From Candidatus Pacearchaeota archaeon (GTDB taxonomy: Archaea > Nanobdellota > Nanobdellia > Pacearchaeales > GW2011-AR1): a DNA stretch of 64,000 bases. Below are positions 1-64,000 of the stretch, one piece after another. The stretch is from positions 33,982 through 97,981 of the forward strand of contig JAGVWT010000003.1 of assembly GCA_018304175.1 (NCBI GenBank). Reading direction: 5' to 3'. The notes beneath the pieces are model-generated. The model did not search any database and was not told where the DNA came from. It saw only the letters and a list, made by a program, of their open reading frames with translations. Each line of letters opens with the position of its first letter. Positions within the stretch are counted from its first letter, which is position 1. Both the position numbers and the translations under genes were made by a program.

Positions 1-56
1 AACAGTTTTTCTTTTGTGTTCAAGTATCCGTGAATTTCCAAGCCTATTTTAGCCAT
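1..56 (-). CDS. gatB: Asp/Glu-tRNA amidotransferase subunit B (GatB), N-terminal 18 codons; gene runs off the window edge
   Basis: Minus-strand translation from ATG at 56 gives MAKIGLEIHGYLNTKEKL, the conserved GatB/GatE N-terminus (IGLEIH.QL.T..KLF). gatE is already present at 2305, so this is more likely gatB. Confidence 0.5.
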   Translation of the reverse strand, partial: MAKIGLEIHGYLNTKEKL

Positions 57-135
57 TTGAAAACAACCTGCTGGTTTTTTTCGATTTTCCTCAAAGCACT
101 GAACAGCGATTTCAAACTGCCTCCGAGGAAATCGC
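57..135 (-). repeat. R1 repeat copy A: 8-bp-stem hairpin (gcgatttc/gaaatcgc) plus conserved tail, ending 1-2 nt before the gatB ATG
   Basis: The reverse complement matches 36637-36707 almost exactly in the stem and the 40-nt tail (tttgaggaaaatcgaaaaaaaccagcaggtt). Confidence 0.7.
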
Positions 136-210
136 AATTTTATAAAATAAAATCAGTTTATTAAATTGTTGTTTGAGTACCACCATAAAATTTTTAAACC
201 TGCTCCTGTT

Positions 211-546
211 ATGAAAAAAATGGGATACCGATTCTTTGCATATAGGAGCAATCTTACTTTTAAAGATAGTAATAAACCATTATTTGGATATTTGCTGGCA
301 AAAGATAAAAAATCATTTGGAGATGTTCTCGATAATATGTCAGTTAATGATGTTAATTGTATTTCTAGAATTGTTGATCAAGCTAGTGAAAGTGCAAGGA
401 AAGGCGAATTACATGAAACTAAAATATCTTTAGATAAGCTGCTTGAATTGGCAAGAAGTAAAAATTTTGATGCAGATGAAGTTTACAAAGTCATATCCTT
501 AGAAGCATTCTATTATAATCAAAATCAGGCAATGTCAGTTCAATAA
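211..546 (+). CDS. hypothetical protein
   Basis: The ORF track starts at a TTG at 166; the first ATG is at 211. A TATA-like ttttataaaataaa lies at 139-152. No recognisable motifs. Confidence 0.4.
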   Translation: MKKMGYRFFAYRSNLTFKDSNKPLFGYLLAKDKKSFGDVLDNMSVNDVNCISRIVDQASESARKGELHETKISLDKLLELARSKNFDADEVYKVISLEAFYYNQNQAMSVQ

Positions 547-576
547 CTTTTTATATATGATTTGTTTTTTCTTTTG

Positions 577-1899
577 ATGAAAACTCAACAACTAGTACCA
601 AAGCCAGGAGACTATGTTGAAGTTCATTTAATCAAGAAAATTTATGAGGGAACTTTGCTTGAGTCGCCCAAAGATGATAAAGGAATTATCTTGCTAAAAC
701 TTGATTCTGGTTACAATATTGGTTTTAACAGAAAGGATATATTGGAAGTAAAACTTGTAAAGAAAGCTTTAAGCAAAAAAGAAGAAGTCGAAGTAAAAAC
801 TTCGAAAGAAAAGCCCAACATTGCTATGATTATTACAGGGGGAACAATTTCTGCGAGGATGAATCCGAGGAAAGGAGGTGTTGATTGGTTGGACAGTCCT
901 GAAAGTTTGTTTAAATTTTATCCGGAAATTTTTGATTTAGTGAACATTTCTAAAGTTGAAGTCCCATTCATGAAAGCTTCAGAAGACATGGATTTTAAAG
1001 ATTGGCAAAAACTTGCGAAAGTAACAGAGAGATTTTTGAACGATGGTAGTATTAAAGGTGTGATAATTACTCATGGAACAGATTTTCTGCACTACACAGC
1101 TGCCGCATTAAGTTTTTTTCTCGGAAATCTGAATAAACCCGTCGTTTTAACCTACAGCCAGCGCTCGATAGATCGTGCAAGTAGTGATGCTAATTTGAAT
1201 CTTCAATGCAGTGCTTTGGCTGCAATTTCAGATATTGCAGAAGTAATGCTTGTAGGGCATGCAACTAGCAATGATGATTTTTGTTATGCAATTCCTGGAA
1301 CAAAAGTAAGAAAAATGCACACATCTCGGAGAGATGCTTTCAAAGCTATAAACAGAAAACCTTTTGCGAAAATATTTCCAAATCAGATGGAAATTTTGAG
1401 TGATTTCAATAACAGAAATTCAGGCAAGAACAATAAAATAAAAATTGATGCTAAATTTGAGGAAAAAGTTGCATTAGTTAAATTTTACCCTGGGCAGGAA
1501 CCAGATATTTTAGATTATTACGTGAAGAAAAAATATAAAGGGATTGTTTTGGAGATGAGCGGATTAGGGCATGTTGCATCAAGTCGCGCACGACAAGGAA
1601 GATCATGGATAAAAAAACTCAGAAAAATTCAAAGTAAAGGAATTGTAGTTTGCGCGACGTCGCAAACAATTTATGGCAGAACTGATGCGTTAGTTTACTC
1701 AAACGGCAGGGAGATATTGAATACAGGAGTGATTTATCTTGAAGATATGCTTTCTGAAACAGCGCTTGTAAAATTATCTTGGGTTTTGGGACATAAAGAT
1801 TGGGCAAAAAACAAAGAAACTGTTAAAGAAAAAATGCTCCACAATTTTTCACATGAAATAAACAAAAGACTGGAATTTGAAAAAGATTTTAGCGAGTGA
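577..1899 (+). CDS. gatD: Glu-tRNA(Gln) amidotransferase subunit D (GatD, asparaginase-like)
   Basis: Asparaginase-domain motif IAMIITGGTI and HGTD; about 440 aa; immediately followed by gatE. The first ATG is at 577 (the track starts at a TTG at 562). Confidence 0.85.
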   Translation: MKTQQLVPKPGDYVEVHLIKKIYEGTLLESPKDDKGIILLKLDSGYNIGFNRKDILEVKLVKKALSKKEEVEVKTSKEKPNIAMIITGGTISARMNPRKGGVDWLDSPESLFKFYPEIFDLVNISKVEVPFMKASEDMDFKDWQKLAKVTERFLNDGSIKGVIITHGTDFLHYTAAALSFFLGNLNKPVVLTYSQRSIDRASSDANLNLQCSALAAISDIAEVMLVGHATSNDDFCYAIPGTKVRKMHTSRRDAFKAINRKPFAKIFPNQMEILSDFNNRNSGKNNKIKIDAKFEEKVALVKFYPGQEPDILDYYVKKKYKGIVLEMSGLGHVASSRARQGRSWIKKLRKIQSKGIVVCATSQTIYGRTDALVYSNGREILNTGVIYLEDMLSETALVKLSWVLGHKDWAKNKETVKEKMLHNFSHEINKRLEFEKDFSE

Positions 1900-1900
1900 A

Positions 1901-2242
1901 ATGGTTTTTGAAAATATCCTTGAGTTTACTCAAAAAATAGAGCCTGTTTGGACAATTATTTTAGTTCCAGTTTGGCAAGAACTTGTTTTTAGGTATTTGC
2001 CTTATAAATTTTGGTATTTGCCGTCGGGAAATATTTTATTAGTTGGAATTGTAAGCTCCATAGTTTTTGCTCTTATTCATTTGTATTTCGGCAAATGGTT
2101 TGTTTTGCTTGCTTTTTTTGCAGGGTTACTTTATTGGGTGATTATGGTAAAATTCGGGTTTATATACGCTATTTTAGCTCACTCTGCTATCAACATTATT
2201 GACTTATCATTTGGGATAAGATATTATGTAATGAACTTGTAG
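1901..2242 (+). CDS. CPBP-family intramembrane metalloprotease (CAAX protease/Abi-like), short
   Basis: All three CPBP motifs are present: QELVFRY (EExxxR-like), FALIHL (FxxxH) and HSAINI (HxxxN). Hydrophobic helices. Confidence 0.6.
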   Translation: MVFENILEFTQKIEPVWTIILVPVWQELVFRYLPYKFWYLPSGNILLVGIVSSIVFALIHLYFGKWFVLLAFFAGLLYWVIMVKFGFIYAILAHSAINIIDLSFGIRYYVMNL

Positions 2243-2304
2243 GTTTATTTCTGCCTAGTTTCTGGAATATTAAATTTAATAAACTGGTTTTTGCTTATTG
2301 TTAA

Positions 2305-3750
2305 ATGGAAATTGATTACAAAAAAATTGGTTTGAAATGCGGTTTGGAGATTCATCAACAGCTTAATACTAAGAAGCTTTTTTGTGATTGTCCGAGTGTT
2401 TTGAGAAATGAGGTGCATGATTTTTTTGTAAAAAGAAAACTTCATGCTGTTGCTGGAGAAAGCGGTGAGGTAGATGTTGCCGCGAAATATCAAACTTCTC
2501 TTGAGAAACAATTTATTTATGAAGGCTATAAAGATACAACATGCTTAGTTGAACTTGACGAGTCACCTCCGAAGGAAATAAATTCTAAAGCATTAGGAAT
2601 AGTATTACAGATTTCTTTGTTACTCAATGCGAAAATTTTTCCTGTTACACAAATAATGAGAAAAACGGTCGTTGATGGTTCAAACACTTCGGGGTTTCAG
2701 AGAACTGTTTTGATTGCTCACGACGGTTTCATAGAAACTCGGGAAGGAAAAATTGGTATTGATTCTATTTGTCTGGAAGAAGATTCCGCTAGAAAAATAT
2801 CTGAAACTGAGAATGGCTTGACTTACAGATTGGACAGGTTAGGGGTTCCTCTTGTTGAAATAGCAACTTCTGCAGAAATAAAATCACCAACACAGGCGAG
2901 AGAAGTTGCTTTGCATATCGGAAAAATTCTTCGAAGTTGTAATGTTAAAAGAGGAATTGGCACAATAAGGCAAGATGTAAATGTTTCTGTAAAAAAAGGG
3001 AGCAGGGTTGAAATAAAAGGTGTCCAGGATTTGAAGCTTATTGACAAGGCAGTTGAAAAGGAAGCCATAAGACAATCTAGTCTTATCAAACAAAACAAAA
3101 ATGTAATATCAGAAGTCAGAAAAGCCTTGCTTAACGGTGAGACAGAGTTTTTGAGACCAATGCCGGGAAGTGCAAGAATGTATCCTGAGACAGATTTACC
3201 TTTGTTGAAAATATCAAGAGATTTGATAAATGAAGTAAAGAAAACCTTACCTCGCTTGAGAGATGAAACTGAAAGAGAATTACAAGACACCGGATTGAAT
3301 TCAGAGATGATTAGGCTCTTATTTAAACGTAATAAAATAGATGAATTTAAAGAATTGCAGAAAACTCTTGATAACCCAAAACTTATAGCAAATATTCTTT
3401 TAGTTTACCCAAAAGAAATATCTAGTCATAGAAAAATTCCTCAAAAAAGAGTAGAAGAAATTCTAAATATTGATATTACAGAGTCTATTTTGAAAAACTT
3501 AAAGCAAAACAAAATTTCTGAGTCTCATGTGAAGCACGTTCTTGAAGAAATAGCTTCGGGAAAATCTATTGAAGAAGCGATTAAGCTGGAAACAGAAGAT
3601 GAAAATATTCTGGAAGAAAAAATTTTTAAGATAGTAAAAGAAAAACCAGGGCTTTCACATCACGCGTATATGGGAATTATTATGAAAGAGCTTAAAGGCA
3701 AGGTTTCAGGCAAAGAGGCAATGGAAATTATTAAAAAGTATGTTCAATAA
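2305..3750 (+). CDS. gatE: Glu-tRNA(Gln) amidotransferase subunit E (GatE)
   Basis: N-terminus KIGLKCGLEIHQQLNTKKLFCDC (GatB/E-fold signature); located directly after gatD. Confidence 0.85.
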   Translation: MEIDYKKIGLKCGLEIHQQLNTKKLFCDCPSVLRNEVHDFFVKRKLHAVAGESGEVDVAAKYQTSLEKQFIYEGYKDTTCLVELDESPPKEINSKALGIVLQISLLLNAKIFPVTQIMRKTVVDGSNTSGFQRTVLIAHDGFIETREGKIGIDSICLEEDSARKISETENGLTYRLDRLGVPLVEIATSAEIKSPTQAREVALHIGKILRSCNVKRGIGTIRQDVNVSVKKGSRVEIKGVQDLKLIDKAVEKEAIRQSSLIKQNKNVISEVRKALLNGETEFLRPMPGSARMYPETDLPLLKISRDLINEVKKTLPRLRDETERELQDTGLNSEMIRLLFKRNKIDEFKELQKTLDNPKLIANILLVYPKEISSHRKIPQKRVEEILNIDITESILKNLKQNKISESHVKHVLEEIASGKSIEEAIKLETEDENILEEKIFKIVKEKPGLSHHAYMGIIMKELKGKVSGKEAMEIIKKYVQ

Positions 3751-3758
3751 ATTTTATC

Positions 3759-5075
3759 ATGAAAAACCCAGAGTTAAAAAAACTAAATGAAAATAGAATT
3801 CTTGCTGAAGATGTTTTTAATGGTAAAGAAAAATATGCAGAAGTTTCAGGATGGGTTCATAATTCTAGAGAGCTTGGAAAAATAAGGTTCATAATCCTTA
3901 GAGATTTTTCAGGAGTTATCCAAATTACAGCTGTCAAAGGAAAAGTTACTGAAGAGATTTTTGACTTGATGAACAAATTAACAAGGGAGTCTGTAGTTTC
4001 AGTTAAGGGAAAAGTTGTTGATTCAAAACAAGCGCCTGGAGGAAAAGAGATTATTCCTGATGAAATTATCATTTTGAATTCCGCAGAAGACTTGCCGATT
4101 GACATCCCGTTTGACCCAAGCGGTGAGACAAAAACAGAATTACCTAAAAGACTTGATTACAGGTTTTTGGATTTTCACAGAAGAAAAATCCAGACAATTT
4201 TTAAAATTCAAACTACAATTGCGACGGCATTCAGGGAGTTTTTTCAAAATAAAAATTATATAGAGATGCAACCACCTTGCATCATTGGTTCTGCCAGCGA
4301 AGGAGGAACCGATTTGTTTGAAGTAAAATATTTTGACAAGAAAGCGTATTTAGCCCAAAGCCCTCAATTGTACAAGCAAATGATCGCATGTAGTATGGAA
4401 AAAACTTTTATGATAACACCTGTATGGCGTGCAGAAAAACATAACACAACGAGACACATAAACGAAATAAGGCAAATGGATATTGAAGTTGCATTTGCAG
4501 GGCAATTTGAAGTGATGAAAGAATTGGAAGAAGTTGTGAAGTTTATTGCTAAAAATGTGATTGAAAAAAACAAAAAAGAATTAGAAATGCTTGGCGTGAA
4601 ACTAAAAATCCCAAAAGCCGTTTATTTGAGTTACGAAGAAGCTATAAAAAAAGTTAATGGAAAACCTGGAGAGGATTTTACGCCTGAGCAAGAAAGAAAA
4701 CTTTGTGAAAAGTATGAAGGAGACATTGTTTTTGTGCATTCATGGCCATCTTCACTGAAGCCTTTTTATATTATGCCTCAAAACGAAAATAAAAATTCAG
4801 ATTTTAGCGAGGGTTTTGATGCTCTTTATGGAGGTATGGAAATTTCTTCTGGCGGACAGAGGATTCATCTCCCTGAATTGTTGATTGAAAGAATAAAATC
4901 AAAAAAACTAAATCCTAAAAATTTTAAAGATTATATTGATTCATTCCGTTACGGAGCTCCACCTCATGCAGGTTGGAGCTTGGGTTTGGAAAGACTAACT
5001 CAAGTAATTTGTAGCTTAAACAACATCAAAGAAGCTACGATGTTCCCGCGAGATAAAGATAGATTGAATCCTTAA
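3759..5075 (+). CDS. aspS: aspartyl-tRNA synthetase, archaeal type (likely non-discriminating)
   Basis: Class II motifs FRAEKHNTTRH, GGMEISSGGQRIH and GAPPHAGWSLGLERL; N-terminal OB anticodon-binding domain; 438 aa. Confidence 0.9.
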   Translation: MKNPELKKLNENRILAEDVFNGKEKYAEVSGWVHNSRELGKIRFIILRDFSGVIQITAVKGKVTEEIFDLMNKLTRESVVSVKGKVVDSKQAPGGKEIIPDEIIILNSAEDLPIDIPFDPSGETKTELPKRLDYRFLDFHRRKIQTIFKIQTTIATAFREFFQNKNYIEMQPPCIIGSASEGGTDLFEVKYFDKKAYLAQSPQLYKQMIACSMEKTFMITPVWRAEKHNTTRHINEIRQMDIEVAFAGQFEVMKELEEVVKFIAKNVIEKNKKELEMLGVKLKIPKAVYLSYEEAIKKVNGKPGEDFTPEQERKLCEKYEGDIVFVHSWPSSLKPFYIMPQNENKNSDFSEGFDALYGGMEISSGGQRIHLPELLIERIKSKKLNPKNFKDYIDSFRYGAPPHAGWSLGLERLTQVICSLNNIKEATMFPRDKDRLNP

Positions 5076-5076
5076 C

Positions 5077-5466
5077 ATGACAGATTTTTTATTTCATAAA
5101 GTTTCCGACGAAGAAAAAGCTGAAATTCAAAGACAGGCGAAAGAGATAATGGACAAATTTTCTGAAAGAATGTCTAAAGTAAAAGCAAAAATTTCAGAGT
5201 CACTTATTGAAAGAAAAGATTTTGAACGAGAAGAGAAAAAGGATATTGCTAATGCTTTTCCACCCAACTCGCGCCCTGACTTTGCTATAAATAACAAAAT
5301 TGCTAAAGTCAAAACACTCGCCCACCCTGAAAAAAATAGTCATTTAAAAGAAAGAAACCAAGCCATTCACTTAAAAGAAAAAGAAGATTTCAGGAGAAGA
5401 ATTCTAGAAAATGCTCCAAATAAAAACAAGGATTTTATCATCGCTGAGAAAAAATCCTGGAAATAA
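5077..5466 (+). CDS. small charged protein in the gatC position (possible GatC-like subunit); otherwise hypothetical
   Basis: Sits between aspS and gatA with a 1-nt gap from aspS and a stop 1 nt before the gatA ATG. Highly charged and helical, with no convincing GatC motif. Confidence 0.3.
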   Translation: MTDFLFHKVSDEEKAEIQRQAKEIMDKFSERMSKVKAKISESLIERKDFEREEKKDIANAFPPNSRPDFAINNKIAKVKTLAHPEKNSHLKERNQAIHLKEKEDFRRRILENAPNKNKDFIIAEKKSWK

Positions 5467-5467
5467 A

Positions 5468-6784
5468 ATGACAACTTTACAAAATCTTCAGAAATATCTT
5501 GATAAAATAAGAAGAGAAGACAAAAAAATAAATGCATTTTTGCAGTTGAGGGACGAAGAAGAGCTTATTGAAGAAGCGAAAAAAATTGATGAGAAAATTT
5601 CTAAAAAATCCGCTGGTAAATTAGCTGGAAAAGTAATTGCAGTTAAAGCCAATATTAATGTTAAAGGTTTAAACATCAGTTGTGCTTCGAAGACCTTGGA
5701 GAATTATAAAGGAACTTATGATGCTTCTGTTATCAAAAAAATAAAAGAAGAAGATGGATTAATTATTGGAATTACAAATATGGACGAGTTTGCTTGTGGA
5801 AGCAGTGGAGAAAATTCTGCCTTCGGACCGACGAGAAATCCAATTAATAATCAATTAATTACTGGGGGAAGCAGTAGCGGAAGTGCGGCTGCTGTAAGTG
5901 CAGGATTCTGCGACTTCACTCTTGGTTCTGATACAGGGGGAAGTATAAGAAACCCTGCAAGCCATTGTGGTGTAGTTGGAGTCAAGCCGAGTTACGGTTC
6001 TGTTAGCAGGTATGGTTTGATTGATTTATCAATGAGTTTAGATCAGATTGGTCCTTTTGCAAAAAATGTTGAAGACGCAGCGATTTTGCTTGATGTTATT
6101 TATGGAAAAGATGAGTATGATTCAATATCAGAAAGCGGAAAGATTAATCTAAAAGAAATAGAAAAAACCCCCAAAAATCTCACAATTGGAGTTGTGAATT
6201 TTAAAATTCAAGACAAAAGAATTCAGGAAATTGTTGACAGGAAGATACAAGAAGCAGTAAAAAAATATAAATGGGATGTTAAAAAAATAAATATGAAATA
6301 TGTCGACTTGATGGTTGAGACTTATTATCCTCTGGTTTACGTTGAATTTTTTTCAGGAACAAGGAAGTTTGATGGAAGGCGCTATGGAATGAAAATTGAA
6401 AATAGTGCAGGAGTTGAAGTTTTACGAAGAATTCTCGGAGGAAGCGAAATAACAAAAGCAGAGCATCATGGAAGATATTATAATAAATCATTGAAAGTTC
6501 GTAAACTCGTAACAGAAGAATTTACAAAAGCATTTAAGAAAGTTGATTGTATTATTATTCCAACAGTTCCAAAATTACCTCATAAAATCGGAGAGAAGAT
6601 TACCGTCGAGGAAATGTATTCTTACGACACTTTAACTATTCCCTCAAATTTGACAGGAAATTGTTCATTAAGCATTCCTGCCGGCAAAATTCAAGGAATT
6701 CCTGTTGGAATGCAGATAATCTGCGATAAATTTCAAGATACTAAGATGTTGCAGATTGCGCGAAGTTTTGAAAAGCTTAGTTGA
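5468..6784 (+). CDS. gatA: amidotransferase subunit A (GatA, amidase family)
   Basis: Amidase signature GGSSSGSAAAVSAG...GSDTGGSIR. The N-terminus MTTLQNLQ from ATG 5468 is typical of GatA; the track's 5411 start overlaps the previous ORF. Confidence 0.9.
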   Translation: MTTLQNLQKYLDKIRREDKKINAFLQLRDEEELIEEAKKIDEKISKKSAGKLAGKVIAVKANINVKGLNISCASKTLENYKGTYDASVIKKIKEEDGLIIGITNMDEFACGSSGENSAFGPTRNPINNQLITGGSSSGSAAAVSAGFCDFTLGSDTGGSIRNPASHCGVVGVKPSYGSVSRYGLIDLSMSLDQIGPFAKNVEDAAILLDVIYGKDEYDSISESGKINLKEIEKTPKNLTIGVVNFKIQDKRIQEIVDRKIQEAVKKYKWDVKKINMKYVDLMVETYYPLVYVEFFSGTRKFDGRRYGMKIENSAGVEVLRRILGGSEITKAEHHGRYYNKSLKVRKLVTEEFTKAFKKVDCIIIPTVPKLPHKIGEKITVEEMYSYDTLTIPSNLTGNCSLSIPAGKIQGIPVGMQIICDKFQDTKMLQIARSFEKLS

Positions 6785-6982
6785 TAATTCTCTCGTCGTT
6801 GCTCAATTACTTTCAATTTCCCCCTCATAAAATTATTAATACCAAAACAAAATTTACATTAACACTATCTCACCCACCATAAAAGCGAACGCAATGGGTG
6901 ATGAGATTTTAAACAGAGATTAATTGTTAGACAAAGCCTTAATCATCAAAAGTCTTTAAAACACTGGAATTTTCTTGCTTTT

Positions 6983-7648
6983 ATGAAAGTTGGTGATACA
7001 GAAATAAAGTGGTTGGGGCACGCTGGTTTTATGATTAAGAATTCGCATGTGATTTACATTGACCCTTATAATATAAAAGACAGGACTGAAAAAGCTGATT
7101 TGATTTTGCTGACTCATAGCCATTACGATCATTGCAGCATCGCAGATATAGAAAAAGTTGTGAAAGAGGGAACGAAAATAATTCTTCCTGCTGATTGCCA
7201 GAGTAAACTTGCGAGAATAAAAACACCGATAAAGATGGAGATTATTCAACCATCGCAGGAGTTTGTTTTTAAAAATGTGAGAATTACGACGCTGCCGGCA
7301 TATAATATTGACAAACCGTTTCATCCGAAAGAAGAAGCTTGGGTGGGGTATTTAATTAAGATGAACGATGTTTTAATTTATCATGCAGGCGATACTGATT
7401 TGATTCCTGAAATGCAAACACTCACAGGATTTAGACATGAAGGTCAGAAACTTGTTGCCTTGCTCCCTGTTGGGGGAAGGTTCACGATGAATGCAGAAGA
7501 AGCTGCAGAATCTGCGAAGTTGATAAAACCATTTATTGCAATTCCTATGCATTATGGAACAATCGTCGGAACAGAAGAAGACGCAAAAGAATTCAAAACT
7601 CTTTGTAGCGAGGAAAATCTCAACGCAGAAATTATGGAAAAAGAATGA
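6983..7648 (+). CDS. MBL-fold metallo-hydrolase
   Basis: HSHYDHCS (HxHxDH) metal-binding motif. Confidence 0.75.
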   Translation: MKVGDTEIKWLGHAGFMIKNSHVIYIDPYNIKDRTEKADLILLTHSHYDHCSIADIEKVVKEGTKIILPADCQSKLARIKTPIKMEIIQPSQEFVFKNVRITTLPAYNIDKPFHPKEEAWVGYLIKMNDVLIYHAGDTDLIPEMQTLTGFRHEGQKLVALLPVGGRFTMNAEEAAESAKLIKPFIAIPMHYGTIVGTEEDAKEFKTLCSEENLNAEIMEKE

Positions 7649-7698
7649 TATTATTTTCAAATATAAATCTATAAAAAGGATAAATCTTTTTGAATTAA

Positions 7699-8121
7699 AT
7701 GAATAAGATAGAATTGGTTTTGTTTGGTTCTATAGCTCTTTTGAGTGCTGGTATTGGATTTAAAACTGGATATCAAATGCACGAAAATACGGTGAAGCCA
7801 GCAAACTTAGAAGACAATCTTGTAACAGAAAGAAATCCTAATTCTCCTGTTTTTGAATTTCATGGTGTAAAAAATGTTGGGTTTAAAGATAATTTAGCTC
7901 CAGGAATGAAAGCATATGTTAGATATGAAAGCAGGTTAACTCAGCTAGAAGCATATTATGTTAACCAAGAAAGATCTGAGTTTAGAATGCCTGATGAAGT
8001 ATTTAACGGAAGTGAAAATTATTTTTTTATTTATGCTAAAGACAGGGATGGAAATTTTTCTGAGACAAAAAGGTTGTATGTTTTAGATGGTGTTGTTATT
8101 GATTCACTATCAGGAAGCTAA
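7699..8121 (+). CDS. hypothetical membrane-anchored/secreted protein
   Basis: N-terminal hydrophobic segment LVLFGSIALLSAGIGF. Confidence 0.4.
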   Translation: MNKIELVLFGSIALLSAGIGFKTGYQMHENTVKPANLEDNLVTERNPNSPVFEFHGVKNVGFKDNLAPGMKAYVRYESRLTQLEAYYVNQERSEFRMPDEVFNGSENYFFIYAKDRDGNFSETKRLYVLDGVVIDSLSGS

Positions 8122-8313
8122 TTTTTTAGTCCACAAAAATATTTTTAATCACTTAACACTCAAAAAAATATTTTCCTAGAGTATAGAAATATTTTTAAAG
8201 AACAAGTTCTTCAGTTTTTTATTACATTAGTTTATTCAATTGGGGGATTGAATAAATTAATCTTTGTATTGTCTGAATTCTATTTTAATAGTGTTAAGTA
8301 TGACACATATATA

Positions 8314-8332
8314 AATCTTTCGACGAAAGATT
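8314..8332. promoter_or_regulatory. 19-bp perfect palindrome (aatctttcg a cgaaagatt) abutting a TATA-like box upstream of ftsZ; putative operator
   Basis: Perfect inverted repeat with 9-bp arms, centred about 46 bp upstream of the ftsZ ATG. atatataaat lies at 8307-8316 and ggaggt (SD) at 8351-8356. Confidence 0.5.
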
Positions 8333-8368
8333 TTTTGGAAACAACTGAAAGGAGGTTAATGAAAAAAC

Positions 8369-9448
8369 ATGGTATTAGATTTTGCGAAAGAAGCTATACA
8401 GAATACAGCAACACATAGCATTAACTTTGATGAGTTGAAAGCTGGAAAGGCTAACATCAAGGTTGTTGGTTGTGGAGGAATGGGTGGCAATGCAGTCACA
8501 TGGCTTTATAATAAAGGAATAAACGGCGCAACTGTTTACGCAATAAATACTGATGCTCTTCACTTAAGTGTTACAAAGGCTGATGACAAAATCCTAATCG
8601 GAAAGGAATTAACTCGTGGTCTTGGAGCTGGTGGAAAGCCTCAGGTTGGAAGAGAAGCTACAAAAGAAACTATGGCTGAAATCAAAAAGATGGTTTCTGG
8701 TGCAGATATGGTTTGGGTTGTTGCAGGACTTGGAGGAGGAACAGGAACAGGCTCTGCTCCAGTTGTTGCTCAGATAGCAAAAGAATCAGGTGCTGTAGTC
8801 ATAGGTATTGTAACAATGCCTTTCGAGGCTGAAAAAGCAAGAATTGACAAGGCAGAATTTGGGCTTCAAGAATTGAGAGACCAAACAGACACTTGCATTG
8901 TTCTTGACAACAACAGACTTGTTGACATCGCAGGCCAATTGCCAATTGAGCAGGCATTCGCTGTTGCAAACGAACTTATCTCTACAATGATTAAAGGAAT
9001 TGTTGAGACAATTACATTGCCAAGTTTGATTAACTTGGATTATGCAGACGTTTCAGCAATAATGAAAGGTGGAGGAGTTGCTGTTATTGGAATCGGGGAA
9101 GCTGACACAACAGATAGAGTTAACGAAGCTGTAAAACAGGCTTTGACTCATCCTTTGCTTGATGTTGATTATAGAGGTGCAGATGGAGCTTTAATCCACG
9201 TTACTTGCGGTCCTGATATGAAGCTTGAAGAATTTGAGGCTGTCGGAAGATTAGTCTCTGAAAATTTAAGCCAGGATGCGAATGTTATCATCGGAGCAAG
9301 AATCAACAAAGAATTTCAAGGAAGAGTAAGGGTTATAACAATCATGACTGGTGTGAAGAGTCCATACATAATGGGTAGAGCAACAGAAGACAAAGCATTC
9401 CCTGTATCAAAAGAAATCTCTGATCTTGGTATAGAGGTCTGGAGATAA
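8369..9448 (+). CDS. ftsZ: cell division GTPase FtsZ
   Basis: Tubulin/FtsZ signature GGGTGTGSAPVVA; T7 loop region; 359 aa. Confidence 0.95.
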   Translation: MVLDFAKEAIQNTATHSINFDELKAGKANIKVVGCGGMGGNAVTWLYNKGINGATVYAINTDALHLSVTKADDKILIGKELTRGLGAGGKPQVGREATKETMAEIKKMVSGADMVWVVAGLGGGTGTGSAPVVAQIAKESGAVVIGIVTMPFEAEKARIDKAEFGLQELRDQTDTCIVLDNNRLVDIAGQLPIEQAFAVANELISTMIKGIVETITLPSLINLDYADVSAIMKGGGVAVIGIGEADTTDRVNEAVKQALTHPLLDVDYRGADGALIHVTCGPDMKLEEFEAVGRLVSENLSQDANVIIGARINKEFQGRVRVITIMTGVKSPYIMGRATEDKAFPVSKEISDLGIEVWR

Positions 9449-9601
9449 ATTCATTTTTCTGAAGCCGTCCAATTTTGGCCGGCTTTCTTATTATTTTTAT
9501 TTTTAGAACTATTTGGAAATCTGAAAAAATTCTCTTCGCCATGCTCAGTTATTTTTATAATAGATGGTTAGAGATGATTAAGCTGTCTTGTGTAAACTAA
9601 A

Positions 9602-9997
9602 TTATTCTTCTACCAATTCATCAAGGCTTTTTGGTTTTCTTTTTATCTCAAGAGTGGAAAATAATAAACTCAATGTTTCTTCCAAAGGAATATTTTTGCC
9701 ATGTATATATGACGAAACCGTCTGTCGTGTCACACCTATCTGTTCTGCAAGCCATGTTTGATTTTTTCCTAGTTTCTTCAAACTATATTTTATTAAGTCG
9801 CTTAACTCTTTATTCGTATGTCTTTGACTTCTTTTTACAGCAAGATGTTCTCGATATTTGCTAAGATTCTTGAAACCTTTTTGTACAGCAAGATGTTCTT
9901 GATATTCGCTACGATTCTTGAAACCTTTTTTTACAGCAAGATGTTCTTGATATTCGCTACGATTCTTGAAACCTTTTTTTACAGCAAGATGTTCCAT
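9602..9997 (-). CDS. XRE-family HTH protein with N-terminal 16-aa tandem repeats (EHLAVKKGFKNRSEYQ x3-4)
   Basis: C-terminal HTH_3 motif LAEQIGVTRQTVSSYIHGKNIP. The N-terminal region is encoded by the 48-bp tandem DNA repeat, and the frame stays open a further 30 codons or so upstream of the annotated Met. Confidence 0.6.
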   Translation of the reverse strand: MEHLAVKKGFKNRSEYQEHLAVKKGFKNRSEYQEHLAVQKGFKNLSKYREHLAVKRSQRHTNKELSDLIKYSLKKLGKNQTWLAEQIGVTRQTVSSYIHGKNIPLEETLSLLFSTLEIKRKPKSLDELVEE

Positions 9998-10028
9998 ATA
10001 TTCGTTTAAATTCTTGAAACCTTTTTGT
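9837..10028. repeat. 48-bp tandem repeat, 4 copies plus a degenerate fifth upstream (coding, in frame)
   Basis: Unit acagcaagatgttcttgatattcgctacgattcttgaaacctttttt. Copies 2 and 3 are identical; copies 1 and 4 are diverged. Confidence 0.9.
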
Positions 10029-10169
10029 ACCTTGTCTTCTGCCTTCTGTAAGACCCCATGCAGAAGTATAAGATATGTTTATAGATTTAGCAATATCAGT
10101 TATACTATCTCCTGTTTCATACATTTCCCATGCTCTTTCTCTCTGTCTGTCTTGTATTTTTCTTTGCAT
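9957..10169 (-). CDS. small HTH DNA-binding protein (resolvase/sigma-r4-like HTH); its C-terminus reads into the tandem repeat in a different frame
   Basis: ETGDSITDIAKSINISYTSAW resembles HTH_7/HTH_23 recognition helices. Overlaps ORF 9602-9997 by 41 nt in another frame. Confidence 0.4.
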   Translation of the reverse strand: MQRKIQDRQRERAWEMYETGDSITDIAKSINISYTSAWGLTEGRRQGTKRFQEFKRIYGTSCCKKRFQES

Positions 10170-10249
10170 AGAAAAAGAGATGAAAAACCACTTATAAAAG
10201 TATCTATAAGTATAAACTATGAAGTAGTTAATTATACCTCAATTTAACA

Positions 10250-10819
10250 TTAATCAACAAATCCTTTTGGACTTTTCATCTTTACATTTCCATATTGGTT
10301 GAAATAAAGGATATTGTCCAAATCTATTGGATTTTTCTTTTTTTGATTTCCAAAACCAAATCCTATTGGAAATATTGCTTCAACATTTGATGATTCAGGA
10401 ATTTTTAATTCCCTTTTGATTTGTTTTTCTGTAAAGAAACCTATCCAGCATGTTGAGAGATTTTTTTCAGTGATTTTCAGAAGAAAATTTTCTATCGCTG
10501 CTCCTGCCTGCTGCTTCCCGTATTTCTTTCCAAATTCATTACCGAATGAGTTTTTTAGTCTGGAATGGTCGGAAATTACAACTAAAACATAACTTGCATC
10601 CGCGATGAAATCCTGTTGACATGCTTCTGTAATTTTTTTGATTTTATTTTTATCATCAACTAGAATGAATTTTAATGTAAAGTTTTTTCCTGCTTTTGGA
10701 GAATAGCGTGTAGCGTCGATACACTCTATTATGTCTCTCCAATCTGGCTTTTTGCTCTTGAATTTCTTAACACTTGTTCTTGAGTGGATTGCTTTATCTA
10801 AGTCCATTTTTTCCTTCAC
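10250..10819 (-). CDS. nitroreductase-family protein
   Basis: AIHSRTSVKKF (the nitroreductase RxSxRxF motif) and overall about 190 aa FMN-reductase-like layout. Confidence 0.6.
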   Translation of the reverse strand: MKEKMDLDKAIHSRTSVKKFKSKKPDWRDIIECIDATRYSPKAGKNFTLKFILVDDKNKIKKITEACQQDFIADASYVLVVISDHSRLKNSFGNEFGKKYGKQQAGAAIENFLLKITEKNLSTCWIGFFTEKQIKRELKIPESSNVEAIFPIGFGFGNQKKKNPIDLDNILYFNQYGNVKMKSPKGFVD

Positions 10820-10914
10820 TATTTATTTCCCAACCCATCCGCCCGAAGGCAGCCGAGTTAATGTAAATATAAAACAAGGAAGGAAAAAAGAGATTAAAAA
10901 TGTTTTTAAGTTTT

Positions 10915-11175
10915 TTAGGCGGCATAATGGGTTAATGTTGGTCTTTTTTCGTTAAAATAAGTTCTCCGTGTAATTACTTTTCTTGTATCAATTTCTTTCT
11001 TACTTAAACCTTCAAGTAAATTTATTAAGTTTTTTCCATGACCTATTATTTTTCTATTATATATCGCGACCCATTCGTCAGGATATTCTATTCTTAAATT
11101 TTCATAATTTTCATCAAAGTATTCGAAATTATCACTAAACCCCTGTACTATTTTATCAGCTTTTCTAGATTTCAT
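10915..11175 (-). CDS. hypothetical small protein
   Basis: ORF only. Confidence 0.3.
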   Translation of the reverse strand: MKSRKADKIVQGFSDNFEYFDENYENLRIEYPDEWVAIYNRKIIGHGKNLINLLEGLSKKEIDTRKVITRRTYFNEKRPTLTHYAA

Positions 11176-11212
11176 GATAAAAATATTTATTTAAAGTTTA
11201 TAAAAATTATTG

Positions 11213-12439
11213 TTATTCAAAAGCAATTTCTTCGCCTCCGAGAACTTTTTCACCTTTGTAGAGAACAATTGCCTGCCCATTTGCTATTCCTATTACTGGT
11301 TTGTTAAGTGATACGCGGAATTTTCGTGCTGTTGGTGTTCGAAAAATCTTTACAGGGATTAGTTTTCCTAACTGGCGGATTCTTGCGCGGAGTTTAGAAT
11401 CTTTGAAGTTAGTCCCACCTTCCACAGCCCCGACCATCCACCCTTCTTTTTTATCACTATATACAATCGATTTTATTTTATTATTAACTTTTTTACCAAC
11501 TAACTTTTCAACCTCATCTTTATTTATCCAAAAGGGATTCTTTATGAAAATTTCTTTTCTGCAAAGTAGTTTGTGTCCTTCTGGAGCGGCGATTATTATA
11601 TTTTTTTTAGAATCTTTTTTTGCAACATACCATTTTTTGATACTTCCATTATCACTGTTTTTTAAAATTTTAATCCCATTTTTTTCACCTAATCTCTGAC
11701 CAATTGTATAGTAATAAATTCCGTCGTGTTCTCCAATCACTTTCCCTTCGTGATTAAGGATTTTTCCTGGTTTTGCCTTTATTTTCTTTTGAAGGAATTT
11801 TTTCATGTTGACTTTTCCAACAAAACAAATTCCTACTGTTGATTTCTTGTCAAAATTTGGAAAATTTTCTTTTTTTGCAATTTCTCTGACTTGCTTTTTT
11901 GTATAATCTCCTATTGGGAAAATAAGTTTTTTCAATTCATTCTGCTTTGTTCTATATAAGAAATAACTCTGGTCTTTTGATTCATCTTTAGCTCTGAAGA
12001 GTTCGAATTTACCTTTTTTATCTTTTCTTATTCTTGCGTAATGTCCTGTAACTAAATATTCAGCATTTAGTTTTTTTGCCGTCCTTAGCAAAAGTGGAAA
12101 TTTTATTTTGTAGTTGCAATCAATGTCTGGATTTGGGGTTTTTCCTGAATAGTAATCATGAAACATTTTTTCTATAACTTCCTTTTTGTATTGCTTTTCA
12201 AAATCCAATGTGATTAATGGAATTTTTAGTTTATGTGCTATTTGAATTGCATATTTTCTTTCATCTTTCCAATTACATTCTCCAATCTCATTTTTACTAT
12301 CACTCCAATTTTTCATGAAAACTCCAATTACATCAAACCCTTGTTTTTTCATTAATAATGCGGCGACACTTGAATCGACGCCTCCTGACATTGCGACGAT
12401 AACTTTCGTTTTTTTAATTGGTTTCATTTTCCAAAGCAT
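11213..12439 (-). CDS. mnmA: tRNA-specific 2-thiouridylase (MnmA-like PP-loop ATPase)
   Basis: PP-loop SGGVDSSV; about 400 aa; the C-terminal barrel region is conserved. Confidence 0.75.
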   Translation of the reverse strand: MLWKMKPIKKTKVIVAMSGGVDSSVAALLMKKQGFDVIGVFMKNWSDSKNEIGECNWKDERKYAIQIAHKLKIPLITLDFEKQYKKEVIEKMFHDYYSGKTPNPDIDCNYKIKFPLLLRTAKKLNAEYLVTGHYARIRKDKKGKFELFRAKDESKDQSYFLYRTKQNELKKLIFPIGDYTKKQVREIAKKENFPNFDKKSTVGICFVGKVNMKKFLQKKIKAKPGKILNHEGKVIGEHDGIYYYTIGQRLGEKNGIKILKNSDNGSIKKWYVAKKDSKKNIIIAAPEGHKLLCRKEIFIKNPFWINKDEVEKLVGKKVNNKIKSIVYSDKKEGWMVGAVEGGTNFKDSKLRARIRQLGKLIPVKIFRTPTARKFRVSLNKPVIGIANGQAIVLYKGEKVLGGEEIAFE

Positions 12440-12487
12440 ATACTATAATTTAATAATACTTATATACAAGTTTCTTATTTGAACTTT

Positions 12488-13183
12488 ATGGATGATTATC
12501 AAAAAATCTTTTTGGATTTATTATTCAATAAAGGAACTTTAAAAGTTGATGGAGAATATATGTTAAAAAATAAAAGAGTGTCTCCTTGGTTTTTTAATGT
12601 AGGTGATTTAAATGACGGACAAAGTTTAAATGTAATTGGAGAATCATTTGCAAAACAAGTTCCCCTAAATACTAATATTGTATTTGGTCCTGCATATAAA
12701 GGAATACCTCTTGCTGTTGCAACCGTTATAGCAATTCAGTCACCCGTATACGGGAAAGTTAGTTATTCAACTTATAGAAAGGAAGAAAAAGACCATGGCG
12801 AAGCCACAGGAGAAGATTTACAGAAAAAAGTTTTAATTGGCGCTAGAATAAAAGATGGAGACAAAATCACATTAGTTGACGATGTTTTTACCGACGGCGG
12901 TACAAAATATGATGCATTAAATCTCTTGAATAAAATGGCTGACAATTTAATATTTAATTCACTGCTTGTTGTTATAGACAGACAGGAAGTCAATTCCAAT
13001 GGAGAAAATGCAATTGCTAAATTTTCCAGGGAAACAGGAATTCCAGTTAAGCCTATGATTTCTGCATTGGATGTTTATGACTTCTTGATTGAAAAAAACA
13101 TGAATCCTCAGGCACATAGAATAAAAAAATATTTGCTTGATTATGGAACTGATGAAGTAAAAAAAGATTTTGAGAAGAGATAA
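12488..13183 (+). CDS. pyrE: orotate phosphoribosyltransferase
   Basis: N-terminal TLKVDGEYMLKNKRVSPWFFNVG (like FTLKSGR.SPYFFN) and PRTase motif ITLVDDVFTDGGT. The first ATG is at 12488 (the track uses a TTG at 12479). Confidence 0.75.
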   Translation: MDDYQKIFLDLLFNKGTLKVDGEYMLKNKRVSPWFFNVGDLNDGQSLNVIGESFAKQVPLNTNIVFGPAYKGIPLAVATVIAIQSPVYGKVSYSTYRKEEKDHGEATGEDLQKKVLIGARIKDGDKITLVDDVFTDGGTKYDALNLLNKMADNLIFNSLLVVIDRQEVNSNGENAIAKFSRETGIPVKPMISALDVYDFLIEKNMNPQAHRIKKYLLDYGTDEVKKDFEKR

Positions 13184-13897
13184 ATGATGCCTAAAGACTC
13201 TATTATTCCTATTGAAAGAAGTGTTATTCCCGCTTGCGATGTTTCAAGTCTGAAAGATTTGGAAAGAATTGTTAAAAATACTTCAAATATCGAAAAAATC
13301 GGCGGATATAAAATAGGATTTGAATTAGGTTTGAAATATGGTTTTTCTTCTGTTGTGGATGTAATAGGAAAATATTCTGACAAGCCGATAATTTACGATC
13401 ATCAAAAGGCAGGAACTGATATTCCTGATATAGGGGAAAATTTTGCACGAATATGTTGGGTTTCAGGAATTGATGCAGTTATTTTATTTCCGCAGTCAGG
13501 ACCTGAAACAGAAAAAGCATGGATTGAAGCTGCTTTTGAGAGGGGTTTAGGAGTAATCGTAGGAGGATTGATGACTCATCCTAAATATTTGAGGAGTGAA
13601 GGAGGATATATTGCTGACGAGGCAATAATGGAAATGTACTTGAATGCAGCTGATTTAGGTGTTAGGAATTTTGTTGTTCCAGGAAATAGGCCTAATGACA
13701 TAAAGAAAATCAGAAAAGCGATTGAACAAAAAGGAATCTCTCCAACATTTTATGCTCCTGGATTTATAGAGCAAGGTGGGAATCTTTCAGAAGCTGCAAA
13801 AGCTGCCGGAAAGAGATTTCATGGAATTGTCGGACGAACTTTGTGCAATGCAGAAAATATTGAAAAAGTTGCCAGAGATTTAACGAGCCAGATTTAA
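13184..13897 (+). CDS. pyrF: orotidine-5'-phosphate decarboxylase
   Basis: VIPACDV...YKIGFEL and DHQKAGTDIPDIG (K..DIP) motifs; adjacent to pyrE. Confidence 0.65.
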   Translation: MMPKDSIIPIERSVIPACDVSSLKDLERIVKNTSNIEKIGGYKIGFELGLKYGFSSVVDVIGKYSDKPIIYDHQKAGTDIPDIGENFARICWVSGIDAVILFPQSGPETEKAWIEAAFERGLGVIVGGLMTHPKYLRSEGGYIADEAIMEMYLNAADLGVRNFVVPGNRPNDIKKIRKAIEQKGISPTFYAPGFIEQGGNLSEAAKAAGKRFHGIVGRTLCNAENIEKVARDLTSQI

Positions 13898-13937
13898 CTA
13901 AAAACCTTTAAATACGTTTTTCTTTTTCTCAAATCAT

Positions 13938-14030
13938 GTCCCGGTAGCTCAGCAGGTAGAGCACATGACTGTTAGAATTTTGAAAATTGCAGCGATCATG
14001 GGGTCGTAGGTTCGAGTCCTACCCGGGACG
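13938..14030 (+). tRNA. tRNA-Asn (anticodon GTT) with a 20-nt intron (13975-13994) at the canonical 37/38 position
   Basis: Manual fold: acceptor GTCCCGG/CCGGGAC, D-arm GCTC-AGCAGGTA-GAGC, anticodon stem CATGA/TCATG, loop CTGTTA|intron|A, T-arm GTAGG-TTCGAGT-CCTAC, discriminator G. No CCA is encoded. Confidence 0.7.
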
Positions 14031-14032
14031 TT

Positions 14033-14536
14033 TCATTTTTTCTTCAGGCCCAAATCAAAAATAGGTTCTGGTTTATGTTTTTCAATTCTGTTGTAAACCT
14101 TTGAGTGTTTTGAGCCCTTTATTATAGAAACAACTGCTTCTCCGGCGTTTTTTATATTGTCAACATCTCCGATTATTCCAACTTGGCTGTCTTTAACTTG
14201 AAAATAACATTTTGTCAATTCACTTAAAACACGAAGAGTTTTGCCTTTTGTTCCTATTATCCGCGCCTTTATCATTCCTAAATCTTTTCTTTTTGTGTAA
14301 TCTTTTATGTTTAAAATTTCAAGTACAAATTCATCTTCTTTTAAGAGGAATGCTTTTTCTATTGGAAAACCTAAGTTTATTGCGTCAACAATTTTTTCAG
14401 CATAGTACTCATCTTCAGGCTTACCATCAATATGAATTTCTTTTTCCTTGATAGACACTTTTACCTTTAGTTCTTTCTCAAACTTTGCCTTTGCCTTTAG
14501 GACTTTCCTTGGATTTTCAGATATTAATCTTTTCAT
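14033..14536 (-). CDS. KH-domain RNA-binding protein (two KH domains)
   Basis: Two GxxG-containing KH-like segments (IIGTKGKTLRVL...; KHSKVYNRI); archaeal KH/Dim2-like size. Confidence 0.55.
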   Translation of the reverse strand: MKRLISENPRKVLKAKAKFEKELKVKVSIKEKEIHIDGKPEDEYYAEKIVDAINLGFPIEKAFLLKEDEFVLEILNIKDYTKRKDLGMIKARIIGTKGKTLRVLSELTKCYFQVKDSQVGIIGDVDNIKNAGEAVVSIIKGSKHSKVYNRIEKHKPEPIFDLGLKKK

Positions 14537-14583
14537 GATTGTAAATAGAATATCTTTTTAAAATACTTTTGCATTTTATTGTA

Positions 14584-15222
14584 ATGATAAAAGCTGTGAT
14601 TTTTGATTTGGGTGGTGTCTTGATTTTTTATAATCACATGATTGCTGCCAGAAAAATGTCCAGACTTATTAGAGTTCCAAAGGAAAAGATTTTTGCTTTT
14701 TTAAATGAAAACAAAGAGTTTAATGTTTCTTATGAATTAAAATCTTCTCCAAAAATATATTGGGGTATTGCTGAGAAAGAGTTAGGAAAGAAAATTCCAA
14801 TAAGTGATTTTGAGAATTTATGGAAAACAATTTTTTGGCCGAATAAAAAAATGATATTCTTCGCCAGAAAAATAAAGAAAAAATACAAAATCGCGCTGCT
14901 TTCAAATACGGGAAATCTACATGGTTCTTACCTATCAAAAAAATATCATCTTCAAGAGATTTTTTCTGTTATAATTTATTCTTACAAAGTTAAAACCAGA
15001 AAACCAAATCGAAAAATTTATGAAATTGCTCTGAAAAAATTACATGTAAAACCTAGAGAAGCAATTTTTATTGATGATAAAAAACCAAATGTCAAAGGTG
15101 CTGAAAAAGTTGGAATTCACGGAGTTTTATTCAGAAATTCAAAGCAGGCAATAAGAGATGTTGATAAAATAATTGAAAGAGAAAATAAAAATCAAAACTC
15201 AATTGTTTCTTTTTCGAGATAA
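14584..15222 (+). CDS. HAD-superfamily hydrolase
   Basis: Motif I IKAVIFDLGGVL (DxG) and motif III-IV KIALLSN...FIDDK. The first ATG is at 14584. Confidence 0.7.
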   Translation: MIKAVIFDLGGVLIFYNHMIAARKMSRLIRVPKEKIFAFLNENKEFNVSYELKSSPKIYWGIAEKELGKKIPISDFENLWKTIFWPNKKMIFFARKIKKKYKIALLSNTGNLHGSYLSKKYHLQEIFSVIIYSYKVKTRKPNRKIYEIALKKLHVKPREAIFIDDKKPNVKGAEKVGIHGVLFRNSKQAIRDVDKIIERENKNQNSIVSFSR

Positions 15223-15524
15223 TTATTTTTTTTGAGCCATTCAATTTGATTAGGTCGATATTTGAAAATAACATCTCCTTTTTCATAATCTAGCTCCCAC
15301 ATTTCTATAATAACCACATCACCCGGGCGTAACCAAAGTTTTCTTTTTAATCTTCCAGGAACACGGCAATTACGATTTTTGCCGTCGAGACAACGCACCA
15401 TCATTTTATTTCCTCCAAGTCTTTGTTCTATAATTCCTATAACTTCTCCTTTTCTAGGAAGTTTTACCCTTGTGATTTGCTGTTCCTCTTCATTTTCATT
15501 GTTACTTTTATTATTTTTATTCAT
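15192..15524 (-). CDS. eif1a: translation initiation factor 1A (aIF-1A)
   Basis: S1-like OB fold RVKLPRKGEVIGIIEQRLGGNKMMVRCLDGKNRNCRVPGRLKRKLWLRPGDVVII. Confidence 0.9.
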   Translation of the reverse strand: MNKNNKSNNENEEEQQITRVKLPRKGEVIGIIEQRLGGNKMMVRCLDGKNRNCRVPGRLKRKLWLRPGDVVIIEMWELDYEKGDVIFKYRPNQIEWLKKNNYLEKETIEF

Positions 15525-15573
15525 ATATACTTTGATTTCATAATGTTTATAAATTTAATCTCCAAATAAATAA

Positions 15574-15822
15574 ATGGGTTTTGAATTCTATTTTGAATTA
15601 CTATCTGGTGAAAGTCATTTTCATTGTGGTCTTGAAAATTTGGAAAGTGCAAATAAAGGACTTGAATCATTAGCTAATAATGGAATGCGGGTAGAAAGTG
15701 CGTATGGTGAAATAAAAGAAAATGGTAAAGTCATAAAAATGTATAATATTACTTATGAAATAATTGATGGGAAAAGAAAAGCAATACTTAAAGAATGGAA
15801 ACTCATAAAAGAACAATTGTGA
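15574..15822 (+). CDS. hypothetical protein
   Basis: ORF only. Confidence 0.3.
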   Translation: MGFEFYFELLSGESHFHCGLENLESANKGLESLANNGMRVESAYGEIKENGKVIKMYNITYEIIDGKRKAILKEWKLIKEQL

Positions 15823-16108
15823 ATGGAGTGCCTGAAATTTTTCTTACCTGATTTTCAGAAATAATTCCAGCTTTAATCGCCGATTTTATTGAGTTTTCTC
15901 CAACAATATTAAATGTCGCGTCTTCTACTGACATTTGTTTTAGAAATTCAACCAATTTTTCTTCATTTAATTCTAAAGAATCTTTTCCGTTGAAAAAACT
16001 CTCTTTTATGTCAAGCTGGAAATTTCCTTCGTAGAATTTTTTTCCGAGTAAATCTTCGTCGCAGACAGCGACTATATCTCGATAGGATTTTATAATCCTT
16101 GCAAACAT
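15803..16108 (-). CDS. hypothetical protein (DUF424-like archaeal small protein)
   Basis: ORF; weak resemblance to a family of small archaeal conserved proteins. Confidence 0.3.
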   Translation of the reverse strand: MFARIIKSYRDIVAVCDEDLLGKKFYEGNFQLDIKESFFNGKDSLELNEEKLVEFLKQMSVEDATFNIVGENSIKSAIKAGIISENQVRKISGTPFTIVLL

Positions 16109-16114
16109 TGTAAA

Positions 16115-16306
16115 TTAATAAGATTTTTTTGCTCCAGATTTGATTGCCTTTTCTGCGTTTTCTTGAGACATCATAGCACTCATTTTTGTACCACAAACAC
16201 TACATGGACCTTGAGCCATAAATCCGCCTCTTGAAGTCTTGACAATCTTTGGGTCTTTCATTTCTCTTCCTTTTGCTTTACATTTAACACAATATGCTTG
16301 AACCAT
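16115..16306 (-). CDS. small zinc-ribbon protein
   Basis: CVKC...CSVCG (two CxxC pairs), 63 aa. Confidence 0.45.
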   Translation of the reverse strand: MVQAYCVKCKAKGREMKDPKIVKTSRGGFMAQGPCSVCGTKMSAMMSQENAEKAIKSGAKKSY

Positions 16307-16430
16307 TTTTTACCTCCTAAAAAATTTAGTTTTTTTAGTTTATAAGGTTTATTGTTAATAACATTTAAAATTATTTTATAACAAAGATTTATAAAATATT
16401 TAAAAAAATCGAAAAACTTATGTAAGTCTG

Positions 16431-16841
16431 TTAAATCTTGCTTCTTACGCTGTGTTTTGCACCACATGCTAAACAATGAATAAATGCTAGTCTATCTTCT
16501 TTTAATAATTCTGTGTCTGGTTTTCCACATTGTTTGCAGGTGACAAATTCTTTGATATAGTCATTTATTTTTTGATTTATTTTCTCGCTTGGAACTTTTA
16601 TATTCAAAACTAACCTATCTCCTTCTTTTTGCCCCGAAGTTGCGAGTTCTTTAAGGATGAATTTTTGGAAGTGAGACTCGTCACGTCTGATATAACTTGC
16701 AATCTGGAAAAAGTTTGTGATAATCGTCTTTTTACCTTCAAAATAACCTTGAATTTTTGGGATTTCAAATCTATCACTATCTTTTTTAGATACTTGCTTT
16801 ACTTTCTTGTATGCTTCTTCAAGAAGTTTTTCGTATTCCAT
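16431..16841 (-). CDS. eif2b: translation initiation factor 2 beta subunit (aIF-2 beta)
   Basis: Conserved core plus C-terminal C4 zinc finger CKQCGKPDT...CLACGA. Confidence 0.85.
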   Translation of the reverse strand: MEYEKLLEEAYKKVKQVSKKDSDRFEIPKIQGYFEGKKTIITNFFQIASYIRRDESHFQKFILKELATSGQKEGDRLVLNIKVPSEKINQKINDYIKEFVTCKQCGKPDTELLKEDRLAFIHCLACGAKHSVRSKI

Positions 16842-16891
16842 AGAAATATTGCCACGGAATACTTTATAAATCTTTTACGCTTTACACTCCA

Positions 16892-17497
16892 ATGAATTTG
16901 AGGCACATTGTTATTGGAATTGGAATTTTTATTCTGACTTTATTTGTGACTATTTACGGAATCAGTGTGTTTTTTCCGCAGCCACAGTATGAAGATTTTT
17001 GTGGCTCTGAAAGATTCCCAAAAATGGTAAATGGGGAAGAGCAAATATGTCCTTCTATTTGTGTTGAACTTTATGAAATACAAGATGGTGAGTGTATTTT
17101 CAATGAGTGTGGTTCTGGTTGTGGTCCTGATGCTGTGACGAGTTTTGATAAACTAAATCAATGTGAAATTGCTTTGACAGGAAAGAATTGTTATGATCTT
17201 TATAATGATGCGATGGAAGAAAACAGTAAGAAAAGATTCTTGGCTTCAATTCCTCTTGGGGTTATTGTGATTATTTTGGGAAATGTAATATTTGCGCTTG
17301 AGAGTGTTGGAGTTGGATTAATGGCTGGTGGAGTTGGGACATTTATCTGGGGGGCAGGAGGTTACTGGAGTTATGCAAGCGATTTGTGGAGGTTTGCGAT
17401 TTCACTTTTAGGATTGGTGGTTTTGATATTGGCTGCATACTGGTTTGAGAAACAAAACAAAACCGGTTTCTTCAAAAGAATTTTTGGGAAGAAGTAA
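16892..17497 (+). CDS. membrane protein with a Cys-rich extracytoplasmic domain
   Basis: N-terminal TM, 10 Cys in the middle domain, 2-3 C-terminal TM helices. Confidence 0.4.
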   Translation: MNLRHIVIGIGIFILTLFVTIYGISVFFPQPQYEDFCGSERFPKMVNGEEQICPSICVELYEIQDGECIFNECGSGCGPDAVTSFDKLNQCEIALTGKNCYDLYNDAMEENSKKRFLASIPLGVIVIILGNVIFALESVGVGLMAGGVGTFIWGAGGYWSYASDLWRFAISLLGLVVLILAAYWFEKQNKTGFFKRIFGKK

Positions 17498-17548
17498 TGT
17501 CTAGGTTAATACAACAATTTTTAAAAACCCTTCAAAACTTTATTTTTA

Positions 17549-18010
17549 ATGGGTAAAAATAAATTAAGGGATAGACTTTATTCGGAAGTAAACAGAAATT
17601 CTAGTATAAAAAAAAGAGAAATAAATTATATTCTTGGATTGATTCAAGCAAATCCTATGATCACCAAATTACTTGGAGATAAAAATTTGGATAATGGGAA
17701 TTTAGAGAAGAGTGTTTTTGAAAACACAAGAAAAATTCTTGTTGAAATTGAGGACAGATATTCTTCTCCTGTTGGTATCACTTATACATATCAACCAGAA
17801 GAATTGTCTAACCCAAACTCTACGGGATACTCGCCGGTATTTATTCTTGGCTGGATTGAGAGTAGAAAAATGAACGGGATTGATGCATATCATTTATTTT
17901 CTTCTGAAGAAGGTTTGAGGATAGTCAATGATTTGAGAAAAATAAGGAAACAAATTTCTATTGAAGAAAGAAACAAACGAGTTCTTGGGAGGCTTTATTA
18001 TAGTCTCTAG
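17549..18010 (+). CDS. hypothetical protein
   Basis: ORF only. Confidence 0.3.
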   Translation: MGKNKLRDRLYSEVNRNSSIKKREINYILGLIQANPMITKLLGDKNLDNGNLEKSVFENTRKILVEIEDRYSSPVGITYTYQPEELSNPNSTGYSPVFILGWIESRKMNGIDAYHLFSSEEGLRIVNDLRKIRKQISIEERNKRVLGRLYYSL

Positions 18011-18095
18011 AGAAAGTCATCAAGGTTGACTCCAATTCTCTCATAATATTTCCCGAATTTTTCTTTTACTCTTAACAAATAATTTTCCGCGTTTT

Positions 18096-18731
18096 TCAAC
18101 CCAACCATCTTACAATTCCAGGACGTGGTTCAAATACAAGCCCTTCTTCAATTAATTTTAGGACTTCTTTGCTGACTTTTTCATTTGCCTCATTGATTTT
18201 TGGAGAAATTCCCGCGATTTCTATACCGCCGTTTTCTTCTGATTTTTTTATTATTTCAATTACTTTATTTTTTATTGAAAAATTTTGGTTTTGCTCCAAT
18301 GAATCTTTTTTAATTGTAGAAATGTTATTTTCCTGTTTTTCAGTTTCAAGTTTTCTTAATAATAGATATTTTGGATCCTGTTTTTTTATTATTTCTGGTG
18401 AGATGTAAACTTCATCGTTGAAATATCTTAAGGAACCAATTATGATTATCGTGTCTCCGAGCGACAGTTCTTTGAGCTTTTCAGCGTCGTCACCGAATAA
18501 TTTTAGGCTTATTTGTCCTGAGCCGTCGTCTATTTTTACAAAAACAAATTTTTTTTCTCCTTCGCTTTCGTATTTTTCAACTACACTGGCAATAACATTA
18601 ACTCTTCGAACTTTTAAATTCCCTAATTCAAGAAAACCAAACCTCTCATTTTCTATAACTGGCTTCTTGATTAGAATGCTGCCTATTCTTAACTTATACG
18701 CAATGTTTCGTTTGAATTTTTCATCTGGCAT
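18096..18731 (-). CDS. RPA2-like ssDNA-binding protein (OB-fold plus C-terminal winged helix)
   Basis: OB-fold core VRRVNVIASVV...FVFVKIDDGSGQISLKLFGD...IIIIGSL. The C-terminal EGLVFEPRPGIVRWLG mirrors the wH tail of the adjacent MCM (GIIFEPKKGYIQKMG). Confidence 0.4.
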   Translation of the reverse strand: MPDEKFKRNIAYKLRIGSILIKKPVIENERFGFLELGNLKVRRVNVIASVVEKYESEGEKKFVFVKIDDGSGQISLKLFGDDAEKLKELSLGDTIIIIGSLRYFNDEVYISPEIIKKQDPKYLLLRKLETEKQENNISTIKKDSLEQNQNFSIKNKVIEIIKKSEENGGIEIAGISPKINEANEKVSKEVLKLIEEGLVFEPRPGIVRWLG

Positions 18732-18737
18732 TTTAGA

Positions 18738-19091
18738 TTATCCTTCATATTTTTCAATTTTTCTTCTTAATATTTCCAATCTGTCTTTATACAATTCTTC
18801 TAAATCTTCATTAAGTAGATTTGATAATCTTAGTGAGTGCATCAGCAAATCAGGAATAGCTTCGTTTATTATTTGTGTTAAGTCATAGCTTACTCCATGC
18901 TCTTGTTGTTCACAATATGTTGAAAATTTTCCAATCATTTTTCCAATGTGTAAAGTTATATGCCTAATCTGTTCTGGGACTGGCAAATTTTTGTGTTCCA
19001 AATATTTCTTGTCAAATTCTCTCTGTATTTCTAAAAATTCTTTTATGTCCATTTTAACCCATTTTTTGAATGTAACCTTTTTTTGGTTCAA
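18738..19091 (-). CDS. MazG-like all-alpha nucleotide pyrophosphohydrolase
   Basis: About 115 aa helical protein with HITLHIGKMIG and DLLMHSLRL segments typical of the MazG/dCTPase-like fold. Confidence 0.4.
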   Translation of the reverse strand: MNQKKVTFKKWVKMDIKEFLEIQREFDKKYLEHKNLPVPEQIRHITLHIGKMIGKFSTYCEQQEHGVSYDLTQIINEAIPDLLMHSLRLSNLLNEDLEELYKDRLEILRRKIEKYEG

Positions 19092-21075
19092 ATATTATTC
19101 CGTTTTTTACTAATTCAATCAAAGCGTCGTCTATTTCGTCTTTTTTTAATCTTCCTTCAAGTTCTCTCTCCAATTCTTCTAATGGAATGAGCTTTCCCAT
19201 TCTTTCTTCCATCTCTGTTATTTTTGTCCTGAGCATAAAGACTTTGTTTCTTTTTGAACCAGTCATTGTTCCTCCTATTTTATCGATATCAAAAGCTTTT
19301 GATTCTTGGTCATAGCCGACTTGCATCATATATGAATTCATTATACCTACTGCAATTTTCGCGTCATTTTTTGTTATTGTGTTATCAAGACGGAGTTTTG
19401 CAGAAGCTTCACTCATACGAATCAGTGCTTCTAGCTGTCTAGGTGAAATTGGAATTGGTCTCAGCGATTCGGCTGAAACAGCGCTGCTACGCAATTCAAT
19501 GTAGAATTTTTCAATTTCTTCAATTGCTTCCTCGCTTAATTTTGGATTTATTTTTTGTTTTGAATACGCTACGTATTTTCTAAAAAGTTCTTTTGGAACA
19601 ATCATTGTTTTTCCTTCCTTGTTATGCTCGTCCAGAATGTGGCGCGCAATTTTTCTATCTTTTTCTTTATCTGGGATGTCTCTTAATGGAAATATTATAT
19701 CAAATCTGTTTATCAGAGTTACTGGAAGGTCAAATTGACTTGACAGTGATTCATCTGGGTTAAATCTTCCGAGTTTTGGATTTGCTGCTGCGAGCACAGA
19801 GGTTTCAGCTCTTAAAGTTGCCTGTACATTTGCTTTGCTAATTGTTATTGTTTGCTGCTCCATTGCTTCATGCATCGAACTTCTTTCCTGTGCGTCCATT
19901 TTTTCCAATTCATCTATGCAAACAAGTCCTTTGTTTGCCAGAACCATTGCGCCTGCTTCTAAGGACCAACCGCGGAGGTAATCATCTCTTACAACTGTCG
20001 CAGTTAAACCTGCTCCGCTTGCGCTTTTACCGACGACATAACGTCCTTTTGGAGAAATTTCCGCCATGAATTTTAAAGTACTAGATTTTGCAACTCCGGG
20101 ATCTCCGATTAAAAGAACGTGAATGTCTCCTCTTCTTTTTTGCCCATCTGCGTGAGTTTTTCTTACACCACCGAAAATCTGTAATACTAAAGCTTTTTTA
20201 ATTTCGTCGTAACCCCATACACTTGGAACAATGCTTTGCGAAAATTTGTTGAATAATTGAGGGTCTTTTGAAAGTTCAATAATTTTATTCTCATCTTCTT
20301 CACTTATTTCAAATTCTTCAAAGTTTTCTTCTAAAGGTATTATATTGTTTGCTTCAAGTGCAAGTTCGTATCTTGTTGATAAACCCCCTGTCGCTAAAGG
20401 AACAGGAACTTCTTTTAAAACACCGATGACTTTTATCCTACTTCCGGGAGTTGTTTTTTCTTCCATCTTTGGCTCGACTAAATCTTCTTTTACGAAAACA
20501 TTTATTCTTTTTGGCTGTTCGCCTCCTGAGAGCGATTCTGGAGATTCTTCAATTACAAGTCTTTGGGTGTCAACCATTATTTTTTTGATTAATTTAAAAC
20601 CACCTCTTCTTCCACACGAGCATCTTGAAGGTTCTATGAATTTTTTTTCCATCTGCAATAAAGAGATGTTTGTCCCACATGAAGGGCAATCAAATGTTGC
20701 GTTTACTACTTGGGGTCTTACATCACTTGATTGCCTGATGATTCCTTCAACTACGACGAATTCGTTAATGTGTTTTGACCTGATGTTCCTGATGTCTATT
20801 TGCTGGCTTTCAGGAAGATTGTAAAGACGGACCCTTATGTTTCCTATGATTAGCCCTGATTCTTCTATAGCAGCTTCTATTTCTGCGAGAGTTTCTTCGG
20901 GATTTGCGAGCACTTCTTCCGAGAGAGCGCTTGAAAATTCCGAGAGTTTCATGAAGTCAATGAATATTACATTATTTCCTTTTCTTAGATATTCCCCGAA
21001 ATCTGTTTTGTAAGAATCAAAAAAATTCTTCGCCTCTATTATAAATTCCTCTTTACTTCTTCCGCTCTTTTCCAT
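19054..21075 (-). CDS. mcm: replicative helicase MCM
   Basis: Zn finger CPSCG...CSCGRRG, Walker A GDPGVAKS, Walker B IDELEKM, arginine finger, C-terminal wH; 673 aa. Confidence 0.95.
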   Translation of the reverse strand: MEKSGRSKEEFIIEAKNFFDSYKTDFGEYLRKGNNVIFIDFMKLSEFSSALSEEVLANPEETLAEIEAAIEESGLIIGNIRVRLYNLPESQQIDIRNIRSKHINEFVVVEGIIRQSSDVRPQVVNATFDCPSCGTNISLLQMEKKFIEPSRCSCGRRGGFKLIKKIMVDTQRLVIEESPESLSGGEQPKRINVFVKEDLVEPKMEEKTTPGSRIKVIGVLKEVPVPLATGGLSTRYELALEANNIIPLEENFEEFEISEEDENKIIELSKDPQLFNKFSQSIVPSVWGYDEIKKALVLQIFGGVRKTHADGQKRRGDIHVLLIGDPGVAKSSTLKFMAEISPKGRYVVGKSASGAGLTATVVRDDYLRGWSLEAGAMVLANKGLVCIDELEKMDAQERSSMHEAMEQQTITISKANVQATLRAETSVLAAANPKLGRFNPDESLSSQFDLPVTLINRFDIIFPLRDIPDKEKDRKIARHILDEHNKEGKTMIVPKELFRKYVAYSKQKINPKLSEEAIEEIEKFYIELRSSAVSAESLRPIPISPRQLEALIRMSEASAKLRLDNTITKNDAKIAVGIMNSYMMQVGYDQESKAFDIDKIGGTMTGSKRNKVFMLRTKITEMEERMGKLIPLEELERELEGRLKKDEIDDALIELVKNGIIFEPKKGYIQKMG

Positions 21076-21177
21076 GATAAGGGTAAAAAGTACTGATTTT
21101 TATAGTTTGTTGTGGGAAAAAGATTGTTTTTGAAATGTTATAGAAATCTTTATAAATTAATGGATTAAACTAAAGTT

Positions 21178-21564
21178 ATGAATTCGCTTAGATTTGCCGT
21201 ATTGAGGCATACTAATCATCCAGAAAGTCCAGATCATTATGATATTGTTTTAGAAGAATCTCTAGGTCAAGATCCAGAACAAGTTGTATTAATGAAGTTT
21301 GAAACAATCGCAGAACTTAATCAATCTGGATTGGCTATAAAATATGGGGGTAAGGTTAAAAGGAGATATTTGCAATATGAAGGGCCAATGAATGGGAATA
21401 TGGGTGATGTGAGAAGAGTTGACGAAGGAACTTATAGAATTAATGAATCTTATGTAGAGTTTAATGGAAATATACTCAATGGAATTTATTTATATCAAAC
21501 TGAAGAAAAAATAAATTTAACTGATATTGAGCGGGCTTCTATTTTAAGAAAAGAATCCAAATAA
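21178..21564 (+). CDS. hypothetical protein
   Basis: ORF only. Confidence 0.3.
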   Translation: MNSLRFAVLRHTNHPESPDHYDIVLEESLGQDPEQVVLMKFETIAELNQSGLAIKYGGKVKRRYLQYEGPMNGNMGDVRRVDEGTYRINESYVEFNGNILNGIYLYQTEEKINLTDIERASILRKESK

Positions 21565-21568
21565 AAAA

Positions 21569-22126
<558 letters not shown>

Positions 22127-22178
22127 TTTAATAACTGGTATTTATAAAGGAAGTGGCTTTATAAAGGCTTCGAGAGAT

Positions 22179-22682
22179 TTATTTTTTCTTCTTCACACGT
22201 TTGAATAAATGAGATAATTCTTTTCCCATCTTGAATGTGATGTTATAATTTAAGACAAACAAGACGAGCCCCACAAAAATAGATACAAACCATCTTCCAA
22301 GTAAATAATTAAGTTCAAGTTTCTCAACAGCAACCGCTAGCAAAGATACTGTCAAAAAAATTCCCAAAATGCCAAAAAAGATGAAATACACATATCCTTT
22401 AAACACATGCGATTTTGATTCTTTAAACCCCCAATTTCTTTGAATAAAGTAGTTTGTTGAATGTGCTATTACGTATGTAGTTCCAGCAGCTAAGAGATAA
22501 TATATTCCTAAAAATTCCACTAAAATGAATAACAAAACTATGTCAAGAACAAGAGTAAGCCCACCAGCTACCCCATATCTTGTCAAGCGAGTTATGTAAA
22601 TGGGCGACCTTCCTCCTAAAGAAGTAATTAAATTTACTGGTTCCATAAATTTTTTCATTAGTAAATTAAATATGAATGTCAT
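22179..22682 (-). CDS. GtrA-family membrane protein
   Basis: Four TM helices with a YxxVG-like N-terminal segment RYGVAGGLTLVLD; GtrA size. Confidence 0.5.
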   Translation of the reverse strand: MTFIFNLLMKKFMEPVNLITSLGGRSPIYITRLTRYGVAGGLTLVLDIVLLFILVEFLGIYYLLAAGTTYVIAHSTNYFIQRNWGFKESKSHVFKGYVYFIFFGILGIFLTVSLLAVAVEKLELNYLLGRWFVSIFVGLVLFVLNYNITFKMGKELSHLFKRVKKKK

Positions 22683-22690
22683 GAGAAGTT

Positions 22691-24412
22691 TTAACTATAT
22701 TTGAAATCCTTCTTTTGATTTTCATAATCTTTTTTGATTTCATTCAGCGTTGTAATTTCTGAAAGAGGTTTGTCTTCTCTTAAAGCTGTGAATCTTGGAA
22801 ACCTTAATGCAAAACCAGAATTGTAGTTTGGAGATTTCTGAACTTCTTGGTAAGTCACAGCGACGACTACTTTTGGCTTTACTTCAACAGTTTTTCCGTG
22901 TTCTTTTGTAATTAAAGGCTTAAGCATTTCCGTTAACTCATGGAAAGAAGTTCCTATTTTTTCCTCTTGCTCTTCAAATTTTTCTTTTATTCCTGTTCCT
23001 ACTTTTCCGATTTCTAGAAACTCACCATCTTTTTCTCCCAAGCATGAAAGGATGAAGCTCGACATCCATCCACTTCTCTTTCCAGTTCCATATTCAGCGC
23101 CGGTTATAACTAAATCATAATCTCTCAATTCTTCTTTTAACTTCAGCATGAAACCGACACGACTTCCTGGTTTGTAAGGAGCTTTCAAATTTTTTAGAAT
23201 CAAACCTTCCTGGTTGTCTTTTATTGCTTTATTGTAAAAATCTCTGACTTCTTTTTCACTGTCTGTTATTTTCTGGTCAGCAGTTGTTATTTTATATCTT
23301 TCATTTTTTACGATCTTTTTTAATATCTCTGTTCTTTTTTCAAAAGGTTCTTTAATAATATTTTTTCCATTCAAATATACAATGTCAAAAGCTTTCACTT
23401 CAACAGGAAGTTCTTTTACAAGCCTTTCTACATGATATTTTCTTTTTATTCTCTGTGAAATTGCCTGGAATGGAACATATTTTTTTGTCTTGGGATTGTA
23501 ACCAATTACTTCAGCGTCAACAATGAATGAATTCCCATTTATGTGTTTTTTTATTACATCAACAATGTCTGGAAATTGATTAGTTACATTTTCCAGTCTT
23601 CTAGTGTATAAAGTTATATTTCCGTCTTTTTTATTTATCATCATTCTAAATCCGTCGTATTTGAACTCAGCAGCGAGAGGTTTTCCTGCTTTTTCAAATG
23701 CATCTTTTATTGTGTTTGCTTTCTGAGCCAACATGACTTTTATCGGCTTGCCTGCTTTTAGTTCTATAGAAAATCTTTTTCCTTTTTTTGCAAGTTCAAA
23801 TACTAATGCTAAATCAGGATTCATGTCATAAGCATTTTGAATTTCCTCTATAGCATTTTTCTTTTCTTCTTCCTTGAAAAATGCTTTTGCAATAGCGTTT
23901 CTAACGGTGCTCGACTTCAATCCGATTCTTAAATCTCCAATTACAATTCTAATCAAGTAGAGTGCTTCTAGAGGCGAAGCAGAAGTCAGCAATTCAGTTA
24001 TAAGCGAGATTTTTTTTTCAACAGTTCCTTTTCCTTCCATCTCGGGGAGTTTTCTCAAATTTGAAATAACTTTTTCAGTTGTCAAGTTACTTTGAGAAAG
24101 AGTTGATTGCCTTTTTTGTTTTTTTAATTTTTCAGCTACTTTTCCCAAATCACCTAAAGATTTCCATTCATTCACAACTTCGCTGTTTGTTACTCCGGTT
24201 GATTTGGCAATCGCCTTTATTGCTAGCTGACTTGAAATTCCAATTTTCTTTTCATCATGTTCAGGGTAAATATCTCCGAGCAACAAATATAAAATATCTC
24301 TATCTGATTCGCCAATTTCTTTTAGGAATTTTGATAGAATTTCAATTTTTTCCAAACGTTTGGTAGTTGAAGATAATTCATCATAAATTTCAGCGAGCTT
24401 TTTGTATTTCAT
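22691..24412 (-). CDS. lig: ATP-dependent DNA ligase
   Basis: Motif I EFKYDGFR (KxDG), OB domain and DNA-binding domain; 573 aa. Confidence 0.9.
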   Translation of the reverse strand: MKYKKLAEIYDELSSTTKRLEKIEILSKFLKEIGESDRDILYLLLGDIYPEHDEKKIGISSQLAIKAIAKSTGVTNSEVVNEWKSLGDLGKVAEKLKKQKRQSTLSQSNLTTEKVISNLRKLPEMEGKGTVEKKISLITELLTSASPLEALYLIRIVIGDLRIGLKSSTVRNAIAKAFFKEEEKKNAIEEIQNAYDMNPDLALVFELAKKGKRFSIELKAGKPIKVMLAQKANTIKDAFEKAGKPLAAEFKYDGFRMMINKKDGNITLYTRRLENVTNQFPDIVDVIKKHINGNSFIVDAEVIGYNPKTKKYVPFQAISQRIKRKYHVERLVKELPVEVKAFDIVYLNGKNIIKEPFEKRTEILKKIVKNERYKITTADQKITDSEKEVRDFYNKAIKDNQEGLILKNLKAPYKPGSRVGFMLKLKEELRDYDLVITGAEYGTGKRSGWMSSFILSCLGEKDGEFLEIGKVGTGIKEKFEEQEEKIGTSFHELTEMLKPLITKEHGKTVEVKPKVVVAVTYQEVQKSPNYNSGFALRFPRFTALREDKPLSEITTLNEIKKDYENQKKDFKYS

Positions 24413-24413
24413 G

Positions 24414-24674
24414 TTAAGACATCCGTGGTTTTTTTACACTTACTTTTCCTTTATTCATTTGTAATATTAAATCGTATACAGCAACTAACACAAAAACTAT
24501 CTGTAGGGTTATGAATATGGCATCTTTTATGTAGAAACTGTATGCTATTAATGATGTTCCCCCAATAATGTATAATATGTCTCTTATTTTCCTGTCTTTC
24601 TTTTTTATTAAAACACCAGCGATAATTAACAATAATCCAACAATTCCTGAGAAGTAAAAAATATTTATGGCCAT
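24414..24674 (-). CDS. small membrane protein
   Basis: Two or three hydrophobic helices. Confidence 0.35.
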   Translation of the reverse strand: MAINIFYFSGIVGLLLIIAGVLIKKKDRKIRDILYIIGGTSLIAYSFYIKDAIFITLQIVFVLVAVYDLILQMNKGKVSVKKPRMS

Positions 24675-24708
24675 CTACTTCCTAAGAAGAAGATATTTTT
24701 AAGTTTGT

Positions 24709-25281
24709 TTATTTTCCTTTGTTCTTGTTTGCTCTTGCGCTTGGACGGACTTTCAAGTTTGGAGATTTGCTTCTTAATCCACGGGATTTTTTTCCTGCGC
24801 TAGTCAAACCTCTGAAAACACGCCCTTTGTTTCTGGGTTTTGAAATCCATGAAATTGTAGAATCGTTTTTTATTTCCGGAGCATTTGGATTTACAAGAAT
24901 CACTTCGTAGAAATAATGAAATCCATCTTTTCCAATTAAGTATGAGTTTAGGACTTCGAAGTCCATGAATTTTTGGGCTGCTCTTTGTTCTGCAATCCAG
25001 CGGTAATTCATCTTTAGATTTTTTCTAGTGTGCAATCTTTTACCTCTGCGTCCTTTATTTGGTCTGGAACGCTTGTGGCCTCCGCGTCTTAAACGGACTC
25101 TTACAACTACAAATCCTGTTTTGTCTTTGTAGCCGAGGTTTCTAGCACGGTCAATTCTTAATGGCTTGTCAATTTCTTTCACTGCATTGTCTTTACGCCA
25201 TTGAATCATTCTTTCCCTCAAGACTTTTCTATCTGGAGATTTCCATGCTTCTTTCATATAGTGATACATTCCGTGTGCCAT
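24709..25281 (-). CDS. rpl15e: 50S ribosomal protein L15e
   Basis: MAHGMYHYMKEAW...KDKTGFVVVRVRLRRGG, the conserved L15e N-terminus. Confidence 0.9.
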   Translation of the reverse strand: MAHGMYHYMKEAWKSPDRKVLRERMIQWRKDNAVKEIDKPLRIDRARNLGYKDKTGFVVVRVRLRRGGHKRSRPNKGRRGKRLHTRKNLKMNYRWIAEQRAAQKFMDFEVLNSYLIGKDGFHYFYEVILVNPNAPEIKNDSTISWISKPRNKGRVFRGLTSAGKKSRGLRSKSPNLKVRPSARANKNKGK

Positions 25282-25365
25282 GTTAAGAATAGAAAAAATT
25301 CATTTTTAAACTTTCTTAATTTTATTTTTGGATAATTATTTATACCTAAACTTACAAATATTTAA

Positions 25366-26058
25366 ATGCAGCCAAAAAAAAGGTTGGACGATACGGTCTC
25401 TTATCTGAAGAAAAAGAGAAATGTTTTGCTTTTAACAACTTCTAATAGGTGGGCTGGAAATCATGAAATTCCAAAAAGTTCCCAACTTGCCTATTACATA
25501 AACAAAAAACTTGGAAAAAAATCAAAAATTATTGAAGTTGCGACATTAAAAATTTATATGTGTGAGGGTAATGTTTCTACTTCTAAAGGTAATAATTGTG
25601 GTGTTAAAGACGCTGTTTTGAAAGATAAGAAAAAAAATCCGTCTGGTTGTCATCGGTGTTATGCATCAATAAATAATAAAGATGATGAACTCTGGAAAAT
25701 TTCTAAAGAGTTATTGTCTTCTGATGCTGTTTTGTTTTTTGGTTCTATAAGGTGGGGTCAGGCGAATGCGATTTATCAAAAACTTATAGAAAGACTTACA
25801 TGGCTTGAGAATAGGCACTCAACACTTAAAGAAGATAATATTTTGGGAAATATTGACGCCGGTGTTATTTTTGTTGGTCAAAATTGGAATGGAGTAAATG
25901 TGGTTAAAATACAGAGGAAAGTGCTTGATTTTTTCGGCTTTAAAACTCCTAAAGTTTTGTCTTGGAATTGGCAGTACACAAAAAATGCGTATGATGAAAG
26001 CCAAGATTCTTACATGAATTCAATAAAGAAATTCAAGAAAGATTTTAAATTTAATTAG
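25366..26058 (+). CDS. flavodoxin-fold protein with a Cys cluster (iron-sulfur flavoprotein/NADPH-FMN reductase-like)
   Basis: N-terminal VLLLTTSNRW (flavodoxin-like beta1 loop); Cys at YMCEG, NNCG and CHRC. Confidence 0.3.
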   Translation: MQPKKRLDDTVSYLKKKRNVLLLTTSNRWAGNHEIPKSSQLAYYINKKLGKKSKIIEVATLKIYMCEGNVSTSKGNNCGVKDAVLKDKKKNPSGCHRCYASINNKDDELWKISKELLSSDAVLFFGSIRWGQANAIYQKLIERLTWLENRHSTLKEDNILGNIDAGVIFVGQNWNGVNVVKIQRKVLDFFGFKTPKVLSWNWQYTKNAYDESQDSYMNSIKKFKKDFKFN

Positions 26059-26090
26059 ACAATTTTATAAATGGATTTGGTTTTGATTTT

Positions 26091-26186
26091 AAGCGAGCCT
26101 GTAGCTCATGAGGGGCATATCCCCTTACAATAACCCCTATCGTTAAAACCGATTGGTCGCTACAGTCTTGAACAGAAAAATGAAGC
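26091..26186 (+). repeat. insert-like segment bounded by 18-bp direct repeats of tRNA-Ile positions -4..+14 (first repeat copy plus about 75-bp insert)
   Basis: aagcgagcctgtagctca occurs at 26091-26108 and again at 26184-26201, where it is the real tRNA 5' end. The insert contains hairpins (ggggcatatcccc) and a ggtcgctacag motif. Confidence 0.6.
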
Positions 26187-26261
26187 GAGCCTGTAGCTCA
26201 GCCCGGTTAGAGCACTGCTCTGATAAGGCAGGGGTCCGAGGTTCAAATCCTCGCAGGCTCA
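26187..26261 (+). tRNA. tRNA-Ile (anticodon GAT)
   Basis: Manual fold: acceptor GAGCCTG/CAGGCTC, D-arm GCTC-(10 nt)-GAGC, anticodon stem CTGCT/GGCAG, loop CTGATAA, T-arm CGAGG-TTCAAAT-CCTCG, discriminator A. Confidence 0.8.
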
Positions 26262-26267
26262 TTTACC

Positions 26268-26918
26268 TTATTCCTTGCTATCAAGTTCAAGAACAAGTTT
26301 TCCCTCTGAAAGTTCGTAATCAATTACGGGAAGGTTGATTGGAATTATTTTGTAATATGCTTTGCCTTTCGTCACGGCTTTTATTTCAAGACTGTTTTCT
26401 AATTGAATAATAGATATATCTTCTATTGATTTTACACCAGGAACAACTACTTCATAAACAATTTTATCTGAAAATCTTCTTACGTTAGTTTTTGGTTCTT
26501 TTCTTGGAAGCGCCGAAAAGTTTTTCAAGATGTTGTTAGGAAGGTCTTTTATTTCTTTTTCTTCTATTTGATTTTTGTTGTTTGATAGCTCTCTTGGTTC
26601 TATTTTTCTTCCATTTATGTAAAGTCTGTATTCTGTTTTTGGACCTTTGTTTACGGGGTTTTTTTTAATTTCTTTTCTCATTTCTTTTTCCAGAATTTTC
26701 ATTGCACTTTCAAACATTTTGTTTATCATCCTCCCGCTAATTCCTCCTAATATTGGAGAATTATAATCCTCAAATTCATTCAAGAAATCATCATCTCCTA
26801 AAAGGCCATCGTTTTTTGATTTTTTCTTCTCTTTCAAATACTCTCCGCAAGTAGGGCAGAAGCTATATTTTCTATCAAGTTTCTCACCACAGTTTTTGCA
26901 TTCATTTCTTTTGAACAT
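26268..26918 (-). CDS. zinc-ribbon protein with a C-terminal sHSP/alpha-crystallin-like domain
   Basis: N-terminal CKNCG...CPTCG; the C-terminal segment YEVVVPGVKSIEDISI...LEIKA resembles an ACD beta-sandwich. Confidence 0.35.
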   Translation of the reverse strand: MFKRNECKNCGEKLDRKYSFCPTCGEYLKEKKKSKNDGLLGDDDFLNEFEDYNSPILGGISGRMINKMFESAMKILEKEMRKEIKKNPVNKGPKTEYRLYINGRKIEPRELSNNKNQIEEKEIKDLPNNILKNFSALPRKEPKTNVRRFSDKIVYEVVVPGVKSIEDISIIQLENSLEIKAVTKGKAYYKIIPINLPVIDYELSEGKLVLELDSKE

Positions 26919-26997
26919 TATTAATAAAAATCATTTTTATTTAAATAGTTTGTTGTGCTACCATTAAGTTTTTATATACTATATATTCAATAAAAAT

Positions 26998-27480
26998 ATG
27001 AAGCTGAACCTGAAAGATTACGCTGTTAATATAATCACTCATAAATTCCTAACAAGTGTTACGGGAAAAATAAGTGACAGAGCAAAAAGAAAGTTTGAAA
27101 AATATGGGCAGGAAGCTGCCGAAAGGTTGAAGGTTAAAGAGGCTTTGAAAGATTCTAATTTAATTCTGAGATTGGGTTGGAGTGATGAGGCTGTATCTTA
27201 TGTTAGAAAAATAACTTTAGCATTAGAAGAATTTAAGCAAGTGAATCCTAAAGCTTATACACAATTTGAAAGGATAAGGGGGAAGCATAAAGATGTTAGG
27301 AGGGCTTATATTGAATTCGGAGGAGAAGTTCCTGATTCTTATTACATAAAAGTCATTAAAGATATCATTCCGGGGATTAATGATAAAGATGCCGTTGTTT
27401 TTTATAACAGGCTAAAATCTGCTGACAAAATTCTAACGAAGAAAGGCAGAGGGATTCAGAGACTTCTGCTTCCAGAATGA
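26998..27480 (+). CDS. hypothetical protein
   Basis: ORF only. Confidence 0.3.
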   Translation: MKLNLKDYAVNIITHKFLTSVTGKISDRAKRKFEKYGQEAAERLKVKEALKDSNLILRLGWSDEAVSYVRKITLALEEFKQVNPKAYTQFERIRGKHKDVRRAYIEFGGEVPDSYYIKVIKDIIPGINDKDAVVFYNRLKSADKILTKKGRGIQRLLLPE

Positions 27481-27513
27481 TAGTTTTTTATATCTAATTT
27501 CTTAATTTTTTAC

Positions 27514-29049
27514 ATGACAAAAAATTTTTATGTTACGACGGCGATAGACTATGTTAATGCGAGACCTCATATAGGGCATGCATTCGAGAAAGTTTTAGCT
27601 GACGCTCTAGTTCGATGGCACAAGGCAAAAGGAGAAAAGACTTGGTTTTTAACTGGCACTGATGAAAACGCTCAAAAAAATGCACGAGCCGCGAAAGAAC
27701 AAGGTATTCCTGTGAAAAAATTTGTTGACTCTAATTCCAAGATTTTTGTAGAATTGTGTAAAAAACTTAATGTTGATTATGACAGATTTATCAAGACGAC
27801 TGAAAAAGAACATAAATTGAATTCACAGAAAATTTTCAAGGAAATTTATGACAATGGGGATATATACAAAGGAGAATATGAGGGGCTTTATTGTGTTGGT
27901 TGTGAAGCCTTCAAAACAGAGAAAGATTTAATTGATGGAAAGTGTCCTGAGCATGATATAAAACCCGAGTGGATATCTGAGGAAGCTTATTTTTTTAAGT
28001 TGAGCAAATACAAAGATAAATTGCTGAAGTTTATTGATTCTTACATAATTCCTGAGCAGAGAAAAAATGAAATTGTTTCGAGACTGAAAAACGAACCTTT
28101 GAAGGATTTGTGTGTTTCAAGAACAAATTTGGACTGGGGAATTGATTCTCCAATAGACAAAAATTTCAAAATTTATGTTTGGTTTGATGCTTTAATTAAT
28201 TACATTTCTGGCGCTGAAGGAAATTGGCCTGTTGATGTTCATGTTATTGGGAAGGGAATAAACTGGTTTCATTCTGTGATTTGGCCTTCAATCCTAATTT
28301 CTGCTGATTATGATTTGCCAAAAAAACTTTTAGTTCATGGTTATTTGAATTTTCAGGGAAAAAAGATTTCAAAATCACTTGGAAATGTGATAGACCCGAT
28401 TGAACTTGTGAATAAATATGGGAGCGATAGTGTGAGATATTCATTGCTAAGATGCAGTGTTTTTGATGATTCAGATTTTTCAGAAGAGCTCTTGAAGAAA
28501 AGAAATAATGAACTTGCGGACAAGTTGGGAAATTTAATCTTAAGAATAAGTGCGCTGGCGGAAAAATATGGAATTACAAAGCCGGTTATTACACTGACTT
28601 TGGATGATGAACGAAAAAGATTATTAAGAGGAAGTAAGTTAAAGATAGAGGTTTTAGATAAGAAAAAAAATGAGTATATTCTAAGACCAAAAGAAGGGGA
28701 GGGGTTAAAAATAGAATTTGGAGAAGTATTCCCTCTTATTTTATCATATCCTTCACAATTTCTTGAAGCTACTATATCACTTATTGAAAAATATTTAGAT
28801 AATTACGAGTTTGATAAGGCATTAGACGAAATTTTTAAATTTATTGATTTCTGTAATGGTTATACCCAAGAAATAAGGGTTTGGGAACATACTGAGGCGG
28901 ATAGAAAGATATTATATCAATTAATTGAATCAATCAGAAAAATAAATCCTTATCTGGGAATTTTCATTCCTGAAACGGCGAAAAAAATTGAGAGAATTTT
29001 CAAAACAGACAAAATTAAAAAATCAGAAGTTTTGTTTAAGAAAATATGA
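27514..29049 (+). CDS. metG: methionyl-tRNA synthetase (catalytic core plus anticodon-binding domain; lacks the C-terminal tRNA-binding domain)
   Basis: HIGH (PHIGHAFE), KMSKS (KISKSLGN) and the CP-domain zinc knuckle CVGCE...CPEH; 511 aa. Confidence 0.9.
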   Translation: MTKNFYVTTAIDYVNARPHIGHAFEKVLADALVRWHKAKGEKTWFLTGTDENAQKNARAAKEQGIPVKKFVDSNSKIFVELCKKLNVDYDRFIKTTEKEHKLNSQKIFKEIYDNGDIYKGEYEGLYCVGCEAFKTEKDLIDGKCPEHDIKPEWISEEAYFFKLSKYKDKLLKFIDSYIIPEQRKNEIVSRLKNEPLKDLCVSRTNLDWGIDSPIDKNFKIYVWFDALINYISGAEGNWPVDVHVIGKGINWFHSVIWPSILISADYDLPKKLLVHGYLNFQGKKISKSLGNVIDPIELVNKYGSDSVRYSLLRCSVFDDSDFSEELLKKRNNELADKLGNLILRISALAEKYGITKPVITLTLDDERKRLLRGSKLKIEVLDKKKNEYILRPKEGEGLKIEFGEVFPLILSYPSQFLEATISLIEKYLDNYEFDKALDEIFKFIDFCNGYTQEIRVWEHTEADRKILYQLIESIRKINPYLGIFIPETAKKIERIFKTDKIKKSEVLFKKI

Positions 29050-29146
29050 AACCTCCAATAAATTTTTCAGATTGGGAAAAGCTTGATGTTAGAGTTGGTA
29101 AAATTGTAAAAGTTGAAGATATTGAAATTGGAAGCAGGGTTAATTG
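29046..29146 (+). pseudogene. remnant of the MetRS C-terminal EMAPII/Trbp111-like tRNA-binding domain (33 codons, then stop)
   Basis: MKPPINFSDWEKLDVRVGKIVKVEDIEIGSRVN* matches the start of the OB-fold tRNA-binding domain normally fused to MetRS. It is in a different frame from metG and truncated. Confidence 0.6.
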
Positions 29147-29301
29147 AATTGCTTCACTAACATTTGATTATTCCCACCCAAAAATTCGCTTCGCGAAAAG
29201 CCCATCCAAAGATTATTAACATAAAAGAAAATTTTTTTGTTATCTATTAAAAAAGACTTGAGTGACTTTGGAGCGAAAACAAATACCTACAACGAAAAAA
29301 G

Positions 29302-30078
29302 TTAAACAATCAAACCCAATTTTCTGAGAAGTCTCCGGAGCATTCTTTCTTTGTCTTTTTCAGAATCATAGTTTTCATCTATTATTCTTGCTGCGATTTC
29401 CTTGTAAGCGCGCGCCGCATTGCTTTTTGGATGACTGTAAACCACTGGATTTTTTAAGTTCAACGCGCGTGAAACATCCAAATCATGCGGAATCATTCCT
29501 AATATAGGGACTTCAAGCATTTCTTTGACTGCTTCAGGACTCATCTCTATATTATCTTTACGAACCTTTGTTATTATCACACCGAGAATTTTCTTTTTCT
29601 TTTTTTCCGCGATTTTTATTGCTTTCAAAGCATCTGTTATTGCAGGAATTTCTGGATTTGTTACAATAATTAATTCATCAGCAAGATCAAATACAGACAA
29701 TACTTCATTTCCCAATCCTGCAGCGCTATCAATTATTACAAAATCAGATATTTTTCTGAAATCTTTTCTGAAATCTTTAATTTTTTCAGGTCTTAATTTT
29801 TTAAGTTCATTTATAGAAAGTGAAGACGGAAGTATTTTCATTCCTGATTCATGCTCGTAAACTGCTTCTTCTAAATCTGCTTTTTCCGCTAAAACATGAT
29901 TTAAATTTACAGGAACTTCTGAAGAGCCAAGGTAAACGCCGATGTTCGGTGTGGACAAATTTCCATCGACGACAAGAACATTTTTTTTAAAATAATTCAT
30001 TGCAGCACCTAGATTTATCGCAGTGGTAGTTTTTCCAACTCCTCCTTTTCCTGACGTAATAACAATTAATCTGCTCAT
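29302..30078 (-). CDS. minD: MinD/ParA-family ATPase (archaeal MinD-like)
   Basis: Deviant Walker A SGKGGVGKTTTAINLG; 258 aa. Confidence 0.85.
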   Translation of the reverse strand: MSRLIVITSGKGGVGKTTTAINLGAAMNYFKKNVLVVDGNLSTPNIGVYLGSSEVPVNLNHVLAEKADLEEAVYEHESGMKILPSSLSINELKKLRPEKIKDFRKDFRKISDFVIIDSAAGLGNEVLSVFDLADELIIVTNPEIPAITDALKAIKIAEKKKKKILGVIITKVRKDNIEMSPEAVKEMLEVPILGMIPHDLDVSRALNLKNPVVYSHPKSNAARAYKEIAARIIDENYDSEKDKERMLRRLLRKLGLIV

Positions 30079-30096
30079 TTTAACAAAAACTAAAAT

Positions 30097-30573
30097 CTAT
30101 TTCTGTAGAAGGAATTGTTTTATTGTGCTTATAAACTTTTCTAACTTGTCAGCGTATTCTTTGAGTTTTTCCAAATTAATATTAACTTCCTCTCCTTTGT
30201 AGAAAACTTTTAATGTCACATTTTTCCTGAATTCTCCGATGCGTTCTTTTTTTAACTCGTCGATTTTCCTGAACATTTCATACATTTCAATGACTTCCTG
30301 AAAGTTTTTGTCTTTTTTGAAAAGTTTTTTAGCTTCTTCTATTTTCATTGCAGGGTTTCCAGGAATTGAAGAAATCTTTTTTTTACTTTTTGCTTTAACT
30401 AGTGTCTCATCAATGCTTACTTCAATCATCCTGCGCCAACGAAGAATCAAATTTAGTATAACATCGCAAGTTTTTGTGTACTTCAGGCTGACATATAACA
30501 AATGGTCAGCACTTATTTTCTCTTGAATTATATCTTCCATAACTTTCCCAAAAATTACTTTTAGAAGCGACAA
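30097..30573 (-). CDS. hypothetical protein (coiled-coil C-terminus), co-oriented immediately upstream of minD
   Basis: ORF only. Confidence 0.3.
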   Translation of the reverse strand: MSLLKVIFGKVMEDIIQEKISADHLLYVSLKYTKTCDVILNLILRWRRMIEVSIDETLVKAKSKKKISSIPGNPAMKIEEAKKLFKKDKNFQEVIEMYEMFRKIDELKKERIGEFRKNVTLKVFYKGEEVNINLEKLKEYADKLEKFISTIKQFLLQK

Positions 30574-30641
30574 TTACAAGGATTTTAGGCTTTTTATACT
30601 TTTGGTTTCCTTTTTAAGCTTTGTGATGTTTTTTTAAGTGA

Positions 30642-30968
30642 TTAATCACTTAGTTCTAAGATTGTTTCAGCCAAATCACCATTATTTTTTTCAAGAGCCT
30701 TCTTTGCTTTTTCCTTGGATACACCAGTTTTTTCCATGACTGTTTTTATATCTCCTTCGGAAATGAAATCTTCTTCTTTAACGTCTCCTGTTATTTGAAA
30801 TGTTTCTTGTCCCTGGATTTTCATTTTTGTTACGGAAGGATTTTCAATAATTATTTTTTTCCCATCTATTTGATTTATAATAACTTGCGATGAGCCAATA
30901 TTTTCTTGAGATATTCCCATTTGCTTCATCAATTCCTGCATTTTTTTTGGGTTTAATCCTGGGAACAT
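30642..30968 (-). CDS. nac: nascent polypeptide-associated complex protein (NAC alpha, with C-terminal UBA)
   Basis: NAC domain (QVIINQIDGKKIIIENPSVTKMKIQGQETFQITG) plus C-terminal UBA-like EKAKKALEKNNGDLAETILEL. Confidence 0.85.
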   Translation of the reverse strand: MFPGLNPKKMQELMKQMGISQENIGSSQVIINQIDGKKIIIENPSVTKMKIQGQETFQITGDVKEEDFISEGDIKTVMEKTGVSKEKAKKALEKNNGDLAETILELSD

Positions 30969-30969
30969 T

Positions 30970-31128
30970 TTAATAAAAAAACTCTAGAAATATTCTGAAT
31001 GCTACTATCAAAACAACGAAGACAACTACGTGGGTTGGTTTTAAACTGAAAACGCTGTTATATTCCTCGTTGAATCTCATTAATCCGCCGAATGCTCCTG
31101 TTGGAATACTTATACCTTCTTGTGCCAT
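30970..31128 (-). CDS. secG: preprotein translocase subunit Sec61 beta (SecG), 52 aa; absent from the ORF track (under 60 aa)
   Basis: Manual translation MAQEGISIPTGAFGGLMRFNEEYNSVFSLKPTHVVVFVVLIVAFRIFLEFFY*. Contains the Sec61beta motif GLMRF....L.P..V followed by a single TM. Confidence 0.65.
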   Translation of the reverse strand: MAQEGISIPTGAFGGLMRFNEEYNSVFSLKPTHVVVFVVLIVAFRIFLEFFY

Positions 31129-31237
31129 GTATTTCAGATAGAGGGATAGTTTTTAAAAGTTTCTTGGTATAAAATAAGTTATTGGTTTTAAGAAAAATAA
31201 TAGAAATATTTAAATATCATAATTCGTTTTAAGAATT

Positions 31238-31762
31238 ATGCCTCAAACATTAATTGAGCCCATAAATTTACATAAAAAGAATTTCTCCGAAGGGGTTGGC
31301 TTTTTTAAAGATGATAGTCTAACAACTCAACAAAAAAATTTACTCAAAAAATTGAATGGATTTGATGCACCTTATTTACAAGAAAAGCTTATTGAAAAAG
31401 GAGAATTTTCTTCTGTTGAAGAATATCAAGAAGCTTTTATAGAATTTAAAAGATATGTTTTTTTAACACAAATTTTTGGGAATAATCTTGCAATGATGAG
31501 CACTAAAGTAGATGCAATATGGCATCAATTTATACTTTTCACAAAAGCTTATCATGATTTTTGTGAGGATAACTTACAATATTTTTTACACCATACCCCC
31601 TATATTAATGGTACGCCTAAATCTAAGAGAATTGAAGGATTTATGAATTTTAAAAAATATTACAAAATGATTTTTGGAGAAATTCCAAAAATATGGGATC
31701 TTGATAAAAAAGATCTTAATGAGAATTCTGTTTGTAATTGTGATGGATGTGATCCTAGCTAA
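31238..31762 (+). CDS. hypothetical protein with a conserved DAIWHQFIL..Y..FC motif and a C-terminal CNCDGCD
   Basis: ORF; motif noted but the family is not confidently recognised. Confidence 0.3.
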   Translation: MPQTLIEPINLHKKNFSEGVGFFKDDSLTTQQKNLLKKLNGFDAPYLQEKLIEKGEFSSVEEYQEAFIEFKRYVFLTQIFGNNLAMMSTKVDAIWHQFILFTKAYHDFCEDNLQYFLHHTPYINGTPKSKRIEGFMNFKKYYKMIFGEIPKIWDLDKKDLNENSVCNCDGCDPS

Positions 31763-31815
31763 TAATAAGCCAATTTTTTAATTAGTTTTAAAAACTTCTT
31801 CTAGTTAATGTATTT

Positions 31816-34194
31816 ATGTTTGATAATTTTAAGTTTAGTGAAGAAAGAATAAGGAAGTTTTGGGAAAAGGAAAAAATTTACAAGTTTGATTTTAAAAAGA
31901 AAGGGAAAGTTTACAGCATTGATACACCACCGCCAACTGTATCTGGGAAAATACACATCGGTCATGCTTTTTCTTACTCCCAGCAGGATTTTATTGCCCG
32001 TTTTCAAAGAATGTACTTAGCCGAAAAAGGTCAGGTTTTTTACCCCTTTGGAACAGACGACAACGGTTTGCCAACAGAAAGACTTGTGGAAAAAATTAAG
32101 GGAGTTAAAAGCAAGGAAATGTCCAGAGCAGATTTTATTAAAATTTGTCTAAAAACCCTTAAAGAAATAACTCCCGACTTTATTCAAGATTGGAAAGACA
32201 TTGGAATATCTTCTGATTTTGATGTTTTTTATTCAACAATCGATGTAAACTCAAGAAAAATTTCTCAGCAGTCTTTTATTGAGCTTTATAAAAAAGGAGA
32301 AGTTTATGAAAAAGAATTTCCTACAATTTGGTGTCCTGAATGCCAGACTTCAATAGCTCAAGCAGAACTTGAAGACAAGGAATTGCAGAGTCAGTTTTCT
32401 GTAATAAAATTTGAAGCTGGGGGAAAAGATTTGCCTATTGCAACAACAAGACCAGAGCTTATTTCTGCGTGTGTTGCTGTTTTTGTTCATCCTGAAGATA
32501 AAAAGTATAAGAGTTTTATCGGAAAAAAAGCAAAAGTTCCTTTGTTTAATTTTGAAGTTCCAATCATTGCAGATAAGTCAGCGAATCCTGAAAAAGGAAC
32601 AGGCGCGTTGATGGTTTGCAGTTATGGAGACAAGTATGATGTTGATGCTGTTCAAAGACATAAGCTAAAACCTAAAATAATTTTGAATAGAAATGGAACT
32701 CTTGACGTTAGAGATTACAAGGGGCTTAAGATTAAAGACGCTAGGAAAAAGATTTTGAAAGATTTGGAAGAAAAAGGATTTGTTATTGAAAAAAAACAAA
32801 TTTTTCATGTTGTCAATGTTCATGATAAGTGTGGTACAGAAATTGAGTTTATTCCAACGAAGCAATGGTTTGTTAAAATAATGGACAAGAAAAAAAAGTT
32901 GATTGAGCAAGGCAGAAAAGTTAAATGGCATCCAGAGTATATGAGAAAAAGATATGAAAACTGGATTAATGGTTTGGATTGGGACTGGAATATTTCAAGA
33001 GACAGGCATTTTGGAATTCCTATTCCTGTCTGGCGTTGTGAAAAATGCAAAGAAGTAATTTTTCCTAAAGAAAAAGAACTTCCGATTGACCCTTTTGAAA
33101 TAAAAAGAAAATGTCTTAAATGTAATGAATATGCTGCTCCAGAATCTAAAGTTCTTGACACTTGGGCGACTTCGAGCTTAACACCGCAGATAACTTCTTC
33201 TTTAGTTAAAAATATGGTAAAAATCCCATACTCTCTAAGACCTAATGGACATGATATAATCAGGACATGGGCGTTTTATACAATCGTTAAATCATATCTA
33301 CATGAAAATAAAATCCCTTGGAGATATATTGTTATTTCAGGAATGGTTTCTCTGAAAGGAGAAAAAATGTCAAAGTCAAAAGGCAATGTTATCGAGCCTC
33401 AAAAGGTTCTTGGAGAATTTGGTGCAGATGCTTTAAGGTTTTGGGCAGCAGGAAGTAAGCTTGGTGAAGACATGGACTATCAGGAAAAAGAGTTGGTTAC
33501 AGGAAAAAAATTTGTAAATAAACTACGAAACGCAGCAAAATTTGTCTTTATGAATCTTAAAGACTACAAAGGACAGAAACCAAAGAAGTTGGAGAAAATT
33601 GATGAATATTTTTTGAAAGATTTAAATCGTCTTGTTTATATAGTAACTGATTATTTTCAAAAGTATGAATATTCAAGAGTAAAGTTCAATGTCGAGGATT
33701 TTTTTTGGAGAAATTTTTGTGATGATTATCTTGAAACAGTTAAAAAAAGAATTTACAATGAAAAAGGAGACAAGAAAATTTCAGCACAATATACACTATA
33801 CAATTCACTATTGACAATCTTGAAATTGTTGGCTCCGATTATGCCTTTTGTTACAGAAGAAATTTATCAAGAACATTTCAAAAAAACTGAAAAAAATAAG
33901 AGCATTCATGTTTCTGTTTGGCCGAAATTTTATGATATGCATAAAGGAAAATGGCAATGGGATGAAGAAGATTGGAGAGAATTAGGTTGGGTAAATAGGT
34001 GGTATGTATATAGGGATACCCTTTCTAAGATTAGAAGTAAAAAAACACAGAATAAAAAGTCAATGAATTCAGAGATAATTTTAACTTTAGACAAAAAAAC
34101 ATATAATGCCTTAAAAGAGTTTTTAGAGGACCTAAAAAACGTCACAAATGCAAAAGAAATAAAAGAGGGTGAGTTCAAGGTAGAGTTTGTTTAA
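31816..34194 (+). CDS. valS: class I aminoacyl-tRNA synthetase, most likely valyl-tRNA synthetase
   Basis: HIGH PPPTVSGKIHIGHA (ValRS-like PPPNVTG..H.GH), KMSKS KMSKSKGN, editing-domain-sized insertion, WNISRDRHFGIPIPVW; 792 aa (short for IleRS/LeuRS). Confidence 0.55.
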   Translation: MFDNFKFSEERIRKFWEKEKIYKFDFKKKGKVYSIDTPPPTVSGKIHIGHAFSYSQQDFIARFQRMYLAEKGQVFYPFGTDDNGLPTERLVEKIKGVKSKEMSRADFIKICLKTLKEITPDFIQDWKDIGISSDFDVFYSTIDVNSRKISQQSFIELYKKGEVYEKEFPTIWCPECQTSIAQAELEDKELQSQFSVIKFEAGGKDLPIATTRPELISACVAVFVHPEDKKYKSFIGKKAKVPLFNFEVPIIADKSANPEKGTGALMVCSYGDKYDVDAVQRHKLKPKIILNRNGTLDVRDYKGLKIKDARKKILKDLEEKGFVIEKKQIFHVVNVHDKCGTEIEFIPTKQWFVKIMDKKKKLIEQGRKVKWHPEYMRKRYENWINGLDWDWNISRDRHFGIPIPVWRCEKCKEVIFPKEKELPIDPFEIKRKCLKCNEYAAPESKVLDTWATSSLTPQITSSLVKNMVKIPYSLRPNGHDIIRTWAFYTIVKSYLHENKIPWRYIVISGMVSLKGEKMSKSKGNVIEPQKVLGEFGADALRFWAAGSKLGEDMDYQEKELVTGKKFVNKLRNAAKFVFMNLKDYKGQKPKKLEKIDEYFLKDLNRLVYIVTDYFQKYEYSRVKFNVEDFFWRNFCDDYLETVKKRIYNEKGDKKISAQYTLYNSLLTILKLLAPIMPFVTEEIYQEHFKKTEKNKSIHVSVWPKFYDMHKGKWQWDEEDWRELGWVNRWYVYRDTLSKIRSKKTQNKKSMNSEIILTLDKKTYNALKEFLEDLKNVTNAKEIKEGEFKVEFV

Positions 34195-34195
34195 A

Positions 34196-35284
34196 ATGAA
34201 ATTAACTAAAGAAGAACTTGAGGAAACTTTGGAAGAACTTGGGTCTTACAAAGGAAGACAGACAGAGCTGGTTAGCGTGTACATTCCTATTGGTTATGAT
34301 GTGAACGCTGTTCAGAGGCAACTTGAGGCTGAAAAATCAACTGCGAAAAACATAAAATCAACATCTACGAAAAAAAATGTTTCAGATGCTCTTGATAAAA
34401 TAGTAAGAGCTTTGAAAGATTATAAAAAAACTCCAGATAATGGAATGGCTATTTTTTCAGGCAACATCTCAAAAATTGAAGGGCAAACAGATTTGAGGAT
34501 TTGGGAAATTGAAACTCCTATGCCCTTAAAAAACCGGCTTTATAGATGTGACAAAGAATTTATTCTTGAGCCGCTGAAAGAAATGCTGGAAGTTGATGAA
34601 GTTTTTGCCCTTTTGGTTATGGACAGAAAAGAAGCTGCGATTGGATTGCTTGAGGGAAAAAGTATAGAACTCCTGCAAAAAATGACTTCTGGAATTCCTT
34701 CCAAAGTTAGGGCTGGAGGACAATCGTCTCAGAGGTTTCATAGAATTACAGAAGGCTTGACAAAAGAATTTTACAAAAGAATTGCAGATGAAATGAAAAA
34801 AATATTTTTCGAAATGCCAAAGCTTAAGGGAATTTTAGTAGGAGGACCAATACCCACAAAAGATGAATTTTTGGAAGGAGATTACTTGGTTACAAAATTA
34901 AAGGATAAGGTTATTGGTGTGAGGGACATTGGAGATGCTGATGAATCTGGACTGAAAGAACTTGTGAAAAAATCAGAGGACATACTTGCTAGTCAAGAAA
35001 TAACGAAAGAGAAAAAACTACTTGAAAACTTCTTTGAGAAACTTGGAGAAAAACCAGATATGGTTTTGTATAATGAAGAGAAAATCAGAAAGGCTTTGGA
35101 ATACGGAGCTGTTGACAAACTTATTTTATCTAAAGCAATAGATAAAAAACTCTTTAGTGAATTAAAAAAACTAGCCCAAAATATCTCGGCAGAAGTCCAC
35201 ATTGTTTCAACAGAGACAATTGAAGGAGAGCAGTTCTTGAACCTTTCTGGTATGGGTGCAATATTGAGATTTAAGATTGGTTGA
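34196..35284 (+). CDS. prf1: peptide chain release factor aRF1
   Basis: NIKS (TAKNIKSTS) and GGQ (RAGGQSSQRF) motifs. The ATG at 34196 overlaps the valS stop. Confidence 0.9.
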   Translation: MKLTKEELEETLEELGSYKGRQTELVSVYIPIGYDVNAVQRQLEAEKSTAKNIKSTSTKKNVSDALDKIVRALKDYKKTPDNGMAIFSGNISKIEGQTDLRIWEIETPMPLKNRLYRCDKEFILEPLKEMLEVDEVFALLVMDRKEAAIGLLEGKSIELLQKMTSGIPSKVRAGGQSSQRFHRITEGLTKEFYKRIADEMKKIFFEMPKLKGILVGGPIPTKDEFLEGDYLVTKLKDKVIGVRDIGDADESGLKELVKKSEDILASQEITKEKKLLENFFEKLGEKPDMVLYNEEKIRKALEYGAVDKLILSKAIDKKLFSELKKLAQNISAEVHIVSTETIEGEQFLNLSGMGAILRFKIG

Positions 35285-36035
35285 GTTAAAATACCATAAA
35301 TGTTTTAAACCTATTATTTATCGGTTTTTAATGATAGATGTAATTGTAAAATCAAGAGAAGCGCCTCAAGAAATTCTTAATGCTAAAAGAATTGGTCCTG
35401 GAAAGTTTAGTCATTTGAGAGATAACATCAGTTATAAGAAAGGAACTAGGATGCCGACAATGCCTGAACTTGTTCAATTAGTTTATATTTCTCTAGGAAA
35501 TTTAGAAAATGATACAGCGAGGGACGTAATTCATAAAATGAAGAGATCTTGGCTTGTAGCAGATACGGCTGTTCATTATTATCCGGAAGTTAATAGTAAT
35601 TTTTCTCAGGTAAGAATGGTTTTTGAAGATCATCCTAAAATCCAAAATGAAAAGATAGTTACTCCTGAATTTAGCGAGCTTGAAAAAAGCCTGACTATTA
35701 GAGAAAATGGTATTAAACACAATAAAGACAGGACGATAAGGATGCCTTATATTTTTGATATTAAAAAAAGAGATAGGGATGATTTATTAGAAGGTTTTGG
35801 AATGAGTATATTAACTGGACTAACAAAAAACATGGAAAATGTAAACAAATTAACGTGGATTTTAAATTATTTTAATGAAGAGCCGTATTTCTGTGCTTTG
35901 CCAAAAATTAATGAACCAATTTCGAGAGTTGCTGGTTTGGATTATACAGACAAGAAAGAACATGGAAGGTTTATTGTAGTTACTTCTCATGTAGAAGACA
36001 GCAAGGATGGTTATACTTTTAGCGTGAAAAAATAG
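35277..36035 (+). CDS. hypothetical protein
   Basis: ORF overlapping the aRF1 end; the true start may be ATG 35330. Confidence 0.3.
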   Translation: MVELKYHKCFKPIIYRFLMIDVIVKSREAPQEILNAKRIGPGKFSHLRDNISYKKGTRMPTMPELVQLVYISLGNLENDTARDVIHKMKRSWLVADTAVHYYPEVNSNFSQVRMVFEDHPKIQNEKIVTPEFSELEKSLTIRENGIKHNKDRTIRMPYIFDIKKRDRDDLLEGFGMSILTGLTKNMENVNKLTWILNYFNEEPYFCALPKINEPISRVAGLDYTDKKEHGRFIVVTSHVEDSKDGYTFSVKK

Positions 36036-36074
36036 ACAATAACATTTTTTAAACTTTGGCTCTTTCTTTAACTT

Positions 36075-36596
36075 ATGGTTTCGAGCGAGACATTCAACGA
36101 GATTGATGAATTCAGAGAAAAGGAGGACATAAAGAAACTTGAAGCAGTTTTTTTCATTTCTGGAAGGTTTTTGTCAATGCAGGAACTTGTTTCGTTGAGT
36201 GATTTGAATCCTATAATCATAAGGGAAATTATAGGGAAATTAAAGGAAAAATATAACAATGATTCTTCTGCAATTGAAATTGTCGAGAAAAATAATTTAT
36301 GGAAAATGGATGTCAAATCACAGTATCATGAGATTGTCAATAAACTAGCGACTGGAAACAGTGAATTTTCAAAAGCTGAACAGGAAACTTTGGCGATAAT
36401 TGCATATAAGCAGCCGATGAAACAAAGTGTTTTGGTTAAGATTAGGAGCAACAAAGCATACGAACACATAAAAAAATTTTATGAACTTGGATTGATAAAA
36501 AAGAAAAAAATAGGGCATACTTACGAACTCACCTTAAGCGACGAATTTTACGATTATTTCAACATCTCTGAAAATGATAAGCTTGAATTAAAATGA
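36075..36596 (+). CDS. scpB: ScpB-like segregation/condensation protein (tandem winged helix)
   Basis: LEAVFFISGRFLSMQEL...ETLAIIAYKQPMKQSVLVKIR pattern typical of ScpB. Confidence 0.5.
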   Translation: MVSSETFNEIDEFREKEDIKKLEAVFFISGRFLSMQELVSLSDLNPIIIREIIGKLKEKYNNDSSAIEIVEKNNLWKMDVKSQYHEIVNKLATGNSEFSKAEQETLAIIAYKQPMKQSVLVKIRSNKAYEHIKKFYELGLIKKKKIGHTYELTLSDEFYDYFNISENDKLELK

Positions 36597-36636
36597 AAAT
36601 AGAATTAAATAAAGCTGGTTATTTTGAGATAGGTCT

Positions 36637-36707
36637 GCGATTTCATTTTGGGCAATTAGAAATCGCCTTTCAGTGTTTTGAGGAAAATCGAAAAAAACCA
36701 GCAGGTT
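36637..36707 (+). repeat. R1 repeat copy B (hairpin gcgatttc-N15-gaaatcgc plus conserved tail), ending 6 nt before the GT2 ATG
   Basis: Nearly identical to the reverse complement of 57-135. The tail tttgaggaaaatcgaaaaaaaccagcaggtt is followed by a T7 run and the ATG at 36714. Confidence 0.7.
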
Positions 36708-36713
36708 TTTTTC

Positions 36714-37943
36714 ATGCCTGAAGCACTAACTGTTATTTATCTTGTGTATATGTTTTTGGCCCTTTATTTTTTGATGCTTTTCACAGTTCTTTTTGCCCAA
36801 AACAGAAAAGAGATTTTTTCTTTCCCAAAAGCGAAAAATAAATATTCTGTTTCTGTTTTGATTCCTGCATTCAACGAAGAAGACAGCATAGAAGGAACTG
36901 TTAAAAGTGTTTTGAATTCTGATTATAAATATATTGGGGAAGTTATAGTCATTAATGATGGTTCTACTGATAACACCTTGAAGATTGTCCGAGAATTAGA
37001 AAAAAAATATTCAAAAGTGAAAGTTCTAGATAAAGTAAATGAAGGAAATAAAGGAGCAGCCTTAAATTATGCAATTCCTTACGTAAAAGGAGATTTGATT
37101 GCTGTTGTCGATGCTGATTCTTATCCTGACAAAAATGCCTTAAGTACAATGACTGGATATTTTGATGATAAAGATGTTGGTGTTGTGACAACGAGTATTC
37201 TTGTAAGAGACAGAAATAACTTTCTCAGAAAAATGCAAGCAATTGAATACAAAGTTATTGCGTTCACAAGAAAGCTTCTTGATTTTGTAGATTCAATTTA
37301 TGTAACGCCTGGACCTCTGGCTCTTTACAACAAAAAGATTCTGAAAAAAATTGGGGGGTTTGACACTAAAAATTTGACAGAAGACATTGAGGCGACTTGG
37401 CATATGCTTCACGACGGATACAAAGTAAGAATGTCTTTTATTTCAAAGTCTACCACTGTTGCTCCGAATACTATAAAGAAATGGATAAAACAAAGAATTC
37501 GCTGGACTATTGGAGGAATTCAATGTATAATAAAATACAAAAACGTTTTGTTCAGGAAAGGAATGCTTGGTTATTTTATAATCCCTTTTTTTGCATTTTC
37601 ACTTGTCCTTGGAGTTTTTGGTTTGGGAATTTTCTTTTATAGAATTCTTAGGGGATTTTTGTCTTACTACCTGACCACAAACTACTCACTCGCTTCACAG
37701 ACAGCAATTATTGTCTTACAAGATATAAATCTAAATCCATCAATACTTAACTTCTTGGGAATAATCTTATTTTTGTTAGGGGTTGGTTTCACTTACTTTT
37801 CAATTTCCTTTATAAACAGCCATATAAAGGAAAAGGAAAACTTTTTTAGTGTTGTTTTTTATCTTCTAGTATATATTTTGCTAACACCTTTGGTGCTTAT
37901 AGTGGCAGTATACAAACTTTCGAGGAAAAAATATTCATGGTAA
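36714..37943 (+). CDS. family-2 processive beta-glycosyltransferase (PgaC/IcaA/cellulose-synthase-like)
   Basis: VLIPAFNEE, DGSTD, DADS and QRIRW (QxxRW) motifs with C-terminal multi-TM; the N-terminal TM starts at ATG 36714. Confidence 0.75.
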   Translation: MPEALTVIYLVYMFLALYFLMLFTVLFAQNRKEIFSFPKAKNKYSVSVLIPAFNEEDSIEGTVKSVLNSDYKYIGEVIVINDGSTDNTLKIVRELEKKYSKVKVLDKVNEGNKGAALNYAIPYVKGDLIAVVDADSYPDKNALSTMTGYFDDKDVGVVTTSILVRDRNNFLRKMQAIEYKVIAFTRKLLDFVDSIYVTPGPLALYNKKILKKIGGFDTKNLTEDIEATWHMLHDGYKVRMSFISKSTTVAPNTIKKWIKQRIRWTIGGIQCIIKYKNVLFRKGMLGYFIIPFFAFSLVLGVFGLGIFFYRILRGFLSYYLTTNYSLASQTAIIVLQDINLNPSILNFLGIILFLLGVGFTYFSISFINSHIKEKENFFSVVFYLLVYILLTPLVLIVAVYKLSRKKYSW

Positions 37944-37944
37944 A

Positions 37945-38457
37945 ATGAAAATTGAAATAAGACGAGCAAAGCCGGGAGATGAGAAAAAAACTGCAGCAAT
38001 GATAAATGAAGGAATTAAAAGAAAAACTTGGATTTATACAAATCAAGATAAAATCATATCTGAAAGAGAGGTAAGAAAATGGAGAAAGAAATATAAAAAA
38101 AACTCTAATTTTATTTTATTTATTGCTTTAGATAAAAATACTGGAGATGTTGTTGGTACTGGATCTTTTAATCTTAATAAGAGAAAAAGAGTAAGACATA
38201 TAACTAGTTTAGGATGGGGTATTCGTCCTGGTTATGAAAAAAAAGGGATTGCTTCAAAGTTAATAAAAAAAGTTTTAAGTGAAGCAAAGAAAAGAGGAAT
38301 AAAAAAAACAGAAGCAGAAATTGTTGAGAAAAATATACCTTCGTTGAAATTAGCAAAGAAACTAGGTTTTAAAATAGAGGGAAAAAAGGAGAAAGCATTT
38401 ATGACTGACGATGGAAAATTAAATGATGTGTATGTTGTGGGAAAGGTGTTAAAGTAA
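37945..38457 (+). CDS. GNAT-family N-acetyltransferase
   Basis: Acetyl-CoA binding segment GWGIRPGYEKKGIASKLIKKV (R/QxxGxG/A). Confidence 0.7.
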   Translation: MKIEIRRAKPGDEKKTAAMINEGIKRKTWIYTNQDKIISEREVRKWRKKYKKNSNFILFIALDKNTGDVVGTGSFNLNKRKRVRHITSLGWGIRPGYEKKGIASKLIKKVLSEAKKRGIKKTEAEIVEKNIPSLKLAKKLGFKIEGKKEKAFMTDDGKLNDVYVVGKVLK

Positions 38458-38458
38458 A

Positions 38459-39118
38459 ATGTTAAGTAGCAAAAAACATGTGTTTTGGCAGGCACTGTTC
38501 CTAACAATTTTGTTTTTTGCACTTGGTTTCGTGATGGGAATTTATCTTGAGCAGCTTAGAGTAAACAATGTGAATTATCTCTTTTATCAATCAGAGACAT
38601 CTCTTTATGATTCATTTGCATTGGGAAAACTTCCAGAAAACCCAAGCATTTCATGCGATGAACTAAAAAATGCAAATGTAGATTTTGCGAACCAAATTTA
38701 TGACGAAGCAAAACAATTGGAACAATTCGATGAATCAAGTAAGTTGACGGAATCACTCAATACAATACACAGAAAATATGACTTGTTGAGAACTTTGCTG
38801 TGGATGAATGTAATAAACATGAAACAAAAATGTCAAAACACTAGTGTGAATACAGTTGTTTATCTTTATGAGTATAATACAAATGAGATACAGAAAAAAT
38901 CAGAACAGATTGTTTGGAGTAGGATTCTTCAGGATTTGAAGAAAGAGAAAGGAGATGATGTGATTTTGATTCCTATTGCAGTAGACCAGGAAATTGTCTC
39001 TCTTGACTATCTTATTAAGACATATGATGTTGGGGAATATCCTGCGGTTGTTATAAATGAGAAATATGTTTTGTATGAACTTAAAACAACTGAAGAGTTA
39101 AGTAATTTATTTGGTTAA
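38459..39118 (+). CDS. hypothetical membrane-anchored protein
   Basis: N-terminal TM (FWQALFLTILFFALGFVMGIYL). Confidence 0.3.
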   Translation: MLSSKKHVFWQALFLTILFFALGFVMGIYLEQLRVNNVNYLFYQSETSLYDSFALGKLPENPSISCDELKNANVDFANQIYDEAKQLEQFDESSKLTESLNTIHRKYDLLRTLLWMNVINMKQKCQNTSVNTVVYLYEYNTNEIQKKSEQIVWSRILQDLKKEKGDDVILIPIAVDQEIVSLDYLIKTYDVGEYPAVVINEKYVLYELKTTEELSNLFG

Positions 39119-39156
39119 TCAAGCATAAGTTTTAAAAGGCAATTAAAAATATTTAT

Positions 39157-39480
39157 TTGATGGAAACTAAAATAATTCACCTAGAAAACAAAGTTCCTGA
39201 AAGATTGGAAAAAGCTCTTGTTAAAGCCGCAGATGAGTTTGGCTGGGAAGCAAGAATTGAAGAAAAAAGCAAAAGGGGATACAGGAATGGTTTTGTTAGA
39301 GAAACAGAAGATTACAGTCATACAATGATACATTTAAATGGTAGATTTCTCCCGGCTTTGAAAATTACTTTTAATAAAAATAATCCTCGTGAATTTCACA
39401 TCTTGAAAGGTTTTCCAACAGGATTTGCTTTAGCAAGGAATGTGCAAAGGTATGTAGAAACAGTTTCAAGTTATTTGTAA
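39157..39480 (+). CDS. hypothetical protein
   Basis: ORF only. Confidence 0.3.
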   Translation: MMETKIIHLENKVPERLEKALVKAADEFGWEARIEEKSKRGYRNGFVRETEDYSHTMIHLNGRFLPALKITFNKNNPREFHILKGFPTGFALARNVQRYVETVSSYL

Positions 39481-39535
39481 GAACCTTATTCTGCATTACA
39501 CAAATATTAAAAAATACCCTTTTTTTAAAACTCTA

Positions 39536-40159
39536 ATGAACGAATGTTACAAATGCGGTATTACTGAAGATAAGGCTGTACTATATGACACAATACTACC
39601 TAGCGGAGTTATGAAGGTGTGCAGAAAGTGTTCTTTTAAAGAAGACTATCCTGTGATGAAAAGTGTTGCGTCTAATGTTAATCTTGAAAAACAAAATACG
39701 AGTGTTTACGAAACATTAAAAAAAGTTTCAGGAGTAAATCCAGATATAAAGCCAAAATCTTTTGTGAGTGATAGGTTAAAGGGTAATGAATCTCTGAAAA
39801 ATATAATAAACACAAGTGCACAGAGAAATTTCAGGCATAGTCCTGATTTGAAAAAATCACTTTTAGATAATTTTCATTGGATTATCTTAAGAGCCAGGAG
39901 ATTGAAGCATTTGACTCAGGAAGAATTCGCCAGGGAAATCCAAGAGCCAGAGTTTATTGTGAAATCCCTTGAAGAGGGAAAAATAAGCGACCAAAAAGTT
40001 ATAGGCAAAGTGGAGAAATATCTTGGAGTAACGTTAAGGAAAGAAGAAAAGAAAAGTGATACAGATGAAGCAAATAAAGATTTTGATGTTAAAGGGATGA
40101 AGGAATTTACAATAGCTGATTTACATGAATTGAAAAAGAAGATAGAAGAGAACAATTAA
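39536..40159 (+). CDS. MBF1-like protein (N-terminal zinc ribbon plus HTH_XRE)
   Basis: CYKCG...CRKC ribbon; HTH LKHLTQEEFAREIQEPEFIVKSLEEGK. Confidence 0.45.
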   Translation: MNECYKCGITEDKAVLYDTILPSGVMKVCRKCSFKEDYPVMKSVASNVNLEKQNTSVYETLKKVSGVNPDIKPKSFVSDRLKGNESLKNIINTSAQRNFRHSPDLKKSLLDNFHWIILRARRLKHLTQEEFAREIQEPEFIVKSLEEGKISDQKVIGKVEKYLGVTLRKEEKKSDTDEANKDFDVKGMKEFTIADLHELKKKIEENN

Positions 40160-40186
40160 TCCAAAAGAAAGCTTTATAAAACATTT

Positions 40187-40465
40187 TTGGATATTTTCAT
40201 TATGGAAGTCAATGTTTTGAAGAGTTCTAAAGAAGAAATTGAATTGGAGCTTGGAAATATCACAGTTGCTGAAATTTTAAGAGTTTATTTGAATAAGGAT
40301 GATTCTGTTGAATTTGTAGCTTGGAGGAGAGAACATCCAACGAAGAAACCAGTTCTTGTAGTTAAGACAAAGGGTAAGGCAGCGAAGAAAGCTGTGAACG
40401 ACGCAATTCAGGATATTGTCAAAGAGCTTGACAAAATTGAATCTGATTTCAAAAGGATGAAGTAA
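40187..40465 (+). CDS. rpoL: DNA-directed RNA polymerase subunit L (Rpo11)
   Basis: ELGNITVAEILRVYLNKDDSVEFVAWRREHP (HTLGNLLR/FA.YK.EHP pattern), 92 aa. Confidence 0.65.
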   Translation: MDIFIMEVNVLKSSKEEIELELGNITVAEILRVYLNKDDSVEFVAWRREHPTKKPVLVVKTKGKAAKKAVNDAIQDIVKELDKIESDFKRMK

Positions 40466-40505
40466 TTACAATAATCCTTATTAACTTTTTATTGTTAGTT
40501 TTTTT

Positions 40506-40877
40506 ATGAATAAGGCAATTAGGTTAGTCGTTATAGAAGATAAAAAATTGTTGCTTGTTAGAAAAAGAGATTCATGGATTTTGCCTGGAGGAAAGCCAAA
40601 TGAAGATGAAGGAGGTTTAGAGTGTTTATTAAGAGAAATAAAGGAAGAGCTTCAAGCGGAAGCGATTATCGGAAATTTTTACGATTCATTTACAGGTACT
40701 ATATCTCATAAAAAAAATCCATGGACAGAAGTAATTTATTTTGGAAAAATAAAAGGCATTATTTACCCGTCAGCAGAAATTAATGATGCAAGACTTATTT
40801 CATATTTTGAATGTTATAACTTGTCTAACTTAACTAAGAACATAATTAAAGCTCTTAAGAATGATAAATATTTATAA
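40506..40877 (+). CDS. NUDIX hydrolase
   Basis: Nudix box GGKPNEDEGGLECLLREIKEELQ. Confidence 0.8.
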   Translation: MNKAIRLVVIEDKKLLLVRKRDSWILPGGKPNEDEGGLECLLREIKEELQAEAIIGNFYDSFTGTISHKKNPWTEVIYFGKIKGIIYPSAEINDARLISYFECYNLSNLTKNIIKALKNDKYL

Positions 40878-40880
40878 AAA

Positions 40881-41627
40881 ATGCAAAAAACAGAGAAAAT
40901 CTCAACAGGAAGTTATGATTTGAACAAGTGGCTTTTTGGGGGCTATGAGAAAGATGTAGTCACAATGATTGCAGGGCCTCCTGGAAGTGGAAAAACCAAC
41001 TTTTGTATTCTAGCTGCTTGCAGTCAGGCTAAAAAAGGAAACAAAGTAATTTTCATTGATACAGAAGGAGGTTTTAGTGTTGAAAGAGTAAAACAGTTGC
41101 TTTCTGATGACAAAGATGATTTATATGAAAAAGTTTTGAATAATATCTTGCTTCTTTCCCCTTCAAGTTTCGAAGAACATCAAAAAAGCTTTCAACAATT
41201 GCTAAAAGAATTAAAAAAACAGCATGTCGGTTTAATTGTTGTTGATGGAATGGCTACACTTTATCGCTTGGAATTGGGAGAAGCAGTAAAAAACAGAAGT
41301 GATTCTGGGATAAAAGAAATAAATTATAACATGGCTCGACAAATGAAATTGCTCTCTGAGATTTCGAGAAAACAAAACATTCCTGTAATTATAACAAATC
41401 AAGTTTACAGTGGTTTTTTATCAGATGAAGACATAAAAAAAGGAATAAAAAGGGAAACCAACCTTGTCGGAGGTGATTTGATGAAGTACTGGAGCAAGTG
41501 CATAATTGAGTTGAAAGTTGAAGGTAAAAAAAGAAAGGCGATAGTTCTAAAACATAGAAACATACCTCAAAAAGAAATGAGTTTTGAGATAAGAAATAAT
41601 GGGATTTTCAAGAAAGGATGGATTTAA
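40881..41627 (+). CDS. radB: RadB (RecA/Rad51 paralog lacking the N-terminal HhH domain)
   Basis: LNKWLFGGYEKDVVTMIAGPPGSGKTNFC Walker A; 248 aa. Confidence 0.6.
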   Translation: MQKTEKISTGSYDLNKWLFGGYEKDVVTMIAGPPGSGKTNFCILAACSQAKKGNKVIFIDTEGGFSVERVKQLLSDDKDDLYEKVLNNILLLSPSSFEEHQKSFQQLLKELKKQHVGLIVVDGMATLYRLELGEAVKNRSDSGIKEINYNMARQMKLLSEISRKQNIPVIITNQVYSGFLSDEDIKKGIKRETNLVGGDLMKYWSKCIIELKVEGKKRKAIVLKHRNIPQKEMSFEIRNNGIFKKGWI

Positions 41628-42864
41628 CAAAAAATATAAACTCTCTCCCATTTATTTTCTGATGCAGGACATAAAATTTGAAGTTATAAAAAAGATTGGT
41701 GATACAAATTTCAAGATAAAGAATATTTCAAACATCTATAAACTAGATAGCAATTCTCCTCCGAGCGTTTTTGTTGGTTCAATGTTAAAATATCCTAATG
41801 TGAATGTTGGAATTTTAAGTCCTTTGGAAAGAGATGAAAATGCATGGCTTTACGACGATGCGAAATTCTGGGCAGAAAATAATTTTAATGTCAACGACGT
41901 CATAAAAATAAGAGAGAGTTTGCTTAATTCTCGTTTTACAGCAGGTGTTAAGGATTTTAATTTGAATAAAAAGTTTGTTCAAATAGCACAGGAAATTGCC
42001 CTTGCTTCTAAACCCGTTGATGTTGAGATTGAATTAAAAAGGGGATTGAGTTTTGGAAACAAAAGAGACAGAATTTTAACTCCTCATGGACTTAGTGCTG
42101 GTCTGAAAAAGGCGAAAATAGTTTCTAATGTAAAAATCCACAGAAAAGTTGAGAAAGTTATGTCTGGGGAGTATAAAGCAAATGAGGGAATAGATTATTT
42201 ATACAAAAATAACTTTAATGAATATACTTTGAGTAAAATTTTAAGTGTTGGTGTTTTGGGAATGCGAAACAGCAAAAAACTCGTTCCCACGCGTTGGTCT
42301 ATAACAGCTACCGATGATATCATTGCAAAAACTCTTATTGAAAATGTAAAAAACTATAAACAAATAGAAAATTATGAATTATTCTTTGGAGATTTTATGG
42401 GAAATGAATATTTGATTCTGCTTTTTCCGGACATTTTCAGTTTCGAGCTTTTTGAGCTTTACCTTCCTGGAAGTTCTTGGAATCCTTCGCAGGAAATAAA
42501 AGCGTCGACGGATTTCGAGAGTTATTTTGGTAGAAAGAAATATGCGAGCAACACTGCGGGAGGGTATTATGCAACGCGGCTTCCTATTCTTGAATACTTA
42601 AACGGCATAAAAAGGCAAGCGTCAATTCTTGCAATCAGAATTGAAACTCCAAGTTACTGGGCTGCACTCGGTGTTTGGGTTGTAAGAGAAAGTGTCAGAA
42701 AATCAATGAAGAAAAAAATACATTTTTCAACCAGGGAAGAATTAATAAAAGCGGCCAAGCAAATAGGACAAGTAAAATTTAACTTCAATCCTGAAATGAT
42801 TCTAAAAAAAAGCAAAATACTGAATGAAGTTTTGACCCAGAGAAAATTATTTGAATGGGTTTGA
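41599..42864 (+). CDS. hypothetical protein, possibly NreA-like DNA repair protein; C-terminus TQRKLFEWV resembles a PIP box
   Basis: Overlaps the radB end (operon); about 420 aa; C-terminal Qxx(L)xx(F/W) motif. Confidence 0.3.
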   Translation: MGFSRKDGFNKKYKLSPIYFLMQDIKFEVIKKIGDTNFKIKNISNIYKLDSNSPPSVFVGSMLKYPNVNVGILSPLERDENAWLYDDAKFWAENNFNVNDVIKIRESLLNSRFTAGVKDFNLNKKFVQIAQEIALASKPVDVEIELKRGLSFGNKRDRILTPHGLSAGLKKAKIVSNVKIHRKVEKVMSGEYKANEGIDYLYKNNFNEYTLSKILSVGVLGMRNSKKLVPTRWSITATDDIIAKTLIENVKNYKQIENYELFFGDFMGNEYLILLFPDIFSFELFELYLPGSSWNPSQEIKASTDFESYFGRKKYASNTAGGYYATRLPILEYLNGIKRQASILAIRIETPSYWAALGVWVVRESVRKSMKKKIHFSTREELIKAAKQIGQVKFNFNPEMILKKSKILNEVLTQRKLFEWV

Positions 42865-43222
42865 TTACAAACCTTTATTAAAGGAGAATCTTTATATTGG
42901 TTGGTAAAAGGAGGTAAAAATGAAGTGCAATTGGGGGTGGGTTGAAATTATTCTCTCAGCTTTGATTTTGATATTTGTAATTTTCCCGACACAGATTTTC
43001 TCAACTATAGTATCTTTTTGGATAGTGGTGGTTGCTGCAGCTATTTTGCTGATACATGCTCTTAAACCCCACAAAGAACATTATCACTCTTTTGGGTCAA
43101 CGAGTGGTGTAAGTAAGGGTAAAAGAAAAAGATAATTTATTTATTTTCTTCTTGTTTTTCTTTCTCTTTTCTGTAGGCCTCAATTCTTTCTTTATTTTTT
43201 ATACATTCCGGATTAAAGAAAA

Positions 43223-45556
43223 TCAAAGATTTTCATTAATATTTCTTTCATGTTTTTTTCTGTATTCTTCAATTCTCTTTTTATTAGATGGACAAGAAAC
43301 ATTAAAGCAGAAAATCCAAGGTCGTTTTCCTCTTGCAATTCTCATTAGCATCGGGAAATTACAATCTTCACAGTTTTTCTCCGCCTTTTTTATGAATCCT
43401 TGCGGAAGTGAATAAGTATTTTTACATTCGGGGTAAGCATTGCAGGCGACAAAGTGTTTCTTGTTTTTTTTCGAGTAGGAAATTATTAGATTTCCTTTTT
43501 TACAAATCGGACAAATGTTTAGTGTGTTTTCTATCTTTCTTTCCTCATTAAGCTTGATATTTGCATCTAAAAGTTCTTTTCCTATATCTTTCTCATTTTT
43601 TTTGAATTGGGAGATAATCTTTGTTATTGATTCTTCTGCCTTACTTATTATCTCTTTTTCTTTTTCCTGAAATCTTTTTTTCAACGTTTGTATCAAATTC
43701 ATTTCTTTTTCAAAGTTTTTCGTCAATTTTTCATCGATTATTATGGGAGAATATTTATTTAACGTATCAATAAGAGAAATTCCTAAAGGGGTTGCTTCAA
43801 TGCTTTTTTCTTTGATGTAGTTTCTATTGTAAAGTGTTTCTAAAATCATTGATCTTGTTGCCTTTGTGCCTAGGTTTCTTTTTTCAAGCTCAGCAATTAT
43901 TGAAGCTGGCGAATAGCGTTTTGGCGGTTGTGTTTGCTTCTCCTCAATTTTTACATCTAGTATTTCTCCTTTTTCATTAAAGTCAGGAATTTCTTTTTCC
44001 TGTAATTTTGCAGGATAAATTTCCATCCATCCTTTTTTTCTTATTGCAGAGCCACTTAGGGAAAAATGTAAGCTATTTATTTCTGTTCTTATTTTTTTGT
44101 TTTCTATTATAGCGTCGTCGCAGAAAAGCGACAGAAACCTTTTTACTATAAGATTGTAGATTTTTTCATCATCTCCAGAAACTATTTGGAAATTTCCTGT
44201 AGGGTAGATTGAAGGGTGTGCAGGATCTGTTTTGTTTCCTTCCACTGGCTTGTTTTTTGTAATAAGTTTTTCAACTTTGTATTTTTTTGCAAGATTATTT
44301 AATATTTCTTCGTAGTTTATTGACGCTGGGAGTTTTTGACTTGAAGTTCTTGGATATGATATTAATCCTGAAAGGTAAAGGGATTGCGCAATTTGAAGAG
44401 TTTTTGAAGGAGTCATTCCATAAAGCTTGTAAGCTTCTATTTGCAAAAGCGTAAGATTAAATGGAACCCCTGGAGGAAGAATCTGAGATTTTTTTTCAGT
44501 TGTTACATCAATTTCTTTGTCCTTCAAATTATCAAACTTTTTTAATTCCGTTTTTTTTGAAATATCTTTTGTGTGTTTTAACTCAATAATTTCCTGGGTT
44601 TTTTTGTTTTTGACTTTAATAAAAACTTGCCAGTATGGTTCTGATTTGAAACTTTGAATTTGCTTTTCCTTTTCAACTATCAGTTTCAGCGACGGTCCTT
44701 GGACTCTTCCTATGGACATTATCCTAAAACTTCCTGTTGATTTTATAGCATTCATTAAAGCTCTTGAGAGGTTTATTCCATAAAGCCAATCTAAATAATG
44801 TCTGGTTTCTCCCGCGATTGCCTGCCCCCAGTCTATGCTACTTGATTTTTTTTCATATGAGTCATTCAATTCTTTTTCGGTCAGCGTCGAGAATTTCATC
44901 CTGTTTGCGTCTTTTTGGCTGCAGATAAATCTCATAATATTGTAGCCAATTACTTCTCCTTCAATGTCATAGTCTGTTGCAATTGTTATTTCTCCGGCGT
45001 TTTTTACTAGTTTTAGAATTGTATTATAATACCTTTCTGTAAAATCATTTTTTCTGACTGTAAAATTTGGAACCCATGAAATATCAAATGTCGGAATTCC
45101 CCTGCTTTTTGCGTTTTGGGTTAAACTGAACAAATGTCCGACGGCGCATGCAACAAAAATTCTTTTTCCATTTCTGTTTACTTCGTAGTATGGAACTTTT
45201 TGGTAATTTCTCTTCTCGTATTTTCCCAAAACAGAAGCGATTTTTAATGCAGCCTGCGGTTTTTCAGTTATGATTAATTCATAACCTTCTTTTTTAAGAC
45301 TTATCTTTGGAATTTTTACTTCTTTTTCTTTTTTGATAATTTCTTGAGGCCTAGTTCGTTTCAGCTTCCTTGAGAATTTTTTTCTCCCACTTCTCTGTTT
45401 TCTCTGAGTTTCTTTTATCGGTGCTTCCTCAAATCCTGTGAATGAAAGTGGTTTTTTTTGTTCTTTTTCAATTCCATACTTTGTGTCGCTTTCATCTACA
45501 GGAAAAAAACTTTCCGCTAGTTTTTCTTCTTTAGTTTTCTCAATTTTTTTCTGCAT
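43223..45556 (-). CDS. topA: DNA topoisomerase, type IA (Topo I/III-like) with C-terminal zinc ribbons
   Basis: Toprim ELIITEKPQAALKIA, active-site GLISYPRTSSQ, two C-terminal Cys4 ribbons; Lys-rich N-terminal extension. Confidence 0.85.
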   Translation of the reverse strand: MQKKIEKTKEEKLAESFFPVDESDTKYGIEKEQKKPLSFTGFEEAPIKETQRKQRSGRKKFSRKLKRTRPQEIIKKEKEVKIPKISLKKEGYELIITEKPQAALKIASVLGKYEKRNYQKVPYYEVNRNGKRIFVACAVGHLFSLTQNAKSRGIPTFDISWVPNFTVRKNDFTERYYNTILKLVKNAGEITIATDYDIEGEVIGYNIMRFICSQKDANRMKFSTLTEKELNDSYEKKSSSIDWGQAIAGETRHYLDWLYGINLSRALMNAIKSTGSFRIMSIGRVQGPSLKLIVEKEKQIQSFKSEPYWQVFIKVKNKKTQEIIELKHTKDISKKTELKKFDNLKDKEIDVTTEKKSQILPPGVPFNLTLLQIEAYKLYGMTPSKTLQIAQSLYLSGLISYPRTSSQKLPASINYEEILNNLAKKYKVEKLITKNKPVEGNKTDPAHPSIYPTGNFQIVSGDDEKIYNLIVKRFLSLFCDDAIIENKKIRTEINSLHFSLSGSAIRKKGWMEIYPAKLQEKEIPDFNEKGEILDVKIEEKQTQPPKRYSPASIIAELEKRNLGTKATRSMILETLYNRNYIKEKSIEATPLGISLIDTLNKYSPIIIDEKLTKNFEKEMNLIQTLKKRFQEKEKEIISKAEESITKIISQFKKNEKDIGKELLDANIKLNEERKIENTLNICPICKKGNLIISYSKKNKKHFVACNAYPECKNTYSLPQGFIKKAEKNCEDCNFPMLMRIARGKRPWIFCFNVSCPSNKKRIEEYRKKHERNINENL

Positions 45557-45645
45557 TTTTCTAATATTCTACTCAAGAACAAGCTTTTAAGTTTTTAGTT
45601 TTTGTGAATGCTTAGTTTTTTAAATGCCTAAATTCATAGCAGATT

Positions 45646-46170
45646 ATGGAAGATATATTTAATGACGCTGCTTTTGACAGGTGGCTTTATGGAGGAGTTC
45701 ATGATTTGGACGAGGATGTTGGAAAGTTGATATATAATATGTACAATTTAAAAAAGAGATTTGGATTTATAAAGACGAATTGGAGTTGTTCAGGACATGT
45801 TGGTAAATGGTTAATAGAAGGAAGGAGTAGCATGGAAGGATTTTGGATATATAATCTTGGACTATTAGGTTTTGAAATATTAAACAATAATCCAAATTCT
45901 GAAAATTTTATGAAAAATCTAAGTGCAATCGTGGAGAAATATAAATTTGCTGAATTAAAACATTTACCAATCAATCTTAGTGATTATTGGATTCGTCTTG
46001 AAATGAAAGATATTGCAGATAATCCAAAAGCAAAAAGAGATACAAAGCAATTTGATTTTTATTGGGCAGAAAACAGGGAAATCATACTAGAACTTACTCA
46101 AGAAAGATATGAAGTGTTTAAAAAATTCTGGAACGAAATGGATGGAATGGTTTTGAGTTATTTAAGTTAA
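45646..46170 (+). CDS. hypothetical protein
   Basis: ORF only. Confidence 0.3.
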   Translation: MEDIFNDAAFDRWLYGGVHDLDEDVGKLIYNMYNLKKRFGFIKTNWSCSGHVGKWLIEGRSSMEGFWIYNLGLLGFEILNNNPNSENFMKNLSAIVEKYKFAELKHLPINLSDYWIRLEMKDIADNPKAKRDTKQFDFYWAENREIILELTQERYEVFKKFWNEMDGMVLSYLS

Positions 46171-46392
46171 TTATCTACTTGGTAAAACTACTTGGGGGAA
46201 TCCCTGCTTGTTCATTATCATTTCTAATTGTTGGCAGTCTCCATTATTATAAAAATACCCAATTACTGTTTCATATTTTCCTTCGCTGTCTAAATCTTTG
46301 TTTTTTAGAAATGCTTGTCCATAGACACATTCAAATCTGTCTCCCCAGGCCCAAAATGCGCTTTCTAATTTATAAATATTTATGTAATTTTT

Positions 46393-47013
46393 TCACACTT
46401 CAAAAACTTTTCCTTTTCTGCTGACATTTATCGCGCGGGTTTTTCCGATTATGTCTTCTGTTCCTGCAGCTTCGTGTATATGTGAGAAAACAGCGACGTT
46501 TGGTTGGAATTTCTCAATCGCGTCCCTTATGGCTTTTGAACCTTTGAATCCTGAGAATTCTGATTTTGTTCCTTTGGGATGCATGTGGGTTACCATTATT
46601 CTTTTTTCCAGATTTTTTGTTTTGTCATTTCCTTTCTTTAGCAACTCAAAAATTTCAGAGTCATTTAGTCTATGAATCCCTATATCTGCGCCACCGGCCC
46701 CGAAAACTCCAAAATTCTCCTTTATGAAATATTTTCCATGAATGTTTTTAGTGTTTTGATAAAAATCTGCGAGAAAGTCAACCGTTTCAACTGATTCGTG
46801 ATTTCCAGGAATTATCAGGACTTGCTTTTTTGCATCTACGAATGGTTTTATTATATTTTTCATTGGCATTTCCATAAAAGTTATATCTCCTGTCAAAATT
46901 ACCAAGTCAACATTTTCTTCTTCTGCTTGCTTTACTAGTTTTTTCACAATTCTTTCGTCGCCGTGTAAGTCCCCAACTGCAAGAATTTTTATTTTACCTT
47001 TTTCTTTTGTCAT
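46393..47013 (-). CDS. calcineurin-like metallophosphoesterase
   Basis: AVGDLHGD, GDITF, GNHE, HMHP motifs. Confidence 0.75.
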   Translation of the reverse strand: MTKEKGKIKILAVGDLHGDERIVKKLVKQAEEENVDLVILTGDITFMEMPMKNIIKPFVDAKKQVLIIPGNHESVETVDFLADFYQNTKNIHGKYFIKENFGVFGAGGADIGIHRLNDSEIFELLKKGNDKTKNLEKRIMVTHMHPKGTKSEFSGFKGSKAIRDAIEKFQPNVAVFSHIHEAAGTEDIIGKTRAINVSRKGKVFEV

Positions 47014-47225
47014 TAAAACAGGATAAATAGTTAGTTAATAAATATTTTCAAATGAAATATATTTTTGTCACTCCCTAAGGATAATACTTAATTGAGTTCC
47101 AAAAGATTTAAAAGTAATATATTTGCTGATATAATTGTTATAGTATATATTTTACATAATACTTAAACAAAATGAAAGTAAATTTAAAATTTACATTCAT
47201 CCAAAATAAACAAAAAACATTTTAA

Positions 47226-47492
47226 ATGAAAGAAAATTTTGATTTGTTCTTCAGGCGAAAACCAGCAATGATGCTAGTATCGTTGAAAAAAAATTCTAGG
47301 ATGAGATATGGAAGCATTCTGGCGAAGGAAGTAGATTGCACTTACAGCCATGCTGTGAAGATTCTTCAGACACTTGAGGTCTTGGAGTTGGTTGTATTTG
47401 AGAAGAGAGGAAGAATAAAAGTTATACAGCTGACTAAGAAAGGAAAAGAAGTTGCAGATGCAATTGAAAACATCCAAAAAGTTATAAGGTGA
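47226..47492 (+). CDS. small winged-helix transcriptional regulator
   Basis: 88 aa; ArsR/MarR-like wH segment (SHAVKILQTLEVLELVVFEKRGRIKVIQLT). Confidence 0.45.
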   Translation: MKENFDLFFRRKPAMMLVSLKKNSRMRYGSILAKEVDCTYSHAVKILQTLEVLELVVFEKRGRIKVIQLTKKGKEVADAIENIQKVIR

Positions 47493-47801
47493 ATTTAGTT
47501 CTTTAAGTATAGAAGTTGATTGCCTCGCTCCAAAGTCGCTCGGTTATTGATATAAATTGTTAATACAAAAAACAAACTTTTTCGTTAAAATTTCACATCA
47601 AACTTTCGCGATAGCGAACAATTAAAGTGAGCAACTTGTCGTGAACAGGTATTTTCATTTTCTAAAAATGGCCCCGATTACTCGCGACCCCGCTCGGATT
47701 TTTTATTTTTCGTTTCACGATTAATTTCCGCGAAATCGCTCGTGATTTGATACTGAAGTTCAAATCAACATTTGTAAATGCTGTTTAACAACAGCATGAA
47801 A

Positions 47802-47924
47802 TGGCCCCGATGGGATTTGAACCCACGACACCTGGATCTCTCCAACATTGTTTTTTTCGAACTTCCACGAATTAAAATTCGCGTTGTAAGAGTCCAGTGC
47901 TCTACCAGGCTGAGCTACGGAGCC
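47802..47924 (-). tRNA. tRNA-Lys (anticodon CTT) with a 49-nt intron (47838-47886) in the anticodon loop
   Basis: Manual fold of the reverse complement: acceptor GGCTCCG/CGGGGCC (one GU), D-arm GCTC-AGCCTGGTA-GAGC, anticodon stem CTGGA/TCCAG enclosing CTCTTA|49 nt|A, T-arm GTGGG-TTCAAAT-CCCAT, discriminator A. Confidence 0.6.
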
Positions 47925-48047
47925 TTTTCTGTTTTTGGCGATGTAGCGACTTGCGATTTCGTCGGAGGCAATTGGAAATCGCCTTTCCTAACGAAAAGGA
48001 AGGTGTGTGAGAGGAAACCTTGGTTTCCTTCATGAGCTACGGAGCCT
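47925..48047 (-). repeat. insert-like segment upstream of tRNA-Lys, bounded by 18-bp direct repeats of tRNA positions -4..+14; contains R1 hairpin copy C (47953-47982)
   Basis: aaaaggctccgtagctca (minus-strand reading) occurs at the real tRNA 5' end and again about 105 bp upstream (plus strand 48030-48047). The interior shares tga-Rgg-hairpin, gtcgctaca and acag(aaaa) with the tRNA-Ile insert. Confidence 0.6.
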
Positions 48048-48088
48048 TTTTCTAATTATATTGGTTAGTTAAACACTTAAATATTTTT

Positions 48089-48352
48089 TTAATTATTTAT
48101 GGTAATTAAATATACCGGCCAGAATGCAATTATTGCAACACCTGTCCAAAAAACATAATAAAGAGCCGCAGCAATTGGGCTGTTATTGTAAGTAGTTGTT
48201 TCGCCTAAAATTGGAAGCAAAACATAATATCCTACATATGAAACAATCCACACAATTGCAATCTGCACTAAAACCCAAAGATGCTGACGCGTTTGAGGAT
48301 TTATTTTTTTTAAGTCGAGAATATTCAAGATATTAAGATTAGGCAAGTCCAT
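48089..48352 (-). CDS. small membrane protein
   Basis: Two TM helices. Confidence 0.35.
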   Translation of the reverse strand: MDLPNLNILNILDLKKINPQTRQHLWVLVQIAIVWIVSYVGYYVLLPILGETTTYNNSPIAAALYYVFWTGVAIIAFWPVYLITINN

Positions 48353-48387
48353 TAACTAGCTTATCAAAATATTTTTATAAAGTTTTA

Positions 48388-48726
48388 CTAAACAAACTTC
48401 TTGAGTTTTTTCTCGAAGTCTTCTTCAGAAGAAGAACCTATAAACTGCTCTACTTTTTCTCCATTTTTGAACAATATGAAATTTGGAATTGAAACTATGT
48501 TGAATTTCTGAGCTAACTCCCCATGGTCTTCAATGTTGATCTTAGCGAATTTTATTTTTGCTTTGAATTTTTCCGAAAGCTCGTCTATTATTGGTTCCAT
48601 CATGATGCACGGCATGCACCAGTCGGCGTAGAAATCAATTAAAGATATACCTTCCTTAATAAAACTTGTAAATTCCTTTCCAGACAATTCAGGTACTTTG
48701 TCTTTGTTAGCCATTTTTAACTCCAT
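48388..48726 (-). CDS. trx: thioredoxin
   Basis: Active site WCMPC; about 110 aa. Confidence 0.85.
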   Translation of the reverse strand: MELKMANKDKVPELSGKEFTSFIKEGISLIDFYADWCMPCIMMEPIIDELSEKFKAKIKFAKINIEDHGELAQKFNIVSIPNFILFKNGEKVEQFIGSSSEEDFEKKLKKFV

Positions 48727-48770
48727 AACTAAGAGAATACAAAATCAAGTTTTATAAAAGTTTCTTTGAA

Positions 48771-50705
48771 TTAATTATCTAAAGAACTATTAATATGGTG
48801 CAAGTGAGGAATCAACAAATCTGTCCATGTTTCTATTTCTGTGTTAGGGTATGTTTCAATTATGTTGTCTATGTGAATCATTCCTGCTTCTTTTATAGAA
48901 GCTTCTTTTGGTTTGACATAGCCGTCTGTTTCCATTGCATAAATTAACCCAAAATGAACTGCGTCTACGGGCTTTTTCGTTGAGAATAAAGTTCCAATAA
49001 ATTTTGGCTTTGTATAATTCCCATCAACAGTAACTTCTTCAAATAATTCTCTTTCAAGACAATTTTTTATGTAATCAGGACCATCGTTTTTTCTTATGTG
49101 GCCCCCTAATCCTAGAGATAATTTTCCGAAAAGTCTTCTGTCTCCATATTCAACCGGGTCTGATGACCTTACATAAGCAAAAACTTTTTCATTTGGTCCA
49201 AAGAATAAAACATAAGGAATCGGTTGCAAAACTAATGTGTCATCTTCACATTCATATCTTGATTTGAAAAATCCTCTTTTTTGGATATCTATGATTAATT
49301 CTTTTGATAAATCGCCTTCAATAAATTCAAATCCTTCGCGTTTTTTTCTATGGTTCAAAAGAATTTTTGCATCTTGAACGATAACAAGTGTGTCAAGTTT
49401 AGAATAATTTTTTGCGGCCATTGCAAAATCAAAGGGTTTGAAATGTTTTGAAATTTTTGGGCCTGTCTGGCCTTGATAATTTGATGCTGCATCTTTGTCA
49501 CCATATAGTTTGTCAGGGATTTCAGAAGTTCTGAATAAATCCATTTTACTTAAAGGCATCCCGTTTTCCAGGACAACTTCTGTTTCTTCATCAGGGCTTA
49601 TCTCAAAAACCATGTCTCCATTAAATCCTGGGTCTACAAATCCAGCGTCGTGAGATCTTCCTTCAATACCTTCATGAGAGTGCCTTCTTAATTCGGCAGC
49701 AAGGTGTGGTGGAATCGAAAGGACTTCTCTTGAAGGAAATAAGTAATGTTCCCCTCTTTTAACAATAACTTGCTTCTCAGAAGATAAAGATGAAGGTATT
49801 ATAGCCTCGAAATATCTTTCAGGATCATTTTCTCCTTTTTTTGATAAGTCTATTGGAACAGGATTATTTCTTGCGCGCAGTCCTACTATGCCATGAGTTG
49901 AAGCTCCTTCTAAATCAAGAGTTATCTGAAGTCCGTCGTTGACCATACTTCCAATTAAAGGAAGAGATTCTGCTTTTTTTCCTTTGGAGTTTTTGCTAAA
50001 CAAAATTGGATTTTTTTCGTATTCTTCCCTTATTTCTTTAGAACTTAGTTTAGCATCTCCTAAAAAAAATCTCAACTGATTAAGAGTCAAATCTGGACGA
50101 ATAATTAAATTAAAAGGAAGTGATTGAATCAGTAACCACATATCTCTTAATTGAGTTACCTTTTGATTATCATTTCCGCTAACTTCATCGAATGAAGAAT
50201 TGTAATCGCACAAGAAACGTGTTTTTGGGAAAACTCTTCCTGTGCTGCTTTTTGGTGAAGACCTTACAAAGTCAAAATGTTCTTCGACATGCGACAAGTC
50301 AATTTGCTCGTTCAAACGCACTAAAGCAGTGTTGCCTCTTTTTATTTCAAAACCATCTGATATATCAAACCTCATTCTGTTTCCGGCAGGCAATTGTAAA
50401 AGGGTCCTGTAAATACTCTCATTCTTTCTTGGTCTGAATAAACCTCCTCTTTCAGAGTCGATAACAAATAATTCTTCGCCTAATGTCGGTTCAAAAGAAC
50501 CTGGTTGAATCCTGCTTTCCAAGTTACCATCTTTAAACATCCCATTATCTTTAGTAGATAATGATTGATTTTTGACAATCAATGCTCCGTCATGAATAAG
50601 TTTCCTTATCTGCTGAGAGACCAAAGAATAACCTCTTTCTTTCATCCTTTTTTTTGTTTTGCATAGTTTATAATTATTATTGTAATAAAAATTATACTTC
50701 TCCAA
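48771..50705 (-). CDS. two-domain protein: N-terminal long-form dCTP-deaminase-like (dUTPase-fold, DCD family) domain fused to a C-terminal Nudix hydrolase domain
   Basis: N-terminus LVSQQIRKLIHDGALIV...IQPGSFEPTLGEE and HDAGFVDPGFNGDMVFE (dCTP deaminase/dUTPase signature). The C-terminus GLGGHIRKNDGPDYIKNCLERELFEEV fits the Nudix box. An alternative start MKERGY is at 50645. Confidence 0.55.
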   Translation of the reverse strand: MEKYNFYYNNNYKLCKTKKRMKERGYSLVSQQIRKLIHDGALIVKNQSLSTKDNGMFKDGNLESRIQPGSFEPTLGEELFVIDSERGGLFRPRKNESIYRTLLQLPAGNRMRFDISDGFEIKRGNTALVRLNEQIDLSHVEEHFDFVRSSPKSSTGRVFPKTRFLCDYNSSFDEVSGNDNQKVTQLRDMWLLIQSLPFNLIIRPDLTLNQLRFFLGDAKLSSKEIREEYEKNPILFSKNSKGKKAESLPLIGSMVNDGLQITLDLEGASTHGIVGLRARNNPVPIDLSKKGENDPERYFEAIIPSSLSSEKQVIVKRGEHYLFPSREVLSIPPHLAAELRRHSHEGIEGRSHDAGFVDPGFNGDMVFEISPDEETEVVLENGMPLSKMDLFRTSEIPDKLYGDKDAASNYQGQTGPKISKHFKPFDFAMAAKNYSKLDTLVIVQDAKILLNHRKKREGFEFIEGDLSKELIIDIQKRGFFKSRYECEDDTLVLQPIPYVLFFGPNEKVFAYVRSSDPVEYGDRRLFGKLSLGLGGHIRKNDGPDYIKNCLERELFEEVTVDGNYTKPKFIGTLFSTKKPVDAVHFGLIYAMETDGYVKPKEASIKEAGMIHIDNIIETYPNTEIETWTDLLIPHLHHINSSLDN

Positions 50706-50973
50706 CTAAAACAAAAATCAGTTTGTACAAAAACCAAAACAATATTACTAAATAAATCAGTGTTATGTTTATTCCTAAAATCATCAGGAAAATGTAAAAA
50801 GCGACGAGTATGTCAATTATACTCATCGGCTCTCCGAAAAACATTATTCCTTTTAACAAGAGGTAGAATATTGAAAAGAGCATAAGCTGTATTGGAAAAA
50901 TTGAGCTGAATTGTGCAAGACTTATTGTTACGAGAGTTAAAATATCAAGAACCATGAAAATCCAGATTAACAT
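50692..50973 (-). CDS. small membrane protein
   Basis: Three hydrophobic helices. Confidence 0.35.
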   Translation of the reverse strand: MLIWIFMVLDILTLVTISLAQFSSIFPIQLMLFSIFYLLLKGIMFFGEPMSIIDILVAFYIFLMILGINITLIYLVILFWFLYKLIFVLVGEV

Positions 50974-51252
50974 TTCTCAGAAAATAATTGTGGGTTTATA
51001 TTAATTGTTGAGGGAGAAAATATGAATTATTTCTCTTAAAAACTCTCGCTCCGAAGTCGTTCGATATTTTCTTTAACTATTAATGTAAAAAATTTGTGAT
51101 TCTACACATTAAAAGTACAAAATAATAACTAAGTCTCGCGAAGACTTATTTAAGCGAGGCAAAGCCGAGCGTTTGCACTCGGCGAAATTACAATGTGTTG
51201 GATAAAATAATATCGAAGGCAAGCGTGAGCCGAGCGTTGAACAATTATCTTT

Positions 51253-51807
51253 TCAATATTCAATACCTTTTCTTGCTAAAATTCCTGAATCGTAAGGGTG
51301 TTTGATTTTTTTTACTTCTGTTACAAGATGTGCTTTCTCGAAAATTTTTGGAAATGGTTCGTGACTTCCAGTTAAAATAAGTTCTTTTTTACTTGGTTTT
51401 GAATCAATTAATTCAATAACATCGCCTTCTGTTAACAGTCCGAGTTGTACAGCGTAAAGTATTTCGTCAGCGATTATTATGTCTCTATCCTCATCATTTA
51501 GGGATTCTTTGACATGATTCAATGCTTCTTTGCAGGATTTTATTTGATTTTCCGTCGGTTTTTCTATTACCCAGCCATCAATTCCAAAACGTTTGTATGT
51601 AAAATTCGGAAATTTTTTCAGTGCTTTTATTTCTCCAGGAATTTGCTCTTCCAAAGAATCCGCGCCGTTTTTTATGAACTGGACTAAATGGACGTGATAA
51701 TTATTTCCACAGGCTCTTAAAGCAGTGCCTAATGAACTTGTTGTCTTGCCTTTTCCATTTCCCCAAAATACCTGAACTAAACCGAGTTTTGATTTATCTG
51801 GATTCAT
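51253..51807 (-). CDS. cobA: cob(I)alamin adenosyltransferase (CobA/CobO/BtuR family)
   Basis: P-loop GNGKGKTT and VQFIKNG (QF.KG) motif; 184 aa. Confidence 0.65.
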   Translation of the reverse strand: MNPDKSKLGLVQVFWGNGKGKTTSSLGTALRACGNNYHVHLVQFIKNGADSLEEQIPGEIKALKKFPNFTYKRFGIDGWVIEKPTENQIKSCKEALNHVKESLNDEDRDIIIADEILYAVQLGLLTEGDVIELIDSKPSKKELILTGSHEPFPKIFEKAHLVTEVKKIKHPYDSGILARKGIEY

Positions 51808-51849
51808 TTTAGTTTGAAAGAAAACTTCTATTTAATTTTTGTTGTTGTT

Positions 51850-54375
51850 TTAACTACACTTGCTATAACCACAATCGAAGCATGTAGGTTCTTCGCAGCC
51901 TGAAACCATGCCTACGTTTGCACTGAAACATTTTGGGCAATGAAGCTTATTGCCATTTTGATTTTCTTCACCAACATTATCTTTTTCTAAAACTTTTGCA
52001 TCAATACTCAAGTCAACTGTTTTTATCTTACCTGTTTTTATTAAATGTGTTCTTAACGCTACGGCGATTCCGTGGGATATAGAATCAATTCTTTTCTTTC
52101 CAAATCCGTAAGGCCTCTCCGATTTTATAGAGTTGAGATGTTTCAAAATTCTTATAGGGTCACCGCCAAGACCTAAATATTTAGAGAGAACAATTCCTAA
52201 AGCACTTGTTAATCCTGAAATTTCTGTTCCTATCGGGGTCATGCTTGTGAAGATTTTTGTAGGCCCTTCGTTGTCGTAATTAATATGAATATGTAATGGT
52301 CCTTGACCTGTTTCAACTCTGTAATAATCTGAATTTTCGTGCAATTTTTTCATTTCTCTTATCACAACTTTCCCTTCTGCATCTTTCTTTTCTTTTTTGT
52401 CGCTTATATTTAAAATTTGTAATTGCTTTGAACCATCACGATAAATTGTGACTCCTTTTGCGCCATTTTCGTAAGCAAGCATGTATACCTCTTCTACTTC
52501 TTTTTCTGTTGCAGAGTTTTTCATATTCACTGTTTTTGAAACAGCATTGTCTGTGTATTTCTGGAAAGCACATTGCATCATTACATGCTCTTTTGGAGTT
52601 AAGTCGTGAGAAGTTAAGAATAAATCTTGAATTTCTTTTGGAATTTCATTTATTCCCACAAGTGACTTGTGATTATCGTTAATTTTCTTGTATAATCCCT
52701 CTTTTTTCAAACCAAAATAATCGTTTTCTATAGCTATTTTTTCAAATAAAGGATTTATCTCGAGGAAAGTGTCTTTTTCCAGGGGTTTTTCTCCTTTTTT
52801 TAAAGCATCAATTCCTGCGGCGTTGTAACGCACATATGCTACTGCGAAAAATGGTTCTATTCCAGCTCCTTGTAAACCTGCAGCTAATCCAATTGTTCCT
52901 GTTGGTGCTATTGTTGTGCGAGCAGAGTGTCTTGGAGAATATTCCTGTCCTCGGAAGTAAGAGCTGTTTTTATCGAAGATTGAACCCTTCCATGCAGGAA
53001 AAATTCCTCTCTTTTCTGCTAACTCTTCAGAAGCTTTCAAACATGAAACATTTATGAATTTCATCACTTCTTCTGCTTTTTTTAATGCATCGTGAGAATT
53101 GTATGGAATTCCTAACATAACAAGAGCTTCAGCCCAGCCCATAATACCTAATCCAATTCTTCTTGTTTTTTTCGCCATTTCTTCTATTTCTGAAATTGGA
53201 TAGTTGTTTATGTCTATAACATTGTCTAAGAAATGAGTGCATGTGTAAACACATTCTCTTAATTTTTCATAATCAAAATCCGCTTGATTTGTAAAAGATT
53301 CTTTCACGAATTTTGCAAGGTTTATTGAACCAAGATTGCATGGCTCGTAAGGCAGCAAAGGTTGTTCACCACAAGGGTTTGTTGATTCAATTTGTCCGAG
53401 ATGTGGGGTCGCGTTGCTTCCTGTGTTGTTTATCCTGTCAATTATTATGATTCCTGGGTCCCCTGTTTCCCAAGCACCCTTTATCAATTTTGTCCAGACA
53501 TCTTTTGCATTAAGCTTTCCGACGATTTGTTTGTTTCTTGGATTTATCAAGGGATAGTCTTCGTTGTTCTTCACTGCTTGCATGAAAGCATCATCTATTG
53601 TTACAGAGACGTTGAAATTTTCCATAACTCCAGGGGTTTTTTTCATGTCGATAAAATCAAGGATGTTTGGATGTGTGTAATGAAGAATCCCCATGTTTGC
53701 ACCTCTGCGAGTTCCGCCTTGTTTGACAACGTCTGTTGATTTGTCAAAAATTTGCATAAATGTTACTGGTCCTGATGAAATTCCACTAGTGCTTTTAACA
53801 AAGTCACCGCTTGGCCTTAATCTTGAGAAACTAAAACCTGTTCCGCCTCCGCTTTGATGAATCAGAGCCATGTTTTTAACACTTGTGTAAATTCCGTCGA
53901 TTGAGTCATCAACAGGGAGAACATAGCAAGCGCTTAACTGCTGCAAGTCCCTGCTGGCGTTCATCAGTGTCGGAGAATTTGGGAGAAATTTGAAGTTTGA
54001 AAGCAAGTCGTAAAATTTTCCTTCTGTGTCAGAAATAATCTCGGGATTTTTTGCATTTATATCTTCTAAATTTTCGAGGAACCTTCCAAAATTTTTGTGT
54101 CTATCTTCGCTTTTTACAAGCCCATGGTGTAGTAGAAACATCTTCGCTATTTTTCCTTTTGAACTGTACTCAACAATTCTTACATTCACACCATCAAAAA
54201 TTTCTTCTGTTGAAACTTTGTCTGAATGCAAAATATCCGAGAGTGCAATGTTGTGACAAACATTTCTCAGCCAGTGTTCAACTGTTGGCGAGTTCCTGAG
54301 GTATTTGTCTTTTATTACTTTAATCTGATTTATCGTTAAATTAAGTTTTGTAAGTTGTTTCAGTTCTGTTTCCAT
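51850..54375 (-). CDS. nrdJ: adenosylcobalamin-dependent ribonucleotide reductase (class II, NrdJ) with a C-terminal zinc ribbon
   Basis: Ten-stranded barrel RNR core with active-site Cys/Asn/Glu region (NPCGEQPL), C-terminal CPKC...CFDCG; 841 aa. Confidence 0.8.
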   Translation of the reverse strand: METELKQLTKLNLTINQIKVIKDKYLRNSPTVEHWLRNVCHNIALSDILHSDKVSTEEIFDGVNVRIVEYSSKGKIAKMFLLHHGLVKSEDRHKNFGRFLENLEDINAKNPEIISDTEGKFYDLLSNFKFLPNSPTLMNASRDLQQLSACYVLPVDDSIDGIYTSVKNMALIHQSGGGTGFSFSRLRPSGDFVKSTSGISSGPVTFMQIFDKSTDVVKQGGTRRGANMGILHYTHPNILDFIDMKKTPGVMENFNVSVTIDDAFMQAVKNNEDYPLINPRNKQIVGKLNAKDVWTKLIKGAWETGDPGIIIIDRINNTGSNATPHLGQIESTNPCGEQPLLPYEPCNLGSINLAKFVKESFTNQADFDYEKLRECVYTCTHFLDNVIDINNYPISEIEEMAKKTRRIGLGIMGWAEALVMLGIPYNSHDALKKAEEVMKFINVSCLKASEELAEKRGIFPAWKGSIFDKNSSYFRGQEYSPRHSARTTIAPTGTIGLAAGLQGAGIEPFFAVAYVRYNAAGIDALKKGEKPLEKDTFLEINPLFEKIAIENDYFGLKKEGLYKKINDNHKSLVGINEIPKEIQDLFLTSHDLTPKEHVMMQCAFQKYTDNAVSKTVNMKNSATEKEVEEVYMLAYENGAKGVTIYRDGSKQLQILNISDKKEKKDAEGKVVIREMKKLHENSDYYRVETGQGPLHIHINYDNEGPTKIFTSMTPIGTEISGLTSALGIVLSKYLGLGGDPIRILKHLNSIKSERPYGFGKKRIDSISHGIAVALRTHLIKTGKIKTVDLSIDAKVLEKDNVGEENQNGNKLHCPKCFSANVGMVSGCEEPTCFDCGYSKCS

Positions 54376-54376
54376 T

Positions 54377-54823
54377 TTATAGGTTTTTAAGTTCCTTCAT
54401 TTCTTTTTTGAAGTCGTTGACATCTTGGAAGTTTCTGTAGACAGATGCGAATCTTATGTATGCTACATTGTCGAGTTTTTTTATTTTTTTCATCGCTATT
54501 TCACCTATTGTCGAAGTTTTGACTTCTTTTTTGCCTTTTTTCCTTAATTGTTCTTCTATTTCGTTAACAATTTCTGTTATCTTTTCTTTGTTTACAGGGC
54601 GTTTTTCAAACGCCTTTTCAATGCCTCTCTCGAGTTTTTCTCTGCTGAACTTTTCCCTTGATTTGTCTTTTTTTATGACGTAAAAGTCACTGCTGTCAAT
54701 CCTTTCATACGTTGTGAATCTTTTTCTACACTTCAAACATTCTCTCCTCCTTCTTATTCCCTGAGAAGATTCTCTTTTGTTTGTTACCTTTATGCTTGTG
54801 CATGAACAGTATGGACATTTCAT
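54377..54823 (-). CDS. nrdR: transcriptional repressor NrdR (zinc ribbon plus ATP-cone)
   Basis: MKCPYCS...RRRECLKCRKRFTTYE and an ATP-cone. The likely start is MKCPYC at 54823 (the track's 54844 start adds 7 residues). Confidence 0.85.
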   Translation of the reverse strand: MKCPYCSCTSIKVTNKRESSQGIRRRRECLKCRKRFTTYERIDSSDFYVIKKDKSREKFSREKLERGIEKAFEKRPVNKEKITEIVNEIEEQLRKKGKKEVKTSTIGEIAMKKIKKLDNVAYIRFASVYRNFQDVNDFKKEMKELKNL

Positions 54824-54838
54824 TATAATATTAAGGAC

Positions 54839-54885
54839 ATACAATATCTTGTATGCTTAACCTTCGCTTGTTACAATAAATTGTA
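54839..54885 (-). promoter_or_regulatory. two NrdR-box-like palindromes (atacaatatcttgtat and tacaataaattgta) centred 32 bp apart, just upstream of nrdR-nrdJ
   Basis: Each matches the NrdR-box consensus acacwAtATaTwgtgt at 12-13 of 16 positions. Spacing is three helical turns, as in bacterial nrd operators. Confidence 0.5.
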
Positions 54886-54967
54886 CCAAAACCAATTCTT
54901 TTGGTAGAAATTGTTTTTAAACATTTATAAACATCACAATGTGGTAACAGAATTTAGCTTGAAAAAA

Positions 54968-55786
54968 TTACCTAACTTTAACTTTTCTTATTTTACGCGC
55001 TTCATCAATGATTTTTTTTAACTGGCTTTCTGGGATTTTTGTTTTGACTTTCAATTCACCCATGCTGTGCTCAGAAAGATTTTCTACGAGAAAGATGCCT
55101 GCTTGAGTCAATTTCATTTTTGTGTTGTTGTCAATTGATTTTAGAATGGTAATTGGATAAAGTTTTTTTCTTTCTATCAACTCTCTCAGAGATTTTTTTC
55201 CTGGATAATTCCAAGAAGTAATTCTCATGTTTACTCTTTCTGCATAAATGACGGCTTTCTGCGAGAGTTTAGTGTTTGTTGCAATCCAAGGACGGTCAAA
55301 GTGTTTGCTTAAATCAAGAAATCTAGCGTAGACATAGAGGACGACTTTGAGATTTGTGTAAACTCCCGGCGAATTGTGGTATTTGCATTCAATCATGTAT
55401 CTATATTTCTTTCTTGCTATTATATCGACTTCGTGGCTTGTGATTCTTCCGCGTACATTTTGGCCGACTTCTGTTTTATAACCATAATTTTCAAGAACCT
55501 TTGCAAAAAATCTTTCAAACGGAAATCCGGTAGGACCAAGATTCATTATGGCGTTTTTCAAGTCATAAATTGAAGCGATTTCTGGTTTTTGACTTTTAAG
55601 AAGTTGCATCGCGGTGTCAAAAATTTCCCTCGTCGTTATGCCATCGTAAACTTTTCTCTCAACTTCGTTTACAATTTCATCAATAAGTTTATTAGAAGCC
55701 CCGGCACGGAATAATGTCCCCCTTATTTTATTCGGGTTAAATTCCTCTTTTTTTCCTGACGCTTTTATAACATAAACCATTTTCAT
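54968..55786 (-). CDS. ATP-cone domain fused to an Mrr-like (PD-(D/E)xK) restriction-endonuclease domain
   Basis: N-terminus VIKASGKKEEFNPNKIRGTLFRAG...ITTREIFD (ATP-cone). Middle FERFFAKVLENYGYKTEV...HEVDIIARKK..YMIECKYH (Mrr_cat core). Confidence 0.6.
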   Translation of the reverse strand: MKMVYVIKASGKKEEFNPNKIRGTLFRAGASNKLIDEIVNEVERKVYDGITTREIFDTAMQLLKSQKPEIASIYDLKNAIMNLGPTGFPFERFFAKVLENYGYKTEVGQNVRGRITSHEVDIIARKKYRYMIECKYHNSPGVYTNLKVVLYVYARFLDLSKHFDRPWIATNTKLSQKAVIYAERVNMRITSWNYPGKKSLRELIERKKLYPITILKSIDNNTKMKLTQAGIFLVENLSEHSMGELKVKTKIPESQLKKIIDEARKIRKVKVR

Positions 55787-55827
55787 TTAAGTGAATAATT
55801 TTTTATAAAGATATTGTTTTGAAAAAC

Positions 55828-56202
55828 TTATCTATCTTTCTTTATGTTTTCTGTTAACTTAGAAATAAGCATATATGCTCCAATTCCAAACCCTATTCTC
55901 CCACAGAATATTCCAGATGATAATCCAAAAATCACATCCCCAGTATATTTTATTGTGGTTGGAGCATCTAACCAATTCATCACCTCATTTGTTAAATAAG
56001 CCCCACCAATACCTCCAACTAAAACTCCAGTCAAACCCCCTAATAGGGGATAATTTATTATTGATTTCTTCTCTAAATTTGATTCTCCAGTCTTTCTTTT
56101 CTGCTCGTTTATTTTTGTTTTACTTGTATCTGCTCCACATTCTTTTAATAACTTAATGTATCGTAATGCTTCTTCTTTCTTAGATTCATTATAATTTCCC
56201 AT
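55828..56202 (-). CDS. small membrane protein with a glycine-zipper TM
   Basis: LLGGLTGVLVGGIGGAYL. Confidence 0.35.
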   Translation of the reverse strand: MGNYNESKKEEALRYIKLLKECGADTSKTKINEQKRKTGESNLEKKSIINYPLLGGLTGVLVGGIGGAYLTNEVMNWLDAPTTIKYTGDVIFGLSSGIFCGRIGFGIGAYMLISKLTENIKKDR

Positions 56203-56354
56203 TTTATTCTTCTACGTTTATTTTTCAGACGTTTTTTTAACACCAGCATAAACTTGAAAATCTTGAATTCCAAATTTTCTTAGCATCTTTTTTAGGGGTA
56301 AAAGAGTTTTTAAATAAATTTATATCCTTCATTATATAGGGGGATTCTTAAAAA

Positions 56355-58946
56355 ATGACAAAAGTAATTGAAGTAAAAAAACATAGTGGTAATCAAATTG
56401 AGTCAATCTTACACCCATTAGTCAAGGAATGGTTTTTTTCTAAGTTTGAGGATTTCTCGCTGACGCAGAAATATGGTGTAATGAACATATGGGAAAGAAA
56501 AAATATCTTGATTTCAGCGCCGACAGGAGGAACAAAAACGCTTACAGCTTTTCTTTCAGTTTTGAATTATTTAGTAATTCTTGCCGAGAAAAATGAATTG
56601 GAAGACAGAATTTATGCAGTTTACACTTCTCCATTAAAAGCGTTGAGCAACGATATTCATAAAAATTTAATTGAACCTCTTTGGGAAATAAAAGAACTGG
56701 CGAAAAAAAAGGAAGTTAAATTGCAAGATATAAGGGTTGGTTTGAGAACTGGAGATACATCTGTGAGTGAAAGAGCAAAAATGATGAAAAAATCACCACA
56801 TATTTTTGTTACAACACCTGAATCTCTTGCGATAGTTTTGACTAGCAAAAAATTTGTTGAAAAACTAAAGGCTGTAGAATTTTGTATTGTCGACGAAATT
56901 CATGCGATGGATAATAAGAGGGGAACTTATTTGAGTATCACTCTTGAAAGACTTAACGAGATTTCTTCTGTTTTTCCTGTGAAAATTGGATTGAGTGCGA
57001 CTGTGGAACCAATGGAAGAAGTTGCGAAGTACCTTGTTGGCGAAGATGAAAAAAGGGAAGTAAATTTTGTGCGGGTTCCTCTAGATAAAAAAATAAACAT
57101 TGAGGTCTTGACTCCTGTAGATGATTTTATATCTGACAAAAATATCTCAACAAACATGTACTCTTTGATTGATAGATTGATAAAAGAACACAAAACGACT
57201 TTAATTTTTACGAATACAAGGAGTGCTACTGAAAGGGTTGTGAGTCACTTAAAAGATAAGTTTCCAACAGAGTATGGCGATGATAACATTGCCGCGCACC
57301 ATTCTTCATTGAGTAAAAGCCATAGGTTTGACATTGAAGAACGCTTGAGGCAGGGAAAATTAAAAGTAGTAGTCTGCTCTACTTCCTTGGAATTGGGGAT
57401 TGATATTGGATATATTGATTTGGTAATAATGCTGTCTTCTCCAAAGTCATCTTCGAGGGCTTTGCAACGTTTAGGAAGGGCAGGGCATAAACTTCATGAA
57501 ACAGCGAAAGGAAGATTCATAGTTCTTGACAGAGACGATTTAGTTGAATGTAGCGTAATCCAAAAAGAAATGATTGAAAGAAAAATAAACAAAATAAATT
57601 TCCCTCAGAATTGTCTTGATGTTTTGTCGCAGCAGATTTTTGGAATGGCAATTTATAAAATCTGGGACCTAAATGAAATTTTTTCTGTGATTAGGAAAAG
57701 TCATTGTTACAAAAATCTTCCTAGAAAAGATTTTTTAGATGTTATAAGCTACCTTTCTGGAGAGTATGAACTTGAAAAAAACAATATTTACAGCAAAATC
57801 TGGTACGACCAAAAAACAAATCAAATCGGCAAAAAAGGGAAGATGGCTAGAGTTTTGTATTTGACAAATATAGGAACAATTCCTGATGAATCTTTTGTTA
57901 CTGTGAAATTTGCGAGCGGAGAGCAGATTGGTTTTATCGATGAGGGTTTCATGGAAAGGATGAAAAAAGGAGATGTTTTTGTATTGGGCGGGAAGAAATA
58001 TATTTATAGATACACAAGAGGAATGAATCTTTATGTGAATAGTGCTGAACATCTTTCTCCGACAATCCCTTCGTGGTTTTCTGAAATGCTACCATTGAGT
58101 TTTGATACTGCTTTGGAAGTTAACCTCTTCAGAAAAATAATGAGAAATAAACTTGAGTCAAAAACAAAAAAACAAGAAATATTGAAACACATAATGGAAT
58201 ACCTATATGTAAAAAAAGAAACAGCAGAATCGATATACAATTATTTTAACGAGCAGCACAAATTTTTAGAGATACCAAACGAAAATCTTATAATTGTTGA
58301 GAAATACAAGACAGAGAAAAGTTATTTTTTGTTTCATAGCATGTATGGTCGAAGAGTCAATGATGTCTTGTCAAGGGCTTTTGGGTTTTTGATAGGAAGA
58401 ACAGGGAAGAGGGATGTAGAAATTGGAATAAATGATAATGGGTTTTACATTGCCGGAGAAGCTACAATTCAAAATTCTTTAGGGAAGGCAATCAAATTTC
58501 TCGACGAGAAAAACATTGAGGAAGTCTTGAAAGAAGCGATTGAAAAAACAGATGTTTTAATGAGAAGGTTTAGACATTGTGCAGCAAGAAGCTTGATGAT
58601 TCTCAGAAATTATAAAGGAAGGAACAAAACAGTTGGGAAACAGCAGTTAAAAAGTCATTTCCTTCTTCACGCAGTAAGGAAGATAACAAAAGAATTTCCA
58701 ATACTTAGAGAAGCACGAAGGGAAGTAATTGAAGATTTAATGGATTTAGAAAGCGCGAAAAAAGTTTTGAAGTGGATAAAAGAAAAAAAAGTTAAAATTG
58801 TAATTCTTGATACAAATGTTCCGAGTCCTTTCGCAATGAATTTAATACTTCAAGGTTACAGTGATTTAATTAAAATTGAAGATAGGCAGGAATTTTTGAA
58901 GAGAATGCATGAAGAACATTTAAAAGTAATTGGGGGTGAAGAATGA
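56355..58946 (+). CDS. lhr: Lhr-like large superfamily-2 helicase (Lhr core)
   Basis: Motif I SAPTGGTKT, motif II DEIH, motif VI QRLGRAGH, Lhr-type winged-helix and domain 4; 863 aa. Confidence 0.85.
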   Translation: MTKVIEVKKHSGNQIESILHPLVKEWFFSKFEDFSLTQKYGVMNIWERKNILISAPTGGTKTLTAFLSVLNYLVILAEKNELEDRIYAVYTSPLKALSNDIHKNLIEPLWEIKELAKKKEVKLQDIRVGLRTGDTSVSERAKMMKKSPHIFVTTPESLAIVLTSKKFVEKLKAVEFCIVDEIHAMDNKRGTYLSITLERLNEISSVFPVKIGLSATVEPMEEVAKYLVGEDEKREVNFVRVPLDKKINIEVLTPVDDFISDKNISTNMYSLIDRLIKEHKTTLIFTNTRSATERVVSHLKDKFPTEYGDDNIAAHHSSLSKSHRFDIEERLRQGKLKVVVCSTSLELGIDIGYIDLVIMLSSPKSSSRALQRLGRAGHKLHETAKGRFIVLDRDDLVECSVIQKEMIERKINKINFPQNCLDVLSQQIFGMAIYKIWDLNEIFSVIRKSHCYKNLPRKDFLDVISYLSGEYELEKNNIYSKIWYDQKTNQIGKKGKMARVLYLTNIGTIPDESFVTVKFASGEQIGFIDEGFMERMKKGDVFVLGGKKYIYRYTRGMNLYVNSAEHLSPTIPSWFSEMLPLSFDTALEVNLFRKIMRNKLESKTKKQEILKHIMEYLYVKKETAESIYNYFNEQHKFLEIPNENLIIVEKYKTEKSYFLFHSMYGRRVNDVLSRAFGFLIGRTGKRDVEIGINDNGFYIAGEATIQNSLGKAIKFLDEKNIEEVLKEAIEKTDVLMRRFRHCAARSLMILRNYKGRNKTVGKQQLKSHFLLHAVRKITKEFPILREARREVIEDLMDLESAKKVLKWIKEKKVKIVILDTNVPSPFAMNLILQGYSDLIKIEDRQEFLKRMHEEHLKVIGGEE

Positions 58947-59458
58947 TTAATAATTTAATAAAATCCCTTACTGAAAGTGAAAGAAAACTTTTGGTTGAAA
59001 ACAATAGAGTTGAGGGAGAGGATTTTTTTGAAGCTCATGAAGATGCTGCTTTGGCCTGGTGTTACGCGAAAGCAGAAAGACTTAGACCTGCTACTCTAAA
59101 CTATGTAAAAAATATTCATTATGCTTTAATGAGAAGACTTAATCCTGAAATAGCTGGAAGATTCAGGGAAAAAAAAGTTTATGTCGGAAACAGGGATGAT
59201 TGTTCTCTTCCAGGAAAAGTTAAATCAGATATGGAGAAATGGTGTAAAGAATTTAATCTAGCAAAAAAAGATGAGGATGAAATAATAAAGGAATATATAA
59301 GGTTCATGAAAATTCATCCTTTTGAAGATGGAAACGGCAGGACAGGAAGAATATTAATGAACATTCAGAGAATTAATAATGGATATGGTTTGCACATAAT
59401 AATGAGGTCTGATAAAATTGTTCAAGGAGAAGATGATTATTACGGTTTGTTTAGATAA
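58943..59458 (+). CDS. fic: Fic/Doc-family (Fido) protein
   Basis: Canonical Fic motif HPFEDGNGRTGR; start ATGA overlaps the lhr stop; 171 aa. Confidence 0.8.
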   Translation: MINNLIKSLTESERKLLVENNRVEGEDFFEAHEDAALAWCYAKAERLRPATLNYVKNIHYALMRRLNPEIAGRFREKKVYVGNRDDCSLPGKVKSDMEKWCKEFNLAKKDEDEIIKEYIRFMKIHPFEDGNGRTGRILMNIQRINNGYGLHIIMRSDKIVQGEDDYYGLFR

Positions 59459-59459
59459 A

Positions 59460-59855
59460 ATGAAAACAAAAACAGAAAAGGATTTTGCGAAAACTGTGCT
59501 TGATCTAACAAAAACAAAAGAAGAGAGAATTCAGGCTGCGTTTCATTTGGAGAATGCACTGAATGATGAATCTATAAGAAAACTTGGAAAAGCGCTTTTG
59601 ACAGAACCTTCACCAATTGTGAGGCATGAATTTGCGTTTTCCCTCGGTGAAAATGCTAAACCTAAAATAGCAAGTCCTTACTTAATGAAAGCTGTTGAAG
59701 AAGATGAAAATATTTTCGTGAGACATGAAGCGTTGCTCGCCTTAGCAACATTAAACGATAAGTCAGTAATTCCTTTTATAGAAAAATTTCTTAATTCTCC
59801 TGAAGAAGAAATCAGGGAAAGTGCTGAGATTGCACTTCAGAGGTTGAGAAATTAA
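59460..59855 (+). CDS. HEAT/PBS-lyase-repeat protein
   Basis: Repeated ...VRHEFAFSLGE... and ...VRHEALLALATL... HEAT-like units. The ATG at 59460 directly follows the fic stop. Confidence 0.55.
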   Translation: MKTKTEKDFAKTVLDLTKTKEERIQAAFHLENALNDESIRKLGKALLTEPSPIVRHEFAFSLGENAKPKIASPYLMKAVEEDENIFVRHEALLALATLNDKSVIPFIEKFLNSPEEEIRESAEIALQRLRN

Positions 59856-60168
59856 ATAAATTAGGCAATCGGAATTCCTTGAAATTTTTTTTTAATATTT
59901 CACCTATTGTCGAAGTTTTGACTTCTTTTTTGCCTTTTTTCCTAAATTGTTCTTCTATCGATTTATCTATCTTCTCTCTTACGATATTTCTTCCATATAA
60001 AGTTAATCCCTGAACCAAAGCACCATTGCCATTTCTCCTAATCTCGTTTATCGCTTCGTCCACATAATTATTAATTTCGTTTGCGTTCCAGTTTGGAAAT
60101 CCAGCCAATATATTACTCCTTAAATCATTTTCAGTCCAGTCAAAAGTATATGGTAAATCTCTTCCCAT
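59812..60168 (-). CDS. small chimeric ORF carrying a 62-bp near-identical copy of an nrdR ATP-cone segment; possibly a gene fragment
   Basis: Encodes IEEQFRKKGKKEVKTSTIGEI. DNA 59897-59958 is about 95% identical to 54498-54559 inside nrdR. Confidence 0.4.
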   Translation of the reverse strand: MGRDLPYTFDWTENDLRSNILAGFPNWNANEINNYVDEAINEIRRNGNGALVQGLTLYGRNIVREKIDKSIEEQFRKKGKKEVKTSTIGEILKKNFKEFRLPNLFNFSTSEVQSQHFP

Positions 60169-60218
60169 TTTTAAATAAAATTACTAAGCTTTTTAAGCAT
60201 TTATCTTCTTGAAAATAT

Positions 60219-60950
60219 ATGGAACAGAAATTCGTTTTTATAGACAAAACCGTGTTTTTTCCTGAGTATGGGATTTTAGTAATCGGAGATTTGCATGTTG
60301 GTTACGAGCATTCGTTGAGGGATTCTGGTGTTATGATTCCTGAAAGTCAGACTGATGATACAATAAAAAATTTACAAGAAATAATAAATGAAATAAAAAG
60401 ACAAAATTGGAATATCAAAAAAATTGTTTTTCTTGGAGACATAAAGCACTATTTTGGTTATGAGTGGAAGGAGAGGGTTTATTTTAACAAAATACTTGAC
60501 TTTTTAAGAAAATATGTAAAAGATTCAGGAATTGTTTTGATAAAAGGAAATCATGACAAGTTCGACTTTTCCGGAAAGAAAATGAAAAATTATTTTATAA
60601 AGGATGGAATCGCATTTTTCCATGGTCATATGTCTTATAATCAAGTCAGTGACGAAAAAATAAAAATTTGGGTTATTGGGCATTTGCATCCTTCAATAAT
60701 GTTAAGCGACAAGCAAAACATAAAGCGAGAAAAATACAAGTGTTTTCTCGTCGGAGAATTTAATAGTAGAGAAGTTATAATTGTCCCAAGTTTTTTGGGA
60801 ATAATTGAGGGGACTTCTGTAAATGAAGAAGGATACGAAAATGAAAAAGAATTCTCAATTATTCCTCACGATGCGATAAAAAGTTTTAATGCTTATGTTG
60901 TTGATGAGAAAGGAAAAGTTCTTGATTTTGGAAAAGTAAGAAAGTTATGA
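60219..60950 (+). CDS. metallophosphoesterase (possibly Lhr-associated MPE-type)
   Basis: IGDLHVG, FLGDIKHYF, GNHDKF, GHMS, GHLHP motifs. Confidence 0.7.
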   Translation: MEQKFVFIDKTVFFPEYGILVIGDLHVGYEHSLRDSGVMIPESQTDDTIKNLQEIINEIKRQNWNIKKIVFLGDIKHYFGYEWKERVYFNKILDFLRKYVKDSGIVLIKGNHDKFDFSGKKMKNYFIKDGIAFFHGHMSYNQVSDEKIKIWVIGHLHPSIMLSDKQNIKREKYKCFLVGEFNSREVIIVPSFLGIIEGTSVNEEGYENEKEFSIIPHDAIKSFNAYVVDEKGKVLDFGKVRKL

Positions 60951-60994
60951 TTTTTATTTGAAAAGTTATTTAAACTACAACAATATATTATTTT

Positions 60995-61426
60995 ATGCTC
61001 GGAAGCCTTTCTATAAATCATACGGCTGTAATTGTTAGCGCTGTTATATCTTTTTTAATAGGTTGGATTTGGTATTCTCCACTTCTTTTTGGTAATCTTT
61101 GGATAAAAATGAGTAAATTCACAAAAGCTCAGATTAATGCTGGAAAGAAAAGAGGTATGAAGGGAATGTTACCTCAAATGCTCTTTGGATTCTTGAGTAC
61201 GTTGGTAATGATTTACACTCTCGTGATACTTATTGAAATTTTTGAAGCAATAACAATTGTTGCAGGAATTTTCGTGGCTTTTTTGGTTTGGGTTGGTTTC
61301 ATAGCGACGACGATGCTTGGAATGATTCTTTGGGAAGGAAAACCTTTCGCTTTATATTTGATTAATTCAGTGCATTATCTTGTAGTTTTGCTAATTTCTA
61401 GTGTGATTCTTGTTTTGTGGTGGTAA
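60995..61426 (+). CDS. integral membrane protein
   Basis: Four TM helices. Confidence 0.35.
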   Translation: MLGSLSINHTAVIVSAVISFLIGWIWYSPLLFGNLWIKMSKFTKAQINAGKKRGMKGMLPQMLFGFLSTLVMIYTLVILIEIFEAITIVAGIFVAFLVWVGFIATTMLGMILWEGKPFALYLINSVHYLVVLLISSVILVLWW

Positions 61427-61491
61427 GTCTAAATTTTCAGTTTCTTACTTAATAGAAAGACATTAAAATAAATAATTCTCTGAAATGATAA

Positions 61492-61562
61492 GGGTGCGTA
61501 GGCTAGTGGTAGACTACCTGGCTCCAGCCCAGGAGATGGGGGTTCGATTCCCTCCGCGCCCA
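61492..61562 (+). tRNA. tRNA-Trp (anticodon CCA)
   Basis: Manual fold: acceptor GGGTGCG/CGCGCCC (one GU), anticodon stem CCTGG/CCAGG with loop CTCCAGC, T-arm GGGGG-TTCGATT-CCCTC, discriminator A. The D-arm pairing is weak. Confidence 0.55.
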
Positions 61563-61605
61563 TTTTCTATGTAAACTTTTTATACGTCAATTCGTATTTC
61601 TTTTT

Positions 61606-61989
61606 ATGGAAGTAATACTTGACACGAATTTTATCATGACTTGCGTGAAGCAGAAGATTGATTTTTTTAGTGACATAGAAACACTCGGCTTTAAAATTAT
61701 AATTCCAAAACAAGTTCTTAATGAATTAAAACTTGTAATCAGGTCGCGAAAAAAGCATCATTTCAGACAGGATGCTGAGCTGTCTTTAAAAATTATAGAA
61801 AGTGAGAAAGGAAACTGGAAAACTGTTGACTTGAAGAAGTATGGTAAAAACACTGACACTGGAATAAAGAACTTCGCGGAGGTTCACGAAAGAGTCTTGG
61901 TTGCGACAATGGATCAAGAATTGAAAAGAAAAATAAAAAACAACAAAATAGTAATCAGGGGAATGAGAAAACTTGATGTTGTGAAATAA
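61606..61989 (+). CDS. PIN-domain ribonuclease (Fcf1/Nob1-like)
   Basis: N-terminus ILDTNFI and the C-terminal acidic VATMDQELKRKI. Confidence 0.6.
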   Translation: MEVILDTNFIMTCVKQKIDFFSDIETLGFKIIIPKQVLNELKLVIRSRKKHHFRQDAELSLKIIESEKGNWKTVDLKKYGKNTDTGIKNFAEVHERVLVATMDQELKRKIKNNKIVIRGMRKLDVVK

Positions 61990-62028
61990 CCCAGTAATAT
62001 TTATAAATATTGAAGTTTAATATTTTTT

Positions 62029-62454
62029 ATGAGTTTTTTAGACAGATTATTCAAAGATGATTCTACAATAAATTTTCCTAGAGGGGTAGATGGTAATGAA
62101 GCTAAAAAATTTTTTGAGTTTATCAGGGAAAAGATAGGTAATGACTGTAGAATAAGTTTGAATTACTCAGGTGAATTAGAATTAGCGAGTTACAGTGATA
62201 GAGACAATGTGAAAACAATGTATGGAGACATAACTGTTTCACGCGAAGACAGGTATTCATCGACAAGTTTTTCTTTGGTAAAACCACAAAAAAAACCGAA
62301 TGGAGTTTTTTCTGGATTAAAGTTCAGGGTACCAGTAGGATTTGATTTGGAGGGATTGCATCCTTTTGAAAGAGATTTATGTGGTAGAGTAAGAGAGATA
62401 ACAAAAGAATATTTTACAGTTAATAATTCTCGTTCTGGAAATTCTGCGAGTTAA
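62029..62454 (+). CDS. hypothetical protein
   Basis: ORF only. Confidence 0.3.
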   Translation: MSFLDRLFKDDSTINFPRGVDGNEAKKFFEFIREKIGNDCRISLNYSGELELASYSDRDNVKTMYGDITVSREDRYSSTSFSLVKPQKKPNGVFSGLKFRVPVGFDLEGLHPFERDLCGRVREITKEYFTVNNSRSGNSAS

Positions 62455-62492
62455 TACAGAAATTTTTATAAAAGTAAAAAATAAGGTTCTTT

Positions 62493-62924
62493 ATGGATGT
62501 TATAACAGAATTGGAAAAGAAAACATATATTGAGTTTCCAAAACAAGTAGATGTAGAACAAGTAAAAGAAATTCTCAAATTTGTTTCCAAGGAACTTAGT
62601 GCTGATATTGATGGATTTTTCCCTTTTGGTTACCTTAATATATCAAGCGGAAAAATAAAAAGATTTCAAGAAACTGATGGAAGAAAAAAGGAAGCATGGT
62701 TGGGATATTTTGATGATAGAAATATCTGTGTCGGAGCAAATTTTGAGTTAGTTGAAGTTTTTTATCGTGGAAATATTCCTAAATATTACGCTGGAATATG
62801 GTTTAAACCCCGATTGTCTTGGAAAAGCCATAACGAAAGCAACGAAAGTAAAGTTAGAGTTTATGATAATGTAAGAAGAGTTATAACATCAAATTCTTCA
62901 AAGTTGGTGAATTTTGTAAGTTAG
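62493..62924 (+). CDS. hypothetical protein
   Basis: ORF only. Confidence 0.3.
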   Translation: MDVITELEKKTYIEFPKQVDVEQVKEILKFVSKELSADIDGFFPFGYLNISSGKIKRFQETDGRKKEAWLGYFDDRNICVGANFELVEVFYRGNIPKYYAGIWFKPRLSWKSHNESNESKVRVYDNVRRVITSNSSKLVNFVS

Positions 62925-62973
62925 TACAATCAAAAAGCTTTTTAAACAAAATTTCGCTCTTATTTTTGCTAAA

Positions 62974-63573
62974 ATGTTCTATCTAAATGAAATTGAAGAC
63001 TATGTAAGAGTTGAGCCTCGTCTTTTCAAACTGGAAACTTTTGAGGCAGTTGAAAAGCAGCTTAGAGAAACTTATGAGGATTATTACGATAAAGAACTTG
63101 GAAAAGTTGTCGCTGTCGTCGAGGTTTTGGAAGTCGGTAGAGGAGTTATAATTCCTGGAGACGGTGCAGCTTATTACAAATCAACATTCAGACTTGTTTC
63201 ATGGAAACCAGAACTTCACGAGATGGTTTATGGAGTAGTTTCTGAAATTGCAAATTTCGGCGCTTTCATAGACATGGGTATTATGAAGGGAATGATTCAC
63301 ATCAGCCAGACAATGGATGACTTTGTAAGCTTCAGCAAGGCAAACTCACTTTTAGGAAAGGCTTCAAAAAGAACATTGAAGCAAGGAGATATATGCCTTG
63401 CAAGAATTGTTGCGATAAGCCATAAAGGAGACAGCCCAAAAATTGGCTTGACAATGCGACAGCCTGGTCTGGGAAAACTTGAGTGGATTAAAGAAGAAAA
63501 AATAAAAAGAAACAAGGAAGCACAAAAAGCAATGAAAGTTGAAGCAAAAGTGAAAACTAAAAAAATAAAATGA
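62974..63573 (+). CDS. rpoE: DNA-directed RNA polymerase subunit E (Rpo7) with S1 domain
   Basis: N-terminal Rpo7 fold plus S1 domain (GVVSEIANFGAFIDMG...GDICLARIV). Confidence 0.85.
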   Translation: MFYLNEIEDYVRVEPRLFKLETFEAVEKQLRETYEDYYDKELGKVVAVVEVLEVGRGVIIPGDGAAYYKSTFRLVSWKPELHEMVYGVVSEIANFGAFIDMGIMKGMIHISQTMDDFVSFSKANSLLGKASKRTLKQGDICLARIVAISHKGDSPKIGLTMRQPGLGKLEWIKEEKIKRNKEAQKAMKVEAKVKTKKIK

Positions 63574-63842
63574 CAATAGAAACAAAAATTGATAGAGAAA
63601 CTACTGAAGTTATGAACATAATTTTAAGAGTTTTAAGAACTGAAGAAATTCAAGAAAGTAATGGATTTGTAGCTCCAGGAATATTCTATGCAGAAGCTCA
63701 AAGATTTGGATATAATGGAAGTCAGGAAAAACTGAATCAGATAGCACAAAAAATGGGAGAAGTAGAATGTTTTCAGCGAGGACAAACACAAAATTATCAT
63801 TATAAATTAAGAAAGGGGTTTAAAGGAATAGTAGAGGATTGA
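63570..63842 (+). CDS. hypothetical small protein inserted between rpoE and spt4
   Basis: ORF with start overlapping the rpoE stop. Confidence 0.35.
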   Translation: MTIETKIDRETTEVMNIILRVLRTEEIQESNGFVAPGIFYAEAQRFGYNGSQEKLNQIAQKMGEVECFQRGQTQNYHYKLRKGFKGIVED

Positions 63843-63843
63843 A

Positions 63844-64000
63844 ATGAAACAAAAAGCATGCAAGAGATGCAACAGAATATTTGAAGAAGAGAAATGTCCT
63901 GGCTGTGGCTCTACTGAATTTACAGACAGTTTCAAAGGAAGGGTAATGGTAATAAATCCTGAGAAATCTGAGATTGCAAACAAACTGAAATTAAAGGACA
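63844..64000 (+). CDS. spt4: transcription elongation factor Spt4 (RpoE''), partial at the window edge
   Basis: MKQKACKRCNRIFEEEKCPGCGSTEFTDSFKGRVMVINPEKSEIA, the Spt4 zinc ribbon. Confidence 0.75.
   Translation, partial: MKQKACKRCNRIFEEEKCPGCGSTEFTDSFKGRVMVINPEKSEIANKLKLKD

What the first reader, a model, noticed from the sequence alone, without database searches (positions are those of the whole stretch)
48771..50705. Fusion of a long-form dCTP-deaminase-like (dUTPase-fold) domain with a Nudix hydrolase domain
The N-terminal roughly 430 aa carry the DCD-family N-terminus (IRKLIHDGALIV...IQPGSFEPTLGEE) and the dUTPase-fold signature AGFVDPGFNGDMVFE. The C-terminal roughly 200 aa contain a good Nudix box GLGGHIRKNDGPDYIKNCLERELFEE. 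I am not aware of this domain combination being characterised. In context (thioredoxin, class II RNR, NrdR and CobA within 6 kb) it could be a bifunctional enzyme converting dCTP to dUTP and then dUMP. The Nudix domain would replace a canonical dUTPase and supply the thymidylate pathway while sanitising dUTP. A nucleotide-depletion role cannot be excluded.
Basis: partly seen in the sequence, partly recalled or inferred. Interest (0 to 1): 0.55.

Follow-up and report, generated by a model that had tools for sequence, protein, structure and literature searches.

The report
dCTP deaminase fused to YmaB-type Nudix
A small-genome (DPANN) archaeon encodes one protein that joins a two-lobed dCTP deaminase to a Nudix hydrolase of the little-studied YmaB/TM1382 type; it sits in the ribonucleotide-reductase gene cluster and most likely converts dCTP to dUMP for thymidine synthesis, an arrangement common in these archaea but never tested.

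Summary
The gene lies on the minus strand, and its real start is probably the ATG at 50645, giving 624 aa rather than 644. It encodes a long-form dCTP deaminase (Pfam DCD_N and DCD_C; fold match to 2r9q, TM 0.9). This is fused to a C-terminal domain that misses the Pfam NUDIX threshold but is a clear homologue of TM1382 (3e57) and B. subtilis YmaB.

Both halves keep their catalytic residues across 100 homologues. These are KSSxGR, AGFxD…E with the deaminating Glu, and a variant Nudix box GGH-x4-D-x10-RExxEE.

The fusion is not rare. There are more than 100 protein clusters and 47 species-level Woesearchaeota, Pacearchaeota and Nanoarchaeota genomes. In 9 of 23 well-flanked loci it lies within 5 kb of a class II or class III ribonucleotide reductase, often with NrdR and thioredoxin. 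It gives no defence-system hit.

The same Nudix type is also found fused to unrelated zinc dCMP deaminases (in both orders), to a P-loop kinase, and in DCD–Nudix–NDK triple fusions.

Best reading: housekeeping dCTP→dUTP→dUMP+PPi. No biochemistry exists, and I could not check genome-wide absence of dut. It is a new variant of a known kind, of moderate interest.

The parts
48771..50645 (-). Gene for the 624-aa DCD–Nudix fusion protein, stop codon included. The ORF extends to a TTG at 50705, but the ATG at 50645 is the likely start.
   Evidence: ORF listing. 624-aa gene calls on identical contigs L001 and L003. Homologue N-termini. AlphaFold2 model with pLDDT 94.6 and pTM 0.90.
49956..50645 (-). 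N-terminal lobe of the long-form dCTP deaminase (dUTPase-like beta barrel). It supplies the phosphate-binding motif but has no catalytic Glu (WLLIQSLP).
   Evidence: Pfam DCD_N PF06559 at residues 61-216 of the 644-aa ORF. Alignment to 2r9q. Conservation analysis.
50235..50252 (-). Motif KSSTGR, equivalent to the 'KSSLGR' Ser/Arg motif of short dCTP deaminases (M. tuberculosis S102 and R106).
   Evidence: K, S, G and R are invariant in 100/100 fusion homologues. Coordinates checked.
49440..49949 (-). C-terminal lobe of the long-form dCTP deaminase. It carries the catalytic Asp and Glu.
   Evidence: Pfam DCD_C PF22569 at 253-422 and PF22769. phmmer to M. tuberculosis DCD-DUT 2qxx, E 6e-12.
49602..49646 (-). 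Motif AGFVDPGFNGDMVFE. D338 corresponds to M. tuberculosis D119. E348 corresponds to M. tuberculosis E129 and E. coli E138, the deamination glutamate.
   Evidence: Residue-by-residue alignment with 2qxx. A, G, D and E are 98-99% conserved.
49437..49517 (-). C-terminal arm of the deaminase (PDKLYG…SNYQGQTGPKISKHFK), the lid-like segment of DCD/dUTPase enzymes. It runs directly into the Nudix domain.
   Evidence: Y381, Y390 and Q393 are invariant and G382 and G395 are 97% conserved. It aligns to the C-terminal YG…KYQGQRGP of 2qxx.
48774..49433 (-). YmaB/TM1382-type (COG4112-like) Nudix-fold domain, about 220 aa.
   Evidence: 3e57 phmmer E 9e-13. Foldseek 3e57 TM 0.85. BLASTP to YmaB cluster representative P0396, 2e-14. 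2825 representative relatives, mostly about 200-aa standalone proteins. phrog_8902, 5e-24.
49035..49112 (-). Variant Nudix box GLGGHIRKNDGPDYIKNCLERELFEE (G-x5-D-x10-RE-x2-EE).
   Evidence: G512, G514, H516 and R532 are invariant. G515, D521, E533 and E537 are at 98-99% and E536 at 92% in 100 homologues. The same variant box occurs in YmaB, TM1382 and DPANN standalone members.
48388..48726 (-). Thioredoxin gene, 44 bp downstream on the same strand.
   Evidence: Pfam Thioredoxin on the called gene. Same position in L004 and L005.
50692..50973 (-). Small predicted membrane protein (93 aa) immediately upstream. No known family.
   Evidence: ORF listing. Homologues at the same position in 4 related loci (cluster 6). 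No Pfam hit.
51253..51807 (-). Corrinoid adenosyltransferase (CobA/CobO/BtuR). It supplies the adenosylcobalamin cofactor of the class II RNR.
   Evidence: Pfam PF02572.
51850..54375 (-). Class II (B12-dependent) ribonucleotide reductase.
   Evidence: Pfam Ribonuc_red_lgN, Ribonuc_red_lgC and TSCPD.
54377..54844 (-). NrdR-type regulator (zinc ribbon plus ATP-cone). It is called as 148 aa on identical contigs.
   Evidence: Pfam PF22811 and PF03477.

Best explanation
The gene encodes a housekeeping, two-active-site enzyme of pyrimidine deoxynucleotide metabolism.

The N-terminal 400 residues form a 'long-form' dCTP deaminase. This is two dUTPase-like lobes in one chain that together build a single composite active site. 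The N lobe gives the Ser/Arg phosphate-binding motif. The C lobe gives the Asp, the deaminating Glu and the closing C-terminal arm. This part converts dCTP to dUTP.

The C-terminal YmaB/TM1382-type Nudix domain is tethered directly to that closing arm. It then hydrolyses dUTP to dUMP and pyrophosphate, and possibly hydrolyses other pyrimidine dNTPs as well.

The net reaction, dCTP → dUMP + NH3 + PPi, is the one that single-domain bifunctional DCD-DUT enzymes perform in other archaea. It feeds thymidylate synthesis from the dCTP made by the neighbouring ribonucleotide reductase and keeps dUTP low.

Shown here: domain identities, fold, conservation of catalytic residues, and genomic linkage. Inferred: the substrates, the order of the two steps, any channelling, and the single-site architecture of the deaminase.
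For: (1) Domain identity. Pfam DCD_N, DCD_C and DCD all score above their cut-offs. Foldseek to A. tumefaciens long DCD 2r9q gives TM 0.89-0.91, followed by M. tuberculosis, B. halodurans, E. coli and M. jannaschii DCDs. The C-domain matches TM1382 and YmaB.

(2) Catalytic competence. K132, S133, G136 and R137 are present in 100/100 homologues. A334, G335, D338 and E348 are present in 98-99/100, and E348 aligns to the deamination Glu of M. tuberculosis (E129). The Nudix residues G512, G514, H516 and R532 are invariant, with G515, D521, E533 and E537 at 98-99% and E536 at 92%.

(3) Rigid two-domain model with pLDDT 94.6 and pTM 0.90.

(4) Conserved dNTP context. In the window the order is NrdR, class II RNR, CobA, small membrane ORF, fusion, Trx. 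The same order occurs in L004. L005 has class III NrdD, NrdG, fusion, Trx. L007 has the fusion, kinase–dCMP deaminase, NrdR, RNR. Among 23 species-representative loci with at least 5 kb on both sides, an RNR lies within 5 kb in 9, and some nucleotide-metabolism gene lies within 5 kb in 12. NrdR and RNR are the most recurrent neighbours.

(5) Rosetta-stone fusions.
- DCD–Nudix–NDK triple fusions occur (P0027 and P0037), one of them next to a tandem deoxynucleoside kinase.
- The same Nudix type is fused to the unrelated zinc dCMP deaminase in both orders (P0212, P0412 and P0423; P0411 and P0413).
- It is also fused to a P-loop kinase (P0251 and P0414).

(6) The Nudix family itself is RNR-linked elsewhere.
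- ymaB follows nrdEF in B. subtilis (PMC5960316 and PMC11904672).
- A homologue follows NrdE-NrdF-thioredoxin in phage SPbetaL1.
- A standalone DPANN homologue sits between the RNR and Trx.

(7) Recombinant YmaB is reported to have dNTP pyrophosphohydrolase activity, as preliminary data cited in PMC5960316.

(8) No PADLOC defence model matches the protein.
Against: - No enzymology exists for this protein, for any long-form DCD (no literature found), or for the substrate preference of YmaB-type Nudix proteins.
- The closest short-form relatives of the deaminase part are themselves bifunctional DCD-DUT enzymes. The deaminase domain might therefore already release dUMP, which would make a dUTP-specific Nudix redundant.
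- B. subtilis, which has YmaB, is known from the literature (my knowledge) to have canonical dUTPases. This argues against dUTP being the family's universal substrate.
- Several relatives also encode a kinase–dCMP deaminase, or a second kinase–long-DCD paralogue, right beside the fusion. A second route to dUMP exists in those genomes.
- Some DPANN lineages have the long DCD unfused with no adjacent Nudix.
- One lineage has a decayed Nudix box (L068).
- About half of the well-flanked loci show no nucleotide-metabolism neighbour.
- Presence or absence of dut, thyA and thyX in these genomes was not testable here.
Confidence: 0.5

Rival explanations
1. The deaminase part alone carries out dCTP→dUMP, as a bifunctional DCD-DUT like the M. 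jannaschii and M. tuberculosis enzymes. The Nudix domain is a broader dNTP pyrophosphohydrolase, as suggested for YmaB. It trims or balances ribonucleotide-reductase output, for example dCTP→dCMP feeding the neighbouring dCMP deaminase, or dATP→dAMP.
For: The best short-form sequence and fold matches are bifunctional DCD-DUT enzymes. YmaB is described only as a general dNTP pyrophosphohydrolase and has been proposed to make dAMP (PMC5960316). Standalone YmaB-type Nudix genes sit next to an RNR without any DCD (B. subtilis). Fusion to dCMP deaminases fits a dCTP→dCMP→dUMP order equally well. Kinase–dCMP deaminase genes lie adjacent in at least 6 genomes.
Against: Mono- and bifunctional DCDs cannot be told apart from sequence. 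Repeated fusion of this Nudix with three different cytosine-nucleotide deaminase arrangements points to a pyrimidine-specific partnership rather than a general one. A dCTP-hydrolysing Nudix would compete with its own fused deaminase for substrate.
Confidence: 0.3
2. Anti-virus nucleotide depletion. The protein destroys the dCTP pool on infection, like the bacterial dCTP-deaminase (AvcD-type) defence.
For: dCTP deaminases are used in defence. Neighbouring genes in some relatives (kinase–dCMP deaminase, kinase–long DCD) have a kinase domain that matches the PADLOC 'dCTPase' model. Phages carry YmaB-type Nudix genes.
Against: The protein itself has no PADLOC hit. It is a conserved gene in 47 species-level genomes at a syntenic core position next to RNR, thioredoxin and RNA polymerase genes. 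No toxin-antitoxin, integrase or other defence genes recur around it. It lacks the P-loop kinase domain of the defence enzymes.
Confidence: 0.04
3. The Nudix domain is non-catalytic. It would act as a nucleotide-sensing or structural module that regulates the deaminase, for example a dTTP or dUTP sensor.
For: It fails the Pfam NUDIX gathering threshold, and the box departs from the consensus (E→D, a 3-residue insertion, G→T). One lineage (L068) has lost the box entirely yet keeps the domain. The Nudix clan includes non-enzymatic members (PMC5389931).
Against: The metal-binding RE-xx-EE glutamates, the GGH motif and D521 are at 92-100% across 100 homologues and are shared with YmaB and TM1382. 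YmaB is reported to be catalytically active (PMC5960316).
Confidence: 0.06

Closest known systems
Bifunctional dCTP deaminase-dUTPase (DCD-DUT) of Methanocaldococcus jannaschii and Mycobacterium tuberculosis (PDB 1pkh, 2qxx)
   Same: It shares the dUTPase-like fold and the same catalytic Ser/Arg, Asp and Glu residues and C-terminal arm. The predicted net reaction is the same, dCTP→dUMP+NH3+PPi, and so is the physiological role.
   Different: Those enzymes are homotrimers of about 190 aa that do both steps in one site. Here the deaminase is a duplicated two-lobe chain with one intact motif set. The second step is assigned to a separate, unrelated Nudix domain. TIGR02274 scores 64.9 bits against a cut-off of 92.8.
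Long-form 2'-deoxycytidine 5'-triphosphate deaminase (Pfam PF06559/PF22569; A. tumefaciens structure 2r9q)
   Same: The N-terminal 400 residues have the same two-lobe architecture. Foldseek TM is 0.89-0.91 at 21-24% identity, and all three Pfam models match.
   Different: The bacterial proteins are about 370 aa and standalone. The archaeal protein scores only 146.8 bits against NCBIfam NF005734 (cut-off 283). It lacks a Glu in the N lobe where 2r9q has LYLEIS. It carries the extra Nudix domain. The family has no published biochemistry that I could find.
YmaB (B. subtilis, last gene of nrdI-nrdE-nrdF-ymaB) and TM1382 (PDB 3e57): the 'predicted NUDIX family phosphoesterase' group
   Same: The C-domain is a member by sequence (E 9e-13 and 2e-14), by fold (TM 0.85) and by shared motifs (QxIPY, SxGxGGH, RExxEE, VHxG, ETW). 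It shows the same association with ribonucleotide-reductase and thioredoxin genes (PMC5960316).
   Different: Those are standalone proteins of about 200 aa. Here the domain is fused behind a deaminase. The function of YmaB and TM1382 is still undetermined (PMC5389931 and PMC5960316).
E. coli NudI (YfaO), a Nudix pyrimidine dNTP pyrophosphohydrolase with dUTP, dCTP and dTTP activity
   Same: It is a precedent that a Nudix enzyme can hydrolyse dUTP (listed with dUTP diphosphatase activity in PMC5389931). The Salmonella YfaO structure 3oga appears among the fold matches.
   Different: It has a canonical Nudix box, is about 140 aa, and has no family-specific N-terminal extension. It is not fused and is not a close relative (12% identity in the fold alignment).
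AvcD / defensive dCTP deaminase (PADLOC 'dCTPase')
   Same: It also deaminates deoxycytidine nucleotides. Its P-loop kinase domain is homologous to kinase domains encoded next to the fusion in several DPANN genomes.
   Different: It has a different deaminase fold (zinc-dependent CDA type) and a kinase domain, and it occurs in defence-island contexts. The protein studied here gives no PADLOC hit.

Membership tests
Long-form dCTP deaminase (Pfam DCD_N PF06559 + DCD_C PF22569) | Both Pfam domain models matched above their gathering scores, in N-to-C order | tested here: met
   DCD_N scores 56.0 bits (GA 21.4), DCD_C 102.8 bits (GA 22) and DCD PF22769 79 bits (GA 27).
Long-form dCTP deaminase (Pfam DCD_N PF06559 + DCD_C PF22569) | Two-lobe fold as in the solved member 2r9q | tested here: met
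   AF2 model with pLDDT 94.6. Foldseek to 2r9q chains gives E 3e-27, target TM 0.85-0.91 and rmsd 2.8-3.2 Å.
Long-form dCTP deaminase (Pfam DCD_N PF06559 + DCD_C PF22569) | NCBIfam equivalog NF005734 (PRK07559) score above its curated cut-off | tested here: not met
   146.8 bits against a cut-off of 283. It is a divergent archaeal branch, not an equivalog of the bacterial protein.
dCTP deaminase catalytic type (EC 3.5.4.13 or 3.5.4.30) | Catalytic residues: Ser and Arg of the KSSxGR motif, Asp of AGxIDPGF, the deaminating Glu, and the C-terminal YG…YQxQxGP arm | tested here: met
   Residue mapping onto M. tuberculosis 2qxx (S102, R106, D119, E129). Conservation is 98-100% in 100 homologues. 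The Ser/Arg motif comes from the N lobe and the Asp/Glu from the C lobe.
dCTP deaminase catalytic type (EC 3.5.4.13 or 3.5.4.30) | Measured deamination of dCTP | not testable with these tools
Nudix hydrolase superfamily | Pfam NUDIX PF00293 above its gathering score | tested here: not met
   14.8 bits against 21.1 on the isolated C-domain. There was no hit on the full protein at E≤1.
Nudix hydrolase superfamily | Nudix box G-x5-E-x7-REUxEExGU | tested here: inconclusive
   The variant G515-x5-D521-x10-R532-E533-xx-E536-E537-V-T-V is present. The REUxEE core is kept. The first E is D, there is a 3-residue insertion, and the final G is T.
Nudix hydrolase superfamily | Nudix alpha/beta/alpha fold | tested here: met
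   Foldseek matches 3e57 at TM 0.85. It also matches IPP isomerases, YfcD 2fkb, 3r03, NudC, YfaO 3oga and NUDT12, all at probability 1.00.
YmaB/TM1382 subfamily ('predicted NUDIX family phosphoesterase') | Significant full-domain sequence similarity to TM1382 and to YmaB, with the family motifs | tested here: met
   phmmer to 3e57 gives E 9e-13 over 163 residues. BLASTP to P0396 gives E 2e-14. P0396 is the representative of the 90%-identity cluster that contains YMAB_BACSU. The motifs QPIPYV, SLGxGGH, RELxEE, VHxG and ETW are shared.
YmaB/TM1382 subfamily ('predicted NUDIX family phosphoesterase') | dNTP pyrophosphohydrolase activity | not testable with these tools
   Only preliminary activity of recombinant YmaB is cited (PMC5960316). 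TM1382 is listed as undetermined (PMC5389931).
Single-domain bifunctional DCD-DUT | Homotrimeric single-barrel protein of about 180-200 aa matching TIGR02274 | tested here: not met
   TIGR02274 scores 64.9 bits against a cut-off of 92.8 and covers only the C lobe. The architecture is two lobes plus a Nudix domain.
Anti-phage dCTP deaminase (AvcD / PADLOC dCTPase) | Match to the PADLOC dCTPase model; P-loop kinase plus zinc-dependent deaminase domains | tested here: not met
   There are zero PADLOC families for the protein. No kinase or CDA-type domain was detected.

The most novel reading that the evidence does not exclude
The Nudix domain, tethered to the lid of the deaminase active site, forms with it a coupled two-site machine. 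This machine would be the only dUTP-clearing and dUMP-producing activity in these reduced DPANN genomes, with no canonical dut. By extension, the whole YmaB/TM1382 family would be RNR-coupled pyrimidine-dNTP pyrophosphatases. That would resolve what ymaB does in the B. subtilis nrd operon and give a function to the uncharacterised long-form DCD family.
Probability: 0.3. Interest if true: 0.6.

Novelty: new variant of a known kind. Interest (0 to 1): 0.5.

Why it matters
If the prediction holds, DPANN archaea reach the dCTP→dUMP conversion by bolting a Nudix pyrophosphatase onto a duplicated dCTP deaminase. Other archaea achieve this conversion in one active site. It would be a clean case of the same pathway step solved by a different protein architecture.

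The fusion also acts as a 'Rosetta stone' for two families that have solved structures but no assigned function. These are the long-form DCD (2r9q) and the YmaB/TM1382 Nudix (3e57). It gives a concrete, testable alternative to the current speculation that YmaB makes dAMP for the B. subtilis reductase.

For DPANN metabolic reconstructions it fills the dUMP and dTTP supply step, which current annotation labels only as 'dCTP deaminase'.

Tried and rejected
- **Defence reading.** PADLOC gave no hit for the protein and the neighbourhoods are core-genome, so I rejected it as the main explanation.
- **Literature.** Searches for the fusion, for TM1382/COG4112/PF06559, for the PDB codes, and for PRK07559/PF22569/'long dCTP deaminase' returned nothing on this architecture or on long-form DCD biochemistry. 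A search on Woesearchaeota, thymidylate synthase and dUTP was uninformative.
- **NCBIfam.** Only sub-threshold DCD equivalogs matched, and nothing matched the C-domain.
- **Split genes.** In DPANN genomes with an unfused long DCD I looked for an adjacent standalone YmaB-type Nudix and found none within 10 kb.
- **L093 unknown ORF.** I tested whether the 161-aa unknown ORF beside the standalone Nudix in L093 is a short DCD or dUTPase. It has no Pfam or PDB similarity.
- **Window search for pathway partners.** I looked for thyA, thyX, dut, NDK, dNK, SHMT and kinase–dCMP deaminase. The methods were tblastn with relatives' proteins, Pfam on 10 size-appropriate unannotated ORFs, and the precomputed Pfam tables for other parts of the window. 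None was found. The window is only 64 kb, so this says little about the genome.
- **Genome-wide check.** A search for dut, dcd, thyA and thyX in a complete relative (CP061211.1) could not be done.
- **Model geometry.** Model coordinates are not exposed, so I could not measure the distance between the two active sites or the oligomer geometry.
Full report
**What is in the sequence**

A single uninterrupted ORF runs on the minus strand from 50705 (TTG) to 48771. The same gene is called as 624 aa on independent metagenome contigs that carry identical neighbouring proteins (L001 and L003). More than 100 homologues begin at the position of M21 (MxxxGYxLVSQQIR). The real start is therefore almost certainly the ATG at 50645. 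The window is a chromosomal piece of a low-GC (about 33%) DPANN archaeon. It encodes MCM, TBP, eIFs, FtsZ, archaeal ribosomal proteins and aminoacyl-tRNA synthetases.

**The deaminase part**

Residues 1-403 match all three Pfam models of the 'long-form' 2'-deoxycytidine 5'-triphosphate deaminase above their thresholds: DCD_N, DCD_C and DCD. They also match the only solved member, A. tumefaciens 2r9q (phmmer E 2.6e-26).

An AlphaFold2 model built on 97 homologues is very confident (pLDDT 94.6, pTM 0.90). It superposes on 2r9q with target TM 0.85-0.91. After 2r9q and the Nudix protein 3e57, the next matches are the short DCD and DCD-DUT enzymes of M. tuberculosis, B. halodurans, E. coli, M. jannaschii and S. 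tokodaii.

The residue-level alignment to M. tuberculosis DCD-DUT shows how the motifs are divided between the two lobes:
- The C lobe keeps AGFVDPGF…VFE. D338 corresponds to D119, and E348 corresponds to E129, the deaminating glutamate (E138 in E. coli).
- The C lobe also keeps the C-terminal YG…YQGQxGP arm.
- The C lobe's own Ser/Arg motif has lost the arginine.
- The N lobe carries a perfect KSSTGR but has no glutamate in the equivalent strand (WLLIQSLP, where 2r9q has LYLEISP).

In 100 fusion proteins K132, S133, G136 and R137 are invariant, and A334, G335, D338 and E348 are 98-99% conserved. I infer one composite active site per chain, built from both lobes. This would be analogous in principle to monomeric two-domain dUTPases. 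The inference rests on motif distribution, not on a structure with ligand.

The protein is a divergent member. It scores only 146.8 bits against NCBI's equivalog for the bacterial enzyme (cut-off 283).

**The Nudix part**

Residues 405-624 do not reach the Pfam NUDIX threshold (14.8 against 21.1 bits). The 'box' is a variant: G515-x5-D521-x10-R532-E533-xx-E536-E537.

The domain is nevertheless clearly homologous to other Nudix-fold proteins:
- T. maritima TM1382, deposited as 'a putative Nudix hydrolase' (3e57): phmmer E 9e-13 and Foldseek TM 0.85. TM1382 is listed with undetermined function in the Nudix clan survey PMC5389931.
- Below 3e57, the fold search finds IPP isomerases, YfcD, NudC, YfaO and NUDT12.
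- A full-library phmmer search with the domain alone finds 2825 representative relatives. About 50 are fusions of about 600 aa, and these are followed by many standalone proteins of about 200 aa. Sources call the standalone proteins 'predicted NUDIX family phosphoesterase'.

The link to YmaB was followed through phages. The domain hits the phage SP-15 Nudix gene, which is annotated as similar to BSU17400. A search from that protein reached the 90%-identity cluster that contains YMAB_BACSU. The representative of that cluster aligns to the window's C-domain with BLASTP E 2e-14 and shares the family motifs. BSU17400 is the gene after nrdE and nrdF (PMC11904672). ymaB is the last gene of the B. 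subtilis nrd operon, and its product has preliminary dNTP pyrophosphohydrolase activity (PMC5960316).

Within the fusion family G512, G514, H516 and R532 are invariant. G515, D521, E533 and E537 are at 98-99% and E536 at 92%. Further family-specific residues are also conserved: R463, E467, D469, Q474, Y478, R493, H564, G566, E605 and W607. This pattern argues for a catalytically active domain.

**Distribution**

The architecture is common, not unique. A word-indexed search returned more than 100 clusters of 590-650 aa proteins at 42-63% identity from Nanoarchaeota, Woesearchaeota and Pacearchaeota MAGs. NCBI names them '2'-deoxycytidine 5'-triphosphate deaminase'. JGI names some of them 'deoxycytidine triphosphate deaminase/predicted NUDIX family phosphoesterase'.

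A scan of one genome per GTDB species found 480 relatives. Among the best 78 loci, 47 carry the full fusion. One of these is a complete 710-kb Pacearchaeota chromosome, CP061211.1.

Unfused long DCDs also occur in some DPANN, in CPR bacteria and in Hyphomicrobium. One lineage keeps a C-terminal domain whose Nudix box has decayed (L068).

**Genomic context**

In the window the co-directional order is: ATP-cone–Mrr protein, NrdR, class II RNR, CobA, small membrane ORF, fusion, thioredoxin, small membrane ORF. The gaps are 1-280 bp.

Relatives show related arrangements:
- L004: NrdR, class II RNR, CobA, fusion, Trx.
- L005: class III NrdD, NrdG activase, fusion, Trx.
- L007: fusion, kinase–dCMP deaminase, NrdR, class II RNR.
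- L009: a DCD–Nudix–NDK triple fusion beside a tandem deoxynucleoside kinase.

An unbiased clustering of all ORFs within 5 kb of the 47 fusions gave these recurrent neighbours:
- NrdR and class II RNR, 11 loci each
- Thioredoxin, 6
- RNA polymerase B, 6
- Kinase–dCMP deaminase, 6
- CobA, 4
- The small membrane protein, 4
- Serine hydroxymethyltransferase, 2

Of the 23 loci with at least 5 kb on both sides, 9 have an RNR within 5 kb and 12 have at least one of RNR, NrdR, Trx or kinase–deaminase. For a single-copy gene in a genome of 0.7-1 Mb, chance adjacency within ±5 kb would be about 1%. This is my estimate, not a computed test. Linkage to two unrelated RNR classes points to a functional tie to dNTP synthesis rather than to inherited synteny alone. 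No mobile-element or defence genes recur, and PADLOC finds nothing in the protein.

**Other fusions of the same Nudix domain**

YmaB-type Nudix domains, all with the GxGGH…RExxEE box, appear in several other architectures:
- Fused C-terminally to zinc-dependent dCMP/cytidine deaminase domains (P0212, P0412 and P0423).
- Fused N-terminally to such domains (P0411 and P0413).
- Fused to a P-loop kinase (P0251 and P0414).

The zinc deaminases are unrelated in fold to DCD. The same Nudix type has therefore been joined independently to two non-homologous cytosine-deoxynucleotide deaminases, in both orders, and to NDK.

Standalone members also sit beside RNR genes:
- ymaB in Bacillus (literature).
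- A homologue three genes after NrdE (split), NrdF and thioredoxin in phage SPbetaL1.
- A Nanoarchaeia homologue between a class II RNR and Trx (L093).

**Mechanism proposed**

The RNR supplies deoxycytidine nucleotides. NDK, which is fused or adjacent in some lineages, gives dCTP. The DCD site deaminates dCTP to dUTP. The Nudix domain starts immediately after the deaminase's closing C-terminal arm, and it hydrolyses dUTP to dUMP and PPi. The dUMP then goes to thymidylate synthase.

The shown steps are the folds, the residue conservation, the fusions and the linkage. The substrates, the order of the two reactions and any channelling are inferred. I put this at about 0.5.

The main rival, at about 0.3, is that the deaminase is itself bifunctional, like its nearest short relatives. 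The Nudix would then be a broader dNTP pyrophosphatase, for example dCTP→dCMP feeding the dCMP deaminase often encoded next door, or the dATP→dAMP role speculated for YmaB. Both readings give the same net chemistry for cytosine nucleotides. Defence by dCTP depletion and a purely regulatory Nudix are unlikely, at about 0.05 each.

**Limits**

There is no biochemistry. I found no thymidylate synthase, dUTPase, NDK or dCMP deaminase in the 64-kb window. I could not examine a whole genome. The claim that the Nudix 'replaces' dUTPase is therefore untested.

**Verdict**

The finding is real and correctly read in outline. It is a widespread, automatically annotated but unstudied variant of the dCTP→dUMP step. 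Its added value is that it suggests a function for the long-form DCD family and for the YmaB/TM1382 Nudix family. Interest is moderate.

Noticed in passing
window 47802-47924 (-): Rfam finds a 123-nt tRNA (56 bits), evidently intron-containing, that ARAGORN missed. The spurious ORF 47778-48035 (+) overlaps it.
   Followed up: partly
window 13937-14031 (+): A 93-95 nt tRNA is called 'tRNA-Stop (tta)' by ARAGORN, and Rfam confirms it as a tRNA (61.8 bits). It is probably an intron-containing archaeal tRNA whose anticodon was misread.
   Followed up: no
window 54968-55786 (-): The gene upstream of NrdR encodes an ATP-cone fused to an Mrr-type restriction-endonuclease domain and an AF1548-like C-terminal domain (Pfam). 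A nucleotide-sensing domain on a nuclease-fold protein at the head of the RNR cluster is unusual. It has only a marginal PADLOC hit (PDC-S02, E 0.002).
   Followed up: partly
window 50692-50973 (-): A 93-aa hydrophobic ORF lies directly upstream of the fusion gene. Homologues occupy the same position in 4 related genomes (cluster 6), and an 89-aa gene is called at that position in L004. It has no Pfam family. It is not called on L001 or L003.
   Followed up: partly
protein P0001 (source-derived model of window 48771-50645): The 'src' record for this gene is 451 aa and matches the window protein exactly apart from two changes. An internal 62-residue segment is spliced out, and the C-terminus is altered and truncated. 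This looks like a eukaryote-style intron-predicting gene call. The window may come from an assembly annotated as eukaryotic, in which case the archaeon would be a contaminant or associate.
   Followed up: no
L024 7998-9644 (+), directly upstream of that genome's DCD–Nudix gene: A second long-form DCD paralogue is fused to an N-terminal P-loop (AAA_18) kinase (Pfam). Its kinase part matches the PADLOC 'dCTPase' (AvcD-like) model (E 4e-17). This gives two different long-DCD fusions side by side after NrdR-NrdD-NrdG.
   Followed up: partly
L007 9890-10933; L022 12980-14080; L032, L060, L064, L071, L074: P-loop kinase–dCMP deaminase fusion genes lie next to the DCD–Nudix gene in at least 6 species genomes. 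They match the PADLOC dCTPase model at E 1.8e-34 over part of its length. They are AvcD-like in architecture but sit in a conserved housekeeping position.
   Followed up: partly
proteins P0027 and P0037 (L009 167-2461); L043: Triple fusions DCD–Nudix–NDK of about 765 aa occur. One lies beside a tandem deoxynucleoside kinase gene. In L043 an NDK homologue lies 20 bp downstream of the fusion.
   Followed up: partly
L068 3609-5222 (+): A Woesearchaeota homologue of 537 aa keeps a C-terminal domain of the right size but has lost the GGH and RExxEE motifs. This looks like a decaying Nudix domain.
   Followed up: no
window 59872-59958 (-): A 29-residue stretch is 76% identical to NrdR residues 96-124, part of its ATP-cone (tblastn E 1e-7). 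It lies inside the unannotated 118-aa ORF 59812-60168, about 5 kb from nrdR.
   Followed up: no
L013 (Bacillus phage SPbetaL1) 1129-6609: All genes here are annotated 'hypothetical'. Pfam shows a split NrdE, NrdF and a thioredoxin-like protein, followed by two unknown ORFs and then a 204-aa YmaB-type Nudix homologue.
   Followed up: partly
L093 6657-7142 (-): A 161-aa ORF lies between the class II RNR and a standalone YmaB-type Nudix in a Nanoarchaeia genome. It has no Pfam or PDB similarity, and its function is unknown.
   Followed up: partly

What the first reader, a model, noticed from the sequence alone, without database searches (positions are those of the whole stretch)
54968..55786. ATP-cone domain fused to an Mrr-type PD-(D/E)xK nuclease, encoded next to nrdR
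The N-terminal 90 aa form a clear ATP-cone, the dATP/ATP-sensing module of RNRs and NrdR. Residues about 95-165 match the catalytic core of Mrr-like restriction endonucleases (HEVDIIA...IECKY). This is an allosteric nucleotide sensor wired to a DNase, sitting right next to the dNTP-supply operon and its repressor. It could be a nuclease whose activity is gated by the ATP/dATP ratio. That is a plausible anti-virus or DNA-damage device, since infection and replication stress shift dNTP pools. Alternatively it is a regulator using the nuclease fold for DNA binding only. The C-terminal 100 aa are uncharacterised.
Basis: partly seen in the sequence, partly recalled or inferred. Interest (0 to 1): 0.6.

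Follow-up and report, generated by a model that had tools for sequence, protein, structure and literature searches.

The report
ATP-cone-fused AF1548-type nuclease gene
This gene encodes a typical member of a widespread, already catalogued but never experimentally studied protein family that joins an ATP/dATP-sensing domain to an intact DNA-cutting domain and a DNA-binding tail; its gene neighbours point to nucleotide economy and stress rather than virus defence.

Summary
ORF 54968-55786 (-) encodes 272 aa with an ATP-cone (aa 4-82) and a PD-(D/E)xK nuclease core (aa 83-200). The "uncharacterised" C-terminus is an AF1548-like helix-hairpin-helix domain (aa 210-266). Residues 93-266 match crystal structure 1Y88 (E=1.8e-38).

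The protein is 100% identical to a deposited Pacearchaeota protein. At least 595 species genomes in Archaea and Bacteria encode a relative, and in those examined the architecture is uniform. Catalytic E91/D121/E133/K135 are invariant in 150-151 of 151 representatives. The ATP-cone inner-site residues are also conserved. An active, adenine-nucleotide-regulated nuclease is therefore the best reading.

The nrdR adjacency holds in every close DPANN relative sampled (51-68% identity). The two genes are nevertheless separate transcription units: tandem NrdR boxes sit in front of nrdR only. Elsewhere the adjacency is absent (1/80 genome loci).

In Bacteroidota, Verrucomicrobia and Chlamydiota the gene heads an operon with a beta-CASP nuclease, a nucleoside/NMP phosphorylase and a PRPP-synthetase-like gene. 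That operon sits inside Usp/Hsp20/PFK stress islands.

I found no defence-island, phage or plasmid signal, so the anti-virus idea is not supported. A link to nucleotide metabolism is plausible. No experimental study of the family was found.

The parts
54968..55786 (-). Complete gene for the 272-aa ATP-cone / PD-(D/E)xK nuclease / HhH protein
   Evidence: ORF list. 100% identical to P0001, 'restriction endonuclease [Candidatus Pacearchaeota archaeon]'. AF2 model has pLDDT 94.1 and pTM 0.88.
55541..55777 (-). ATP-cone domain (aa 4-82): beta-hairpin lid E5-7/E13-15 plus a four-helix bundle
   Evidence: PF03477, 45.2 bits. Foldseek matches NrdR cones 9fvr/9gex/9a6n at rmsd 1.5-2.2 A over 81-84 aligned columns. 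Inner-site residues V6 K8 A9 E14 F16 K20 I21 T52 I55 align with EcNrdR V51 K53 S54 E59 F61 K65 L66 S105 I108.
55187..55540 (-). PD-(D/E)xK nuclease core (aa 83-200), including the invariant junction motif LGPxGFxFE (aa 83-91) and catalytic E91, D121, E133, K135
   Evidence: PF04471, 28 bits. 1Y88 match at E=1.8e-38. Alpha-beta-beta-beta-alpha-beta topology in DSSP. Conservation 150-151/151. D121/E133/K135 correspond to AF1548 D38/E51/K53 predicted by Yooseph et al. 2007 (numbering checked).
54989..55159 (-). AF1548-like C-terminal helix-hairpin-helix domain (aa 210-266), the putative non-sequence-specific DNA-binding module
   Evidence: PF22357, 36.1 bits; HHH_5 weak. RadA N-terminal domain similarity E=2.8e-5. 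Five helices in the model. Superposes on 1Y88 with TM 0.86.
55787..55827 (-). Own promoter region of the gene, with the TATA-like CTTTATAAAAAA ending about 14 nt upstream of the ATG
   Evidence: Read directly from the sequence. This is an inference from archaeal promoter architecture, not tested.
54962..54967 (-). T6 run immediately after the stop codon (archaeal oligo-T termination signal)
   Evidence: Sequence. Inferred function.
54840..54885 (-). Two NrdR boxes (TACAANNNNTTGTA cores, 32 bp apart) upstream of nrdR. They mark nrdR-RNR as a separate, NrdR-controlled unit and are not part of the target gene's control region.
   Evidence: These are the only two exact matches in 64 kb. The same tandem pair lies upstream of nrdR in 10/10 DPANN loci, and none lies upstream of the target.
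54377..54844 (-). nrdR, the conserved downstream neighbour (true start probably ATG at 54823)
   Evidence: TIGR00244, 179.8 bits, aligned from aa 8. Zn_ribbon_NrdR plus ATP-cone.

Best explanation
The gene encodes a cytoplasmic, metal-dependent PD-(D/E)xK DNA endonuclease. An N-terminal ATP-cone controls its activity by binding an adenine nucleotide (ATP and/or dATP). A C-terminal helix-hairpin-helix domain holds DNA without sequence specificity. By analogy with RNR and NrdR, nucleotide binding to the cone most likely changes the oligomeric state or the docking of the cone against the nuclease, and so switches cleavage on or off. The enzyme belongs to the cell's own nucleic-acid and nucleotide economy. 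It would supply or limit nucleic-acid breakdown for (deoxy)nucleotide salvage according to the adenylate/dATP pool, especially under energy or low-oxygen stress. It does not act as a restriction or anti-phage enzyme. What is shown: the domain architecture, the fold, the conservation of the catalytic and nucleotide-site residues, and the gene neighbourhoods. What is inferred: nucleotide binding, nuclease activity, the direction of regulation, the substrate and the physiological role.
For: Architecture and fold. Active site: E91 151/151, D121 151/151, E133 150/151, K135 151/151, plus R155, D158, N171 and W192 nearly invariant. Cone: K8 148/149, G11, K20 (K/R 148), T/S52 147, Y/F74 150 and K/R77 151 are conserved, and they align with experimentally defined NrdR inner-site contacts. 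The A/S at position 9 matches S54 of E. coli NrdR. The architecture is uniform: almost all of 150 representatives are 262-295 aa and full length, and one apparent cone-less case was a start-codon miscall. Nucleotide-metabolism context arises independently in two lineages. (i) In the window and all eight close DPANN relatives sampled, the gene sits upstream of nrdR-RNR, followed by dcd/dUTPase/thyA/tmk. (ii) In 22 of 41 non-CPR bacterial loci and on two plasmids from other phyla, it heads an operon with a beta-CASP nuclease, a TP-family phosphorylase and a Prs-like gene, with -1/-4/-14 nt overlaps. That module's partners (MBL, Prs, TP; bll3115-3117) are induced by microoxia in B. diazoefficiens (PMC6515984). 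The surrounding island carries Usp, Hsp20, PFK, PPK2, 2-hydroxyacid dehydrogenase and a PAS kinase with a Crp-type response regulator, resembling low-oxygen loci described in PMC6127331. Housekeeping behaviour: ~40% identity across domains, presence in reduced DPANN and CPR genomes beside FtsZ/DnaA/tRNA-synthetase genes, and native GC content.
Against: No biochemical data exist for any member. The literature searches found only a 2007 fold-based prediction for AF1548. The position equivalent to the NrdR outer-site tyrosine (EcNrdR Y131) is not a tyrosine, so ATP/dATP discrimination of the NrdR type is uncertain and the ligand could be ATP alone. In most archaeal and CPR genomes there is no nucleotide-metabolism neighbour at all. 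The most widely shared neighbour across domains is a heavy-metal P-type ATPase, with or without ArsR, which the salvage model does not explain. The microoxia evidence concerns partner genes in an organism where the presence of this family was not shown. The target and nrdR are not co-transcribed or co-regulated by NrdR boxes.
Confidence: 0.45

Rival explanations
1. DNA repair or recombination nuclease. It would be a structure-specific endonuclease (Hjc/NucS-like role) working on damaged or stalled replication intermediates, with the ATP-cone tying its activity to dNTP/ATP availability. This would explain why it sits between the Lhr repair helicase and the dNTP-supply operon.
For: Lhr lies next to the gene in the window and in relatives P0029 and P0034. 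The HhH domain resembles the RadA N-terminal domain. There are weak fold matches to NucS (2vld). JGI names some members 'Holliday junction resolvase' or 'RecB family endonuclease'. Strong conservation fits a housekeeping DNA-transaction enzyme.
Against: No Lhr relative of the window protein was found in any of the 80 genome loci. In other close relatives Lhr is replaced by a P-type ATPase. No repair genes recur among neighbours. The bacterial operon partners are catabolic or salvage enzymes rather than repair factors.
Confidence: 0.2
2. Anti-phage or abortive-infection effector. Infection shifts the ATP/dATP pool, the cone senses this, and the nuclease is unleashed on phage or host DNA.
For: The logic of a sensor domain fused to a PD-(D/E)xK nuclease parallels the CARF nucleases Can2 and Cdn1, which appear as weak fold hits. 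The Mrr_cat family contains type IV restriction enzymes. In one relative a DndB/methyltransferase island lies next to the gene (L081).
Against: PADLOC gives no significant hit. No viral relatives were found. Only 2 of 72,556 plasmids carry a relative. Among 136 archaeal and CPR neighbours there is no restriction-modification, CRISPR or other defence signature. The bacterial context is a metabolic and stress operon. Very high cross-domain conservation and a uniform architecture are atypical of defence genes. In L081 the island occupies the place of the nrdR-RNR-cobA-dcd block found in sister contigs, rather than being a conserved partner.
Confidence: 0.1
3. Metal-homeostasis-linked function. 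The protein would work with, or be regulated alongside, an ArsR-family repressor and a heavy-metal P-type ATPase. Its acidic PD-(D/E)xK site might act as a metal-dependent or metal-sensing element.
For: An HMA P-type ATPase is the only neighbour that recurs in both domains: 18 of 80 genome loci and DPANN relatives P0027, P0045, P0056 and P0097. Overlapping ArsR[-4]TARGET[-14]ATPase arrangements occur in Bacteroidota L049 and L066.
Against: Nothing in the ATP-cone or HhH domains suggests metal sensing. The association covers only about a quarter of loci. P-type ATPases are also generic members of low-oxygen and stress islands, so this may be the same stress theme or co-transfer.
Confidence: 0.1
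4. Non-catalytic DNA-binding regulator. The nuclease fold and HhH domain would only bind DNA, and the cone would make binding nucleotide-dependent, giving an NrdR-like regulator of nucleotide genes.
For: NrdR demonstrates that an ATP-cone can control DNA binding (PMC9110341). The gene is a conserved neighbour of nrdR in DPANN.
Against: The catalytic E, D, E and K are invariant in 150-151 of 151 representatives, which is not expected for a binding-only scaffold. No recurrent DNA motif was found other than the NrdR boxes, which are explained by NrdR itself. HhH domains bind DNA without sequence specificity (established knowledge).
Confidence: 0.07

Closest known systems
AF1548 of Archaeoglobus fulgidus (PDB 1Y88; Pfam PF04471 + PF22357)
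   Same: It shares the same nuclease core and C-terminal HhH domain. Sequence identity is 40% (E=1.8e-38, target residues 93-266), with TM 0.86 and rmsd 1.8 A. It has the same D/E/K triad, predicted as D38/E51/K53 (PMC1821046).
   Different: The crystallised AF1548 chain lacks the ATP-cone. It is a structural-genomics target with no functional data. Whether it is truly cone-less in the genome could not be checked; a similar 'cone-less' representative proved to be a start-codon miscall.
NrdR and ATP-cone-bearing ribonucleotide reductases (Pfam PF03477)
   Same: The N-terminal domain has the same fold and the same inner nucleotide-site residues. The expected logic is the same: adenine-nucleotide binding controls an attached effector through conformational or oligomeric change (PMC9110341).
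   Different: The effector here is a nuclease rather than a Zn-ribbon DNA binder or a reductase. The alpha1-alpha2 loop is 8 residues shorter than in NrdR. The outer-site tyrosine is absent. The gene has no NrdR boxes.
Mrr-type type IV restriction endonucleases (Mrr_cat)
   Same: It passes the Mrr_cat HMM threshold (28 bits against 21) and has the PD-(D/E)xK catalytic motif.
   Different: It lacks the N-terminal winged-helix modified-DNA reader of Mrr (established knowledge). It has no defence context. A profile of the nuclease core finds no characterised nuclease in the PDB other than 1Y88.
Ligand-gated PD-(D/E)xK nucleases of CRISPR/CBASS signalling (Can2, Card1/VC1899-like, Cdn1)
   Same: The concept is shared: a small-nucleotide sensor domain fused to a PD-(D/E)xK nuclease. 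These appear as weak fold hits through the nuclease domain.
   Different: The sensor is an ATP-cone, not CARF or SAVED. The ligand would be a primary metabolite, not a second messenger. There is no CRISPR or CBASS neighbourhood. TM scores are only ~0.3.
Low-oxygen / dormancy-type stress loci (B. cenocepacia lxa locus; microoxia-induced bll3115-3117 of B. diazoefficiens)
   Same: The bacterial orthologues sit in islands with the same gene types: Usp, alpha-crystallin/Hsp20, phosphofructokinase, MBL-fold hydrolase, TP-family phosphorylase, Prs and a P-type ATPase.
   Different: No ATP-cone nuclease is reported in those published loci. The resemblance is one of gene content only and was not tested by expression data for this family.

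Membership tests
ATP-cone (PF03477) | Profile HMM score above the curated threshold | tested here: met
   45.2 bits against GA 25.8, aa 5-71.
ATP-cone (PF03477) | Fold: beta-hairpin lid over a four-helix bundle | tested here: met
   The AF2 model (pLDDT 94) has strands 5-7 and 13-15 and helices 18-28, 32-45, 52-66 and 68-81. It superposes on NrdR cones at rmsd 1.5-2.2 A over 81-84 aligned columns.
ATP-cone (PF03477) | Conserved inner-site nucleotide contacts (Lys in the lid, Glu and Phe at the lid end, Lys on helix 1, Ser/Thr on helix 3) | tested here: met
   K8, E14, F16, K20 and T52 align with EcNrdR K53, E59, F61, K65 and S105 and are conserved in 115-148 of 149 cone-bearing representatives.
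ATP-cone (PF03477) | Second (outer) site with the discriminating tyrosine, as in NrdR | tested here: not met
   The region aligned with EcNrdR Y131 carries no Tyr. This feature is specific to two-nucleotide cones and is not required of all ATP-cones.
ATP-cone (PF03477) | Actual binding of ATP/dATP | not testable with these tools
   This needs ITC, filter binding or a co-structure.
PD-(D/E)xK nuclease superfamily / Mrr_cat (PF04471) | HMM above threshold and the alpha-beta-beta-beta-alpha-beta core | tested here: met
   28.0 bits against GA 21. DSSP shows H89-99, E104-112, E117-125, E129-135, H146-158 and E165-170.
PD-(D/E)xK nuclease superfamily / Mrr_cat (PF04471) | Catalytic E...D...(D/E)xK residues present and conserved | tested here: met
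   E91 151/151, D121 151/151, E133 150/151 and K135 151/151.
PD-(D/E)xK nuclease superfamily / Mrr_cat (PF04471) | Nuclease activity | not testable with these tools
   No biochemical study of any family member was found.
Type IV (modification-dependent) restriction enzyme of the Mrr kind | N-terminal modified-DNA-recognition domain and a defence-type genomic context | tested here: not met
   The N-terminus is an ATP-cone. There is no PADLOC hit and no defence genes among the neighbours. The family is absent from viral contigs and almost absent from plasmids.
AF1548-like family (1Y88; PF22357 C-terminal domain) | Sequence and structural match across the nuclease and C-terminal domains | tested here: met
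   E=1.8e-38 over aa 93-266. PF22357 36.1 bits against GA 23.9. TM 0.86, rmsd 1.8 A.
NrdR regulon | NrdR box(es) in the gene's own upstream region | tested here: not met
   No box with at most 1 mismatch lies within 200 nt upstream of the target in any of 10 loci, while tandem boxes lie upstream of nrdR in 10/10.
nrdR-RNR operon (co-transcription) | Same transcript, with no intervening terminator, promoter or genes | tested here: not met
   A T6 run, a TATA-like element and NrdR boxes lie in the 144-nt gap. In relatives, 0-4 unrelated genes, some on the opposite strand, lie between the two.
Bacterial ATP-cone nuclease / beta-CASP / TP / Prs operon | The partner genes lie directly downstream on the same strand | tested here: not met
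   The window has no tblastn match to the beta-CASP, TP, Prs, Usp or P-ATPase representatives. The module is confined to non-CPR bacteria (22/41 loci) and absent from archaea (0/26).

The most novel reading that the evidence does not exclude
The family would be the first ATP-cone-controlled nuclease. In this reading it is a conserved enzyme in Archaea and Bacteria that reads the ATP/dATP pool and gates DNA breakdown accordingly. In DPANN archaea it would be coupled to the NrdR-RNR dNTP-supply locus. In Bacteroidota and Chlamydiota it would be the first step of a low-oxygen or energy-stress operon (nuclease, beta-CASP exonuclease, NMP/nucleoside phosphorylase, PRPP synthetase-like) that recycles nucleic acids into nucleotides or carbon.
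Probability: 0.3. Interest if true: 0.7.

Novelty: new member of a known kind. Interest (0 to 1): 0.42.

Why it matters
ATP-cones are understood only as regulators of dNTP synthesis, in RNR activity and NrdR-dependent transcription. A nuclease under ATP-cone control would extend that sensor to nucleic-acid degradation and would link the two sides of the nucleotide economy, synthesis and salvage. The family is compact at about 270 aa. It has a confident structural model and a crystal structure of the catalytic part. It occurs in cultured Bacteroidota, so the hypothesis can be tested directly. It is also retained in the minimal genomes of DPANN archaea and CPR bacteria, organisms generally thought to depend on scavenged nucleotides (general knowledge, not tested here), which suggests it does something important for them. 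The architecture itself is already catalogued, however, so the value lies in the functional hypothesis and the context survey, not in a new discovery.

Tried and rejected
1. A single-sequence genome scan found nothing because the patterns were too specific. Repeating it with an alignment worked.

2. My first reading was that the nrdR adjacency is just decaying synteny, based on 1/80 genome loci and P0029 with three inserted genes. I revised this after four further close relatives all kept the adjacency despite different flanks.

3. I rejected co-transcription with nrdR or control by NrdR, because of the terminator-like T6 run, the TATA-like element and boxes that occur only in front of nrdR.

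4. The defence hypothesis was tested with PADLOC, PHROGs, viral contigs, plasmids and a neighbour Pfam census. All were negative.

5. I considered that the 'KASG' lid, in place of the 'KRDG' of RNRs, might mean a dead cone. I rejected this because E. coli NrdR itself has K53-S54, and S54 contacts the gamma-phosphate.

6. I checked whether 'cone-less' family members indicate a separable module. The one case I could inspect is a start-codon miscall.

7. A nuclease-core profile searched against the PDB, to find a characterised nearest nuclease, returned only 1Y88.

9. The founding ATP-cone paper (PMID 10939243) is not held. From memory it may already list this fusion, but I could not verify that.

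10. I looked for an ATP-cone gene beside bll3115-3117 in the B. diazoefficiens paper and its supplements and found nothing.
Full report
OBSERVATION

Three Pfam domains exceed their curated thresholds.
- ATP-cone, aa 5-71, 45.2 bits.
- Mrr_cat, aa 87-192, 28.0 bits.
- AF1548-like_C, aa 210-266, 36.1 bits.

Residues 93-266 match the crystal structure of the A. fulgidus hypothetical protein AF1548 (1Y88) at E=1.8e-38. It resembles the helix-hairpin-helix N-terminal domain of RadA (NCBIfam E=2.8e-5). The downstream gene is a bona fide NrdR (TIGR00244, 179.8 bits).

STRUCTURE

An AlphaFold2 model built on 32 homologues is very confident (pLDDT 94.1, pTM 0.88). It shows three parts.
- A beta-hairpin lid plus four helices, which is the cone.
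- A canonical alpha-beta-beta-beta-alpha-beta PD-(D/E)xK core.
- A five-helix tail.

Foldseek superposes the nuclease and tail on 1Y88 (TM 0.86, rmsd 1.8 A). It superposes the N-terminus on NrdR ATP-cones (rmsd 1.5-2.2 A over 81-84 aligned columns) and on RNR cones. There are only weak hits to other nucleases: MspJI, AspBHI, NucS, Can2 and Cdn1. A profile of the nuclease core alone finds nothing in the PDB except 1Y88. No characterised nuclease is therefore a close relative.

THE FAMILY

The protein is 100% identical to a deposited 'restriction endonuclease [Candidatus Pacearchaeota archaeon]'. It has more than 1,000 homologues with the same precomputed three-domain architecture.

An exhaustive search of 1.84 billion cluster representatives gives 1,174 hits, 432 of them at E<=1e-30. 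Almost all are 262-295 aa and full length.

At least 595 species genomes encode a relative. The Archaea include Hadesarchaea, DPANN groups, Altiarchaeota, Thermofilaceae, Bathyarchaeia and Nitrososphaerota. The Bacteria include many Bacteroidota, among them cultured Cyclobacterium, Daejeonella, Arenibacter, Tenacibaculum and Aquimarina, as well as Patescibacteria, Verrucomicrobia and others. Identity to the window protein is 37-57%.

RefSeq already names members 'ATP cone domain-containing protein'. The architecture is therefore catalogued. What is missing is any experiment. The literature searches found only a 2007 fold-based prediction that AF1548 is a restriction-endonuclease-like protein with catalytic D38/E51/K53 (PMC1821046). 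They found nothing on an ATP-cone nuclease. The founding ATP-cone paper is not held.

ARE THE FUNCTIONAL SITES INTACT?

Across 151 representatives at 50% identity or less, the nuclease residues are essentially invariant.
- E91, 151/151.
- D121, 151/151.
- E133, 150/151.
- K135, 151/151.
- E119, R155, D158, N171, W192 and P211 are also nearly invariant.

D121/E133/K135 are the residues predicted for AF1548 once the 13-residue tag in the PDB numbering is allowed for.

For the cone, the E. coli NrdR structure paper lists the inner-site contacts as V51, K53, S54, E59, P60, F61, K65, L66, S105 and I108. In a MAFFT alignment nine of these correspond to V6, K8, A9, E14, F16, K20, I21, T52 and I55 of the target; P60 aligns with E15. 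K8, E14, F16, K20 and T/S52 are conserved in the family. The 'KA/KS' lid is not a defect, because E. coli NrdR has K53-S54.

The outer-site tyrosine (Y131) has no tyrosine counterpart, so a two-nucleotide ATP/dATP switch of the NrdR type is doubtful.

The most conserved motif of all is LGPxGFxFE (aa 83-91), at the junction of the cone and the nuclease. It is a candidate hinge for allostery. I could not examine it in three dimensions.

One of the two short 'cone-less' representatives is a start-codon miscall. The cone is in frame upstream.

GENE NEIGHBOURHOODS

(a) The window. The order on the minus strand is: target, nrdR, class II RNR (no cone of its own), cobA-type adenosyltransferase, dCTP deaminase. 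A small membrane protein and a divergent Lhr helicase lie on the other side, with topoisomerase I further out. GC content is native.

The gap between the target and nrdR contains three elements. The first is a T6 run directly after the stop codon. The second is a TATA-like TTTATAAAT. The third is two palindromic boxes with TACAANNNNTTGTA cores, 32 bp apart, an arrangement that (from memory of the published consensus) fits tandem NrdR boxes. These boxes are the only two exact matches in 64 kb.

(b) Close DPANN relatives (51-68% identity). In all eight relatives sampled the target lies upstream of nrdR-RNR on the same strand, with 0-4 unrelated genes between. These are P0004, P0027, P0029, P0034, P0045, P0056 and Woesearchaeota L022, together with the window itself. 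The one exception is a variant contig of P0004 in which a DndB/methyltransferase island takes the place of the nrdR-RNR-cobA-dcd block. The flanks differ among these relatives: Lhr or an HMA P-type ATPase upstream, and cobA-dcd or dCMP deaminase-dUTPase-thyA downstream. The adjacency therefore survives rearrangement.

In 10 of 10 loci the tandem boxes lie in front of nrdR, and none lies in front of the target. The two genes are conserved neighbours but separate transcription units, and only nrdR is box-controlled.

(c) Other archaea and CPR. Only 1 of 80 genome loci has nrdR nearby, and none has a relative of the window's RNR. Among 136 immediate neighbours there are 154 Pfam families, and none is present more than four times. 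All are housekeeping types such as MnmA, FtsZ, DnaA and tRNA synthetases.

(d) Non-CPR bacteria. In 22 of 41 loci a beta-CASP MBL nuclease follows on the same strand, mostly as the very next gene. In many of these a 500-aa thymidine/AMP-phosphorylase-like protein and a PRPP-synthetase-like protein follow it. The gaps between genes are -1, -4, -14 or a few nucleotides. The same four-gene module is annotated in RefSeq on a Pontibacter plasmid (Bacteroidota) and a Criblamydia plasmid (Chlamydiota).

The surrounding islands carry the following genes.
- Multiple Usp genes and Hsp20.
- Phosphofructokinase, 2-hydroxyacid dehydrogenase and a DeoC-family aldolase.
- PPK2.
- A PAS histidine kinase with a Crp-type response regulator.
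- ArsR and P-type ATPases.
- In Criblamydia, also phosphoketolase, glycogen phosphorylase and acetate kinase.

The MBL/Prs/TP trio (bll3115-3117) is induced by microoxia at the protein and transcript level in B. diazoefficiens (PMC6515984). Similar gene sets define the low-oxygen lxa locus of B. cenocepacia, which its authors compare with the mycobacterial DosR regulon (PMC6127331). Of the 41 non-CPR bacterial loci, 33 carry at least one of these island genes. The figures for archaea and CPR are 4 of 26 and 1 of 13.

(e) The only neighbour that recurs in both domains is a heavy-metal P-type ATPase, sometimes with an ArsR regulator. I cannot explain this.

DEFENCE?

All tests were negative.
- PADLOC gives one insignificant hit (15 bits).
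- PHROGs hits only RNR cones.
- No relative was found in 2.9 million viral contigs.
- 2 of 72,556 plasmids carry a relative.
- Neighbours show no restriction-modification or CRISPR signature.

The family is uniform in architecture and about 40% identical between Archaea and Bacteroidota. It is retained in reduced DPANN and CPR genomes. This pattern fits a constrained cellular function better than an arms-race gene.

INTERPRETATION

The best-supported reading is an active PD-(D/E)xK DNA endonuclease with a non-specific HhH DNA clamp. An adenine-nucleotide-binding ATP-cone regulates its activity.

Two independent contexts concern nucleotide supply or salvage: the dNTP-supply locus in DPANN, and the beta-CASP/phosphorylase/Prs operon within stress islands in bacteria. 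I therefore favour a role in nucleotide-pool-coupled nucleic-acid turnover, confidence about 0.45 overall. The biochemical half of this is more secure than the physiological half.

The rival explanations and their confidences are as follows.
- A repair or recombination nuclease, supported by the Lhr adjacency and the RadA-like HhH domain: 0.2.
- A defence effector: 0.1.
- A metal-homeostasis-linked role: 0.1.
- A non-catalytic regulator: 0.07.

None of this has been tested biochemically. The direction of regulation, the ligand (ATP alone or ATP/dATP) and the substrate are all inferences.

NOVELTY AND SCORE

The gene is a typical member of a family that is already deposited and annotated at domain level. 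The catalytic half of a relative was crystallised in 2004. The nrdR adjacency is real within its clade but is neither operonic nor general. The functional idea of an ATP-cone-gated nuclease is untested as far as the searched literature shows, and it can be tested directly. That keeps the finding moderately interesting (0.42). I file it as a new member of a known (catalogued) kind. The most novel reading still allowed is the first ATP-cone-controlled nuclease, tied to nucleotide salvage under stress. I give that a probability of about 0.3, and it would deserve about 0.7 if true.

Noticed in passing
window 54840-54885 (- strand), with the TATA-like element at about 54925-54933: This is an archaeal NrdR locus with bacterial-type tandem NrdR boxes (TACAANNNNTTGTA cores, 32 bp apart) placed between a TATA-like element and the nrdR start. 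The same tandem pair (31-32 bp apart) lies upstream of nrdR in 10 of 10 DPANN loci examined. NrdR is described as rare in archaea (PMC9110341), so how it represses an archaeal promoter is an open question.
   Followed up: partly
window 54823-54844: The mechanical ORF start of nrdR (TTG at 54844) is probably wrong. The TIGR00244 match starts at residue 8, so the real start is most likely the ATG at 54823 (MKCPYC...). One NrdR box overlaps the spurious N-terminal extension.
   Followed up: partly
window 51850-54375 (-): The class II RNR has no ATP-cone of its own (Ribonuc_red_lgN, barrel and TSCPD only) and ends in a Cys-rich tail. In this locus, nucleotide sensing by ATP-cones therefore rests on NrdR and the nuclease.
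   Followed up: no
window 48771-50705 (-): This 644-aa ORF has dCTP-deaminase domains up to about aa 422, then a ~200-aa tail containing a Nudix-box-like GGHIRKNDGPDYIKNCLERELFEEV with no Pfam hit at 1e-4. It may be a DCD-Nudix fusion. Relatives have a 361-aa DCD without the tail.
   Followed up: no
window 13937-14031 (+): ARAGORN calls this a 95-nt 'tRNA-Stop (tta)'. Rfam shows a genuine tRNA (61.8 bits) with a 21-nt insertion after the anticodon loop. It is an intron-containing archaeal tRNA whose anticodon reads GUU (Asn), not a suppressor.
   Followed up: yes
L081 7792-12813 (a relative of P0004): A HATPase_c_3 / DndB / D12-methyltransferase island occupies the position where sister contigs (L082-L084) carry nrdR-RNR-cobA-dcd. 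This looks like a strain-level insertion or replacement next to the target gene.
   Followed up: no
window 56355-60950 (+) and L095 1091-4816: The Lhr helicase stop overlaps the start of a Fic-domain gene (58943), followed by a HEAT-repeat protein and a metallophosphoesterase. An Lhr-HEAT-metallophosphoesterase array recurs in relative L095.
   Followed up: no
L091 1972-6597 (Pontibacter plasmid), L092 6995-11602 (Criblamydia plasmid), L037, L053, L062, L068, L073: A cross-phylum bacterial four-gene operon: ATP-cone nuclease, beta-CASP MBL hydrolase, a 500-aa thymidine/AMP-phosphorylase-like protein, and ribose-phosphate pyrophosphokinase. It is embedded in Usp/Hsp20/PFK/PPK2 stress islands. 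Three of its gene types are microoxia-induced in B. diazoefficiens (bll3115-3117).
   Followed up: partly
L049, L066 (ArsR[-4]TARGET[-14]P-ATPase); L033, L039, L070; L093, L097, L098, L085: A heavy-metal (HMA) P-type ATPase, often with an ArsR-family regulator, is the only neighbour of this family that recurs in both Archaea and Bacteria, sometimes with overlapping reading frames. This is unexplained.
   Followed up: partly
L099 217-1023: The 201-aa 'cone-less' cluster representative P0148 is a gene-calling artefact. The ATP-cone is encoded in the same frame upstream of the called ATG. Short members of this family in databases should therefore be treated with caution, possibly including AF1548 itself.
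   Followed up: yes

Follow-up and report, generated by a model that had tools for sequence, protein, structure and literature searches.

A minimal class II Fic gene in the plastic slot between the Lhr helicase and metallophosphoesterase genes of Pacearchaeota

Introduction

What is a Fic gene doing between the gene for an Lhr helicase and that for its metallophosphoesterase partner? The window, i.e., the whole 64,000-nt stretch of DNA from a Candidatus Pacearchaeota (DPANN) archaeon analyzed here, carries genes for Lhr, Fic, a HEAT-repeat protein and an MPE-type metallophosphoesterase (MPE), in that order and on one strand (Table 1). A preliminary description had identified these four genes correctly, and each has a matching domain or family profile. 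It offered two ideas about Fic: that Fic and HEAT form a toxin/antitoxin-like pair, or that Fic controls the helicase by AMPylation. The locus, its relatives and the proteins involved are considered below.

Layout of the Locus

The Lhr stop codon overlaps the Fic start codon as ATGA, as first described. Together with the Shine–Dalgarno-like sequence GGGGGTGA just upstream, the overlap suggests that Fic is translationally coupled to Lhr, and the two genes are probably co-transcribed. The HEAT ATG, at 59460, does lie 1 nt past the Fic TAA, as had been said, but the protein has 131 residues rather than 132. The distance from the HEAT stop to the MPE start, on the same strand, is 363 nt, in keeping with the earlier figure of 360 bp. 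The interval is not a bare gap, however, as it contains an antisense ORF of 118 codons, overlooked in the preliminary description, the 3′ end of which overlaps the 3′ end of HEAT by 44 nt. Thus, MPE is separated from Lhr-Fic-HEAT by a convergent gene.

Table 1. Features of the Lhr–MPE locus, in coordinates of the window.
Feature	Position	Strand	Remarks
Lhr-core helicase gene	56355-58946	+	863 aa; first gene of unit; Pfam and NCBIfam
Shine-Dalgarno-like GGGGGTGA	58930-58937	+	Within Lhr 3′ end, 5 nt upstream of Fic ATG; read from sequence; putative function
Lhr TGA/Fic ATG overlap (ATGA)	58943-58946	+	Read from sequence
Fic gene	58943-59458	+	171 aa; minimal class II Fic; putative self-inhibited AMP-transferase
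Fic inhibitory-helix-type motif N20-N-R-V-E24-G25	59000-59017	+	C-terminal end of helix 11-23 (AF2 model)
Fic catalytic motif H125-P-F-E-D-G-N-G-R-T-G-R136	59315-59350	+	Read from sequence
HEAT-repeat gene	59460-59855	+	131 aa; PF13646; apparent half-size DOHH homologue
HEAT His-Glu motifs	H56-E57, 59625-59630; H89-E90, 59724-59729	+	In register with DOHH
Antisense small ORF	59812-60168	-	118 aa; convergent with HEAT, divergent from MPE; ORF list
87-nt direct repeat of nrdR segment (54473-54559)	59872-59958	.	86% identical; repeat family D1
MPE-type binuclear metallophosphoesterase gene	60219-60950	+	243 aa; conserved partner of Lhr; PF00149, TIGR00024

The Lhr–MPE Pair

The window Lhr has the Pfam domains DEAD, Helicase_C, WH_Lhr and DEAD_assoc, scores 1133.8 bits against NF010338 (cut-off 849), and is probably an archaeal Lhr-core helicase of the aLhr2 type. 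All of the metallophosphoesterase motifs GDLH, GDIKH, GNHD and GHLH are found in the window MPE. Lhr orthologues, 64–82% identical, were recovered at 75 loci in Pacearchaeota; at 57 of the 65 informative ones, MPE follows downstream in the same orientation. That is, Lhr and MPE are a conserved pair in Pacearchaeota.

The arrangement is like that of bacterial Lhr-MPE, as in P. putida (PMC7826289), and of archaeal aLhr2 with a TIGR00024 phosphoesterase (PMC8301817), in that a four-domain Lhr-core is followed, on the same strand, by a binuclear metallophosphoesterase. The window MPE differs from its bacterial counterpart: it passes the archaeal TIGR00024 cut-off (117.8 bits against 115.2) and falls short of the bacterial PdeM one (TIGR04123; 88.5 against 150). 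The pairing had been described as known from bacteria, which holds, though it is not known from bacteria only: a TIGR00024 phosphoesterase adjoining alhr2 has already been reported in DPANN and other archaea (PMC8301817). No ligase or exonuclease partner of Lhr-MPE was seen among the window ORFs examined.

A Variable Slot between Lhr and MPE

What sets the Pacearchaeota loci apart from known Lhr-MPE pairs is a variable cargo slot between the two genes, a feature not described in the Lhr-MPE literature covered. Across the 57 loci, the gap ranges from −1 to 5,496 nt, the two genes touching or overlapping in some genomes, with 19 loci at or below 150 nt, 13 at 150–600 nt and 25 above 600 nt. Clustering of the 107 gap ORFs with the three from the window gave 78 clusters. 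A Pfam census of the slot found HepT, MNT, ParE and Fic four times each; VapB and PIN, MjaI endonuclease with a DNA methylase, RadC and metabolic genes were also found. The space between Lhr and MPE is a plastic slot that holds differing accessory genes across related genomes, and much of its recognizable cargo consists of toxin-antitoxin (HepT-MNT, ParE, VapBC) or restriction-modification modules. A compact form of the slot, the tight Lhr-HEAT-MPE operon, is found in the Lhr subclade of the window.

The Fic Protein

The window Fic matches PF02661 (E 1.8e-15), and a 100%-identical protein is recorded under Ca. Pacearchaeota. Its catalytic motif, H125-PFEDGNGRTG-R136, is complete, as originally claimed; among Fic relatives, P126, D129, G130, N131, G132, R133 and R136 are invariant and H125 is nearly so. 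The AF2 model (pLDDT 92.4) has a helix from residue 11 to 23, ending at E24. The best Foldseek matches are human FICD (TMq 0.72–0.76) and the Clostridium difficile Fic, CdFic (0.75), with the class II protein BT_2513 also among the best, and a profile search of the PDB finds FICD at E 4e-23.

The toxin/antitoxin idea rested on Fic supposedly having no inhibitory (S/T)xxxE(G/N) helix. This is not so. The segment N20-x-x-x-E24-G25 departs from the consensus by one change only, Asn for Ser at N20, and the corresponding motif is highly conserved in the family: Ser in 120, Asn in 122, Ile in 116 and Glu in 122 of 122 sequences. The Fic N-terminal profile aligns with CdFic residues 25–37, HNFLYHSNKIEGS, which contain S31 and E35, over 13 residues only and at E 0.23. 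A low-confidence profile alignment, run globally against FICD, put the Fic helix one helix later. The family’s N-terminal helix, ending in ...IE-G, matches FLYHSNKIEG of CdFic (S31, E35), and the Fic flap sequence IAGRFR...V.VG resembles FICD EAGRFRTTQVLVG. By fold class and motif conservation, the window Fic is a class II protein with its own N-terminal inhibitory-type motif and an invariant Glu.

The catalytic motif and fold are common to the class II Fics, including human FICD/HYPE, CdFic (PDB 4x2c/d/e) and Bacteroides BT_2513 (3cuc). At 171 residues, the window Fic is much smaller than these proteins (215–458 aa). It lacks some 18–29 residues that would separate the inhibitory helix from the core helix after it; the chain ends just past a YY(K/G)(W/L)F stub of helix α7, and no accessory domain, TPR, wHTH or otherwise, is present. 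A further difference is Asn at the first motif position, which is Ser or Thr in class II Fics. This Asn, together with two departures from the family consensus elsewhere in the helix (F16L and I23V), may weaken self-inhibition in the window Fic. CdFic is reportedly active despite its inhibitory motif.

In all, at five positions that 90% or more of its relatives conserve, the window Fic has a different residue (F16L, S20N, I23V, H118Y and W169L). These departures might be taken, with the patchy distribution of Fic and the several losses it implies, as signs of an inert, decaying passenger that has lost its function. We regard decay as improbable: the ORF is intact, all catalytic-motif residues are kept, the AF2 model is confident, and the identical protein is found on 14 contigs. 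Across the clade, moreover, the slot Fics are retained at 44–75% pairwise identity with no frameshifts.

The HEAT-Repeat Protein and Its Relation to Fic

The HEAT protein (PF13646, E 5e-15) appears to be a homologue, at half size, of deoxyhypusine hydroxylase (DOHH), which catalyzes the last step in hypusine formation. Both His-Glu metal motifs are present. A phmmer comparison with human DOHH (PDB 4d4z; E 6.9e-20) aligns the window protein over its full length with either half of the enzyme, HE motifs in register, and 4d4z is the top Foldseek match (TMq 0.86, rmsd 1.7 Å) of its AF2 model (pLDDT 97). H56-E57 and H89-E90 coincide with the His-Glu motifs of 4d4z (chain positions 56–57/89–90 and 207–208/240–241), the metal ligands of DOHH. 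Both motifs are invariant in 55 homologues. DOHH has eight HEAT repeats and four HE motifs; the window protein has half of each, i.e., four and two, and would have to dimerize to form a di-iron site comparable to that of DOHH. The window protein also differs from the eukaryotic enzyme in being archaeal, and it is known here from its sequence and predicted fold.

Might HEAT nevertheless be an antitoxin that blocks the Fic active site? In the class I Fic modules VbhT-VbhA and FicT-FicA, too, a small, tightly coupled gene comes after Fic, and it is this likeness that prompted the toxin/antitoxin idea. Only 1 nt separates the two genes in the window, their order recurs at one other locus (L011), and HEAT repeats in general are protein-binding scaffolds. 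A class I Fic receives its SxxxE(G/N) helix in trans, from the antitoxin. The window Fic differs in carrying the helix itself, the HEAT protein has no (S/T)xxxE(G/N) motif, and the two genes do not co-vary. Fic occurs without HEAT at five loci (L001, L002, L006, L079 and L167). The converse, HEAT with no Fic, is seen in four tight Lhr-HEAT-MPE operons (L008, L081/82, L255 and L256/57), and HEAT lies far from Lhr in two further cases (L083 and L085). The two proteins are also unequally conserved, HEAT being 60–85% identical across more than 100 homologues, whereas the window Fic does not exceed 57%. That HEAT is a half-DOHH with invariant metal ligands also counts against an antitoxin role. The co-occurrence data largely refute the Fic-HEAT pair, to which we give almost no credence. 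Fic and HEAT are independent cargo genes, not a toxin-antitoxin pair.

The Antisense ORF

The antisense ORF has no Pfam or NCBIfam match. Homologues of 31–33% identity lie at L002 (3051–3371, − strand) and L011 (7210–7542, − strand), and no more were found beyond L002/L003 and L011. The C-terminal third of the window ORF duplicates part of NrdR, and the peptide GKKEVKTSTIGEI is common to both ORFs. The 87-nt nrdR repeat marks recent recombination in the slot.

The possibility that this ORF encodes a partner of Fic, a regulator or antitoxin that moved into the slot with it, has some attractions. Its sole detectable homologues are in Fic-carrying loci, it is missing from Lhr-HEAT-MPE loci that have no Fic, and in L002 the ORF and Fic are divergently transcribed across about 100 nt. 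There is a precedent in SoFic, next to which a small antitoxin, AS1, is encoded (PMC12249575). Against a partnership, the ORF is missing from three Fic loci (L006, L167 and L079), and L001 has an unrelated ORF at that position. It lies on the opposite strand, its place relative to Fic varies between loci, and it has no domain match, no wider family and no SxxxE(G/N) motif. The window copy is a recent chimera, with a C-terminal third derived from nrdR. We consider a partnership with Fic quite unlikely.

Contexts of Fic and Its Probable Role

The preliminary description allowed that the adjacency to Lhr might prove coincidental, with Fic-HEAT pairs scattered away from Lhr and never present at the Lhr-MPE loci of relatives. 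The neighborhood survey found otherwise for Fic and Lhr, whose association recurs. Of the Fic relatives from other assemblies at 44–57% identity to the window Fic, seven have a readable context, and every one of them sits between Lhr and MPE even though the neighboring genes have been rearranged. Fic is tightly coupled to Lhr in the window, L006 and L167, and to MPE in L001, L002 and L167, by stop/start overlaps or gaps of 1–5 nt. The Fic-bearing loci are all in one Lhr subclade, and in an NJ tree the slot Fics group as a single clade, except that of L006; neither the Fic nor the Lhr tree carries support values. The slot Fics have diverged by up to 56% and yet keep their position, a longer retention than a purely selfish insert would lead one to expect. 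The GC content of Fic (0.318) matches that of the genome (0.328), which argues that Fic is not a recent arrival.

These observations favor a functional tie to Lhr or MPE, and they would suit a dedicated regulator of the repair module, co-expressed with Lhr and AMPylating Lhr, MPE or a shared partner so as to switch helicase/nuclease activity. But Fic is present in only about 4 of 57 species-level Lhr-MPE loci, and it is absent from L008, L059, L081, L255 and L256 of the same Lhr subclade; thus, the repair pair works without it. AMPylation control of Lhr is weakened further because sister lineages fill the same slot with HepT-MNT, ParE, VapBC and restriction-modification modules. The trees that group the Fics are those without support values. 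In addition, the wider Fic family is viral and never Lhr-linked, as described next. A dedicated regulator is therefore a minority possibility, and in our judgment unlikely.

Near 160 more distant Fic loci, no HEAT, Lhr or MPE gene was found, barring an opposite-strand helicase match of 25% identity at L163. Fic relatives are encoded on 452 IMG/VR contigs; the best 77 of them have a median length of 167 aa, and 74 have the motif. The Fic relatives P0016, P0036 and P0044 sit in phage-like gene arrays. The wider Fic family is largely virus-borne.

In PADLOC, the window Fic finds two single-gene Fic candidates for anti-phage defence, PDC-S04 (E 1.4e-19) and SoFic (E 4.5e-17). Like them, it is standalone, and it is found among toxin-antitoxin and restriction-modification-type cargo. 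The similarity is confined to the Fic core, however, with 37.6 bits against the SoFic NCBIfam model (cut-off 550), and the regulating C-terminal domain of SoFic is absent. A further difference is that the closest wider relatives of the window Fic are virus-encoded and not in defence islands.

We lean, with moderate confidence, toward Fic being an accessory, self-inhibited cargo gene of the plastic Lhr-MPE slot, independent of HEAT. The proposal is as follows. A conserved archaeal repair pair, the Lhr helicase and MPE phosphoesterase, flanks a cargo slot, which in the Lhr subclade of the window holds two independent genes, one for the DOHH-like HEAT protein and one for a minimal Fic of about 170 aa. 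With its complete HxFxDGNGRxxR active site and a putative inhibitory helix of its own, ending at E24-G25, Fic would need no partner antitoxin. It would be made from the Lhr transcript through stop/start coupling and kept inactive by Glu24, which would block productive ATP binding. Once the block is relieved, Fic would AMPylate a target. On this view, Fic would be a toxin- or defence-like accessory module consisting of one gene, rather than an integral part of the repair machine.

Organization of the Lhr–MPE Locus

The plus-strand ORFs of the Lhr–Fic–HEAT–MPE locus lie almost exactly as the preliminary description had them, but a 118-aa ORF on the minus strand between HEAT and MPE, here called the antisense small ORF, had been overlooked. 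The Lhr TGA stop overlaps the Fic start codon as ATGA, GGGGGTGA is found 5 nt upstream of the Fic ATG, and the Fic TAA is followed after 1 nt by the HEAT ATG. Because the antisense small ORF separates MPE from the other genes, the co-oriented coupled unit in the window is Lhr–Fic–HEAT, and co-translation of MPE with that unit is ruled out by the intervening convergent ORF. The three coupled genes are likely co-transcribed, and Fic would be translated by way of the stop/start coupling. A scan for sigma-70 promoters and terminators gave matches at or below the level of shuffled sequence, and such matches have no bearing on an archaeon.

Features of the locus and its upstream flank (positions in the window)
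Feature	Position	Strand	Description
nrdR piece	54473-54559		87 nt, ATP-cone coding region
ATP-cone/Mrr-type fusion	54968-55786	-	272 aa
Lhr helicase	56355-58946	+	863 aa; DEAD, Helicase_C, WH_Lhr, DEAD_assoc
Fic	58943-59458	+	171 aa; PF02661 E 1.8e-15
Fic motif	59315-59350	+	H125-PFEDGNGRTG-R136
HEAT protein	59460-59855	+	131 aa; HEAT_2 and HEAT_PBS matches
Antisense small ORF	59812-60168	-	118 aa; within the 363 nt separating HEAT from MPE
Copy of nrdR piece	59872-59958		direct repeat, 86% identity
MPE	60219-60950	+	243 aa; TIGR00024 117.8 bits vs cut-off 115.2

A homologue search with the antisense small ORF returned only the self-match; two related loci hold homologues at 31–33% identity. 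A piece of nrdR has been duplicated into this ORF, where it now encodes the C-terminal third, the peptide GKKEVKTSTIGEI being common to both copies. This fragment, lying in the space between the Lhr and MPE genes (the slot), is a sign of recent recombination. Between nrdR and Lhr lies a gene for a fusion of an ATP-cone, an Mrr-type restriction-endonuclease-like domain and an AF1548-like C-terminal domain, and the same arrangement occurs upstream of Lhr at three of the loci fetched for comparison (L006, L059, and L081).

The genes flanking the slot match archaeal models. Lhr has the SF2 DExH core, the Lhr winged helix and the DEAD_assoc 'domain 4', with its four Pfam domains in order. It passes the archaeal equivalog NF010338 (1133.8 bits vs cut-off 849) and does not reach the bacterial ligase-associated Lhr model TIGR04121 (542 vs 850). 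MPE has all the motifs of a binuclear metallophosphoesterase (GDLH, GDIKH, GNHD, and GHLH); it passes the archaeal SbcD-related phosphoesterase model TIGR00024 marginally and falls below the bacterial PdeM model TIGR04123 (88.5 vs 150). That alhr2 is accompanied by a TIGR00024 phosphoesterase in DPANN archaea had been reported before (PMC8301817). The window belongs to a Pacearchaeota (DPANN) archaeon: a Fic with 100% identity carries this name in NCBI, and all close Lhr loci come from MAGs of Pacearchaeota, Woesearchaeota or Nanoarchaeota, and at the loci with a Lhr-linked Fic the identity to the window's Lhr is about 72–82%. Archaeal-type Lhr was also seen under two bacterial labels, Candidatus Paceibacterota (L045; 71% identity, MPE downstream) and Fraserbacteria (L069; 50% identity, MPE not found); a wrong label, mis-binning or gene transfer could explain this.

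Active Site and Inhibitory-Type Motif of Fic

The Fic protein was thought to be catalytically competent, and the motif HxFx(D/E)GN(G/K)RxxR is indeed intact in the window sequence. PF02661 matches at 58 bits (cut-off 24). An AF2 model, for which three locus-derived sequences were left out of the alignment, has a pLDDT of 92.4 and a pTM of 0.89; it is made of helices plus strands at residues 81 and 84. Together with Foldseek, it shows an all-helical Fic core with a β-hairpin flap before helix α4. Foldseek gives a probability of 1.00 to human FICD, Clostridium difficile Fic (CdFic) and NmFic, and the proteins closest in structure belong to class II, namely FICD (TMq 0.72–0.76), CdFic (0.75) and BT_2513. 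FICD is also the best match by sequence profile (E 4e-23).

The same protein had been described as lacking an inhibitory helix. This does not hold. The window Fic was aligned with 121 relatives, of which four came from related loci and the others from a search of 5.8 billion proteins. The family shares the N-terminal motif F-L-x-E-S-N-x-I-E; its Asn and Glu are present in all 122 sequences, its Ser in 120 and its Ile in 116. The window copy reads L-L-V-E-N20-N-R-V-E24-G25, that is, (S/T)xxxE(G/N) with Asn replacing Ser. Class II proteins have a Glu followed by Gly or Asn ending a helix N-terminal to the core, and E24-G25 end helix 11–23 of the AF2 model. The Ser/Thr expected four residues before the Glu is Asn20 in the window; since 120 of the 122 sequences have Ser there, it is the window copy that departs from a family with the canonical residue.

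A profile of the N-terminal 45–50 residues, run against the whole PDB, found one Fic protein, wild-type CdFic, at residues 25–37 (HNFLYHSNKIEGS). The match is short (E 0.23) and in exact register, with the invariant Glu on CdFic E35-G36. The PDB entries with the title 'mutant S31A, E35A' carry changes at CdFic Ser31 and Glu35, both of which are inside the matched stretch. In searches with the N-terminus, CdFic surfaced only with this profile; a phmmer search of the PDB with the N-terminal consensus gave no inhibitory-motif match. A global hhalign alignment of the family with a FICD sequence has near-zero confidence at the N-terminus, where it sets the helix opposite the FICD helix that follows αinh. 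With this ambiguous FICD alignment as a caveat, we conclude from motif and model that the window Fic is probably a minimal class II self-inhibited Fic.

It is established, for FICD and SoFic and across the class, that a Glu inhibits Fic proteins by blocking productive ATP binding. By analogy, Glu24 would contact the second Arg of the Fic motif and block productive ATP binding here, and relief of the block would permit putative AMPylation of some target.

The family differs from other class II proteins in that the stretch leading from the inhibitory helix to the following one is shorter by about 18–29 residues, and the chain terminates directly after a YYKWF stub. In PADLOC the window Fic is related to SoFic and the defence candidate PDC-S04, but the match covers only the Fic core, whereas SoFic has a regulatory C-terminal domain. 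With the full-length SoFic model NF046030 the protein reaches 37.6 bits (cut-off 550), and the match is limited to residues 95–169.

Fic and HEAT Occur Separately

The adjacent Fic and HEAT genes had been taken as a possible toxin–antitoxin-like pair, with HEAT as the inhibitor. The premise of this idea, a Fic without an inhibitory helix, fails because Fic carries an inhibitory-type helix of its own. In addition, the (S/T)xxxE(G/N) motif is absent from both HEAT and the antisense small ORF, and the two genes occur apart. The proteins of the window were searched for in 75 Lhr loci, all taken from species-representative genomes of Pacearchaeota, and in further contigs. Fic was found without HEAT at five loci, and HEAT without Fic at four loci in the slot and two elsewhere; among 160 more distant Fic loci, none had HEAT adjacent to Fic. 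The toxin–antitoxin pairing is thus refuted. Conservation also differs between the two proteins: HEAT is 60–85% identical across more than 100 homologues, and the identity of the window Fic to relatives from other assemblies does not exceed 57%.

Gene arrangements around Lhr and MPE in the window and in fetched loci (L handles)
Arrangement	Loci
Lhr–Fic–HEAT–antisense ORF–MPE	window, L011
Lhr–Fic–MPE, tight coupling	L006, L167
Lhr–antisense ORF–Fic–MPE	L002/L003, L001
Lhr–Fic–180-aa ORF–MPE	L079
Lhr–HEAT–MPE, genes overlapping or near-abutting, without Fic	L008, L081/82, L255, L256/57
HEAT outside the slot; Lhr locus of the same genome without Fic or HEAT	L083, L085

A Variable Slot between Lhr and MPE

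Of 65 informative loci, 57 have MPE downstream of Lhr and in the same orientation. The gap between them ranges from -1 to 5,496 nt: it is at most 150 nt at 19 loci, 150–600 nt at 13 and more than 600 nt at 25. Clustering of the 107 gap ORFs together with Fic, HEAT and the small ORF of the window gave 78 clusters. The recognisable cargo includes HepT (×4) with MNT (×4), as HepT–MNT in L042, L047, L052, and L075; ParE (×4); Fic (×4); VapB with PIN (VapBC in L066); the MjaI endonuclease with a DNA methylase (the methylase in L030); RadC; and a weak TIR-like match. Metabolic genes are scattered among these: SAICAR synthetase, prephenate dehydratase and aspartate-semialdehyde dehydrogenase. To summarize, the Lhr–MPE space in Pacearchaeota (L006–L080) is a hypervariable cargo slot of 0–5.5 kb. 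With a core gene on either side, it may serve as a hotspot for defence or toxin–antitoxin systems. Landing pads of this kind are well known from bacteria; to our knowledge, they are little explored in DPANN archaea.

In neighbour-joining trees without support values, every locus whose slot carries Fic, HEAT or both falls within one Lhr subclade, and the Lhr-linked Fic copies form one clade except for the copy of L006, which lies nearby. Pairwise Fic identity within the Lhr-linked clade is 44–75%; to the window copy it is 44–55% in the same matrix. The GC content of Fic, 0.318, matches the genome, which rules out a recent horizontal arrival. Taken together, the genome-like GC and the clade identities suggest that the association of Fic with Lhr is old within the subclade and has been followed by several losses.

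One reading of such an association, and the main alternative to the one preferred here, is that Fic is a dedicated regulator, co-inherited with the operon, that would control repair by AMPylating Lhr or MPE. It draws on the striking position of all close Fic relatives with readable context: even where neighbouring genes are rearranged, they sit between Lhr and MPE. However, Fic is absent from most Lhr–MPE pairs, including close relatives of the window, and toxin–antitoxin and restriction–modification modules accumulate in the same slot, so we do not favour a regulatory role. These two observations are also the reasons why we lean, with moderate confidence, towards Fic being accessory toxin- or defence-like cargo.

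The Wider Fic Family

Beyond the Lhr-linked clade, the Fic family has no linkage to Lhr. No Lhr, MPE or HEAT was found near the 160 more distant Fic loci, save one 25% helicase match on the opposite strand (L163). A metagenome scan with the family profile recovered only distant relatives, at most 49% identical over short segments, and these, which served as a negative control, had no Lhr, HEAT or MPE nearby apart from that same helicase match.

Relatives of Fic are encoded on 452 IMG/VR viral contigs. Among the best 77 of the 452, the median length is 167 aa, the N-terminal motif is present in 74 and the Fic motif in 75. Compact Fic proteins with the N-terminal SNxIE inhibitory-type motif are thus widespread on viral contigs (IMG/VR loci L175–L254; L004, L168, and L170). 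As for individual distant relatives of the window protein, P0016 and P0036 lie within phage-like gene arrays, P0044 is on a 102-kb contig and adjoins UDG and the bacterial-type PolIIIα and RecA genes, and P0024 adjoins an IS1595 transposase on an archaeal contig.

HEAT as a Possible Half-Size Deoxyhypusine Hydroxylase

The best natural PDB match of the HEAT protein is human deoxyhypusine hydroxylase (DOHH; 4d4z, E 6.9e-20), and its 131 residues align end to end with either half of DOHH. A true DOHH has a di-iron centre and hydroxylates the deoxyhypusine of IF5A. HEAT H56-E57 and H89-E90 are in register with the DOHH His-Glu pairs at chain positions 56–57, 89–90, 207–208, and 240–241, the metal ligands of that enzyme. 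Among 55 homologues, neither HE motif varies. The AF2 model of HEAT (pLDDT 97) superposes on 4d4z with a TMq of 0.86 and an rmsd of 1.7 Å, and the TMt of 0.41 indicates that it covers half of DOHH. DOHH has eight repeats and four His-Glu motifs per chain, whereas the HEAT protein has eight helices, forming four repeats, and two such motifs.

HEAT is conserved across Pacearchaeota and related DPANN archaea, including the genomes of L008, L081, L083, L085, L255, and L256, and some homologues are already called 'deoxyhypusine monooxygenase' by the JGI pipeline. At the two loci where HEAT lies outside the slot, its surroundings are translation-related. In L083 the gene precedes a YchF/OLA1-like GTPase. 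In L085 it lies at 8230-8619, adjoining rpL1/L10, with the gene for aIF5A (5001-5402) some 3 kb away; as a pointer to DOHH activity, this proximity to aIF5A is only suggestive.

Archaeal DOHH homologues are stated not to have been identified (PMC7432094), and the literature searched contained no paper linking DOHH with DPANN archaea. We tentatively propose that HEAT is a half-size, presumably homodimeric DOHH, and so a candidate archaeal DOHH, placed inside the Lhr–MPE operon in this Pacearchaeota subclade. A further novel reading, control of repair through AMPylation of Lhr or MPE by Fic, is less likely than this. The half-DOHH identity of HEAT is the most interesting by-product of the analysis.

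Implications

The idea of a Fic–HEAT toxin–antitoxin pair within a repair operon is replaced by one in which Lhr and MPE frame a slot that collects toxin–antitoxin, restriction–modification and Fic genes. The window Fic is itself a minimal form of a known class, and the operon around it is a known one in a variant specific to the lineage. The compact class II Fic family defined here, of about 165 aa and abundant on viral contigs, is perhaps near the minimal natural self-inhibited Fic and may suit mechanistic work. HEAT, with both metal-binding His-Glu motifs kept, offers a concrete candidate for how archaea hydroxylate deoxyhypusine.
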